In this document: piece by piece, positions 1 through 24,000 of the stretch
Position numbering within the stretch: position 1 is the first letter of the stretch
Layout: every line of letters starts with the position of its first letter
From: Carboxydocella sporoproducens DSM 16521
GTDB lineage: Bacteria > Bacillota > GCA-003054495 > Carboxydocellales > Carboxydocellaceae
NCBI RefSeq assembly: GCF_900167165.1
Contig: NZ_FUXM01000004.1
Coordinates: forward strand, 2,901-26,900
DNA length: 24,000 bases
Reading direction: 5' to 3'
Program-made: the position numbers and the translations under genes
Notes under the pieces: model-generated
The model's database searches: none
Seen by the model: the letters and a program-made list of their open reading frames with translations, nothing else
What the model was told of the DNA's origin: nothing

Positions 1-153
1 ATGGAAATAAAGGGTAGCCACGATATCCGCAGCCGAAAGGGAGCCGCCGGGGTGTCCGGACTGGGCCGCTCCGATCATACGGATTATTTGACGGCGCATT
101 TCTTTGGCTTTTTCCGCTATCAACCTGACATCTGCCTCTACCATTGTCATCAT
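1..153 (-). CDS. Transketolase, N-terminal subunit (5' end only; gene runs off the left edge)
   Basis: Absent from the ORF track (<60 aa). My reverse-complement translation of 153..1 is MMTMVEADVRLIAEKAKEMRRQIIRMIGAAQSGHPGGSLSAADIVATLYFH. The SGHPGGSLS..DI..TLYF block is the N-terminal signature of split transketolases. GGAGG lies 7 nt upstream of the ATG at 153. Confidence 0.7.
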   Translation of the reverse strand, partial: MMTMVEADVRLIAEKAKEMRRQIIRMIGAAQSGHPGGSLSAADIVATLYFH

Positions 154-166
154 GCAAAGCCCTCCA

Positions 167-1018
167 TTAGTTGAATTTTTTAAATCCTTCGCCCAGAACT
201 TCGTGTACATCTGTAACAATCACAAATGCCTGCGGGTCGGTTTCATAGACCACCTCTTTCAGCCGGCTGACCTCGGATTGACTGACAACAGATAAAAGGA
301 CATGCCGACTGATGCCCGTATAGGCTCCTTTACCAGCCAGAGAAGTTACGCCCCTGTCCAGGCGGGTCATAATGTTGCAGGCAATTTCCTCACTATGATC
401 TGAAATAATAAAAGCTGCTTTCGCCGAGATTATTCCTTCCTGGACCAGATCAATTACCCGGGCTGCCACAAAAACCGTAATCAGCGCATAAAGGGCTTTT
501 TCTACCCCAAAAACCAGGGTCGCCCCCAGGATAACCAGCCCATCAATAAACAACAGAATCTGCCCCAGCGGTAAACCTACAAATTTATGTAATAAGGCCG
601 CCAGTTCATCGGTACCACCGGTACTGCCCTTGCTGCGAAAAACCAGACCAATCCCCGCCCCGGTTACCACTCCGCCATAAAGGCTGGCCAGAAGCAAATT
701 GCTGGTTGCCGGCTGAAGATAGGGAGTAAGCAAATCAACAAAAATAGGCAGGGTAAGGGCACCCAGGAATGTGCGAGCTGCAAAACCCCAGCCCAGAGCC
801 AGCGTACTGGCAATAAACAGGGGAATTTCCATGGCCAGCATCGAGCGGCCAACCGGAAAACCAAACAGCTTATTGAGGATAATGGCGATCCCGCTCACAC
901 CTCCGGCTGCAATCTGGTTGGGGGCCAAAAACCAGACTATCCCGGCAGCAGTGATCAGAGAGCCCAGCAGGGTGCCAAGGGATTGCAATATGAATTTGCT
1001 TTTTCTCCAGGTTGTCAA
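167..1018 (-). CDS. YitT-family integral membrane protein (C-terminal DUF2179-like domain)
   Basis: 283-aa ORF. The N-terminal two thirds are polytopic and hydrophobic (GGVSGIAIILN, GGTDELAALL-like segment). The soluble C-terminal part (VTSLAGKGAYTG...VIVTDVHEVLGEGF) is typical of YitT/DUF2179 proteins. TTG start preceded by GAGGTGA. Confidence 0.75.
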   Translation of the reverse strand: MTTWRKSKFILQSLGTLLGSLITAAGIVWFLAPNQIAAGGVSGIAIILNKLFGFPVGRSMLAMEIPLFIASTLALGWGFAARTFLGALTLPIFVDLLTPYLQPATSNLLLASLYGGVVTGAGIGLVFRSKGSTGGTDELAALLHKFVGLPLGQILLFIDGLVILGATLVFGVEKALYALITVFVAARVIDLVQEGIISAKAAFIISDHSEEIACNIMTRLDRGVTSLAGKGAYTGISRHVLLSVVSQSEVSRLKEVVYETDPQAFVIVTDVHEVLGEGFKKFN

Positions 1019-1046
1019 GTTATCACCTCATTTAATGTTATCCCCC

Positions 1047-1079
1047 AAAAGGAAAGGGGAAATGCACTTTCCCCTTTCC
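1047..1079 (-). terminator. Rho-independent terminator after prfB
   Basis: Perfect 12-bp stem GGAAAGGGGAAA (1051..1062) / TTTCCCCTTTCC (1068..1079) with a 5-nt loop. On the minus strand it is followed by TTTT (complement of 1047..1050). Confidence 0.8.
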
Positions 1080-1086
1080 CCTCTCT

Positions 1087-2197
1087 CTATTCCTTGCGCT
1101 GGCGGGCCTGTTGAATAAGATAAGCACTGATAAATTCATCGATTTCTCCATCCATTACTGCCTCAACATTGCCGATTTCCACATTGGTTCGATGATCTTT
1201 AACCAGACGATAGGGTTGAAAAACATAGGAACGAATCTGACTCCCCCAGGCGATATCCTGTTGCTCTCCCCGTAAGGCTGCCAGTTTGGCTTCCTGTTCC
1301 TTCAGTTTCAGGTCCAGGAGTTTGGCCTTTAGCATTTTCATTGCCTTGGTGCGGTTGCTGATCTGACTGCGCTCGCTCTGGCACTGTACCACGATGCCAG
1401 TAGGAATATGGGTAATTCGCACAGCCGAGTCGGTTTTATTGACATGCTGTCCCCCCGCTCCCCCGGACCGGTAAGTATCGATGCGCAGATCCTCAGGGTT
1501 AATTTCAACCTCAACTTCATCTTCCACTTCCGGTATGACATCCACAGAAGCGAAAGAGGTATGCCTGCGCCCGGAGGCATCAAAGGGGGAGATGCGCACC
1601 AGGCGGTGCACCCCTTTTTCTGCCTTTAGATAACCATAAGCATGAGGGCCACTGATTTCCAGGGTAGCACTTTTGATACCCGCTTCATCTCCCGGCAATA
1701 AATCCAAAACCTCCACTTTATATCCCCGGTTTTCGGCCCAGCGGGTATACATCCTGAGCAGCATCTGACACCAGTCCTGGGCCTCTGTACCACCGGCACC
1801 GGCATGCAGACTGAGCAGAGCATCATTCTGATCATAGGGTCCGGAGAGCAAAACCTCCAGCTCTTTCTTTTCCACCGCCCGGGTCAGCTGCCGGACAGCC
1901 TGGGCTACTTCTGCCTCCATCTCTTCCAGGTCTTCTTCCGTTGCCAGCTGGTAGAGGGTCCAGGCATCTTCCCATTCCCGGTATAAGTCCTGGAATTCCC
2001 GAATTTGTTCCTGTAAGGAAGTAATCTGTTGCATCAGTTTTTGCGCTTCCTCCGGCTGGTCCCAGAAATCCGGAGCCATTGTTTTCGGTTCCAGTTCCTT
2101 CAAACGAGCTTCTTTACCAGCCAGGTCAAAGAGAAACCCTCATTTCTTCCAGTCTTTCCTGCAATTCTTCCAGTGGGCGCTTCCAGTCACCCAGCAT
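1087..2197 (-). CDS. prfB: Peptide chain release factor 2, made via programmed +1 frameshift
   Basis: The track ORF 1087..2103 contains the RF2 hallmarks SPF (RISPFDA) and GGQ (SGGAGGQHVNKT). Frame 0 starts at ATG 2197 (MLGDWKRPLEELQERLEEMRVSL, 23 codons) and hits an in-frame TGA at 2126..2128 in the context CTT TGA C. Shifting +1 gives DLAGKEARLKELEPK..., continuous with the long ORF. Confidence 0.95.
2125..2141 (-). promoter_or_regulatory. prfB autoregulatory +1 frameshift site (SD-like GAGGG + CTT TGA C)
   Basis: The minus strand reads GAGGGTTTCTCTTTGAC. This is the canonical RF2 slippery CUU-UGA-C with an upstream internal Shine-Dalgarno-like element. Confidence 0.9.
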
Positions 2198-2198
2198 G

Positions 2199-4868
2199 TT
2201 ATGCACTCCTTCCACAGCAGCGTTTATATTTCTTGCCACTGCCACAGGGGCAGGGATCATTGCGGCCTACTGTCTTTTCACCTCTTACCGGTGCTTTGGG
2301 CTGGTCCTGGTAGAGATTTTCCTGGACATCCTGGCGTTCCTCCGGTTCCTCTACCACGGTAAGGCGATAAACATAGCGGACCACATCTTCTTTAATGCTT
2401 TCAATCATGTTCTGGAACATTTCATAGCCTTCAAACTTGTACTCAACCAGCGGGTCTTTTTGACCATAGGCTCTGAGACCAATGCCCTGGCGCAGCTGGT
2501 CCATGGCATCTAAGTGGTCCATCCATTTTTCGTCTACAACCCGCAGCATGATAATGCGTTCCAGCTCCCGCATGGTCTCCTGGCCCAATGCCTTTTCCTT
2601 GTTTTCATAATAAGCCAGGGCCGCTTCCAGCAGCTGGCGGCGGATTTCTTCCCGCCCAACATCCTGCAGAGCTTCCACAGTCAGATTATGCTCTGGCAGA
2701 TAGAATTGCTCACTGTAGCGTAACAACCCGGCCAGATCCCACTCTTCCGGATGGACACCGGCATTGCAGTAGATATCCAGGGCCCGGTCGATCAGGTCCT
2801 CCACCATGCCCAGCACTGTTTCCCGCAGGTTTTCCCCGAACAGCACCCGGCGCCGCTGTTCATAAATCACTTCCCGCTGCTGGTTCATAACATCATCATA
2901 TTCCAGCACGTGTTTACGAATTTCGAAGTTACGGGCTTCCACCCGCTTCTGTGCTGTTTCCAGGGAACGGGTGACCAGAGGATGTTCGATAGGTACATCT
3001 TCTTCCATCCCCAGCTTGTCCATTAAGCCAGCTATATTATCTGAACCGAATTTACGCATTAAGTCATCTTCCAGAGACAGATAAAAGCGGCTGCTCCCCG
3101 GGTCTCCCTGCCGGCCAGCCCGTCCCCGCAGCTGGTTATCGATTCGGCGGCTCTCATGCCTTTCTGTCCCGATAATATGCAGGCCACCTAACGCCACTAC
3201 CTTTTCCTGTTCGGCATCGGTTTCCCGTTTGGCTTCCTCATACAGCCTTAAGAAATGCTCTCTGGCCTCCAGCACTTCGGGAATATTGGGCGGCACCTTT
3301 TCCGCTGCCAGATGGACGATTCTTTCATCATAACCCATTTGCCGCAGGCGCTGTTTAGCCAGAAACTCCGGGTTACCCCCCAGCAAAATGTCGGTACCCC
3401 GACCAGCCATATTGGTTGCAATCGTTACCGCCCCCAAACGACCGGCCTGAGCTACTATCTCTGCCTCTTTTTCATGGTATTTGGCATTCAGCACCTGATG
3501 CGGTACTCCGCGCTTGCGCAGCATCTCACTCAGCATTTCCGATTTTTCAATGGAAGTAGTACCAACCAGAACTGGCTGTCCGGTACGGTGGCGTTCCACT
3601 ATTTCCTCAACAACAGCCTTGTATTTGGCCTTTTCAGTTTTAAAAATCAAATCCGGCAAATCCACCCGGCGGTTGGGCCGGTTGGTGGGTATGACCACTA
3701 CATCCAGGTTGTAGATCTTGCGGAATTCCATTTCTTCCGTTGCCGCTGTACCGGTCATACCCGCCAGCTTTTTGTACATGCGGAAATAGTTCTGGAAGGT
3801 AATGGTAGCCAGTGTCTGGCTTTCTCGCTCTATTTTTACCCCTTCCTTGGCCTCAATGGCCTGGTGCAGGCCATCACTGTAGCGGCGGCCAAACATCAGG
3901 CGCCCGGTAAATTCATCCACGATGATGACTTCCCCATCTTTTACCACATAATCCCGGTCCCGCTTCATCAAGGCCTTGGCCTTGACGGCATTGTGCAGGT
4001 GGTGGGTTAACTCCGTATGGTCATCTTCGTAGAGGTTATCCACTCCCAGCATTTTCTCTACTTTCTCGATGCCTTTTTCCGTCATGGCAATAGTATGAGC
4101 CTTTTCATCTACGGTATAGTCTTCATTTTCCACCAGCTTTTCGGCAATGCGGGCAAAAACATAGTAGAGGTCAGTTGCCTTGTCCCCGGCTCCGGAAATG
4201 ATCAGGGGCGTCCTGGCCTCATCTATCAAAATGGAGTCCACCTCATCCACAATGGCATAATTCAAGGGCCGCTGTACCATATGGTCAGCGTGCATAACCA
4301 TATTATCCCTTAGATAGTCAAAACCGAATTCATTATTGGTACCATAAGTAATATCAGCAGCATAGGCTCGCTTCCGTTCCGCATAATCCAGGCCGTGAAC
4401 AATCAAGCCAACTTCCAATCCCAGGAAACGATAAACCTGACCCATCCATTCCGAGTCCCGCCTGGCCAGATAGTCGTTTACAGTGACTACATGAACCCCC
4501 TTGCCCTCCAGGGCATTGAGATAGGCAGGTAAAGTAGCAACCAGGGTTTTTCCTTCCCCGGTTCGCATCTCCGCAATCTTCCCTTGATGCAATACCATAC
4601 CGCCGATAAGCTGCACATCAAAATGGCGCATCCCCAGAACCCGTTTGGACGCTTCGCGAACAACCGCAAAAGCCTCTGGTAAAAGGTCATCCAGACTGGC
4701 CCCACTGGCCAGCCGTTGTTTAAATTCACCAGTCCTGGCCGCCAGTTCTTGATCAGACAGTTTTTCCATTTCCGGCTCCAAACCGTTAATTACATCCACC
4801 ACTTTGCGCAATTTCTTAATCTCTCTGGCATTATCGTCTAGTAAGTTTTTTAAAAAATTTAATACCAC
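2199..4868 (-). CDS. secA: Preprotein translocase ATPase SecA
   Basis: 889-aa ORF with the DEAD-like motor (MRTGEGKTL Walker [21 protein letters not shown]) and the C-terminal zinc-binding tail [17 protein letters not shown] start with AAGGGGG 8 nt upstream. Its stop lies 2 nt from the prfB ATG. Confidence 0.97.
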
Positions 4869-4894
4869 TCCGTTTGCCCCCTTATAATAACGAA

Positions 4895-4912
4895 GGAACC
4901 CACAAGGGTCCC
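4895..4912 (-). other. Hairpin in the putative secA 5' UTR, downstream of the DUF5317-like gene
   Basis: Minus strand GGGACCC-TTGT-GGGTTCC (7 bp including one G-U) followed by UUCGUUAUUAU. The U-tract is weak for a terminator, so the function is unknown. Confidence 0.25.
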
Positions 4913-4938
4913 TTTTGCCTGAACTCTTGCAATATATA

Positions 4939-4967
4939 ATTTTATCATTACCTCAGGATTGGCGCAA
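4939..4967 (-). promoter_or_regulatory. Candidate sigma-A promoter for secA-prfB
   Basis: Minus strand has TTGCGC (4962..4967), a 17-nt spacer, then TG-n-TAAAAT (extended -10; -10 hexamer 4939..4944). The -35 is poor (3/6). Confidence 0.35.
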
Positions 4968-4970
4968 CTT

Positions 4971-5513
4971 TCAGCTGCTTTTTTTCCGGCCATTGCCCAC
5001 CATTCCTTCAGCAATAATCCAGAAAAGCCCTACCGCCAGCAAGACATCACCAATGCTGAAAACTTCATTCAATCCGGGAATATAGAAAATGTCTCCCAGA
5101 AAAGGCAGGGCATCATCTACCTGTAACAGACGGTGGGTACCATCTTCATAGAGGGCCAGCCTCTCTTTGACATGGGCCGGTAAAAAGCGGCCACTGACCG
5201 GCATATAGCCACCATTAAACAGAATCACCAGGAAGTTAAGAAACAAGCCCAGCCCCAGTATTCTGACCCCAATCAAATGCCGGTTAAGATAGAGCCAGTA
5301 GAAAAGAAAAAAATAACTGACCACATGGACCCAGCCCCCCCAGAGAATAACGGGATAAAATCGGGCCCGGGCCAGAATATCCAGCAGAAATTGCAGGGCG
5401 AAGGCAATCACCACCAGCATCAATCCCCGTAATTCCAGTTCACCCAGTCTGGCCAGGCTGCCCCGGCGCAGCCAGCCAAAAATCAAGGCAGCCACCAGTG
5501 CCATCCAGAACAC
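4971..5513 (-). CDS. Small polytopic membrane protein, DUF5317-like
   Basis: The ORF is almost entirely hydrophobic helices (ALVAALIFGWL, LMLVVIAFALQFLL, VVSYFFLFYWLYL, LGLGLFLNFLVILF, LLAVGLFWII). I place the start at GTG 5513 (GGAGG + 7 nt), 2 nt after the upstream gene's TAA, not at the track start 5534. The family name comes from memory of DUF5317 length and topology and is not verified. Confidence 0.55.
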   Translation of the reverse strand: MFWMALVAALIFGWLRRGSLARLGELELRGLMLVVIAFALQFLLDILARARFYPVILWGGWVHVVSYFFLFYWLYLNRHLIGVRILGLGLFLNFLVILFNGGYMPVSGRFLPAHVKERLALYEDGTHRLLQVDDALPFLGDIFYIPGLNEVFSIGDVLLAVGLFWIIAEGMVGNGRKKSS

Positions 5514-5515
5514 TT

Positions 5516-6256
5516 TTATTCCTCCCTCCACCACCCGGAAATAATCAGGTCCACCAGTTCGGGGTCAATCAGCTTGCCTTTCTCCGAGGCGAGGATTTGT
5601 TTAATTTCCTCTCTGTTCTTACCCTGAACTAACAATGTATCAACAAAATCAGCTACATGCAAGATGCGTGCAGCTAATTCAATTTTCTCTCCCTGTAAAC
5701 CAAAGTAACAGTTAGCCCCATCATAGCGCAGATGGTGCATCCCTACCCAGCGGCTGACATCAACCAGAAAAGGAATGCGCTCCAGTATGCGCTGGCCAGC
5801 CAGCGCATGCGCATCCTGATCCAGCTCATCGCCTCTTAGAACCAGTTTACCGATATCGTGGTAGAGAGCAGCCCTCCGTAGCTTTTTGCGCTCCGGTTCT
5901 GTCATTCCCTTTTGTAAAGCCAGCCAGTCCGCCAGTTGGGCGACCCGCTGGTTATGGCCTTCCTTGCCGTCTACTGTGCGCTCGGTTATAGATGCCAGTA
6001 CTTCCAGGGTCTGCAGCAACTGAACTTTCATGCGCCGGTAGCTGTAATAGGCATAGCCAGCCAGTGCGAGAGGAATTAGATAAAAACTAAGAAGCATCAT
6101 CCCTTGTGTTATGCTGGTTTGCCATTTTAACGAAAGTATAAAAATTATTATAAAACTAAACAACATAATAATTATTTTTTCTCTATTTTTCGACAACAGA
6201 AACCATAGAAAAAAGCCCTTCCCGTTGGTTTGGGACGGCTTTCTGCCTGATTGCAT
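5516..6256 (-). CDS. Membrane-anchored HD-domain protein, degenerate HD-GYP
   Basis: 246 aa with N-terminal TM helices followed by an HD domain (GHNQRV, LYHDIGKL). The position of the HHExxDGxGYPxGL motif reads HHLRYDGANCYFGL (5696..5737, checked by hand), so Glu and GYP are lost. AAGGAGA lies about 10 nt upstream of ATG 6256. Confidence 0.75.
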   Translation of the reverse strand: MQSGRKPSQTNGKGFFLWFLLSKNREKIIIMLFSFIIIFILSLKWQTSITQGMMLLSFYLIPLALAGYAYYSYRRMKVQLLQTLEVLASITERTVDGKEGHNQRVAQLADWLALQKGMTEPERKKLRRAALYHDIGKLVLRGDELDQDAHALAGQRILERIPFLVDVSRWVGMHHLRYDGANCYFGLQGEKIELAARILHVADFVDTLLVQGKNREEIKQILASEKGKLIDPELVDLIISGWWREE

Positions 6257-6338
6257 ATAGCCTTACTCTCCTTGTTTCGCATTTAGCTCACTCCACTGTA
6301 AGGCTTTCTATGTACCGCATCTCAATTTATGTAAATGT

Positions 6339-7652
6339 CTATTCTTCCGCTTGTGCTGCTGCTATTTCACCCCTGGCTGCACCGGTTTCTATTTCCGTTA
6401 ATATTTGTTTTTCCCACTTCGGGGCTAACCGCTTTTCCCAGGCCTGCACAAATGCCTGAACCACCTGGCTGTCCAGTTCAGCACCACCGCATTTTTGCAG
6501 TTCCTGAATGGCCTCCCGGGGAGATCGTCCAGCCCGATAGACCCGGTTAGACGTCATGGCATCAAAGCAATCTGCCACCGCAATAATCCGGGCCCCCATG
6601 GGAATTTCTTCACCACGTAGTCCATCAGGATAGCCGGATCCATCCATGCGTTCATGGTGGTAACGGACCATAAGATAAGCATCTCCCAGATTTTTGACCT
6701 GCTTTAGAATCTCAGCCCCAACTAGGGCATGGTCCTTGATGCGATTATATTCCTGGGGGCTAAGACGGGTACTTTTGTTAAGGATAACATCAGGAATGGC
6801 AATTTTGTCAATATCATGGAGCAAAGCCATATAGCGCAAAGTCTCAATTTTATGTTCCGGCCAATCCAGTTCTCGGGCGGTTTCCACTGCGAATTCAGCT
6901 ACTCGCTCGGAATGTCCTTTGGTATAGAGATCCTTGGCCTCAATAGCGGTAACCAGGGCCTGGACTGTGTCCAGGTACATTTGCCGGGTGTCCATGTAGA
7001 GTTTGAAGGAATGGCGGGCCAGCATGAGGGGCAGGATGAACATTAATATGCCTAGTGCCCCCCATGCTTCATATATTTTGGCCATTAAAATACCCATTGG
7101 GGTAAGGGCAAGAAAATTTGGAACAACCCATTTATAATTTATCATCCAAATATCATATAGTTTCAAGTTTTGGGCCATTGCCAATGCTATTGATACTAAA
7201 AAAATATTCAATACAACAAAAATAATCGCGCTAATTATAGTTGCAGGCACTAAACTCCATAAATTTATGAAGAACAATTTTGCAAAAGCAGCTAAACTAA
7301 TTGATATTATAAACTGTCCAATGTTAAATAGAATTTTAAAAATGTTTTTATTTTTGATTGTAAAACTGTTTAGACATTCGCCTATGAAAACGGAAAGAAT
7401 TGCTGCGGGAGGATTAAAAAAATATAAAATTGCAACATTTAAAGCGATTCCAACTGTAATACTTGCACCTCTTGGCAAAAAAACAGGAAACATTTCAATA
7501 ATCCAATAGACCAAAGCAAATAATACTATATCGAATAGACTATTTTTTTCAAAATTTGTATGTGTAATTGCGTATGCTAATAATATTACCGCAGCTATAT
7601 CAACCAAAAAAATATATATATTTAGCATCTTCGCTTTCATAGACGAATACAT
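6339..7652 (-). CDS. Membrane-bound HD-GYP domain protein (putative c-di-GMP phosphodiesterase)
   Basis: 437 aa. Roughly the first 200 aa form a multi-pass membrane domain. The C-terminal half has GHSERVAEFA, LLHDIDKIAIP and the canonical HHERMDGSGYPDGL...ADCFDAMTSNRVYR. GAGGTGA lies 5 nt before ATG 7652. Confidence 0.85.
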   Translation of the reverse strand: MYSSMKAKMLNIYIFLVDIAAVILLAYAITHTNFEKNSLFDIVLFALVYWIIEMFPVFLPRGASITVGIALNVAILYFFNPPAAILSVFIGECLNSFTIKNKNIFKILFNIGQFIISISLAAFAKLFFINLWSLVPATIISAIIFVVLNIFLVSIALAMAQNLKLYDIWMINYKWVVPNFLALTPMGILMAKIYEAWGALGILMFILPLMLARHSFKLYMDTRQMYLDTVQALVTAIEAKDLYTKGHSERVAEFAVETARELDWPEHKIETLRYMALLHDIDKIAIPDVILNKSTRLSPQEYNRIKDHALVGAEILKQVKNLGDAYLMVRYHHERMDGSGYPDGLRGEEIPMGARIIAVADCFDAMTSNRVYRAGRSPREAIQELQKCGGAELDSQVVQAFVQAWEKRLAPKWEKQILTEIETGAARGEIAAAQAEE

Positions 7653-7673
7653 ATGCTCACCTCAGTTAAATAG

Positions 7674-7751
7674 TTAAACCCACCGAGTACTAGCCCCACC
7701 TACCAGTACAACAGCGATCAGAGCCAATACAACTTTCAGTACTTTTTGCAT
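7674..7751 (-). CDS. Candidate small hydrophobic peptide (25 aa)
   Basis: Not in the ORF track. Hand translation gives MQKVLKVVLALIAVVLVGGASTRWV-stop. A perfect AAGGAGGTG lies 7 nt upstream of the ATG. The stop is 22 nt before the HD-GYP start. It could form one TM helix. Length alone gives no statistical support. Confidence 0.35.
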   Translation of the reverse strand: MQKVLKVVLALIAVVLVGGASTRWV

Positions 7752-7846
7752 CGCGGTACACCTCCTTCTGTTTTTTTATTTTAGGTGACCGCTCCTCTCA
7801 CTCTCATTTATGCCATGTCTCCCATCAAGGAGACGAATGGCCCTGT

Positions 7847-8491
7847 TTAGGGTTTAACCAGCAATGACAGACGCCGGTTTACGGCATTGAGGGTAGCCTT
7901 TACCACAGTCTCCCACTCATCAACCCGGACGTAGGCGGAACCAATCAAGGCCTCTTCCTCTTCCGGGGTAACCAGGGTTACAGCTACCACTGCGGCTTGC
8001 TTGCGTCCCAGGTGAATGATGGCTACATCATCCACAGCGAAGGTGCAATTGCCGCGCAGATAGCGCTCCAGCGCATCCAGAGTGGCCTGAGCCACCAGGC
8101 GCAGTTTATTGTTATAGGCTCCCGGGCCCTGGGCTCGACCAAACATGGTATCATCACCGAGCTGAAGTTCCACTTCCGCCTTGGCTTGTACCCCTTCAGT
8201 AAACAGCTCAGCCCGTATCAGTTTGGGGCGAACCTCGGTGACGGGAATCTCTTCTTCATTAGCCATTTGAGCTACGGAAATTTTCTTGTGGTCCAGGGCC
8301 ACGCCAAACTGGGCCATCACCGCCGATTCTATATCCCGTACCAGTTGCTTGGGGCTGCGGTTTTGCTTGGCCAGAACATGGACTTCCTGAACTTCACCGT
8401 ATTCATTGGAAACTATTTTAGCAGAAACTACATCCTTTATCTGGCGAATAATAGCTTCAAATTCTCTGATCATTTCCGGAGTTACACCCAT
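7847..8491 (-). CDS. Hypothetical two-domain protein, no family recognised
   Basis: 214-aa ORF on the same strand as its neighbours, with non-repetitive composition. It has an N-terminal module of about 75 aa (IKDVVSAKIVSNEYGEVQEVHVLAK..PKQLVRDIESAV), an acidic linker (NEEEIPVTE) and a C-terminal alpha/beta-looking domain of about 130 aa. The SD is weak (GGAGAGGA about 16 nt upstream). Confidence 0.65.
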   Translation of the reverse strand: MGVTPEMIREFEAIIRQIKDVVSAKIVSNEYGEVQEVHVLAKQNRSPKQLVRDIESAVMAQFGVALDHKKISVAQMANEEEIPVTEVRPKLIRAELFTEGVQAKAEVELQLGDDTMFGRAQGPGAYNNKLRLVAQATLDALERYLRGNCTFAVDDVAIIHLGRKQAAVVAVTLVTPEEEEALIGSAYVRVDEWETVVKATLNAVNRRLSLLVKP

Positions 8492-8601
8492 TTTCTATCA
8501 TCCGTCCTCTCCTGGTATTCTCGCTCACTCTCGATTAGTGTAATATTTTCTACAAAATTTCAATTTTTCCTGCTTGTTAATTCAAAAAATACAACTTTTT
8601 T

Positions 8602-8629
8602 AAAAAAGGCCAGTCCCTGTGGACCGGCC
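8602..8629 (-). terminator. Rho-independent terminator after hpf
   Basis: Minus strand GGCCGGTCC-ACAG-GGACTGGCC (9 bp, one G-U) followed by TTTTTT (complement of A-run 8602..8607). Confidence 0.75.
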
Positions 8630-8650
8630 TATTTCCTTACTGCCAAAACT

Positions 8651-9175
8651 TTAAAATTCAGGTTCGATCAGACCATATTTGCCATCGCGCCGCCGGTAAA
8701 CCACATTCACCTCATTGGTATCTGCATTACGGAAAACGTAGAAGGAATGACCTACCAGATTCATTTGCAAAATGGCTTCCTCGACAGGCATCGGTTTGAC
8801 CGCAAAGCGTTTGGTCTTGACCACACTGTCATCAATATCGGCTGTCTCCACATCAGCTGCAACTGGCTCCAGGGAAGCCAGGTTGCGCAGCTTTTTGCTG
8901 AGGCGGGCGCGATATTTTTGGACCTGACGTTCCAGTTTTTCCACTACCAGGTCGATAGAAGCATACATATCGTTGCTGGCTTCCTCGCCGCGGATAATCA
9001 TACCTTCAACGGGAATGGTCACTTCTACCCGATGCATGTTCTTTTCCACTACCAGAGTTACCTGCACATTGGTTATTTCACCCAGATATTTCTCCAGCTT
9101 ACCAATCCGCTTTTCCACATAATCTCTGAGTGCGTCCGTTACTTCAATGTTTTTCCCCCGTACAACAAACTTCAT
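8651..9175 (-). CDS. hpf: Ribosome hibernation promoting factor, long form
   Basis: MKFVVRGKNIEVTDALRDYVEKRIGKLEKYL... is the S30AE/HPF N-terminal domain. The C-terminal dimerisation domain (KRFAVKPMPVEEAILQMNLVGHSFYVFRN..TNEVNVVYRRRDGKYGLIEP) is typical of long HPF. I place the start at ATG 9175 (AAAGGAG about 9 nt upstream), not at the track GTG 9184. Confidence 0.93.
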   Translation of the reverse strand: MKFVVRGKNIEVTDALRDYVEKRIGKLEKYLGEITNVQVTLVVEKNMHRVEVTIPVEGMIIRGEEASNDMYASIDLVVEKLERQVQKYRARLSKKLRNLASLEPVAADVETADIDDSVVKTKRFAVKPMPVEEAILQMNLVGHSFYVFRNADTNEVNVVYRRRDGKYGLIEPEF

Positions 9176-9200
9176 AACAGTCACTCCTTTCTCGTCTGTA

Positions 9201-9228
9201 AGTATAATATTTTCTGTTTGCCTGTTAA
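9201..9228 (-). promoter_or_regulatory. Candidate sigma-A promoter for hpf
   Basis: Minus strand has TTAACA (9223..9228), a 16-nt spacer, then TATACT (9201..9206). Confidence 0.4.
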
Positions 9229-9268
9229 AAAATCCTGCTAATTTAAAACAGAAAGTAGAAAATTTTTC

Positions 9269-9988
9269 TTACAGAACTTTGCTGAGAAAAGAGCGAGTCC
9301 GTTCCTGCTGGGGGTTCTGGAAAATCTGTTCCGGGGTTCCTTCTTCCACTATCCGCCCTTCATCCATAAAGATGACCCGGTCACCCACTTCCCGGGCAAA
9401 CCCCATTTCATGGGTAACCACCACCATGGTCATCCCTTCCCGGGCCAGATCCTTCATTACGTTCAGTACCTCACCCACCATCTCCGGGTCAAGCGCAGAA
9501 GTGGGCTCATCAAAAAGCATTACTTTGGGCCGCATGGCCAGGGCCCGGGCAATCGCCACCCGCTGCTGCTGACCGCCGGAAAGCTGGTCCGGATAGGAAT
9601 CGGCTTTGTCGGAAAGGCCGACTTTAGCCAGCAGTTCCCGGGCGATTTTTTCCGCTTCTGCCTTACTCTGCTTCCGAACCTGAATGGGCGCCAGGGTAAT
9701 GTTCTGCAAAGCGGTCATATGGGGAAAAAGATTGAAGCGCTGAAAAACCATGCCCACTTCCTGGCGAATGGCATTGATGTTGGCCTTGGAGGTCAGGGGA
9801 ATATTGTCCACGATAATTTCACCAGCAGTAGCTTCTTCCAGTTTATTGATACAACGCAACATGGTGCTTTTGCCGGAACCGGAAGGACCGATAACCACCA
9901 CCACTTCCCCCTCCCGGACATGGAGGTTGATGTCCTTTAACACTTCCAGGTCACCGAAGCGTTTATAGAGGTTTTTAATGACGATCAC
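9269..9988 (-). CDS. Polar amino-acid ABC transporter, ATP-binding protein
   Basis: Walker [10 protein letters not shown], signature [15 protein letters not shown], Walker [12 protein letters not shown], and an overall GlnQ/HisP-like sequence. The GTG start overlaps the permease stop. Confidence 0.93.
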
Positions 9989-10658
9989 TGACCCTCAACC
10001 TCCTTTCCATATAGGCCACCCACCGGGAAATGGTCATGGTCATGATAAGATAGATCACAGCAGCTGCAATATAGATTTCAAAGAACTTGTATTCCCGGCC
10101 AGCTACGTTCTTGGCCTGCATCATCAATTCCGGCAAAGCGATGACGGAAACCAGGGATGAGTCCTTGAGCAAAGCTATAAATTCATTGCCCAATGGCGGA
10201 ATTACCCGTTTAAAAGCCTGAGGAAGGATAACAAAACGCATTGCCTGGCCATAGGACATGCCCAGGGAGCGGGCTGCTTCCATTTGCCCTTTATCAATAG
10301 ACTGAATACCGGCCCGGAAGATTTCCGCCACATAGGCACCGCTATTGAGGGTAAAGGCAAGAATACCGGAAAGAAAAGGATTAGGAACATATTCCCAGGA
10401 AGTTCCCTGGACCAGCTGGGGTATACCGTAATGGATGATCAAGATCTGTACCAGCAAAGGAGTTCCGCGGAAAAAGTCCACATAGGCAGCAGCTCCCCAG
10501 GACAGGACCCGCCAGTGAGACAGGCGACAGAGGGCCAGGAACAGGCCCAGGAAAGTGCCGAGGAACACTGAAACAATGGTCAATTCCAGCGTCAACCAGG
10601 TGCCCTGCAGCAAAACCGGCAGGTTACGCAGGGCAATGCCAAAATCCAAATCCAGCAT
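9975..10658 (-). CDS. Polar amino-acid ABC transporter permease (His/Glu/Gln/Arg/opine family)
   Basis: 227-aa polytopic ORF with the EAA-loop region ([28 protein letters not shown]). GGAGG lies 7 nt upstream of the ATG. Confidence 0.9.
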
Positions 10659-10677
10659 ACTTTTTCCTCCATCGATG

Positions 10678-10705
10678 AAAAAAGCAGGGAAATCCCTGCT
10701 TTTTA
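10678..10705 (-). terminator. Intra-operon hairpin/partial terminator between the binding-protein and permease genes
   Basis: GCAGGG-AAAT-CCCTGC (10684..10699) flanked by an A-run and a T-run. On the minus strand it is followed by TTTTTT, 14 nt after the binding-protein stop. This layout commonly sets an excess of binding protein over membrane components. Confidence 0.6.
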
Positions 10706-10712
10706 TTTATTT

Positions 10713-11510
10713 TTAAACGCCAAAGTATTTTTTATACAGTTCGTCATATTTGCCGCTTTCTTTTACCTTCTTCAAACCTTCGTTGATTTTGTTCAACAGC
10801 TCGGTGTTTTCCTTTTTAACCGCAATACCATAGTTGTCTTCCTGCGGAAATTTGGGGTCAAAGTAAGTCACTTTAGCATTGGGGTTCTTTTTGATGAACT
10901 CCAGCACCACCGGGCTATCAGCCACTACAGCCTCAACCCCGCCATTAACCAGCTCAGTCAAAGCGGCCGGGGTAGTATCAAAAGTACGGATATCAGCCTT
11001 GTTCACACCGGGAATTTTTTCAGCAGCAAAATGACCGGTGGTATTGAGCTGAACCCCGATTTTCTTACCTACCAGGTCTTCAGGCTTGCTGTAAGGAGCC
11101 CCTTCCCTAATGGCAATATACTGAACAGCCTTGAAGTAAGAGTCAGAGAAGGAAACTTCCTTGGCTCTTTCCTCGGTAATGGTCATAGCTGAAATGACGG
11201 CATCAACACTACCACTCTTTAACCCGGGAATCAGGCCATCCCAGCCTATGTTTTTCATTTCCACTTCCAGACCAACGGCTTCACCAATGGCCTGCATTAA
11301 TTCGGCATCGAAACCGACGATTTTGCCAGTACCTTCTTCTACATATTCGAATGGAGCATAAGCTGCATCAGTACCGACAACAATTTTCTGCTTGCCACCT
11401 TCATTTCCTTGTTTTTTCTCCTGGGTAGCCTGTCCGCCGCCACAACCGGCCAGAGTCAGCACCAGGCTGGCTGCAAGCAACATGGAAGCCAGCTTTTTGT
11501 AAAATACCAT
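10713..11510 (-). CDS. Amino-acid ABC transporter substrate-binding lipoprotein
   Basis: Family-3 SBP-like sequence (VVGTDAAYAPFEY, GFDAELM, DAVISAMTITEER). Lipoprotein signal MVFYKKLASMLLAASLVLTLAGCGG. I place the start at ATG 11510 (GGAGG 9 nt upstream), not at the track start 11564, which would run into the promoter. Confidence 0.9.
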   Translation of the reverse strand: MVFYKKLASMLLAASLVLTLAGCGGGQATQEKKQGNEGGKQKIVVGTDAAYAPFEYVEEGTGKIVGFDAELMQAIGEAVGLEVEMKNIGWDGLIPGLKSGSVDAVISAMTITEERAKEVSFSDSYFKAVQYIAIREGAPYSKPEDLVGKKIGVQLNTTGHFAAEKIPGVNKADIRTFDTTPAALTELVNGGVEAVVADSPVVLEFIKKNPNAKVTYFDPKFPQEDNYGIAVKKENTELLNKINEGLKKVKESGKYDELYKKYFGV

Positions 11511-11555
11511 GTTATCAGTCCTCCAAAGCCTTGTATTTATTCTGTACGTTTTATA

Positions 11556-11584
11556 ATTATACATCTGCCGTGCACAAAAATCAA
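11556..11584 (-). promoter_or_regulatory. Sigma-A promoter for the ABC transporter operon
   Basis: Minus strand has TTGATT (11579..11584), a 17-nt spacer, then TATAAT (11556..11561), about 45 nt upstream of the start codon. Confidence 0.55.
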
Positions 11585-11633
11585 TAAAATTTTATGTTTA
11601 TTCATCCCAAAAAGACAACCTTTGACCCTGCAA

Positions 11634-12155
11634 TTATTGCCAGTAAGCGAAAAATACCAGCAAATTCCACGAAGTGTGCGCCAACCAGGGGTAAAAAATC
11701 GCCCTTTCCCTGTAAAAAAGCCAGAACAGGACCATCCCAGCCAGGGTAAAAGGCAAAAGCAACCAGCCACCACCATGAAAAGCGGCAAAAATCAGCCCAT
11801 TCCCACAGGCTGCCGGCCAGAATGAGAACCGGTATAGCAAAAAATTGCCCAGCAGACCGCGAAAGAAAATTTCTTCCACCAGTGGTCCCAGGCCAATCAA
11901 AGCCAGTGCCGGCCAGTACCAGTTTGTACTCAATCCCAGTTGTTCCACTGATTGCTGGCGAGGAAAATAGGGAGCCAGCCAGAGCATCCCCTGGCCAATG
12001 AGTAAACCGCTTAATACCGCAATCATTCCCAGTTTAGCCCTGAAACCCTGAGTGGGAAAAAATTTTATTCTTTTTTTGCTGATAAGCTGCAATATAATTA
12101 AAAAAAACAGCCATAATATTTGTTGGTTAAACATTTCCTGCCAGTAATTTTTCAT
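11634..12155 (-). CDS. CPBP-family intramembrane glutamic endopeptidase (CAAX protease / Abi-like)
   Basis: 173-aa hydrophobic ORF with all three CPBP motifs: EEIFFRG, FAAFHG and HTSWN. Confidence 0.8.
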   Translation of the reverse strand: MKNYWQEMFNQQILWLFFLIILQLISKKRIKFFPTQGFRAKLGMIAVLSGLLIGQGMLWLAPYFPRQQSVEQLGLSTNWYWPALALIGLGPLVEEIFFRGLLGNFLLYRFSFWPAACGNGLIFAAFHGGGWLLLPFTLAGMVLFWLFYRERAIFYPWLAHTSWNLLVFFAYWQ

Positions 12156-12267
12156 CTTACTATCCCTTCCTTCAGCTTCCTCCTGACTGCAGACATAATG
12201 GACTTTGAGCGGGGCAATACTAAATAAAGCTTAAGAATGGCAAATTTGCAGCAAAGGAGGATGCGGG

Positions 12268-12903
12268 GTGACTACCATCGATTGGTTGATTTTTTTCACC
12301 GGCCTGCTGGCTCTAGTGGCTCTTTTGTATTATCTTTTCATCCCCACCTGGCCCAGGCCAGCGCCCAAACCTGAACGGCAGGACCAGGAGTTCGCCAGTG
12401 AACTGGCCCCAGCCTTCCCGGTCAAAGAAATTGTAACAGATTTGCCCACCTATTACCAGGGAGATAATCGGCTAGTAGCTGTGGCCCGCGACCCGGAAAC
12501 TATTTTTGTCTACTGGCAGCTGGATCCGGTTTACCTGGAAAGCCTGGAGGCGGAATTACCAGCCCTGAAAAGCGGCATAACCCAGCTTCGTCTTTATCGA
12601 TATGATGAAACTACCGGGCAATGGCTGCTGGAAAATTGTAAAAACCTGACCAGTTTTGTGACCAGTTTTTATTTCCATCTGGCCCGCCCCGATGCCAGAT
12701 ATAAGGTGGAGTTAGGGCGATTGCTCAACAATCAACTCTTTTATTGCTTGCTGGTTAGCAATGAAGTAGTTACACCCAGAGCTTATTTTTCAGCTCTGAT
12801 TGATGAGAACTGGCCCCCCTTGCTGCCTTTATATCAACAATTACCGCAGAAAGAAAGGATGATTGGCTCCTATGTCCATTTCACAATTGCCCCAGATGTA
12901 TGA
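12268..12903 (+). CDS. DUF4912-like protein with N-terminal transmembrane anchor
   Basis: GTG start 6-7 nt after AAAGGAGG. One TM helix (IDWLIFFTGLLALVALLYYLFI), then LPTYYQGDNRLVAVARDPETIFVYWQL, the motif I associate with DUF4912. It is paralogous to the next ORF. Confidence 0.7.
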   Translation: MTTIDWLIFFTGLLALVALLYYLFIPTWPRPAPKPERQDQEFASELAPAFPVKEIVTDLPTYYQGDNRLVAVARDPETIFVYWQLDPVYLESLEAELPALKSGITQLRLYRYDETTGQWLLENCKNLTSFVTSFYFHLARPDARYKVELGRLLNNQLFYCLLVSNEVVTPRAYFSALIDENWPPLLPLYQQLPQKERMIGSYVHFTIAPDV

Positions 12904-13309
12904 GGAGAACCGTCTGGTCCTGTTAACCCGGGATCCCTGGTGGCTGTTTGCCTACTGGGACCTGCGCCATCCTATCGGGCCGCCTGATTTGCCCCGGTTT
13001 ATTCGCCTTTATCGCGGGGGCTTGAACGGCCCCCATTTTGATTATCCGGTACATCCCATGGCCAACAATTATTACCTGCGGGTTCCGGCCGCTAACTCCA
13101 CATATGTCGCCCAGCTGGGGCATCTGGAACAGGGGCAGTTTGTACCCTGGCTTACCTCCAATCCCGCCCTGACCCCGCGGGCAGAAGCCTCCGGCCGCTG
13201 GGATCCCGACTGGCCCCCTCTGGGCGTAGGGCCGGAAATTAAAGCCGGTACAGCTTCAGGCTGGGGAACTTCTCCCGGTTTCTGGAAAGCAGGTGAAAAA
13301 CATGCCTAA
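12872..13309 (+). CDS. DUF4912-like protein, soluble paralogue
   Basis: LPQMYEENRLVLLTRDPWWLFAYWDL...RLYR...TPRA...WPPL aligns with the upstream protein. It overlaps that gene by 32 nt and the GH57 gene by 8 nt. The start is ambiguous (ATG 12872 or TTG 12863). Confidence 0.7.
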   Translation: MSISQLPQMYEENRLVLLTRDPWWLFAYWDLRHPIGPPDLPRFIRLYRGGLNGPHFDYPVHPMANNYYLRVPAANSTYVAQLGHLEQGQFVPWLTSNPALTPRAEASGRWDPDWPPLGVGPEIKAGTASGWGTSPGFWKAGEKHA

Positions 13310-14921
13310 AGGCTATTTGGCTTTAGTGTTACATGCCCATTTACCCTATGTCCGGCATCCGGAAGATCCTGATGCTCTGGAAGAACGCTGGCTGTTTGAA
13401 GGCATCACTGAAACTTATATACCTTTACTGGCCAAATTTGAAAAACTGGTGGAGGATGGGGTGGATTTTCGGCTGACCATGTCTTTCAGCCCCACCCTGA
13501 CCTCCATGCTCCTGGATCCTCTGTTGCAAGAAAGGTATTATGTTTATTTAAGCAAATTAAGAGAGCTTATCTACAAAGAACTGGACCGTACCTATGGCGA
13601 TCCTCGTTTCCATCGCCTGGCTCAGATGTATCATTATCTGGTTAACCAGTGTTTTTATTATTTCTTTGAAAAATATGCCGGTAATTTATTAACCGGCTAT
13701 CGTCGCTTACAGGAAGCCGGACGATTGGAATTGATCACCTGTGGTGCTACCCATGCCTATTTCCCTTTAAATGGTTTGACCCGTCAGGCTGTACGGGCCC
13801 AGGTGGCTCTGGCCGTAGAAAACCACTGGCGGGTGTTTGGCAGTCAACCCCAGGGGATGTGGTTGCCAGAGTGTGCCTATCATCCCGGAGATGATGAATT
13901 TCTGGCGGAATTCGGCATTAGATACTTTTTCCTGGATACCCATGGTGTATTGTTTGCTTCCACCCGACCCCGTTACGGGGTCTATGCTCCCATTGTCACT
14001 CCCGCCGGGGTAGCAGCTTTCGGACGGGATGTGGAATCTTCCAAACAGGTCTGGAGTGCCGATGAAGGTTATCCCGGCGATTTCGATTACCGGGAATTCT
14101 ACCGGGACATCGGTTATGATTTGGATTATGACTATATCAAGGACTATATTCACCCCTCCGGTATCCGCTTACATACCGGCATCAAATATTACCGGATTAC
14201 GGGCAAGAAGAGCGAATGGAAAGAACCCTATGTGCCCGAGTGGGCTACAGAAAAGGCAGCCATCCACGCCGGCAACTTCATGTTCAACCGGGAACGCCAG
14301 GTTGAATACCTGGCGTCCCTGATGGACCGTAAACCCATTGTGGTAGCTCCCTATGATGCGGAATTGTTCGGTCACTGGTGGTTTGAAGGGCCTCAGTTCC
14401 TGGATTTTCTCTTGCGTAAAATCCATTATGATTCCAAAATCCTGAAAACTGCTACCCCTTCTGACTATCTGGCCGAATATCCCCGTAATCAGGTTACCGA
14501 ACCCTGCATCTCTTCCTGGGGCCATAAAGGATACCATGAAGTGTGGCTGGAAGGCAGTAATGACTGGATTTATCGGCATTTACACAAAGCCGCCGAACGG
14601 ATGACCGAATTGGCCCGCCGGTTTACTAATCCTACGGCAGAACAGGAACGGGCCCTCAACCAGGCCGCTCGTGAACTCTTACTGGCTCAGGCCAGTGACT
14701 GGGCCTTTATTATGAAAACAGGCACCATGGTGAATTATGCCATCAGACGTACCAAAAATCATATCCATAATTTCACCAGACTTTATGAACAATTGTTGCA
14801 AAACCAGCTGGATCTCCACTGGCTTCAAGAACTGGAAATTAATAACAATCTTTTCCCCTGGCTCAATTACCGCATTTATGCCTGGGAAGCTCCTCCTCAA
14901 AAAGCGAGGGCGTCGGTTTAA
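13302..14921 (+). CDS. GH57-family 1,4-alpha-glucan branching enzyme
   Basis: [18 protein letters not shown] at the N-terminus, GMWLPECAY (nucleophile Glu region) and [15 protein letters not shown] (acid/base Asp region) match my recollection of the Thermus/Thermococcus GH57 branching enzymes. ATG 13302 is preceded by AGGTGA. Confidence 0.9.
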
Positions 14922-14943
14922 CCGACACCCTCGCTTTCTTTCT
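14899..14943. terminator. Bidirectional intrinsic terminator containing both convergent stop codons
   Basis: 13-bp stem 14904..14916 / 14922..14934 (GCGAGGGCGTCGG / CCGACACCCTCGC). The one mispair is C-A on the plus RNA and G-U on the minus RNA. Loop is TTTAA. AAAAA lies on the left and TTTCTTTCT on the right. TAA (+) is 14919..14921 and TAA (-) is 14918..14920, within one TTAA. Confidence 0.75.
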
Positions 14944-17335
14944 GGATTTCCGTAATTTTTTGCAGCAACTGCTCAGTCAAGCTTTCTGCTATTTCCATGT
15001 CAGGTCCTTCCGCATAAATACGGCAAACGGGTTCCTCCGAATCGGGCAAAACCAGGGCCCAGGCGCCATTGTCCCAGAGCTTGATGCCATCCAGCAACTC
15101 CAACTCCCGATCCTGCAATTCTTCCATCAAGCGACGCATGACCAGGCCCTTGGCTTCCCAGGGACAGGCTGTGGATTTAGCAACCCAGTTAAAGTCAGGC
15201 AGCTCCTGTAACAGCCTTTCCAGCCCTTGCTCTTCCGCCTGCCTGAGCAGAACCAGCAGGGTATAGAGATCATCGGCCAGCAGGTAGAACCCCTCTTCAT
15301 CCTGCGCCCACTGATTCTGAATCAGGCCGGGATTAGTCTTGACCGGCTGAATCACCGCCCCCCGCTCTTGCAGGCGGCGGGCCAGGGCCTGGGGCCAGTG
15401 AACAGGATAGGGAATAACAGCTTGCTCTTTCCTTTGGGCATAGAGCCAGGTTTTCAGTATCTGAACCTGAGCGGGAGCCAAATACATTCCCCCGGGCAGA
15501 ACCAGGGATAAGCGTTCCCCTTCTTCCCCAAACCAGAGCCCCAGGTCCAATCTTTCTGTTTGTACCAGACTGATCAGCTGTTCCAGCTGCTGTTCCCCGT
15601 CCTGGAGATAGATGAGACGAAAACCGGTATCCTGAAAGATCCGGGGTAAAATCTGGGCCAGAGCCGGAGTCAGGGCCCCTACCCCAATTCGCCATTGATA
15701 ATTTTGTCCCCGCGGACGGAAATTGAGCAAAAAGCCGGTATATTCATCCAGTCCACTGGGCAAAGGCATAACCCGCCCCAGATGTCCGGCAGCTGTGCGC
15801 CGCATCCCTTCCCGTCCCAGCAGATTTTCCACCTTGCGTTCTTCTGCCGGAGTTAAGCTGGCTCCCTGCTGATTGAGGAGCAAAACCCGGGCCCGGTTGC
15901 CCTGCCCGCTGCCCTGAATATGCACCCCGCCACTGGCAGCCAGACTGCGAATCAAGTAGCGGCTGGCACCACCGGTCAGAATGCCGGCATCCCAGACCAC
16001 CATCCCTGCTCCCAGCAATCCCGCCAGAACAGCATGTTTCAGCATTGCTGCCGCCGGAGAATGGTCAGTGCTGACTAACAGGGCAGTTTCCGGCTGGAAT
16101 AGAGTGGCAAAAGCAGCCGCCACTTTCACCGCCTGTTCCGGAGTCAGTTCCCGGTTAATTTCTCCCACAATCCCCTCGCGCCCGAAGAGCGTACGGGGCT
16201 GGCGTTCTCCCCAAACCAGGTTTTCCCGCAGGCGGGCTCCGCTTTCCACCCGTTTCTGGGGCCAGATTTTTACCCCGGCATCTACATAAACCCGTTCGCC
16301 CAGTACCGTACCATCTCCGATCACCGCACCTTGATAAATCCGGCTCCCCTGACCCACCTTGACCTGACGGCAGAGGATAGCCCCGCGGATTTCTGCTCCG
16401 GCACCTATATTTACCCCTTCCCAGAGAACAGCCCGTTTAAGGCTGGCTTTGCTGCCGAGATGACAATTGCGGCCAATCACCGTAAAAGGCCCCACATAGG
16501 CCTCCGCATCAATAACGGTATCCGCTCCGATAAAAGCCGGCCCTTCCAGATAGGCCCGGGGATGGATTTTTGCCCCTGCCTCAGCCCAGACCCCCGGAGC
16601 TACCTGTTGACCGCCCAGTTCCAGCTGCACCCCACCGGCCAGCACGGCATAATGGGCTTCTGCATATTGTTGCAAATTGCCGATATCACACCAGTACCCC
16701 GCCAGGATACAGCCGAAGAGCGGTCTCCCTTCCGCCAGCAAGCGGGGAAAGAGATCTTTACTGAAATCAAACTGCTGACCTGCCGGAATATATTGCAATA
16801 CCCGGGGTTCCAGGATATAGATCCCGGTATTGACCGTATCACTGAAAACCTCACTCCAGCTGGGTTTTTCCAGGAAACGATAGATACTGCCATTTTTATC
16901 AGTCATCACTACCCCGTATTCCAGAGGTGTCTGGACCCGGGTCAAAACCAGGGTTGCCCAGGCACCCTTTTGCCGATGAAACTCAATGGCCCGGCTCAGG
17001 TCAAAATCCGTCAGCGCATCACCACTGATAACAATAAAAGGTTCATCCAAAAATTCTTCTGCATTTTTGACACTGCCAGCAGTGCCCAGGGGAGTTTCCT
17101 CCAGAAAATAGCGCATTTCCACCCCCCAGTCACTGCCATCGCCAAAATATTCCATAATGGCCTCCGGCAGATACTGCAAGGTAACCCCAATCTGACGGAT
17201 GCCATGTTTTTTCAGGAGATTGACAATGTGTTCCATCACCGGCCGGTTCAGTAAAGGCGTCAGAGGTTTGGGCCGGTCACAGGTTAATGGTCTCAGTCGG
17301 GAACCTTCCCCTCCCGCCATAATAATGGCTTTCAT
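14918..17335 (-). CDS. Sugar-1-phosphate nucleotidyltransferase + left-handed beta-helix + phosphohexomutase-like C-terminal domain (fusion protein)
   Basis: The N-terminus [22 protein letters not shown] is the GGxGxRL NTP-transferase signature. Residues about 270-360 carry hexapeptide repeats. Residues about 381-805 start with [13 protein letters not shown] and follow PGM/PMM domain order. GGAGGT lies 6 nt before the ATG. Confidence 0.85.
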
Positions 17336-17355
17336 AGCCAGACCTCCGTTCTCTA

Positions 17356-18528
17356 TTATTGTTCTGCCAGAATTTCTTCATAAACTGCTACCGTAGTGCG
17401 GGCAATTTTGTCCCAGTTATAGATTTCCAGCACCTCCCGGTAGGCCCTTTCTTCCACCTGCCGGGCAAAGGGCGGATCACAGAGAATTTTCAGCACATTA
17501 TCGGCCAGGGAATCAGGAGAACCTACATAGCATTTCAAACCATTTACGCCATGTTTAATAATTTCCCCCAGTCCACCGGTATCACTGACTACCACTGGCG
17601 TCCGGGCCGCCATAGCTTCCAGGGCCACAATACCAAAAGGTTCATACAGGCTGGGAAAAACCGCAACGGAAGCAGAACGGTACAGTTTATTACGGGTCAC
17701 ATCATCGATATAACCGGTAAAATAAATTCTCTCTGTCACGCCCATCTCCCAGGCCTTTTGCCGCAAATAACCTTCCGCCGGCCCTCGACCGGCGATAACG
17801 AACTTGGTCTGGGGATGGTAATGGAGAATTTTCGGAATGGCATCCAGCAAGACATGCGCCCCTTTTTCATGCACCAGCCGTCCTACGAAAAAGACGATTT
17901 TTTCGGTAGGATGGGCATATCGATTGCGAAAATCCGGTTCAGGTTCGGTTTGAAAATCCTCCGGCCTTACGCCGTTCGGTATGATACGGATTTTGTCTTC
18001 CGGCAGAGAGAATATGTATCTCACCTCATTATGCATATATTGACTGCAAACAATCACCCGCCAGGCTTCATAAGTCAGCCACCACTCCACATCACTGATA
18101 TAGCGCTGGTTATCATCATGCAGCCCCCAGTTGCGCCCGAATTCAGTGGCATGAATGGTAGCTACCAGTGGAATGTTCTGAGCGTGTTTAACCGCCCGGC
18201 TGACATATGCAGTTAACCAGTCATGGCAGTGAACAATATCCCAGGGGGCTGATTGGCTATCCCGCAAAGTCATGGTGAATTCCAGCATGGCCAGGTTCAA
18301 CTGCAAAATCCAGGTGCGAAAATCCGGAGCCCGCAAATGATATGGCTGGACGCGATAAACCTCCACCCCCTCTATATTTTCATAGGCAGGCAGGTTATCT
18401 CCCCCGCAGGTGACAACCTGAATTTCATGGCCCTGTTTGGCCGTGGCCAGAGTCAAATCATGCACATGCCGGGCCAGACCGCCTACGCTTTTGGGCGGAA
18501 ACTCCCAGGAATACATTAATATACGCAC
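17356..18528 (-). CDS. Retaining glycosyltransferase (GT4/GT5-like), glycogen-synthase-like
   Basis: N-terminal [21 protein letters not shown] resembles the K-x-GGL motif of archaeal-type glycogen synthases. E-x7-E motif present (EPFGIVALE). The likely start is GTG 18528 (AAAGGGGG + 6 nt), because the track ATG 18534 abuts the SD. Confidence 0.85.
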
Positions 18529-18592
18529 TGTCATCCCCCTTTCGTTCTGGATTTACTTGATTAGTTTATCCAGCGGGACGGAAAAATATGAT

Positions 18593-18623
18593 AAAAAAAG
18601 GGCATGGTTTACACCATGCGCCC
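18593..18623 (-). terminator. Rho-independent terminator after the CBM-gene triplet
   Basis: Minus strand GGGC(GC)ATGGT-GTAA-ACCATGCCC (9 bp plus a 2-nt bulge) followed by TTTTTTT. The stop codon of the 18609 gene sits in the loop. Confidence 0.7.
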
Positions 18624-18989
18624 ATTGTGAACAATAAAGGACCAGTTATTGCCATTGTTATTATCCCAGTTATTGGCACTGTCCTTGAAGCAGAAATTAA
18701 GCCTGGTCCCTTCGGCCACGGTTATGGTTTTTTCCCAGCCATGGCCGGTAAAATACATGGGATAGTCGGTTACCATCTGCCAGTTGTCATTGGAACCATA
18801 CCCTACATGCAGGTAGATTTGCTGGGCTCCGCTTTTAGCCAGCAGGCCGTTATACAGGATTGTCACTTCCTGACCAGCCGTAATCGGGGTAGGATCCACA
18901 GTCACACCGCCCTGTAGCTGGCTTTCTGCCATCTCCTTCAAGCGGTGATCACTATCGCGGAAATTGGTGTGTTTCATTTCCACCATCAT
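18609..18989 (-). CDS. Stand-alone CBM25/CBM53-like starch/glycogen-binding domain protein, copy 1
   Basis: ILYNGLLAKSGAQQIYLHVGYG..W...M...GWEKTITV...LNFCFKDSANNWDNNNGNNW matches the YN..L / G.N.W / F.F.D...WDNN.G pattern of CBM25/CBM53. No catalytic domain and no signal peptide. The start is ambiguous (ATG 18989/18986 or GTG 18983) because GGAGGTG lies immediately upstream. Confidence 0.75.
   Translation of the reverse strand: MMVEMKHTNFRDSDHRLKEMAESQLQGGVTVDPTPITAGQEVTILYNGLLAKSGAQQIYLHVGYGSNDNWQMVTDYPMYFTGHGWEKTITVAEGTRLNFCFKDSANNWDNNNGNNWSFIVHNGRMV
18661..18698. repeat. 38-nt stretch identical to 19389..19426 (copy 1 vs copy 3 of the CBM genes)
   Basis: ttatcccagttattggcactgtccttgaagcagaaatt occurs at both positions (compared by hand). 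Extending to 48 nt adds only 2 mismatches. Confidence 0.9.
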
Positions 18990-18998
18990 TTCACCTCC

Positions 18999-19337
18999 TC
19001 AGGAGATAACTTCCAGCCGCCAATTGTGGCCATTGTTGTTATCCCAGTTATTGGCCGCATCCCGGAAGCAAAAATTCAATTCATGGACATCCTGGACCTG
19101 GATGGTATTTTCCCAGCCCCGGGCAGTCCGCACCATAGGCATGTCCAGGGAATCATGCCAGTCCGGACCATAGCCGGCATGCAAATATACCTGGCTAGCA
19201 CCGCTATTGGCCAGGAGGCCATTGTAGATAATGGTCACTGAACCCCCGCGGGCTACCGGCAGGGGCCCGGCTACTACACCATTGACCAGGTGCCCTGTGC
19301 CCTCAATGGCGATATGATGCACCGTCTTCACCTCCAT
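18999..19337 (-). CDS. Stand-alone CBM25/CBM53-like domain protein, copy 2
   Basis: IIYNGLLANSGASQVYLHAGYG..W...M...GWENTIQV...LNFCFRDAANNWDNNNGHNW. ATG 19337 overlaps the upstream stop (TAATG). Alternatively GTG 19322 lies 6 nt after an internal GGAGGTG. Confidence 0.75.
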   Translation of the reverse strand: MEVKTVHHIAIEGTGHLVNGVVAGPLPVARGGSVTIIYNGLLANSGASQVYLHAGYGPDWHDSLDMPMVRTARGWENTIQVQDVHELNFCFRDAANNWDNNNGHNWRLEVIS

Positions 19338-19648
19338 TAGGCTCGCAAATTGTTGTTGATAGCTACTGACCAGTTGAGGCCATTATTGTTATCCCAGTTA
19401 TTGGCACTGTCCTTGAAGCAGAAATTGAGGCTGCCGGGATGTTCTACTGACAGCACCTTCTGCCAGCCATTGGCCGTTTTCTGCATGGGGTAATCACAAA
19501 CATATTCCCATTTATCCCCATAACCCACATGCAAGTACACCTGGTCAGCTCCCGACCGGGCCAGTAAGCCATTGTACTGAATCCGGACCAGATCACCCGC
19601 CTTGATAATGTCCGGAGTAACCTCAATTCCCTGTTGTTCAATCCGCAT
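19337..19648 (-). CDS. Stand-alone CBM25/CBM53-like domain protein, copy 3
   Basis: IQYNGLLARSGADQVYLHVGYGDKW...M...GWQKVLSV...LNFCFKDSANNWDNNNGLNW. I place the start at ATG 19648 (GGAGGTG + 6 nt) rather than the track start 19666. Confidence 0.75.
   Translation of the reverse strand: MRIEQQGIEVTPDIIKAGDLVRIQYNGLLARSGADQVYLHVGYGDKWEYVCDYPMQKTANGWQKVLSVEHPGSLNFCFKDSANNWDNNNGLNWSVAINNNLRA
19389..19426. repeat. 38-nt stretch identical to 18661..18698
   Basis: As for the partner repeat. It encodes (N)FCFKDSANNWDNN on the minus strand. Confidence 0.9.
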
Positions 19649-19697
19649 ATAAATCACCTCCGGCATTAGTATGATACCAGCAGGGCAAATCTATGCT

Positions 19698-19727
19698 AAA
19701 AAAATAGCCCTCGGTTTAACCGAGGGC
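19698..19727 (-). terminator. Rho-independent terminator after sdhB
   Basis: GCCCTCGG (19707..19714) / CCGAGGGC (19720..19727), 8-bp perfect stem, 5-nt loop. On the minus strand it is followed by TATTTTTTT. Confidence 0.8.
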
Positions 19728-19737
19728 AAAAAACTGG

Positions 19738-20490
19738 CTATTTTCTTAACCAGCGTTTAATGGCATATTTTACCGTTTCTTTATTCATATCCGCAATGGA
19801 GGTAGTCAGGGGAATCTGTTTGGGACAAACCCGCACACAGTTCTGGGAATTACCACAATCCGTAATCCCCCCATCTCCCATAATGGCTTCCAACCGCTCT
19901 TCCTTGTTCATTTCCCCGGTCGGATGAGTGTTGAACAAGCGCACCTGGGAGATAGCTGCCGGACCGATGAATTTGGATTTGCTGTTCACCTGGGGACAGG
20001 CTTCCATGCAGCAACCACAGGTCATACAGCGGGATAATTCATAGGCCCATTCCTGGGTTTTGGCCGCCAGTTTGGGCCCTGGCCCCAGATCATAGGTACC
20101 ATCGATAGGAATCCATGCTTTGACTTTTTTCAGATTTTCAAACATGATGCTGCGGTCTACCATCAAATCGCGAATCAGGGGAAACTTGGTCAGAGGTCTC
20201 AATTCAACAGGCTGTTGTAACTGGTCAATCAAAGCCGAGCAAGCCTGTCTGGGAACCCCGTTTATTAGCATTGTACAGGCCCCGCAAACTTCTTCCAGAC
20301 AATTGCATTCCCACACTACCGGCGTAGTTTTTTCCCCCTGGGCATTGACGGGATTTTTTTGAATTTCCATCAAGGCGGAAATTACATTCATATTGGGCTT
20401 ATACGGGATTTTAAACTCTTCCCAGTAGGGTTTGGCCTGGGGACTTTCCTGCCGCCGTACCCGCAGGTGAATGTATTTTTGTTCAGCCAT
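19738..20490 (-). CDS. sdhB: Succinate dehydrogenase iron-sulfur subunit
   Basis: Cys clusters for 2Fe-2S (CNCLEEVCGAC), 4Fe-4S (CMTCGCCMEAC) and 3Fe-4S (CGNSQNCVRVCP). The ATG overlaps the sdhA TGA by 1 nt, with GGAGGTG 8 nt upstream. Confidence 0.95.
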   Translation of the reverse strand: MAEQKYIHLRVRRQESPQAKPYWEEFKIPYKPNMNVISALMEIQKNPVNAQGEKTTPVVWECNCLEEVCGACTMLINGVPRQACSALIDQLQQPVELRPLTKFPLIRDLMVDRSIMFENLKKVKAWIPIDGTYDLGPGPKLAAKTQEWAYELSRCMTCGCCMEACPQVNSKSKFIGPAAISQVRLFNTHPTGEMNKEERLEAIMGDGGITDCGNSQNCVRVCPKQIPLTTSIADMNKETVKYAIKRWLRK

Positions 20491-22250
20491 CAGGCCTTCA
20501 CCTCCGATTTATCCACATCGTATTTGCGCGGCCGGGGCTTGATCAGGGAGACATCCACCGGCTCATATTCCAGCCGTGGCCCAGCGGGAGTATAGAAGGC
20601 CTTGGTGGTCTTCAGCCAGTTTTCATCATCCCGGTTGGGAAACTCCGGCTTATAATGGGCACCCCGGCTTTCATTGCGGGCAATAGCCCCTCTGGTAATC
20701 ACCCGGGCCAGCTGCAGCATACCCCAGAGATGGCGCACAAACATCACACACTGGTTGGACCAGCGGCCGGTATCCGCCAGATTGATATTCTGGTAGCGCT
20801 CCATCAATTCCTGAATTTTGGCATCGGTTTTTTCCATCCGGTCATTATAGCGCACTACCGTGACATTATCGGTCATCCATTTACCCAGCTCTTCATGAAG
20901 CAGATAGGGATTTTCCTTGCCATTCATCCGGTAAATGGCTTCCACCTTTTCCTCCTGCCGTTTGCGCTCCTGTTCAAACAGCCTTTCCTCCAGAGCAAAG
21001 GCCGACTTGCTCAAACCGCTGGCATAGGCCACTGCTGCCGGTCCCACTATCATGCCACTATAAATGGCAGAAAGCAGGGAGTTGGCACCCAGGCGGTTAG
21101 CACCATGGTACTGGTAGTCACATTCCCCGGCAGCAAACAATCCGGGAATATTGGTCATATGATTGTAATCCACCCAGAGCCCGCCCATGGAATAGTGGAC
21201 ACCCGGGAATATCTTCATCGGCACTTTGCGGGGATCTTCCCCAACAAATTTTTCATAGATCTCCAGAATCCCGCCCAGCTTGCGGTCCAGCACTTTAGGA
21301 TCTATATGGGAAACATCCAGATAAACCATGTTCTGACCATTTATCCCCAGTTTCAAATCCACACAGACATAGAAAATCTCCCGGGTAGCGATATCCCGCG
21401 GTACCAGGTTCCCATAGGCCGGATATTTTTCTTCCAGGAAATACCAGGGTTTACCATCCTTGTAAGTCCAGACCCGACCGCCTTCACCGCGGGCCGATTC
21501 GGACATCAAACGCAATTTATCCTCTCCTGGAATAGCAGTAGGATGGATCTGAATAAACTCCCCGTTGGCATAGCAGGCGCCTTGCATGTAAACTGCCGCC
21601 GCCGCCCAGCCGGTATTGATAGTGGAGTTGGTACTCTTGCCAAAGATCATGCCCGGGCCACCGGTGGCCATAATCACCGCTTCACCCCGGAAGGCCCTGA
21701 TTTCCATGCTAGCCAGGTTCTGGGCGGTAATCCCCCGGCAAATCCCCTGCTCATCCAGCACAATGGAAAGGAAATCCCAGCCCTCATACTTTTGCACCAG
21801 ACCAGCTGCTTCCCAGCGCCGTACCTGTTCATCACAGGCATAAAGTAATTGCTGGCCGGTGGTCGCTCCAGCAAAAGCGGTACGATGGTGTTTGGTACCA
21901 CCAAAACGCCGGAAATCCAGATGTCCTTCCGGTGTGCGGTTGAACATTACTCCCATCCGGTCCATCAAATGGATAATTCCAGGTGCCGCTTCACACATTT
22001 TCAGCACCGGTGGTTGATTGGCCAGAAAGTCCCCGCCATAAATGGTATCATCAAAATGCTCCCAGGGAGAATCCCCTTCCCCCTTGGTGTTAACGGCACC
22101 ATTAATCCCCCCCTGGGCACAAACGGAGTGACTGCGTTTTACCGGTACCAGAGAGAAAAGATCAACCTTGAAGCCAGCCTCTGCTGCCTTAATGGTAGCC
22201 ATCAGGCCGGCCAGGCCGCCACCAACAACGATAATCTTCTTTTCCGCCAT
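20490..22250 (-). CDS. sdhA: Succinate dehydrogenase flavoprotein subunit
   Basis: MAEKKIIVVGGGLAGLMATIKAAEAGF...RSHSVCAQGGING (FAD-binding fold and covalent-FAD His region), very close to my recollection of Bacillus SdhA. I place the start at ATG 22250, because the track start 22295 overlaps sdhC. Confidence 0.97.
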   Translation of the reverse strand: MAEKKIIVVGGGLAGLMATIKAAEAGFKVDLFSLVPVKRSHSVCAQGGINGAVNTKGEGDSPWEHFDDTIYGGDFLANQPPVLKMCEAAPGIIHLMDRMGVMFNRTPEGHLDFRRFGGTKHHRTAFAGATTGQQLLYACDEQVRRWEAAGLVQKYEGWDFLSIVLDEQGICRGITAQNLASMEIRAFRGEAVIMATGGPGMIFGKSTNSTINTGWAAAAVYMQGACYANGEFIQIHPTAIPGEDKLRLMSESARGEGGRVWTYKDGKPWYFLEEKYPAYGNLVPRDIATREIFYVCVDLKLGINGQNMVYLDVSHIDPKVLDRKLGGILEIYEKFVGEDPRKVPMKIFPGVHYSMGGLWVDYNHMTNIPGLFAAGECDYQYHGANRLGANSLLSAIYSGMIVGPAAVAYASGLSKSAFALEERLFEQERKRQEEKVEAIYRMNGKENPYLLHEELGKWMTDNVTVVRYNDRMEKTDAKIQELMERYQNINLADTGRWSNQCVMFVRHLWGMLQLARVITRGAIARNESRGAHYKPEFPNRDDENWLKTTKAFYTPAGPRLEYEPVDVSLIKPRPRKYDVDKSEVKA

Positions 22251-22266
22251 CTTCCTTCTCACCCCT

Positions 22267-22881
22267 TTAGCCTCTGATAAAGCCGAACAGCGCATTCAAG
22301 CCTACAGCAGTAATAACGATAAAGAATATGCTCCAGATGATAGTACTGGTTCTCTGAGCTTTAGGCCCAATGGTAATCCCCCAGGAAACCAGAAAAGCCC
22401 ACATGCCATTGGCAAAATGGAAAGTAGCAGCAATCAACCCGATAGCATAAAGAACAGCATTAACTGGATTGGAAAGCAAATTATGCATAAACTCAAAACT
22501 CATTTCAGTGCCAAAGAACAGGGTTTGCAAACGGGTATTCCAGACATGCCAGATGACAAAAATTAAAGTGATGATACCGGAAAGCCGCTGAATCCAGTAA
22601 AACCAGTTACGATAATACCGGTATTGAAAAACATTGCTCTCTCCCGTCAGAACAATCCAGGTCCCGTAAATACCATGGAACAGAAGCGGCAAAAAAATCA
22701 GGAGTAACTCAATGAAGATAAGATAAGGAATACTCTGAAAAAACTCCACCTTTTCATTAAAGGCTTGTGCCCCTTTCAGGGCAAAGGAATTGGTAAACAA
22801 ATGCTCCAGCAGGAACAAACCAACTGGAATCACCCCCAGAAGGGAATGGAGCTTGCGGATGAAAAAATGATTATCCGCCAT
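22267..22881 (-). CDS. sdhC: Succinate dehydrogenase cytochrome b558 subunit
   Basis: About 204-aa five-helix membrane protein directly upstream of sdhA. FIRKLHSLLGVIPVG is typical of the Bacillus-type dihaem subunit. I place the start at ATG 22881, since GGAGGAGG occupies the track's earlier ATG region. Confidence 0.9.
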   Translation of the reverse strand: MADNHFFIRKLHSLLGVIPVGLFLLEHLFTNSFALKGAQAFNEKVEFFQSIPYLIFIELLLIFLPLLFHGIYGTWIVLTGESNVFQYRYYRNWFYWIQRLSGIITLIFVIWHVWNTRLQTLFFGTEMSFEFMHNLLSNPVNAVLYAIGLIAATFHFANGMWAFLVSWGITIGPKAQRTSTIIWSIFFIVITAVGLNALFGFIRG

Positions 22882-23091
22882 AAAGCCAAAACCTCCTCCC
22901 ATGATGATTGCTTTTCAGTGATATCGTTTACTTGCAAAAAGCATGCCATAAAAAAATTAGACAGGTTAAGCCTCAGACTCACCGGCCTTTATTCTTATTT
23001 CTTGTTTTTATAAAAATGTGGCTAATGAATCGTCTTTTCTTTTCTATTTTCTAAAATTTTTAACCTATGCTGCTTGTTCCTGATTAAGGTA

Positions 23092-23120
23092 TTGACTTCT
23101 GCCACCGCCTTTGCTATAAT
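23092..23120 (+). promoter_or_regulatory. Sigma-A promoter for the tRNA pair
   Basis: TTGACT (23092..23097), a 17-nt spacer, then TATAAT (23115..23120), 12 nt before tRNA-Pro. An AT-rich UP-like region lies upstream. Confidence 0.6.
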
Positions 23121-23132
23121 AACCTTTGTCTG

Positions 23133-23209
23133 CGGGGCGTAGCGCAGTTTGGTAGCGCGCCACATTCGGGATGTGGAGGCCGCAGGTTCGAATCCTGTCG
23201 CCCCGACCA
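23133..23209 (+). tRNA. tRNA-Pro (anticodon CGG)
   Basis: Folded by hand. Acceptor CGGGGCG/CGCCCCG, D-stem GCGC/GCGC, anticodon stem CCACA/TGTGG with loop TTCGGGA, T-arm GCAGG-TTCGAAT-CCTGT, encoded CCA. 77 nt. Confidence 0.95.
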
Positions 23210-23215
23210 GTGCCT

Positions 23216-23302
23216 GCGGACATGGCGGAATTGGCAGACGCGCTAGATTCAGGTTCTAGTGGGCTTACGCCCGTGGAGGTTCAAGTCCTCTTGTCCGCAC
23301 CA
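23216..23302 (+). tRNA. tRNA-Leu (anticodon CAG), class II with long variable arm
   Basis: Acceptor GCGGACA/TGTCCGC, anticodon stem CTAGA/TCTAG with loop TTCAGGT, long variable arm, T-arm GGAGG-TTCAAGT-CCTCT, encoded CCA. 87 nt. Confidence 0.95.
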
Positions 23303-23312
23303 AATCCCACGC

Positions 23313-23346
23313 AAAAAACCGTTGCCGAAAAGCAACGGTTTTTTAT
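23313..23346 (+). terminator. Rho-independent terminator after the tRNAs
   Basis: AAAACCGTTGC-CGAAAA-GCAACGGTTTT followed by additional T residues. Confidence 0.75.
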
Positions 23347-23499
23347 ATTTTTAGATTTAACATAATCGTGCTATAATCCAGTAAATCAACCAGGTGTTTG
23401 TCTATAATTTGCTGAACTTAATTTCTTTTTCACCCAGGCCTTGCATTTCTCATCCCTCACTAATCTGCTTATATCCATATTTTACCCTATTTCCCGCCA

Positions 23500-23534
23500 A
23501 AACAAAAGAAAAAGGCCGGTAGTAACCGACCTTT
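23500..23534 (-). terminator. Rho-independent terminator after the Hsp20 gene
   Basis: Minus strand GGTCGG-TTACTA-CCGGCC (one G-U) directly after the TGA, followed by TTTTTCTTTTGTTTT. Confidence 0.65.
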
Positions 23535-23954
23535 TCAGTTAATATCCACTTTGATGCTGCGTCCTCGTCCCGCTTTGGGGATCCGGATTTCCAGGATGCC
23601 ATTGCGGTAGGATGCCCGGGCTTCTTCTGCCTTTACCGCCGCCGGCAGGGTAAAGGTGCGGGCAAAGGCGCCATAGAACCGTTCAGCATGATGGTAGTCT
23701 TCATCTCTGGTTTCCGCACTGCGCTTGATTTCTCCCCGGATGGTAACCGCATCTTCGGTAACCCGCACATCCAGATCCTCCCTGGACTCAAGGCCGGGGA
23801 TTTCCGCTACCACCACCACTTCATTTTCCGTCTGATAGATGTCCACCCGTGGCCCCGCTACCTGATAGCCCAGAAAGCCCTCCCGGCTGCGGCCTACCGC
23901 TTCCTGGACAAAGCGGTTGAACTCGCGAAAAGGGTCAAAGGGTATAAGGGTCAT
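23535..23954 (-). CDS. Hsp20/alpha-crystallin family small heat-shock protein
   Basis: PRVDIYQTENEVVVVAEIPGL...ERFYGAFARTFTLP..V..EEARASYRNGILEIRIPK is the alpha-crystallin domain. I place the start at ATG 23954 (GGAGG + 8 nt) rather than the track GTG 23963. Confidence 0.9.
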   Translation of the reverse strand: MTLIPFDPFREFNRFVQEAVGRSREGFLGYQVAGPRVDIYQTENEVVVVAEIPGLESREDLDVRVTEDAVTIRGEIKRSAETRDEDYHHAERFYGAFARTFTLPAAVKAEEARASYRNGILEIRIPKAGRGRSIKVDIN

Positions 23955-24000
23955 CTTCATCACCTCCCCTTATACTCTTTTCCCGTGACGGGCAGAATTA

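Follow-up and report, generated by a model that had tools for sequence, protein, structure and literature searches.

The window analyzed here, a 24,000-nucleotide stretch of the Carboxydocella sporoproducens genome, contains eight adjacent genes related to alpha-glucan metabolism, which are listed together with the neighboring signals in Table 1. All eight open reading frames named in the original prediction are present, and each scores above the Pfam gathering threshold of the domain ascribed to it. The plus-strand reading frames, that is, two DUF4912 genes and the gene of a GH57 branching enzyme, overlap. The GH57 gene is convergent with a gene encoding a fusion protein, their 3' ends sharing 4 nt. 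Both the overlaps and the convergent unit agree with what had been predicted, as does the transmembrane (TM) helix of the first DUF4912 protein. Signal peptides were found in none of the eight proteins, and no catabolic gene is present within the window.

Table 1. Predicted genes and regulatory signals of the locus (positions counted from the first letter of the window)
Feature	Position	Strand	Support
Rce1-like (CPBP/CAAX-type) intramembrane protease gene	11634..12155	-	Pfam PF02517; divergent from DUF4912 gene
DUF4912, first copy, N-terminal membrane helix	12268..12903	+	Pfam 65.5 bits
DUF4912, second copy, soluble	12863..13309	+	Pfam 71.6 bits
GH57 glycogen branching enzyme (predicted)	13293..14921	+	Pfam Glyco_hydro_57 and BE_C
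Fusion, nucleotidyltransferase and PGM/PMM-like, 805 aa	14918..17335	-	Pfam NTP_transferase, LbH, PGM_PMM_I only
GT4 retaining glycosyltransferase, putative alpha-1,4-glucan synthase	17356..18534	-	Pfam Glycos_transf_1, Glyco_transf_4, Glyco_transf_5
Terminator-like hairpin, then T-run, between CBM genes and GT4 gene	18602..18619	-
Stand-alone CBM53/CBM25 protein, third of three	18609..18989	-	Pfam CBM53 49.1 bits; weaker CBM25
Stand-alone CBM53/CBM25 protein, second of three	18999..19337	-	Pfam CBM53 46.8 bits; weaker CBM25
Stand-alone CBM53/CBM25 protein, first of three	19337..19666	-	Pfam CBM53 41.0 bits; weaker CBM25
Sigma-70-like promoter match, 5' of CBM genes	19671..19699	-	Consensus match only

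The first DUF4912 gene has a ribosome-binding site, GGAGGA, ahead of its GTG start. For three other genes, the positions of the ribosome-binding sites suggest starts later than those of Table 1: ATG 12872 for the second DUF4912 gene; ATG 13302 for the GH57 gene, overlapping the stop of the second DUF4912 gene by 8 nt; and ATG 19648, behind the site GGAGGTGA, for the first CBM gene, with a product of 103 aa. The separate terminator expected for the CBM genes corresponds to the hairpin after the third of them, and the promoter match on their 5' side comes right after the terminator hairpin of sdhB (19727-19707).

The cluster neighbors recur across dozens of species-level genomes and metagenome contigs, and the clustering is far above chance. 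The core conserved unit consists of four genes arranged in two pairs, DUF4912 with the GH57 branching enzyme and GT4 with the fusion gene. Among the 78 species-level genomes of the fusion-anchored set, GT4 is directly upstream of the fusion gene in 38, and the GH57 gene is within 10 kb of it in 23. DUF4912 directly precedes GH57 at all 21 genome loci with untruncated sequence, and in a sample of DUF4912-anchored metagenome loci the branching enzyme gene follows immediately in 48 of 59. The median gaps are 17 nt for DUF4912-GH57, a pair that is often translationally coupled, and 23 nt for GT4-fusion. In seven genomes, GH57 and GT4 form a single polypeptide of 930-986 aa, in the order DUF4912, GH57::GT4, fusion, which argues that the branching enzyme acts on the product of GT4. 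The set recurs in Thermincola, Desulfurispora, Heliomicrobium, and Formimonas, and on two metagenome contigs; other recurrent neighbors are also glucan enzymes (GH15 and Glucodextran_C). Neither GT4 nor GH57 is near the fusion gene in 20 of the 48 cases (about 40%) having at least 5 kb of sequence on each side. Conservation as neighbors holds for the four-gene core, well beyond Carboxydocella, but not for all eight genes: CBM53-only genes occur in 10 of the 78 genomes, and the second DUF4912 gene, 31% identical to the first in its product, is a local Carboxydocella duplicate of a gene that is single-copy in other genomes.

The fusion protein consists of a sugar-1-phosphate nucleotidyltransferase with a left-handed beta-helix (residues 1 to about 370) and a PGM/PMM-like part (about 378-805). 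Residues 1-316 align over the full length with PDB 8x7s ("UTP-glucose-1-phosphate uridylyltransferase"; 250 bits), the next-best matches being GDP-mannose pyrophosphorylases at about 180 bits, and the nucleotidyltransferase motifs GGxGxRLRPLT and EKP are intact. This half therefore looks active and most similar to UDP-glucose pyrophosphorylases, with a predicted specificity for UTP and glucose-1-phosphate; given its best solved relative, the donor sugar is probably UDP-glucose. As a classical GlgC the protein was rejected by the NCBIfam models (TIGR02091, 111.6 against a cut-off of 424.9; NF003670, 118.9 against 470), although it shares with GlgC the layout of an NTP_transferase domain followed by a left-handed beta-helix. 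The structure 8x7s is presumably a CugP, so that the N-terminal 316 residues resemble a non-GalU type of UDP-glucose pyrophosphorylase. CugP, the existence of which is cited in PMC7133116, is a stand-alone protein of about 390 aa, whereas the fusion carries an additional extension of about 430 aa.

This extension is homologous to phosphohexomutases in all four domains, as an end-to-end alignment with PDB 9ix8 spans its residues 383-802 (E 3e-21); Pfam detects PGM_PMM_I alone. The expected phosphoserine loop (T/S-A/G-S-H-N) reads QGS-GQG, the position of the serine being occupied by S, A, N, M, R, or P in six orthologs, and the motif [ST][AG]SHN is found in none of the 84 fusion orthologs. The Mg2+ loop DxDxDR is changed to GEEGER and the phosphate loop RxSGTEP to LPDSEEP, both being degenerate in all aligned orthologs. 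The loss of the serine, metal, and phosphate loops excludes an active alpha-D-phosphohexomutase (PGM, PMM, or GlmM), and, judged from these residues, the PGM-like half is a conserved domain that is catalytically dead family-wide. It nearly always occupies positions 381-820 of proteins of about 800 aa. The fusion proposed originally is thus real in the homology of both halves, but not in the activity of the second. The cluster does not provide the conversion of glucose-6-phosphate to glucose-1-phosphate, and for this reason its description as self-contained was too strong. The dead half could have a regulatory function, sense hexose phosphates, or serve as a scaffold. A similar association of an active nucleotidyltransferase with an inactive sugar-phosphate-enzyme homolog is known for GMPPA in GMPPA-GMPPB (PDB 7d72 is among the matches of the fusion protein), GlgD, and eIF2B gamma/epsilon, and GMPPA has a regulatory role. 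In the GMPPA-type systems, however, the inactive partner is a second nucleotidyltransferase, whereas here it has the phosphohexomutase fold and is covalently fused.

The GT4 protein carries a starch-synthase-type N-terminal domain (Glyco_transf_5) and the E-x7-E motif EPFGIVALE, and we annotate it from these features as a putative alpha-1,4-glucan synthase. A classical GT5 GlgA was rejected (TIGR02095, 104.3 against 328.45); the motif initially read as K-x-GGL is in fact K-S-V-G-G-L. The best PDB match is the GlgM structure 6tvp (99.5 bits), followed by archaeal GlgA. Since GlgM synthesizes maltose-1-phosphate rather than a polymer, the cluster enzyme could likewise form maltose-1-phosphate from NDP-glucose and glucose-1-phosphate, with a GlgE encoded elsewhere polymerizing it and GH57 branching the product. 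The best NCBIfam match, the Corynebacterium-type GlgA family, would fit this scheme, the more so as many GT4 "GlgA" proteins are argued to be GlgM (PMC11046441). Yet the score for that family (TIGR02149) is 162.1 against a cut-off of 302.4, so the enzyme was not assigned to it; MshA-type GT4s score nearly as high as GlgM; and glgE, treS, and pep2 are absent from all of the approximately 170 neighborhoods examined. The GH57::GT4 polypeptides and the adjoining CBM53 genes also better suit a synthase bound to its polymer, and we regard the maltose-1-phosphate scheme as unlikely.

The predicted identity of the GH57 protein as a glycogen branching enzyme is based on its domains (PF03065, 137.5 bits; PF09210, BE_C, 139.7 bits) and on the two fingerprints of such enzymes, HxHLP (CSR-I) and ELF/YGHW (CSR-IV) (PMC11206854). 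These are present as HAHLP at position 14 and ELFGHW at 357, with the nucleophile region WLPECA at 190, and both fingerprints occur in 28 of 29 orthologs. The protein scores below the lineage-specific NCBIfam equivalog cut-offs. Full-length homology, BE_C, and both fingerprints are shared with the characterized GH57 branching enzymes of T. maritima (TM1438/AmyC, 2b5d; 552 bits), T. kodakarensis (3n8t), P. horikoshii (5wu7), and T. thermophilus (1ufa/3p0b), none of which has been studied alongside a DUF4912 partner. As 2b5d was deposited as an alpha-amylase, and a GH15 glucoamylase belongs to the cluster at five other loci, GH57 might mainly degrade imported maltodextrin, the CBM proteins aiding starch use. 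Such a catabolic or remodeling role is highly improbable in view of the branching enzyme fingerprints, the tight linkage or fusion of GH57 to the nucleotidyltransferase and synthase, and the lack of signal peptides and a sugar transporter in the cluster.

We consider it probable that the locus encodes a non-classical cytoplasmic route to a branched alpha-1,4/alpha-1,6 glucan, helper proteins included, and infer that the polymer is glycogen-like. The N-terminal half of the fusion would convert glucose-1-phosphate and an NTP, most likely UTP, to NDP-glucose, from which GT4 would extend alpha-1,4 chains, and GH57 would add the alpha-1,6 branches. Sugar-nucleotide formation, elongation, and branching are represented as in the classical GlgC-GlgA(GT5)-GlgB(GH13) pathway, and the domains found bear out the proposal that all three steps are covered by enzymes of a non-classical kind. 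Each of them belongs to another family or subfamily, the scores falling short of the equivalog cut-offs for GlgC and GlgA(GT5), and a GH13 gene being absent from the window; the donor is probably UDP-glucose; the branching enzyme has no built-in CBM48; and three non-catalytic components, DUF4912, stand-alone CBM53, and the dead PGM domain, are added. The locus combines a conserved set of non-standard glucan enzymes with three kinds of helper protein.

A pairing of GH57 and GT4 also occurs in the Rv3030-Rv3032 cluster of Mycobacterium tuberculosis for methylglucose lipopolysaccharide (MGLP), which by description contains the branching-enzyme-like GH57 gene Rv3031 and the GT4 alpha-1,4-glucosyltransferase Rv3032 (PMC4555173). 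The product here could accordingly be a small specialized alpha-glucan, for instance, an oligoglucan resembling the MGLP backbone, or a glucosylated compatible solute; GH57 branching enzymes can hydrolyze strongly or yield only small branched glucans, and the GH57 enzyme of P. mobilis is said to shorten branches (PMC11206854). We find this quite unlikely, because genes for a methyltransferase, an acyltransferase, or glucosylglycerate synthesis, the first two of which set the mycobacterial cluster apart, are absent from both the window and the conserved neighborhood, and because the ligands of CBM53 are polymeric, starch-like glucans. On the mycobacterial side, DUF4912, fusion, and CBM53 genes are not reported.

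All three CBM53 proteins exceed the Pfam gathering score of 27.6 bits and are predicted to be cytoplasmic starch-binding modules. The first has 393 homologs, mostly of 100-130 aa. In Foldseek, its AF2 model (pLDDT 89) best matches one domain of BoGH13ASus, a starch-active protein (TMq 0.72), with CBM25 2c3v among the other matches. CBM53 genes are directly upstream of GT4 at 24 loci. Three CBM53 modules are likewise tied to an alpha-1,4-glucan synthase in plant and algal starch synthase III (SSIII); there they bind starch, and catalysis requires them or is modulated by them (PMC6210743, PMC10485787). In SSIII they are tandem and N-terminal to a GT5 catalytic domain, whereas here they are separate proteins of about 100 aa, encoded between a promoter signal and a terminator signal of their own, and the synthase is of the GT4 family. 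The small proteins may grip the growing glucan and act on the synthase in trans, as the SSIII modules do in cis.

Both DUF4912 proteins are well above the Pfam gathering score (PF16258, 29.4 bits). The signature motifs RDPYW..YWE and RSN.V.TPR..S..ID..W are present in variant form, with the invariant residues W83, S164, T169, P170, and S175 retained. In the first copy, the TM helix (residues 3-23) is joined through a disordered linker to a beta-sandwich with invariant aromatic residues (residues 65-165, approximately), modeled by AF2 with pLDDT above 90; its Foldseek matches are FN3-like, a generic fold that is not by itself a sign of glucan binding. DUF4912 could be a non-catalytic partner of the branching enzyme that binds the glucan, positions the enzyme, or does both. 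The hydrophobic helix, which is kept in the subgroup orthologs, is followed by positive charges, placing the domain on the cytoplasmic side; in the Carboxydocella lineage it would tether DUF4912 to the inner face of the membrane. The second copy has no such helix.

TM-type DUF4912 and stand-alone CBM53 genes co-occur, confined to one Bacillota subgroup, which may reflect mere common descent. A homolog of the Rce1-like protease gene adjoins or lies near TM-type DUF4912 at five loci (L001, L005, L035, L063, and L009); the gene is outside the core, and is possibly associated with the cluster. The conserved helix, this neighboring gene in several lineages, and the predominance of spore formers among the host lineages could point to an envelope- or spore-associated alpha-glucan assembled at the membrane, with TM-DUF4912 and the protease involved in localization or export. 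This is very unlikely, as the catalytic proteins are all soluble and cytoplasmic, the charge distribution makes the DUF4912 domain intracellular, DUF4912 is soluble in most clusters elsewhere, and genes for a transporter, a flippase, or a lipid-carrier glycosyltransferase are absent.

The N-terminal modules of DUF4912 proteins vary. A Planctomycete protein has a Rho_N (SAP-like) domain, an arrangement reportedly found across Cyanobacteria (PMC13613805), and other DUF4912 proteins have long disordered regions. We would tentatively, and with considerable doubt, view the DUF4912 proteins as an unrecognized class of spatial organizers of alpha-glucan synthesis, in which the sandwich docks GH57, the nascent glucan, or both, and the swappable modules (TM helix, Rho_N, disordered) anchor the machinery to some structure of the cell. 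The CBM53 trio and the Rce1-like protease would then be parts of one membrane-tethered granule system, and the dead PGM domain a hexose-phosphate sensor gating the supply of UDP-glucose. Some DUF4912 proteins are solitary and are encoded beside unrelated genes.

The locus is probably a variant glycogen biosynthesis cluster, and it shows no signs of artefact. According to the best-supported reading, which draws on the domain assignments, the preserved active sites, the close linkage of the genes, and the GH57::GT4 fusions, it would encode a cytoplasmic pathway building a branched alpha-glucan. The eight open reading frames at 12268-19666 are laid out as in the original prediction, and the domain names proposed there stand, with all eight proteins passing the Pfam gathering score. 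The predicted lack of classical glgC and GT5-type glgA was likewise borne out: all eight proteins score below the NCBIfam equivalog cut-offs for GlgC, GT5 GlgA, and the Corynebacterium-type GlgA/GlgM. NCBIfam has no model for DUF4912 and none for the CBM-only proteins. The domain survey of the remaining ORFs found no glucan gene elsewhere in the window; the other genes are yitT, prfB, secA, two genes for HD-domain proteins, hpf, an amino-acid ABC transporter, an Rce1-like protease gene, sdhCAB, and hsp20. DUF4912a is 99% identical to a protein of Carboxydocella sp. ULO1, a thermophilic member of Clostridia.

Start codons were inferred from the positions of ribosome-binding sites (RBS). DUF4912a is preceded by GGAGGA, DUF4912b most likely starts within the 3' end of DUF4912a, and the GH57 gene, with an AGGTGA RBS, overlaps the DUF4912b stop by 8 nt; this plus-strand trio is predicted to be translationally coupled. 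The GH57 and fusion genes converge and share their last few nucleotides, and no terminator separates them, so that transcripts from the opposite strands would be mutually antisense. On the minus strand, the sdhB terminator is followed by a sigma-70-like match and the three CBM genes, each with a GGAGGTGA RBS, and the terminator previously ascribed to the CBM genes was found as a hairpin with a T-run. The gene order and these promoter-like and terminator-like signals make three transcription units plausible. A candidate sporulation-sigma promoter 5' of GT4, inspected by eye, was discarded, its match being too weak.

Coordinates of the genes and signals of the locus, of other features of the window, and of related genes in loci of other genomes or metagenome contigs (L-numbers)
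Feature	Sequence	Coordinates	Strand	Remark
DUF4912a	window	12268-12903	+	DUF4912 (Pfam); GTG start
DUF4912b	window	12863-13309	+	DUF4912 (Pfam); most likely start ATG 12872
GH57 branching enzyme	window	13293-14921	+	GH57 and branching-enzyme C-terminal domain (Pfam); most likely start ATG 13302
Overlap of GH57 and fusion 3' ends	window	14918-14921		4 nt
Fusion protein	window	14918-17335	-	805 aa; NTP_transferase, left-handed beta-helix, PGM/PMM domain I only (Pfam)
GT4	window	17356-18534	-	GT4 glycosyltransferase; N-terminal half also matches starch-synthase catalytic domain (Pfam)
Hairpin with T-run	window	18619-18602	-	divides CBM genes from GT4 and fusion
Third CBM protein	window	18609-18989	-	~100-125 aa, one single CBM53/CBM25 module (Pfam)
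Second CBM protein	window	18999-19337	-	same
First CBM protein (CBMc)	window	19337-19666	-	same
Sigma-70-like match	window	19699-19671	-	after sdhB terminator
sdhB terminator hairpin	window	19727-19707	-
Rce1-like gene	window	11634-12155
Rce1-like gene	L001	17117-17872
Rce1-like gene	L005	14861-15535
Rce1-like gene	L035	7332-8036
Rce1-like gene	L063	20114-20851
Rce1-like gene	L009	191-949
GH57::GT4 ORF	L040, L053, L059, L060, L062, L068, L071	about 7000-10000 in each
Glucodextran_C gene	L010	14334-15344
Glucodextran_C gene	L024	4786-5748
Glucodextran_C gene	L051	4165-5103
Glucodextran_C gene	L061	6047-6910
Glucodextran_C gene	L064	6222-7265
Rho_N-type DUF4912	L008	7974-9119		Aquisphaera giovannonii
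GH57, GalT-like gene, DUF4912	L150	4662-8747		Pfam
PCRF and RF-1 domain ORF	window	1087-2103		presumably prfB
CTTTGAC	window	2125-2131	-	5' of ORF 1087-2103
Lowest-GC stretch	window	7001-8000		GC 0.38 vs ~0.50 elsewhere
ORF, no Pfam match	window	7847-8491	-	214 aa
tRNA-Pro(CGG), tRNA-Leu(CAG)	window	23133-23302	+	tandem

The GH57 protein is closest to TM1438 of T. maritima (2b5d; 552 bits), followed by the branching enzymes of Pyrococcus, Thermococcus, and Thermus. It contains the WLPECA nucleophile region and both fingerprints published for GH57 branching enzymes, HAHLP and ELFGHW (PMC11206854). The GT4 protein has the E-x7-E motif. Among proteins of solved structure, it best matches GlgM (99.5 bits), MshA-type enzymes, and an archaeal glycogen synthase, a range that leaves the acceptor unfixed by sequence alone; a 2024 Chem Rev review states that the role of GT4 enzymes in glycogen metabolism needs clarifying (PMC11046441). 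With GlgM as the closest solved GT4, assignment to the GlgM/GlgE route is the most serious rival, though it fits the linkage data less well than the best-supported reading does. In seven genomes of the fusion-anchored scan, GH57 and GT4 form one ORF of 930-986 aa, with DUF4912 before it and the fusion gene after it, all in the same direction; Phosphitispora, Alicyclobacillus tolerans, a Pelotomaculum MAG, and Paenibacillus selenitireducens are among them. This is the strongest single argument that GT4 makes the chains branched by GH57. No description of a GH57::GT4 fusion was found in the literature searched; earlier in-silico GH57 surveys may have noted GH57-glycosyltransferase fusion proteins. 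What bacterial GH57 branching enzymes do in the cell is not considered settled. A precedent for the GH57 and GT4 pairing is Rv3031/Rv3032 of M. tuberculosis (PMC4555173); an MGLP-like oligoglucan as the product of the present locus agrees less well with the linkage data, and we reject it.

A second GH57 subfamily (~580 aa, ~250 bits to the window GH57) was observed near the fusion gene, either where the pair of DUF4912 and branching enzyme is absent or in addition to it (L066, L069, L083, and L089 of Armatimonadota; L010, L043, and L047). The HxHLP fingerprint is missing in five of its seven copies.

The original prediction described the fusion protein as nucleotidyltransferase and phosphohexomutase-like; the first half of this description is confirmed, whereas the second holds for homology and not for catalytic loops. 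Over residues 1-316, the protein aligns with a structure deposited as a UTP-glucose-1-phosphate uridylyltransferase (PDB 8x7s; 250 bits, versus ~180 bits for GDP-mannose pyrophosphorylases), and every ortholog aligned has kept its nucleotide-binding and sugar-phosphate motifs intact. We take this half to be a UDP-glucose pyrophosphorylase of the CugP (non-GalU) type. The existence of CugP is cited in PMC7133116, and no mention of 8X7S was found in the literature searched. The C-terminal half matches archaeal phosphosugar mutases over its whole length (residues 383-802), but QGS-GQG replaces TASHNP in the phosphoserine loop, GEEGER replaces DGDxDR in the Mg loop, and LPDSEEP replaces RPSGTEP in the phosphate loop. 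The serine position is occupied by S, A, N, M, R, or P in six diverse orthologs, and the canonical [ST][AG]SHN loop occurs in none of the 84 orthologs. The six aligned sequences all share the motif WALVLPDxxEPVxR, a strict pattern for which matches 36 of the 84. An exhaustive search with the C-terminal half alone yielded 108 cluster representatives (E<=1e-30), nearly all of which are 790-860 aa long and carry the domain at about 381-820. The C-terminal half is a pseudo-mutase under selection, essentially always joined to a nucleotidyltransferase.

Anchoring the genome scan on the fusion protein gave matches to at least 597 stretches, of which the best 80 species-level loci were taken, mostly from Bacillota and some from Armatimonadota, Chloroflexota, Coriobacteriia, and Obscuribacterales. 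The metagenome scan, anchored on the trimmed DUF4912 alignment, likewise gave its best 80 loci, 59 of them non-redundant and assessable; being made of the best 80 matches each, both samples are biased toward relatives of the query. Six-frame ORFs were scored with custom profiles, and the neighborhood counts rest on maximal ORFs. Of the 78 loci in which the fusion ORF is full-length, 38 have a GT4 ortholog directly upstream, and 23 have the branching enzyme within 10 kb; DUF4912 adjoins it in 21 of the latter, the remaining two being cut by a contig end. The branching enzyme immediately follows DUF4912 in 48/59 metagenome loci. Among the exceptions checked, ApbE is next in line in L129, L166, and L167. 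Three others, L146, L148, and L150, have a weak GH57 match upstream of DUF4912; in L150, a 4-alpha-glucanotransferase-type GH57 gene and a GalT-like (HIT-family) nucleotidyltransferase gene precede DUF4912. Median gaps are 17 nt for DUF4912-GH57, 23 nt for GT4-fusion, and 126 nt for CBM53-GT4.

The full arrangement, with CBM53, GT4, and fusion converging on GH57 and a DUF4912 protein with a membrane helix (TM-type), was found in Thermincola potens and Desulfurispora thermophila. Heliomicrobium has it with no fusion nearby, Formimonas with GH57 not nearby, and two unrelated metagenome contigs without CBM53. Of the eight genes expected to be conserved as neighbors, four (DUF4912, GH57, GT4, and fusion) make up the conserved unit; CBM53 is present in only 10 of the 78 loci, and DUF4912b is a Carboxydocella duplicate. 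TM-type DUF4912 and CBM53 occur together in 14 loci, TM-type alone in two, and neither in 16; the sole entry with CBM53 and without a membrane helix is the soluble DUF4912b copy of the window itself. The two features define a cluster subtype of Carboxydocella, Thermincola, Heliomicrobium, Desulfurispora, Desulforamulus, and relatives, a correlation that may be explained by shared ancestry. De novo clustering of neighboring ORFs in the fusion-anchored loci revealed GH15 and Glucodextran_C as the only further recurrent glucan families (five loci each), and none of glgC, glgA-GT5, glgB-GH13, glgE, and glgP among the recurrent neighbors. A catabolic role of the cluster fits the linkage data less well than glucan synthesis and is rejected. 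In 13 loci, CBM53-GT4 is adjoined by an HMGL-like/HCS_D2 gene (homocitrate- or isopropylmalate-synthase-like), in many cases accompanied by Iso_dh and lying just upstream of CBM53 in L001, L004, L005, L006, and L007, among others. It is absent from the window, and this neighborhood is probably conserved synteny, not a functional link.

DUF4912a alone gave two matches in a word-indexed search and a six-sequence profile gave 32. The family is marked by the motifs RDPYW..YWE and RSN.V.TPR..S..ID..W, in which several aromatics are invariant. The AlphaFold2 model of DUF4912a (33 sequences) has a membrane helix at 3-23, a disordered linker, and a beta-sandwich at ~65-165 with pLDDT above 90, for which Foldseek found generic FN3-type sandwiches only. 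Residues following the helix are positively charged in all TM-type orthologs, which places the domain in the cytoplasm; the CBM proteins of the window have no signal peptides. An envelope or spore glucan as product fits the linkage data less well than a cytoplasmic one. In several lineages, TM-type DUF4912 has a gene for an Rce1-like (CPBP) intramembrane protease next to it or close by; the protease could process the DUF4912 anchor, or this could be mere conserved synteny. DUF4912 is rarely mentioned in the literature searched, in no case concerning glucans, and we found no description of the DUF4912-GH57 pairing there; our analysis provides the first functional context for the family. CipG, a cyanobacterial glycogen-deposition factor considered as a DUF4912 protein, is an unrelated pentapeptide-repeat protein. 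Some DUF4912 proteins have a Rho_N domain instead of the membrane helix (in L008, P0136, and P0138), and the planctomycete protein of this type stands alone, away from any glucan gene.

CBMc shows 49% and 58% identity to its two CBM neighbors, and the aligned trio has conserved Y/W positions common to all. The top structural match of its model (pLDDT 89) is a domain of the starch-active BoGH13ASus, with CBM25 2c3v also among the Foldseek matches. Nearly all of the 393 homologs come from Bacillota and consist of a single domain in 100-130 aa; an exact look-up of one window CBM protein gave no match, probably due to a differing called start. CBM53-only genes are also solitary in Neomoorella and one metagenome contig. 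CBM53 is best known from plant starch synthase III (SSIII). In the plant and algal enzyme, three tandem modules bind starch and either are required for activity or modulate it (PMC6210743, PMC10485787), whereas at this locus the modules are free-standing bacterial proteins; no description of such proteins beside a synthase was found in the literature searched. Five clusters that lack CBM53 have a stand-alone Glucodextran_C protein (PF09985) of ~320 aa upstream of GT4, which may be an alternative glucan-binding accessory.

In the proposed pathway, the N-terminal half of the fusion protein would convert G1P to NDP-glucose, probably UDP-glucose, from which GT4 would make alpha-1,4 chains, with alpha-1,6 branches added by GH57. 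Hypothetical roles can be suggested for the three helpers, DUF4912, CBM53, and the dead PGM domain. GH13 GlgB has CBM48, and GH57 enzymes are without a carbohydrate-binding module. This, the near-obligatory upstream placement, the coupling, and the aromatic-bearing beta-sandwich suggest DUF4912 as a non-covalent partner of the branching enzyme that would bind glucan and/or position the enzyme; the TM-type protein of Carboxydocella would sit on the cytoplasmic side of the membrane. What the SSIII modules do for their synthase, the three free CBM53 proteins may do in trans for GT4. For the dead PGM domain, the most economical idea is a module for ligand sensing or scaffolding, by analogy with inactive paralogs that regulate nucleotidyltransferases, for instance GMPPA with GMPPB.

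The individual catalytic families are already known. No paper on this cluster or four-gene module, and no description of the pseudo-PGM fusion, was found in the literature searched; the Carboxydocella/Thermincola comparative-genomics paper names glycogen for other organisms only, and never starch, granules, or polysaccharide. The branching enzyme, the GT4 synthase, and the dedicated nucleotidyltransferase form a widespread, sometimes covalently fused module of many Bacillota, with the fusion gene alone extending to Armatimonadota, Chloroflexota, and Coriobacteriia, which makes a complete alternative glycogen pathway directly testable; a conserved pseudo-phosphoglucomutase domain is identified as well. 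Should the helpers govern the site or manner of glucan deposition, they could serve branched-glucan engineering in thermophiles.

Finally, several features of the window lie apart from the locus. CTTTGAC, a classic RF2 programmed +1 frameshift site, is situated upstream of the presumed prfB, and this ORF as given is therefore probably without its first ~25 codons. The lowest-GC stretch adjoins the 214-aa ORF, and two tandem tRNA genes are encoded on the plus strand.

What the first reader, a model, noticed from the sequence alone, without database searches (positions are those of the whole stretch)
14918..16195. Phosphohexomutase-like domain fused to a nucleotidyltransferase appears to have lost all four catalytic motifs
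The C-terminal 425 aa or so follow the four-domain order and motif spacing of alpha-D-phosphohexomutases, but each signature is substituted. The phosphoserine loop (T/G)(A/S)SHNP reads QGSGQGN (in [12 protein letters not shown], 15896..15931, checked by hand). The metal loop DGDGDR reads GEEGER (15512..15529). The sugar loop GE(E/x)SGH reads DEEGFY (about 15287..15304). The phosphate-binding loop RxSGTEP reads LPDSEEP (15029..15049). If my alignment by eye is right, this is a pseudo-mutase. It could be a sugar-phosphate-sensing allosteric domain, replacing the regulation of classical GlgC, or a scaffold. The fusion would then not be the simple bifunctional Glc-6-P to NDP-Glc enzyme its architecture implies.
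Basis: partly seen in the sequence, partly recalled or inferred. Interest (0 to 1): 0.6.

Follow-up and report, generated by a model that had tools for sequence, protein, structure and literature searches.

The report
Sugar-nucleotide enzyme with dead mutase domain
This gene joins an apparently working sugar-activating enzyme to a full copy of a sugar-phosphate mutase that has lost its catalytic loops yet is still conserved. The same holds for the whole widespread bacterial family, so the database label "bifunctional" is probably half wrong.

Summary
The ORF at 14918..17335 (-) encodes 805 aa: an intact NTP-transferase, a left-handed beta-helix, and a four-domain phosphohexomutase fold (hhalign probability 100 against this genome's own mutases; Foldseek TM 0.80-0.83 to archaeal PGM/PPM). 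The sugar loop is deleted rather than substituted, and a Ser still sits in the nucleophile column.

This is not a one-off. None of about 350 relatives from six or more phyla has a canonical Ser or phosphate loop. They share their own signature instead: L-P-D-x-x-x-P replaces R-x-S-G-T-E-P, and there is a K-G-x-x-x-R helix motif.

The domain is under purifying selection (dN/dS 0.09). The genome has three intact stand-alone mutases.

Here the gene follows a GT4/5 glucan synthase and faces a GH57 branching enzyme. The genome has no GlgC. Elsewhere the family often stands alone, and it shows no significant complementarity with GlgC.

Most likely it is an NDP-glucose pyrophosphorylase carrying a non-catalytic assembly or regulatory module. 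A canonical sugar-phosphate sensor is disfavoured because the phosphate loop is acidic.

This scan reached the same conclusion for this family on other DNA several times. I found no published characterisation.

The parts
14918..17335 (-). Whole fusion ORF, 805 aa (P0001), ATG start, TAA stop
   Evidence: GGAGG lies 7 nt upstream of the ATG.
16631..17335 (-). Sugar-1-phosphate nucleotidylyltransferase domain (residues 1-235) with intact motifs: GGxGxRLRPLT...PK, SGD, FLEKP, YWCDIG
   Evidence: Pfam PF00483 at 7e-57. PDB 8x7s (tlr0611, UTP-glucose-1-P uridylyltransferase) at 1.2e-72; 39% identity and TM 0.79. The motif residues are invariant in 103 relatives.
16211..16630 (-). Left-handed beta-helix (hexapeptide) domain and low-confidence linker (residues 236-375)
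   Evidence: PF25084 LbH_EIF2B at 1.3e-19 and Hexapep. AF2 pLDDT is below 50 for residues 354-381.
14921..16210 (-). Four-domain phosphohexomutase-fold pseudo-mutase (residues 376-805)
   Evidence: hhalign probability 100 against the genome's own mutases. Arch_GlmM 133 bits against a cut-off of 439. Foldseek 9ix8/9du5 TM 0.80-0.83. dN/dS 0.087.
15896..15931 (-). Former phosphoserine loop: [12 protein letters not shown] instead of GGxxxTASHNPxxxNG. Ser476 is in the nucleophile column, but H, N and P are lost.
15512..15529 (-). Former metal loop: GEEGER instead of DGDxDR. The family consensus is D-x-N/D/G-G/A-E/D-R and is variable.
15272..15316 (-). Region where the sugar loop GE(E/Q)SG(H) should lie (residues 674-688). 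The loop is deleted or remodelled and its length varies in the family. Only the following Asp688 is conserved (280 of 288).
15029..15049 (-). Former phosphate-binding loop: LPDSEEP instead of RxSGTEP. This acidic loop is the family's hallmark (P764 in 286 of 288, D765 in 263 of 288; Arg never present).
15134..15163 (-). Family-specific conserved motif PWEAKGxVMR at the start of the first helix of domain IV. K729 is K in 270 and R in 13 of 288, G730 in 284, R734 in 279. It is not conserved in true mutases.
17356..18534 (-). Upstream gene, 20 nt away on the same strand: GT4/GT5-type alpha-glucan (glycogen) synthase-like glycosyltransferase, probably co-transcribed
   Evidence: It lies immediately upstream of the fusion in 28 of 82 related loci.
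13293..14921 (+). Convergent GH57 1,4-alpha-glucan branching enzyme. Its stop overlaps the fusion's stop (TTAA at 14918..14921).
   Evidence: It is present within 6 kb in 20 of 82 related loci.
12268..12903 (+). DUF4912 gene of the same conserved cluster

Best explanation
The gene encodes a single-activity enzyme. The N-terminal NTP-transferase/LbH half is of the CugP/GMPP type. It converts glucose-1-phosphate, made by one of the genome's three stand-alone intact mutases, plus an NTP into NDP-glucose. UDP-glucose is most likely by similarity and ADP-glucose is possible. The product goes to the co-transcribed GT4/5 glucan synthase, and possibly to the orphan classical GlgA.

The C-terminal 430 residues keep the four-domain phosphohexomutase fold but cannot carry out the phospho-Ser/Mg2+ mutase reaction. 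This state is ancient and shared by the whole family across phyla. The domain is maintained by purifying selection for a non-catalytic role.

The role I consider most likely is an assembly or docking module. Domain I would mediate oligomerisation, as in the tetrameric archaeal-type mutases it descends from. Domain IV would present a remodelled, invariant acidic loop and a K/R helix as an interaction or regulatory surface. Together they would modulate or organise the pyrophosphorylase.

Shown here: the fold, the loss of motifs, the family-wide pattern, the selection, the genomic context and the presence of true mutases. Inferred: the NDP-glucose product, and the non-catalytic assembly or regulatory role.
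For: Motif loss is shown by two alignment methods. No canonical Ser or phosphate loop occurs in 120 + 147 + 79 relatives. Column counts come from 288 full-length members.

The fold is retained: AF2 pLDDT 82.8, and Foldseek TM 0.80-0.83 to 9ix8/9du5.

dN/dS is 0.087 for the PGM-like part against 0.056 for the NTP domain, measured against an 85%-identical syntenic orthologue.

The conservation pattern is the opposite of that in an enzyme. Domains II and III carry the metal and sugar loops, yet have only 4 of 105 and 5 of 85 conserved columns. Domains I and IV have 24 of 145 and 20 of 90.

The N-terminal catalytic motifs are invariant. The best structural match is tlr0611, a UDP-Glc pyrophosphorylase.

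The genome has GlmM plus two PGM/PMM enzymes with intact TASHNP, DGDxDR, GE(E/Q)SG and RxSGTEP. It has no GlgC above the cut-off; the fusion is the best glgC-model hit at 113 bits. It has an orphan GT5 GlgA and a GlgP.

The synthase-fusion-GH57-DUF4912-CBM53 order is conserved in distant Bacillota.

The closest structural relative, T. kodakarensis PGM, is a D2 tetramer held by N-terminal helices (PMC11940775).

In S. coelicolor, a similarly built gene (SCO1388) gave no GMP phenotype when disrupted. It did not rescue a manB mutant either (PMC5982138). Whether SCO1388 belongs to this family was not tested here.
Against: There is no biochemical datum for any member. Nucleotide and sugar specificity are inferred from 39% identity only.

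Ser476 sits in the nucleophile column of this protein. Most family members keep two of the three acidic metal-loop positions (D603 in 201 of 288; E/D607 in 263 of 288). A weak or altered phosphotransfer chemistry in some members therefore cannot be excluded.

The assembly or docking role has only indirect support. The AF2 monomer shows no confident contact between the two halves (pTM 0.60, disordered linker), and no multimer prediction was possible.

Conserved K729/R734 and R664/K666 could instead form a new anion-binding (ligand-sensing) site.
Confidence: 0.75

Rival explanations
1. Allosteric sensor. The pseudo-mutase cleft still binds a metabolite such as a sugar phosphate, a bisphosphate or a nucleotide sugar. 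It transmits this to the pyrophosphorylase, giving GlgC-like feedback control.
For: The cleft-forming fold is kept. Family-specific basic residues are conserved: K729, R734, R664/K666 and R/K474. This genome lacks GlgC. GMPPA, a dead paralogue, regulates GMPPB by ligand binding (structures 7d72-7d74 appear among the hits; the mechanism is from my own knowledge).
Against: The canonical phosphate-binding loop has become invariantly acidic, and the sugar loop is deleted. The window protein itself has Pro at the family's R664 and Gln at R/K474. The family is not tied to glucan clusters or to absence of GlgC.
Confidence: 0.25
2. True bifunctional mannose-1-phosphate guanylyltransferase/phosphomannomutase, as labelled by JGI/KEGG-style annotation.
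For: The domain architecture matches, and the source names say so. PGM_PMM_I scores above its Pfam cut-off.
Against: All four catalytic loops are lost or remodelled across the family. The Arch_GlmM score is 133 bits against a cut-off of 439. Intact mutases are encoded elsewhere. S. coelicolor genetics fit an inactive mutase half.
Confidence: 0.03
3. Neo-functionalised catalyst. The remodelled cleft (His472, Asp765/Glu767/Glu768, Lys729/Arg734 and residual acidic metal-loop residues) carries out a different reaction on a sugar phosphate or the growing glucan, for example phosphatase, transferase or primer formation.
For: Purifying selection is strong. Invariant polar residues are concentrated in domain IV. 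Partial retention of metal-loop acids in most members.
Against: No polar residue in the former active-site loops is invariant except D765. H472 is replaced by Y, T or F in 57 of 288 members. The metal loop is highly variable, and in this protein it reads GEEGER. Domains II and III are nearly unconstrained.
Confidence: 0.07
4. Decaying relic. The domain is a fusion remnant with no function, kept only because removing it would destabilise the enzyme.
For: Domains II and III are poorly conserved. The window protein deviates at 7 of 53 family-conserved positions, against a median of 3.
Against: dN/dS is 0.04-0.13 in every sub-domain. The full length is retained, with no truncated forms, in at least 600 species genomes from several phyla. 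New motifs are invariant.
Confidence: 0.05

Closest known systems
CugP/GMPP-type NDP-hexose pyrophosphorylases (Thermosynechococcus tlr0611, PDB 8x7s; human GMPPB 7d72; Arabidopsis VTC1 7x8j)
   Same: The N-terminal 1-365 has the same NTP-transferase + LbH architecture and the same catalytic motifs. Identity to tlr0611 is 39% with TM 0.79.
   Different: Those enzymes end after the LbH domain. This protein carries an extra 430-residue mutase-fold domain. Its substrate specificity is untested.
Archaeal-type alpha-D-phosphohexomutases (T. kodakarensis PGM/PMM 9DU5 and phosphopentomutase 9IX8; P. horikoshii 1WQA; S. tokodaii 2F7L; NCBIfam TIGR03990)
   Same: The four-domain fold and domain order are the same, with TM 0.78-0.83 and 19-23% identity. 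Structural residues are shared: the GG before the Ser loop, W759, P769, R772 and E776.
   Different: The Ser-His-Asn-Pro, DxDxDR, GExSG and RxSGTEP loops are lost or deleted. The domain is fused to a pyrophosphorylase. It scores far below the family cut-off (133 against 439 bits).
Database family labelled 'mannose-1-phosphate guanylyltransferase/phosphomannomutase' (JGI names; KEGG K16881 by my recollection), including S. coelicolor SCO1388 (Howlett et al. 2018, PMC5982138)
   Same: It has the same three-part architecture. The window protein is an ordinary, somewhat divergent member: it keeps 46 of 53 family-conserved positions in the mutase-like part.
   Different: The label implies mutase activity, which the sequences contradict. 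SCO1388 was called bifunctional from its domains only, and its disruption gave no phenotype. I did not verify that SCO1388 carries the LPD signature.
ADP-glucose pyrophosphorylase GlgC (TIGR02091)
   Same: It has the same superfamily fold (NTP-transferase + LbH) and sits in a glucan-synthesis cluster. It is the best glgC-model hit in a genome without GlgC.
   Different: It scores 113 bits against a cut-off of 425. The GlgC regulatory C-terminal features were not assessed. The family co-occurs with true GlgC in 15 of 63 carrier genomes.
Dead-paralogue regulators and scaffolds: GMPPA (regulates GMPPB), eIF2B gamma/epsilon, vertebrate PGM5/aciculin (inactive PGM used as a structural protein). Cited from my own knowledge.
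   Same: The principle is the same: a catalytically dead copy of a sugar-nucleotide or mutase enzyme is retained for regulation or scaffolding.
   Different: Here the dead module is a mutase fused in cis to an active pyrophosphorylase. No homology-based link to those cases exists beyond the shared superfamilies.

Membership tests
Catalytically active alpha-D-phosphohexomutase | Four-domain PGM/PMM fold in canonical order | tested here: met
   hhalign probability 100 over 406 columns. Foldseek TM 0.80-0.83.
Catalytically active alpha-D-phosphohexomutase | Phosphoserine loop (T/S)(A/S)SH(N/L)P | tested here: not met
   It reads QGSG-QG. Ser476 is in the nucleophile column, but His, Asn and Pro are absent. 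The family column is P in 115 and S in 36 of 288.
Catalytically active alpha-D-phosphohexomutase | Metal-binding loop DxDxDR | tested here: not met
   It reads GEEGER. Only 1 of about 350 relatives has DGDADR.
Catalytically active alpha-D-phosphohexomutase | Sugar-binding loop GE(x)SG(H) | tested here: not met
   It falls in a gap of about 13 columns in the profile-profile alignment, and the region varies in length.
Catalytically active alpha-D-phosphohexomutase | Phosphate-binding loop RxSGTEP | tested here: not met
   It reads LPDSEEP. Arg never occurs in that column among 288 members.
Catalytically active alpha-D-phosphohexomutase | Curated model score (TIGR03990 cut-off 439 bits; Pfam PGM_PMM_II, III and IV) | tested here: not met
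   132.8 bits. Only PGM_PMM_I passes, domain IV scores 12.4 bits, and domains II and III are undetected.
Catalytically active alpha-D-phosphohexomutase | Mutase activity dependent on Glc-1,6-bisP and Mg2+ | not testable with these tools
   Needs an enzyme assay.
Sugar-1-phosphate nucleotidylyltransferase (PF00483, CugP/GMPP type with LbH) | Pfam score above the cut-off, plus an LbH domain | tested here: met
   193 bits against 21.2; LbH_EIF2B 70.6 against 54.
Sugar-1-phosphate nucleotidylyltransferase (PF00483, CugP/GMPP type with LbH) | GxGxRx(n)K signature, (F/V)EKP, catalytic Asp (SGD) and WxDxG | tested here: met
   G9-x-G11-x-R13...K23, S104-G105-D106, E156-K157-P158 and W215/D217/G219 are all invariant in 103 relatives.
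Sugar-1-phosphate nucleotidylyltransferase (PF00483, CugP/GMPP type with LbH) | Nucleotide and sugar specificity (UTP/Glc-1-P for CugP) | not testable with these tools
   There is only 39% identity to tlr0611.
GlgC (ADP-glucose pyrophosphorylase) | TIGR02091 score above 424.9 bits | tested here: not met
   111.6-112.7 bits.
NTP-transferase/LbH/pseudo-mutase fusion family (unnamed; labelled ManC/ManB) | Three-part architecture of about 800-840 aa | tested here: met
   805 aa, with full-length matches to at least 80 genome loci and more than 250 proteins.
NTP-transferase/LbH/pseudo-mutase fusion family (unnamed; labelled ManC/ManB) | Family signature: [LIVM]-P-D-x-x-x-P loop, K-G-x-x-x-R helix, D688, GG-x-H | tested here: met
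   LPDSEEP, K729-G730...R734, D688 and GGVH are all present. 46 of 53 family-conserved positions are kept.

The most novel reading that the evidence does not exclude
The dead mutase domain is a so-far undescribed regulatory or assembly module. It defines a distinct, phylum-spanning class of NDP-sugar pyrophosphorylases. Its remodelled cleft or acidic domain-IV loop would sense a metabolite or dock a partner, such as the neighbouring glucan synthase or a true mutase. In GlgC-less spore-forming Bacillota it would then control flux into a non-classical glycogen pathway made of a GT4/5 synthase, a GH57 branching enzyme, DUF4912 and CBM53 proteins.
Probability: 0.3. Interest if true: 0.65.

Novelty: new variant of a known kind. 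Interest (0 to 1): 0.5.

Why it matters
Thousands of genomes carry this gene under the label 'bifunctional guanylyltransferase/phosphomannomutase' or a vague 'nucleotidyltransferase'. If the mutase half is dead, metabolic reconstructions that credit these organisms with a ManB/PGM activity from this gene are wrong.

The conserved, remodelled domain also points to an unstudied way of organising or regulating nucleotide-sugar supply. In this genome that supply is probably the entry step of a non-classical glycogen pathway that has no GlgC.

It is also a clean bacterial example of a pseudoenzyme domain kept in cis for a very long time. It can be tested directly with a truncation and a few point mutants.

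Tried and rejected
- **Stand-alone forms of the pseudo-mutase.** The 28 short hits (under 560 aa) mostly begin inside the LbH domain or domain I, so they look like fragments. I found no evidence for a free-standing form.
- **Recurrent partner genes.** I clustered all flanking ORFs of 82 loci. Only the GT4/5 synthase, GH57 and DUF4912 recur, and only in Bacillota-type loci. Nothing is universal.
- **'Fusion replaces GlgC'.** This was tested on 151 genomes and was not significant.
- **Intermediate forms with intact motifs.** Only P0219 keeps DGDADR, and it lacks the Ser and phosphate loops.
- **Literature.** Searches on fusion/GH57/glycogen, pseudoenzyme + phosphoglucomutase, K16881, 8X7S and DUF4912 found no characterisation of the family.
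- **Papers and look-ups not available.** The CugP paper (PMC4054166) is not held. The look-up of P0038 found no record.
- **Structure.** Model coordinates are not exposed. I could therefore not map conserved residues onto the cleft or examine contacts between the halves.
- **SCO1388.** The second homologue search was dominated by Acidimicrobiales and did not return Streptomyces. Membership of SCO1388 in this family stays unverified.


Full report
**The gene.** The window holds one long ORF on the minus strand, 14918..17335, of 805 aa. Its ATG is preceded by GGAGG at a 7-nt spacing. It lies 20 nt downstream of the stop of a 392-aa glycosyltransferase gene on the same strand. Pfam finds NTP_transferase (residues 2-232, 7e-57), a left-handed beta-helix (LbH_EIF2B, 249-350) and PGM_PMM_I (382-508, 6e-17). 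PGM_PMM_IV reaches only 12 bits, and domains II and III are not detected. NCBIfam aligns residues 382-794 end to end with the archaeal-type mutase model TIGR03990, but at 133 bits against a cut-off of 439.

**Checking the observation.** Three sit at exactly the stated coordinates, and DEEGFY is 3 nt off. I placed the motifs with two independent alignments.
- phmmer against PDB aligns residues 383-802 with the whole T. kodakarensis phosphopentomutase 9ix8.
- A profile of 103 family members aligns with the three genuine mutases of the same genome at probability 100, E 4e-53, over 406 columns.

Both alignments give the same picture:

| Canonical loop | Window protein |
|---|---|
| ...TASHNP... 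| ...QGS-G-QG... |
| DGDADR | GEEGER |
| RPSGTEP | LPDSEEP |

The sugar loop GE(E/Q)SG does not correspond to DEEGFY; it falls in a gap of about 13 columns and is effectively deleted. Ser476 does occupy the nucleophile column, but without the His-Asn-Pro context. The N-terminal FGTDGxRG arginine is also lost (FGREGIVG).

**The fold is intact.** An AlphaFold2 model built on the 103-sequence alignment has mean pLDDT 82.8, with the mutase-like part mostly between 80 and 95. The linker (residues 354-381) is disordered and pTM is 0.60. Foldseek matches the N-terminal half to tlr0611, PDB 8x7s, deposited as UTP-glucose-1-phosphate uridylyltransferase (39% identity, TM 0.79). It matches the C-terminal half to archaeal-type PGM/PMM and phosphopentomutase (9du5, 9ix8, 2f7l, 1wqa; TM 0.78-0.83, 19-23% identity). 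No solved chain covers both halves.

**The loss is family-wide and old.**
- A search with residues 381-805 returned 193 proteins. Nearly all are 800-835-aa fusions from Bacillota.
- A full HMMER pass over 1.8 billion cluster representatives gave 110 hits at or below 1e-30. The top 150 are again fusions or fragments of them.
It returned full-length matches from Bacillota (Clostridia, Desulfotomaculia, Bacilli such as Fictibacillus and Paenibacillus), Actinomycetota (Acidimicrobiia, Coriobacteriia, Gaiellaceae), Chloroflexota, Armatimonadota, Eremiobacterota and Dormibacterota.
- None of these 120 + 147 + 79 sequences has a canonical phosphoserine loop or phosphate loop. One (P0219) has DGDADR.

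In an alignment of 288 non-identical full-length members:
- The phosphate loop is replaced by [L]-P-D-x-[ED]-x-P. P764 occurs in 286 members and D765 in 263. The canonical Arg never occurs.
- The nucleophile column is Pro in 115 members and Ser in 36.
- The metal loop is variable.
- A motif absent from true mutases, P-W-E-A-K-G-x-V-M-R at the first helix of domain IV, is nearly invariant: K729 is K in 270 and R in 13, G730 in 284, R734 in 279.

The pattern of constraint is the reverse of that in an enzyme. Columns conserved in at least 80% of members number 109 of 235 in the NTP domain. They number 24 of 145 in domain I and 20 of 90 in domain IV. Domains II and III should carry the metal and sugar loops, yet have only 4 of 105 and 5 of 85. 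The window protein keeps 46 of the 53 family-conserved positions of the mutase-like part. It is a somewhat divergent but ordinary member.

**The domain is not decaying.** I compared the gene with a syntenic orthologue from another assembly (L091, 85% amino-acid identity). dN/dS is 0.087 for residues 376-805, with sub-domains between 0.04 and 0.13. The NTP domain gives 0.056. dS is about 1.2.

**The N-terminal half looks active.** The GxGxR...K signature, SGD, FLEKP and WxDxG are all present and invariant in the family.

**The genome does not need a mutase here.** The assembly is 99.4% complete. It encodes a GlmM and two PGM/PMM-type enzymes, each with intact (T/S)ASHNP, DGDxDR, GE(E/Q)SG and R(P/F)SGTEP. 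Its other NTP-transferases are GalU, GlmU and a ManC-like protein. No GlgC reaches the model cut-off; the best hit to the glgC model is the fusion itself, at 113 against 425 bits. A classical GT5 GlgA sits alone among unrelated genes on another contig, and a glycogen phosphorylase is present.

**Genomic context.** The upstream gene is a GT4/GT5-type synthase: its N-terminus matches the starch-synthase catalytic domain, and its best NCBIfam hit is a glycogen-synthase subfamily, below the cut-off. The convergent downstream gene is a GH57 branching enzyme, preceded by DUF4912 genes. The same order, with CBM53 genes, occurs in three other places:
- Dehalobacterium formicoaceticum
- a run-derived (Logan) contig encoding the protein that NCBI names from Sporohalobacter salinus
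- the close relative L091

Among 82 related loci, the synthase lies immediately upstream in 28 and GH57 lies within 6 kb in 20. These are mostly Bacillota. The other loci have no glucan genes nearby. In Ruminiclostridium hungatei the gene lies between lepA, a thioesterase gene and a GDSL lipase gene. In Aquihabitans it lies beside a DUF2079 membrane-protein gene. Clustering of all neighbours found no universal partner.

In 151 genomes sampled from the phylum:

| | GlgC present | GlgC not found |
|---|---|---|
| Fusion present (63) | 15 | 48 |
| Fusion not found (88) | 31 | 57 |

The odds ratio is 0.57 and p is 0.15, and related genomes are not independent. The fusion is therefore not a general stand-in for GlgC, although in this genome it is the only GlgC-like enzyme.

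**Interpretation.** The parts that are shown are these:
- an intact pyrophosphorylase half;
- a mutase fold without mutase loops;
- family-wide and ancient loss;
- purifying selection;
- true mutases encoded elsewhere;
- a glucan-synthesis neighbourhood in this lineage.

I infer that the enzyme makes NDP-glucose for the adjacent synthase. UDP-glucose is favoured by the 39% identity to tlr0611, and ADP-glucose is not excluded.

I also infer that the C-terminal domain has a non-catalytic role, most likely assembly or docking. Three observations point that way. Constraint is concentrated in domain I and domain IV. Domain I corresponds to the N-terminal region whose helices 2 and 3 form the dimer interface of the tetrameric T. 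kodakarensis PGM (PMC11940775). The former phosphate-binding loop has been turned into an invariant acidic surface.

Note that the window protein itself lacks two of those residues (R664 is Pro, R/K474 is Gln). A residual or new catalytic activity is unlikely, because no polar residue of the old active-site loops other than D765 is invariant. It can only be excluded at the bench.

**Comparison with what is known.** The N-terminal half is a member of the CugP/GMPP-type sugar-1-phosphate nucleotidylyltransferases by every sequence criterion tested. The C-terminal half belongs to the phosphohexomutase superfamily by fold, but it fails every catalytic criterion. It should therefore not be filed as a mutase.

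Source databases name the family 'mannose-1-phosphate guanylyltransferase/phosphomannomutase'. The only experimental work I found on a protein of this architecture is on S. coelicolor SCO1388 (PMC5982138).
- It was called bifunctional from its domains alone.
- Its disruption gave no phenotype, alone or combined with other GMP genes.
- Loss of the separate manB (sco3028) was severe even though sco1388 was intact.

This fits a dead mutase half. I could not verify that SCO1388 carries the family signature.

Conceptual parallels are GMPPA, eIF2B gamma/epsilon and vertebrate PGM5 (from my own knowledge).

Earlier follow-ups of this scan reached the same conclusion for this family on other genomes. 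My tests here were independent of those notes, except for the SCO1388 lead.

**Limits.**
- No model coordinates or multimer prediction.
- No biochemistry.
- Nucleotide specificity and the role of the dead domain remain inferences.

Noticed in passing
own genome G000:C55:958-2442 (L092:958-2442, minus strand): A classical GT5 GlgA (570 bits, above the cut-off) sits alone between a contig end and tldD/aro genes. The genome has no GlgC above the cut-off, so its NDP-glucose source is unexplained unless the fusion or GalU supplies it.
   Followed up: partly
own genome contig C72, about 17.5-25.7 kb (L006, L003): A ManC-like guanylyltransferase (354 aa), a CotS-family spore-coat protein and an intact PGM/PMM (459 aa) lie within about 6 kb. 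A GT4-like hit lies at C72:25173-25745. This may be a spore-surface glycan locus.
   Followed up: no
window 14918..14921: The fusion gene and the convergent GH57 gene overlap by 4 nt. The palindrome TTAA supplies TAA on both strands.
   Followed up: no
window 18602..18619 (minus strand): A terminator-like hairpin followed by a T-run lies between the CBM53-like genes and the glucan-synthase gene. The synthase and the fusion may therefore form their own two-gene transcription unit.
   Followed up: no
genomes G013, G017, G098, G136, G049, G088, G126: Several genomes of the phylum carry two or three matches to the pseudo-mutase domain, some in about 860-aa frames. Some second copies give separate matches for the two halves of the domain. 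These look like paralogous fusions with more divergent mutase-like parts.
   Followed up: no
protein P0219 (830 aa): This is the only family member seen with an intact DGDADR metal loop. Its Ser loop and phosphate loop (HPSPEEP) are non-canonical. It may be a less-derived state.
   Followed up: partly
loci L042 and L064: MAGs labelled Betaproteobacteria and Desulfovibrio carry a Bacillota-type synthase + fusion arrangement, with 55-57% identity in the N-terminal half. The cause is probably mis-binning or mislabelling rather than transfer.
   Followed up: no
G083:C3:97235-98557 and G142:C3:13317-14627: Each of these homologues has one in-frame stop (TGA and TAA respectively) in or near the match. 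This could reflect a sequencing error, a pseudogene or an adjacent gene; I did not examine it.
   Followed up: no

Follow-up and report, generated by a model that had tools for sequence, protein, structure and literature searches.

Tandem CBM53-only genes beside a glucan cluster in Carboxydocella sporoproducens: candidate non-catalytic partners of a bacterial glycogen pathway

Three small genes in the genome of Carboxydocella sporoproducens DSM 16521, lying in tandem beside a set of genes for alpha-glucan biosynthesis, encode free-standing carbohydrate-binding modules of family CBM53. The reading I favor, with somewhat more belief than doubt, is that their products serve an uncharacterised glycogen pathway as cytoplasmic, non-catalytic partners that bind alpha-glucan, and that they are expressed, to judge from promoter motifs, in the forespore. 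To my knowledge, CBM53 has hardly been described outside two settings, the N-terminal arm of plant starch synthase III, with its three modules, and secreted amylases. The DNA considered here, called the window, is a stretch of 24,000 nt (assembly GCF_900167165.1, contig NZ_FUXM01000004.1, positions 2,901 to 26,900), and all positions are counted within it.

Results

The three genes and their boundaries

Taken naively, the open reading frames run in tandem on the minus strand at 19337-19666 (A), 18999-19337 (B), and 18609-18989 (C). The true starts are likely to be ATG 19648 for A, GTG 19322 or ATG 19337 for B, and ATG 18986 for C, each of them preceded by GGAGGTG. A separate gene call on a 94%-identical contig (L081) gives proteins of 103, 112, and 125 aa. 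The genes and the elements that bound them are as follows.

19707..19727, minus strand: intrinsic terminator that follows sdhB and bounds the CBM53 operon upstream (9-bp stem with 7 G-C pairs, then a T-run)
19337..19648, minus strand: gene A, CBM53-only, short subtype, 103 aa (naive ORF start 19666)
18999..19337, minus strand: gene B, CBM53-only, most divergent paralogue, 107 aa (GTG 19322) or 112 aa (ATG 19337)
18609..18986, minus strand: gene C, CBM53-only, long subtype with a conserved N-terminal extension, 125 aa from ATG 18986
18602..18619, minus strand: terminator-like hairpin with a T7 run, overlapping the gene C stop codon, between the CBM53 genes and the GT4 gene

The tight packing described in the earlier note (a TAATG overlap and a 9-nt gap) is plain in the sequence, and so are the flanking terminators, one after sdhB (19727-19707) and one after copy C (18619-18602). 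By its predicted terminators, the trio is a short transcription unit of its own. A similar hairpin and T-run separates the last CBM53 gene from the GT4 gene in 16 of 27 related loci, and a terminator in this position argues against 1:1 co-expression of the CBM53 proteins as an enzyme subunit.

All three genes are real and under strong purifying selection. Measured against L081, where dS is about 0.9-1.4, dN/dS is 0.023 for A, 0.075 for B, and 0.002 for C, the last having no amino-acid difference at all over the aligned codons at a dS of 1.39. The orthologue of gene A in a further locus (L002) is 69% identical. The family divides into two subtypes, a split that the earlier note missed: a short one and a long one with an N-terminal helix, to which copy C belongs. 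The motif of the long-subtype extension is conserved across lineages, and in the AF2 model of copy C the helix spans residues 12-21 (pLDDT 65-74) and precedes the beta-sandwich. This 10-residue helix is the sole helical element outside the sandwich.

Domain identity, predicted fold, and location

Profile searches agree with the view that each gene encodes a CBM53/CBM25-like module and nothing else. All three proteins exceed the curated cut-off (27.6 bits) of Pfam CBM53 (PF16760), copy C with 49.1 bits (E 7e-13), B with 46.8 (E 3.7e-12), and A with 41.0 (E 2.3e-10), and all three fall short of the 27.3 bits set for CBM_25 (PF03423), their scores being 25.9, 22.1, and 24.3. Pfam found no domain in A, B, or C besides CBM53 and the sub-threshold CBM_25, and the top 120 homologues all carry PF16760 only. 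By these profile scores, the proteins are kin of CBM25, yet on the CBM53 side. The motifs quoted in the earlier note (YNGLL, YLHxGYG, W, M, GW, NFCF[KR]D, and ANNWDNNNGxNW) are present and prove invariant across the family.

A check of the fold by HMM and AlphaFold, which the earlier note had proposed, joins the CBM53 profile match to an all-beta AF2 model of gene A (pLDDT 92.5), that is, a predicted beta-sandwich as in CBM53. Foldseek led from this model to starch-active enzymes and CBM25 entries, and phmmer matched the CBM25 structures 2LAA/2LAB (E 8e-4) and also 2C3V, over a range of E values from 8e-4 to 0.05. Among multi-domain proteins, the closest kin of the module are secreted GH13 amylases with a dockerin or several CBM25/53 modules.

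A putative sugar-binding platform is preserved. A His and two Trp of the query align with positions 26, 34, and 74 of 2C3V, and the aligned residues are reportedly, after the work of Boraston et al. in 2006, those that contact the ligand in BhCBM25. Both Trp are invariant and the His at least 90% conserved among 18 family members; the two Trp are likewise invariant in an alignment of 62 long-subtype sequences, and all three positions are kept in the divergent gene B. The alignment to 2C3V thus gives these proteins the conserved aromatic/His platform of CBM53.

The earlier note saw no export signal, and hydrophobic N-terminal segments are indeed missing from A, B, and C. The verdict on signal peptides comes from hydropathy averages and inspection of N-termini: the maximal Kyte-Doolittle average over 10 residues, within the first 45 aa, is 1.0-1.7, with the maxima inside beta-strands, as compared to 2.5 for a lipoprotein in the same window, and no signal peptide or lipobox appears in about 100 family N-termini inspected. 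Since a hydrophobic N-terminal segment is missing and the neighbors are cytoplasmic enzymes, the best reading of A, B, and C is as cytoplasmic single-domain proteins.

Spread of the family and its genomic neighborhood

Triplicated, free-standing copies had been called unusual in the earlier note, a description that fits the triplication but not the free-standing state. CBM53-only proteins of about 100-130 aa form a large family among spore formers of the Bacillota, with 393 word-indexed homologues and 451 loci among GTDB species genomes. A locus mostly has a single copy and seldom three; triplication occurs in 1 of the 80 loci surveyed, and also in L081, a close relative. Databases name the family nothing beyond 'carbohydrate-binding protein', and the literature searched yielded neither reports of binding, localisation, or expression of its members nor a transcriptome or proteome covering genes A, B, and C.

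The CBM53 operon is followed directly by the glucan genes of the window:

17356..18534, minus strand: GT4 glycosyltransferase, candidate alpha-1,4-glucan synthase or GlgM-like (Pfam Glycos_transf_1, Glyco_transf_4, Glyco_transf_5)
14918..17335, minus strand: NDP-sugar pyrophosphorylase / phosphohexomutase fusion, 805 aa (Pfam NTP_transferase, LbH, PGM_PMM_I)
13293..14921, plus strand: GH57 glycogen branching enzyme (Pfam Glyco_hydro_57, BE_C)
12268..13309, plus strand: two overlapping DUF4912 genes, 211 and 148 aa, head of the GH57 operon (Pfam DUF4912)

The solved structures closest to the GT4 protein are GlgM (6TVP, E 1e-27) and the GlgA of P. abyssi; since GlgM is the nearest, the pathway may be that of a direct synthase or the maltose-1-phosphate route. 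The pyrophosphorylase/mutase fusion is closest to a UTP-glucose-1-phosphate uridylyltransferase (8X7S, E 1e-72), and the GH57 protein matches NCBIfam models of 1,4-alpha-glucan branching proteins at E 1e-103, a score below their equivalog cut-offs.

Placement beside genes of glucan biosynthesis is not peculiar to the window, as synteny with GT4, NDP-sugar pyrophosphorylase/PGM, GH57, and DUF4912 genes recurs in many lineages. The survey of CBM-only ORFs near GH57-type clusters that the earlier note suggested found at least one of GT4, NTP_PGM, and GH57 within 10 kb of the CBM53 gene in 41 of 75 loci, and a GT4 gene directly downstream on the same strand in 27 of the 75 testable. The gene layout is identical in Desulforamulus reducens MI-1 (homologue ABO50846.1), Calderihabitans, and L081. 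In the rearranged locus of Natroniella the CBM gene adjoins DUF4912-GH57, a pair whose synteny is conserved in other loci as well, and in that of Pseudobacteroides it is divergent from NTP_PGM. In about 45% of the family loci surveyed, no glucan gene lies within 10 kb, and the surroundings are unrelated housekeeping genes. The conserved synteny across many lineages supports a functional link of CBM53-only genes to alpha-glucan biosynthesis. The top 120 GT4 homologues include no CBM53-GT4 fusion, so a physical partnership finds no support from domain fusion.

Forespore-type promoter motifs

The earlier note passed over a likeness of the promoters to those of the forespore sigma-G/F type. Two such elements lie in the window.

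19667..19696, minus strand: promoter-like element GCATA-18 nt-CATACTA(A), a match to the forespore sigma-G-type consensus, upstream of gene A
12193..12222, plus strand: a further promoter-like element of forespore type, ACATA-17 nt-CAATACTA(A), ahead of the DUF4912-GH57 operon

The sigma-G-type label of the window motif comes from motif matching, with the B. subtilis sigma-G consensus as a standard. The element at 19696-19667 is the sole match in the window to GHATR-17/18-CATXHTA. Its conserved form is GCATA/GTATG-18-CATACTAA, of which CATACTAA is invariant across the window, L081, and three other loci (L001-L003). The consensus match stands at a suitable distance from gene A, though the leader would be very short: the putative transcription start leaves only about 12 nt, opening at the Shine-Dalgarno sequence.

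The strict motif precedes 11 of 79 CBM53 genes, as compared to 8 of 1198 other genes of the same loci (Fisher p = 1.3e-9); a relaxed motif was also used, set after inspection of the data. Of the 36 motif-bearing genes outside CBM53, 15 are glucan genes. Exact consensus matches number 22 in 2.7 Mb, nine of them preceding CBM53 or NTP_PGM genes. A sigma-G matrix trained only on 30 mapped C. difficile promoters (Saujet 2013, Table S6) also separates CBM53 upstream regions from those of other genes (Mann-Whitney p = 1.5e-21), 27 of 79 lying above the 95th percentile of the latter, as do the upstream regions of DUF4912a in 7 of 13 related loci. The same motif is found before GT4 genes in 11 of 45 cases, but not before operon-internal genes. 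These motifs suggest that the trio and the neighboring glucan operons are probably transcribed by a forespore sigma factor (sigma-G/F type). With promoters of this kind, the developing spore becomes a likelier setting than glycogen granules of vegetative cells. I know of no described link between GH57/GT4-type glucan clusters and sporulation promoters.

Discussion

Proposed role

In the scheme I favor, A, B, and C would bind the alpha-1,4-glucan chains produced by the GT4/GH57 pathway and would serve that pathway in trans, as glucan-binding parts with no catalytic activity. Plant starch synthase III has three CBM53 modules in cis, of which the trio would be a 'split' counterpart. The three proteins may hold or coat the growing polymer, delivering it to enzymes or shielding it from them. 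Paralogue C might dock onto a partner protein through its conserved N-terminal helix, and the three paralogues, or an oligomer of them, could supply the multivalency missing from a single low-affinity module. If they are transcribed in the forespore, the system would build or package a glucan reserve inside the developing spore. A tentative extension, one that I doubt more than I believe, is that many anaerobic endospore formers make a forespore alpha-glucan reserve by an uncharacterised, sigma-G-controlled GT4 / pyrophosphorylase-mutase / GH57 / DUF4912 pathway, with 'SASP-like' CBM53 proteins coating, compacting, or protecting the glucan until germination. The groups named for a forespore reserve are Desulfotomaculia, Heliobacteria, Moorellia, Thermincolia, Syntrophomonadia, Halanaerobiales, and some Negativicutes.

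Alternatives

The proteins may have the same biochemical role but in vegetative or stationary-phase cells, under a sigma-A promoter, the forespore-like motif being a chance AT-rich variant or the site of another regulator. I hold this to be possible though rather unlikely. A weaker sigma-70-like sequence, TTAGCA-17-(TG)TATCAT, does overlap the element at 19667..19696, the consensus sequences of forespore and mother cell are short and AT-rich, and the window's own promoter is given a poor score by the C. difficile matrix; moreover, clostridia form granulose either ahead of the forespore or outside it (PMC2530871). In L001-L003, however, CATACTAA is invariant while the sigma-70-like hexamers are not kept, and the enrichment of the motif is specific to CBM53 genes and promoter-proximal glucan genes, as compared to the 1198 others in the same loci. 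Weak evidence against a vegetative setting is that the D. reducens homologue was not found, by name, among the proteins listed in the supplement to the D. reducens surfaceome paper.

The other alternatives concern what the proteins bind and where. They could be protein-interaction or regulatory modules with a CBM fold, regulating GT4 or some other target, with a ligand other than glycogen, such as an enzyme surface or a glycan of the cell wall or cortex. The extreme conservation of copy C and its helix hint at protein contacts, many members of the family have no link to glucan genes, and AtSSIII binds xylan, pectin, and cellulose in vitro through its CBM53 modules (PMC6243121). Nonetheless, the residues aligned with the maltooligosaccharide platform of CBM25 are conserved, synteny is specifically with alpha-glucan enzymes, and wall polymers would be out of reach for cytoplasmic proteins, all of which makes this reading improbable. 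It is very improbable that the proteins leave the cell, by non-classical export or upon lysis of the mother cell, to serve outside it or on the spore surface as adhesins for starch, in the manner of the CBM25/26/53 arrays that secreted amylases carry: GH13 amylases with a dockerin or several such modules are indeed the nearest relatives of multi-domain build, but the family N-termini are free of signal peptides and lipoboxes, secretion or amylase genes were not found nearby, the syntenic enzymes are cytoplasmic and biosynthetic, and a signal-less protein made from a forespore promoter would sit in the spore core. Finally, the small CBM53 proteins might be glycogenin-like primers, glucosylated by GT4 to seed new glucan particles. 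This is pure speculation and hardly to be expected, prompted only by the gene order (CBM53, then GT4) and the puzzle of how GT4 initiates chains; sequence and structure give no hint of an acceptor loop or autoglucosylation, and some family members have no GT4 nearby.

Known systems compared

A close parallel to the favored role, that of glucan-binding partners, is starch synthase III of plants and algae, in which three CBM53 copies (the same Pfam family, PF16760) are tied to a glucan synthase. There the modules stand in tandem, N-terminal to a GT5 enzyme, whereas here they are separate proteins of 100-125 aa, one gene each, in a Bacillota host whose neighboring synthase-like enzyme is a GT4; one copy here bears an N-terminal helix, and most relatives are single-copy rather than threefold. 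The CBM25 modules of secreted amylases (2C3V/2C3W of B. halodurans, 2LAA/2LAB of P. polymyxa) share sequence similarity, the predicted beta-sandwich, and the aligned His/Trp/Trp, but they are appended to extracellular enzymes with signal peptides, while A, B, and C stand alone and lack export signals. An adaptor or scaffold role like that of plant PTST1/2/3 is a reasonable analogy, conceptual only: those proteins are non-catalytic, glucan-binding, and synthase-associated (contact with an enzyme being a proposal here), yet they are built of CBM48 and coiled coils, neither found in the CBM53-only A, B, and C, and are not homologous. Small acid-soluble spore proteins offer a further analogy in their small size, several paralogues, sigma-G-type promoter motif, and binding of a polymer in the forespore, which for A, B, and C is a prediction; they coat DNA in the spore core, have no kinship in sequence or fold, and the ligand here would be a glucan. 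The neighboring cluster in the window is of the same type as the prokaryotic gene clusters of GH57 branching enzyme and GT4, a review of which makes no mention of CBM53 or CBM25. For DUF4912, the literature searched held only two papers, both unrelated.

Significance

Here CBM53 occurs as free proteins, predicted to be cytoplasmic, in hundreds of species of bacteria, and linked to a glycogen pathway with an uncharacterised GT4 synthase. If the proteins act in trans on the synthase or its polymer, they would provide a simple bacterial system for the non-catalytic control of glucan initiation, chain length, and particle size, a control that in plants is hard to separate from the enzyme itself. 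The family has cultivable hosts in D. reducens MI-1, Thermincola potens, and heliobacteria. Should the reading of the promoters be true as well, the endospores of many anaerobes would hold a glucan reserve made in the forespore, a previously unrecognised energy store with dedicated packaging proteins, and the view of energy storage and germination in spores outside Bacillus would change.

Three constrained CBM53 genes

Three tandem minus-strand genes, flanked by sdhB and a glycosyltransferase (GT4) gene, are those that an earlier note took, from sequence only, to encode cytoplasmic starch-binding modules with no catalytic domain. I will refer to them, in transcription order, as A, B, and C.

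The CBM53 genes; all Pfam CBM53 (PF16760) matches are above the curated threshold
19337-19666, minus strand: ORF of gene A, CBM53 at E 2.3e-10
18999-19337, minus strand: ORF of gene B, CBM53 at E 3.7e-12
18609-18989, minus strand: ORF of gene C, CBM53 at E 7e-13

The description as single-module genes is borne out: the CBM_25 matches all fall slightly under the Pfam threshold, Pfam gives no domain besides these two, and no NCBIfam model matches any of the three. The genes are packed as tightly as described, with both the TAATG overlap and the 9-nt gap, and one GGAGGTG stands before a plausible start in each: ATG 19648 for A (103 aa), GTG 19322 (107 aa) or the overlapping ATG 19337 (112 aa) for B, and ATG 18986 for C (125 aa). 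An independent gene call gives 103, 112, and 125 aa on L081, a related contig that is about 94% identical to the window in the GT4 and copy-A proteins and has the same layout (sdhCAB, three CBM53 genes, GT4). The terminators proposed on both sides are also found, a strong one after sdhB (19727-19707) and a hairpin with a T7 run at the end of C (18619-18602), and the trio therefore looks like a separate transcription unit. The supposed lack of a signal sequence agrees with a peak 10-residue Kyte-Doolittle mean of 1.0-1.7 over the first 45 residues; these peaks fall inside beta-strands, and a lipoprotein of the same window reaches 2.5.

Between the window and L081 synonymous sites are close to saturation (dS 0.9-1.4), and dN/dS comes to 0.023 (A), 0.075 (B), and 0.002 (C). 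Over the aligned codons of C, N-terminal extension included, there is no amino-acid change, a constraint tighter than that on SdhB (0.016) or GT4 (0.028). Identity is 48-61% among the three copies, 69% between A and the corresponding orthologue in a Carboxydocellales MAG, and 67-71% between C and its orthologues; judged by such comparisons, the paralogues are old. All three genes encode real CBM53-only proteins that are under constraint and have no signal sequence. Antisense ORFs over the CBM53 and GT4 genes (18588-18917, 18945-19241, and 17359-18216, all plus strand) have no homologues or domains and were rejected as shadows of the real genes.

A large family in Bacillota

A word-indexed search gave 393 homologues, the best 120 of which are all 98-131 aa long with CBM53 as sole domain, and all from Bacillota (Desulfurispora, Neomoorella, Thermincola, heliobacteria, Thermacetogenium, Syntrophomonadaceae, and Formimonas). 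Homologues that have a database name at all are called "carbohydrate-binding protein" or similar. Searched with a profile, 1.84 billion cluster representatives yielded 1263 matches at E <= 1e-3 and 696 at E <= 1e-10, the best of them mostly single-domain proteins of 95-200 aa, and 451 loci turned up when one genome was scanned for each GTDB species. The trio thus belongs to a large Bacillota family, so that free-standing copies are, contrary to the earlier note, not unusual in themselves, but their triplication is indeed rare: of 80 loci, 64 have one copy, 15 have two, and one (L007) has three, to which L081 adds another. The L007 trio keeps the order short-divergent-long, where the short subtype has about 100-107 aa (e.g., copy A) and the long subtype about 120-130 aa (e.g., copy C), with an N-terminal extension of consensus x(S/T)xF(G/R)x4RLxxMxxAxYPGG.

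Of ten multi-domain matches that were scanned, three prove to be GH13 amylases or parts of such enzymes, one of these with a dockerin; DUF2935-CBM53 fusions account for two, and the remainder have CBM53/CBM25-type modules only. The two fusions (P0151 and P0158), in which an uncharacterised domain precedes a C-terminal CBM53 of this subfamily, are the sole ones of the ten to a domain that is not carbohydrate-active. A two-copy CBM53-GT4 arrangement also occurs on a contig labelled as from a Solirubrobacterales (Actinomycetota) MAG (L035, JBLMZI010000007.1); the contig is probably mis-binned, since its proteins are nearly identical to those of Syntrophomonadaceae/Syntrophothermus loci.

Fold and putative binding site

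The only credible relatives of the trio that phmmer finds among PDB sequences are CBM25 modules, those of P. polymyxa (2LAA/2LAB, E 8e-4 and 4e-3) and B. halodurans (2C3V, E 0.05). Together with the significant Pfam matches, the 2LAA/2LAB hits uphold the proposed similarity to CBM25/53. The histidine of YLHxGYG, the first tryptophan, and the second tryptophan (NNWDNNNG) align to positions 26, 34, and 74 of 2C3V, which are reported to form the maltooligosaccharide platform of BhCBM25 (Boraston et al. 2006). Both tryptophans are invariant, and the histidine at least 90% conserved, in 18 diverse family members; both tryptophans are also invariant in an alignment of 62 long-subtype sequences. Positions that would match the CBM25 sugar-binding platform are thus conserved. 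Profile, fold, and aligned binding residues place the domain in CBM53, and by threshold it is outside Pfam CBM_25. An AF2 model of copy C begins with a disordered stretch (residues 1-11), continues with a helix at residues 12-21 (pLDDT 65-74), and then has a confident beta-sandwich; such a predicted N-terminal profile is typical of docking segments that become ordered upon binding.

Association with a glucan gene cluster

Other genes of the cluster
17356-18534, minus strand: GT4 glycosyltransferase downstream of the trio, with starch-synthase-type N-terminal and Glycos_transf_1 domains
14918-17335, minus strand: fusion enzyme (805 aa) after GT4, NDP-sugar pyrophosphorylase plus phosphohexomutase (phosphogluco/phosphomannomutase)
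12268-13309, plus strand: two overlapping DUF4912 genes (211 and 148 aa) at the head of the GH57 branching-enzyme operon

The closest solved relatives of the GT4 protein are the mycobacterial maltose-1-phosphate synthase GlgM (6TVP) and the P. abyssi glycogen synthase. It scores far under the TIGR02149 cut-off (162 vs 302 bits), and no GlgE was seen within the window; the enzyme is a candidate for either direct glucan synthesis or a GlgM-like activity. The closest solved structure to the fusion enzyme is a UTP-glucose-1-phosphate uridylyltransferase, i.e., UDP-glucose pyrophosphorylase (8X7S, E 1e-72), and its retention downstream of GT4 at many loci suggests that substrate is channelled from glucose-6-phosphate through to NDP-glucose. 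The GH57 and DUF4912 genes are on the strand opposite to the trio, and their pairing is kept in L081 and most related loci. The DUF4912 pair gives the cluster another set of small non-catalytic proteins; the domain is essentially unstudied, with just two passing mentions across the searchable literature.

Related loci were compared with 10-kb flanks, and 75 of the 80 were testable. GT4 lies immediately 3' of CBM53 on the same strand in 27 of these, and GT4, the fusion enzyme, or GH57 is within the flank in 41. The commonest order is CBM53 (1-3 copies), GT4, and fusion enzyme, with GH57 and DUF4912 on the opposite strand; this layout recurs in the cultured organisms Desulforamulus reducens MI-1 (ABO50846.1) and Calderihabitans maritimus. 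The association withstands rearrangement, as seen in Natroniella, where the CBM53 gene adjoins DUF4912-GH57, and in Pseudobacteroides and relatives, where it diverges from the fusion enzyme. At the remaining loci the gene lies amid unrelated housekeeping genes (e.g., glcD/F, comM, leuA/CD), and no CBM53-GT4 fusion occurs among the best 120 GT4 homologues. The family is recurrently linked to the cluster of GT4, pyrophosphorylase-mutase, GH57, and DUF4912.

A hairpin with a T-run separates the last CBM53 gene from GT4 in 16 of 27 related loci, and the hairpin sequences are unrelated, a recurrence that suggests CBM53 expression higher than, or separate from, that of the enzymes. The GT4 leader (18535-18601, minus strand) has a further hairpin, CTGGAT...ATCCAG, just ahead of a GGGGG ribosome-binding site; that of the related loci L001-L003 is CCCCCTGG...CCAGGGGG, then TTTGT or TTTAT. 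It has no Rfam match and could act in attenuation or in the control of translation.

Dormancy or stress genes flank the region, encoding a ribosome hibernation-promoting factor (S30AE; 8651-9184, minus strand) and Hsp20 (23535-23963, minus strand). A 214-aa ORF (7847-8491, minus strand) between the HD-domain (MASE9) and hibernation factor genes is conserved in L081 (215 aa), in both cases with no Pfam match.

A forespore-type promoter motif

When upstream regions from the window, L081, and three loci with proteins 67-69% identical are aligned, CATACTAA is invariant, with GCATA or GTATG 18 nt upstream. The late-forespore sigma-G consensus of B. subtilis is GHATR-18 nt-CATXHTA, and the window's element fits this B. 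subtilis consensus at all positions, with the exact spacer. In 2.7 Mb there are 22 exact matches, and nine of these stand directly before CBM53 or fusion-enzyme genes.

A two-block matrix was built only from the 30 mapped sigma-G promoters of Clostridioides difficile (Saujet et al. 2013, Table S6; consensus TGAATAA-14 to 17 nt-nAATAATA), and its best score in the 320 nt upstream was compared between first-in-block CBM53 genes and 1198 other genes of the same loci. The medians are 8.5 and 5.5 (Mann-Whitney p = 1.5e-21); 27 of 79 CBM53 regions exceed the other genes' 95th percentile and seven the 99th. Peptococcaceae loci have a near-perfect TGAATAA-16-(C/G)AATAATA, and the window's own CATACTA promoter is not ranked highly by this matrix. 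A strict regular expression matches 11/79 CBM53 genes and 8/1198 others (Fisher p = 1.3e-9); a relaxed one, set after seeing the data, matches 35/79 and 36/1198. Thirteen of these 36 others are GT4, DUF4912a (the first of the two DUF4912 genes), or fusion-enzyme genes, and two are amylomaltase-like (GH77) by eye.

The motif precedes promoter-proximal glucan genes (GT4 in 11/45 loci, DUF4912a in 7/13) and is mostly lacking before operon-internal ones (fusion enzyme 1/28, GH57 0/20). The window (48 kb, both strands) has four relaxed matches, three of them before gene A (19696), DUF4912a (12193), and the fusion enzyme (17383).

Forespore-type promoter-like motifs before other genes of the cluster
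12193-12222, plus strand: ACATA-17-CAATACTA-A, before DUF4912a
17354-17383, minus strand: TTATG-17-CAATAATA, inside the 3' end of GT4, before the fusion enzyme

Unlinked family members also bear the motif, e.g., in Thermacetogenium. The surveyed loci contain no SASP genes for calibration. If transcription in the window started where the element implies, the leader would be only about 12 nt long, with the Shine-Dalgarno sequence at its very start. By the criteria of Saujet et al. (an A after the -10 and no G before it), sigma-G is favoured over sigma-F, the two being not confidently separable. The shared motif resembles forespore promoters, a likeness seen at the level of the motif only.

Such motifs also occur 36 nt before the start of genes in L022 (6601-8688, minus strand) and L036 (6768-8837, minus strand) for a GH77 4-alpha-glucanotransferase-like protein of about 690 aa (MalQ-like by eye), about 1.2 kb upstream of the CBM53 gene, and, in relaxed form, 29 nt upstream of the hibernation-factor gene of L002.

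Discussion

CBM53 is found mostly in plant starch synthase III (SSIII), usually as three tandem modules; the affinity of a single module is only modest, and no structure had been solved when starch-binding domains were reviewed (PMC6243121). The proteins considered here would bind, in the cytoplasm, the alpha-1,4-glucan made by the cluster, as non-catalytic components acting in trans, whereas the SSIII array acts in cis. They are not homologous to PTST, the plant CBM48 synthase-targeting proteins. Given the modest affinity, usefulness probably needs multivalency, which could come from the three paralogues, from oligomers, or from docking on an enzyme, for which copy C offers the obvious candidate contact, its invariant predicted N-terminal helix. 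A terminator ahead of GT4, together with the unlinked copies, favours an abundant polymer-coating or -organising role over a strict 1:1 enzyme subunit.

The same glucan-binding role might instead be played in vegetative cells, and a sigma-70-like match does overlap the window's forespore-type element; the enrichment of the forespore motif is to be set beside it. Less likely alternatives are a non-glucan ligand, to be read next to the conserved platform positions and the company of glucan genes, export of the proteins, next to their N-terminal hydropathy, and a glycogenin-like primer, next to the family members that have no GT4 gene nearby.

I found no study of these stand-alone CBM53 proteins in the searchable literature, and a 2024 Chemical Reviews survey of prokaryotic alpha-glucan enzymes mentions neither CBM53 nor CBM25 throughout. 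As far as that literature goes, three features appear to be new: single modules that stand free in the cytoplasm, with as many as three paralogues; their partnership with an uncharacterised GT4/GH57/DUF4912 cluster; and their putative sporulation-type promoters. The trio owes its interest to a possible storage of glucan in the forespore. More tentatively than glucan binding, the whole system may be expressed in the forespore; if so, this would imply a glucan reserve or matrix inside the spores of these anaerobes.
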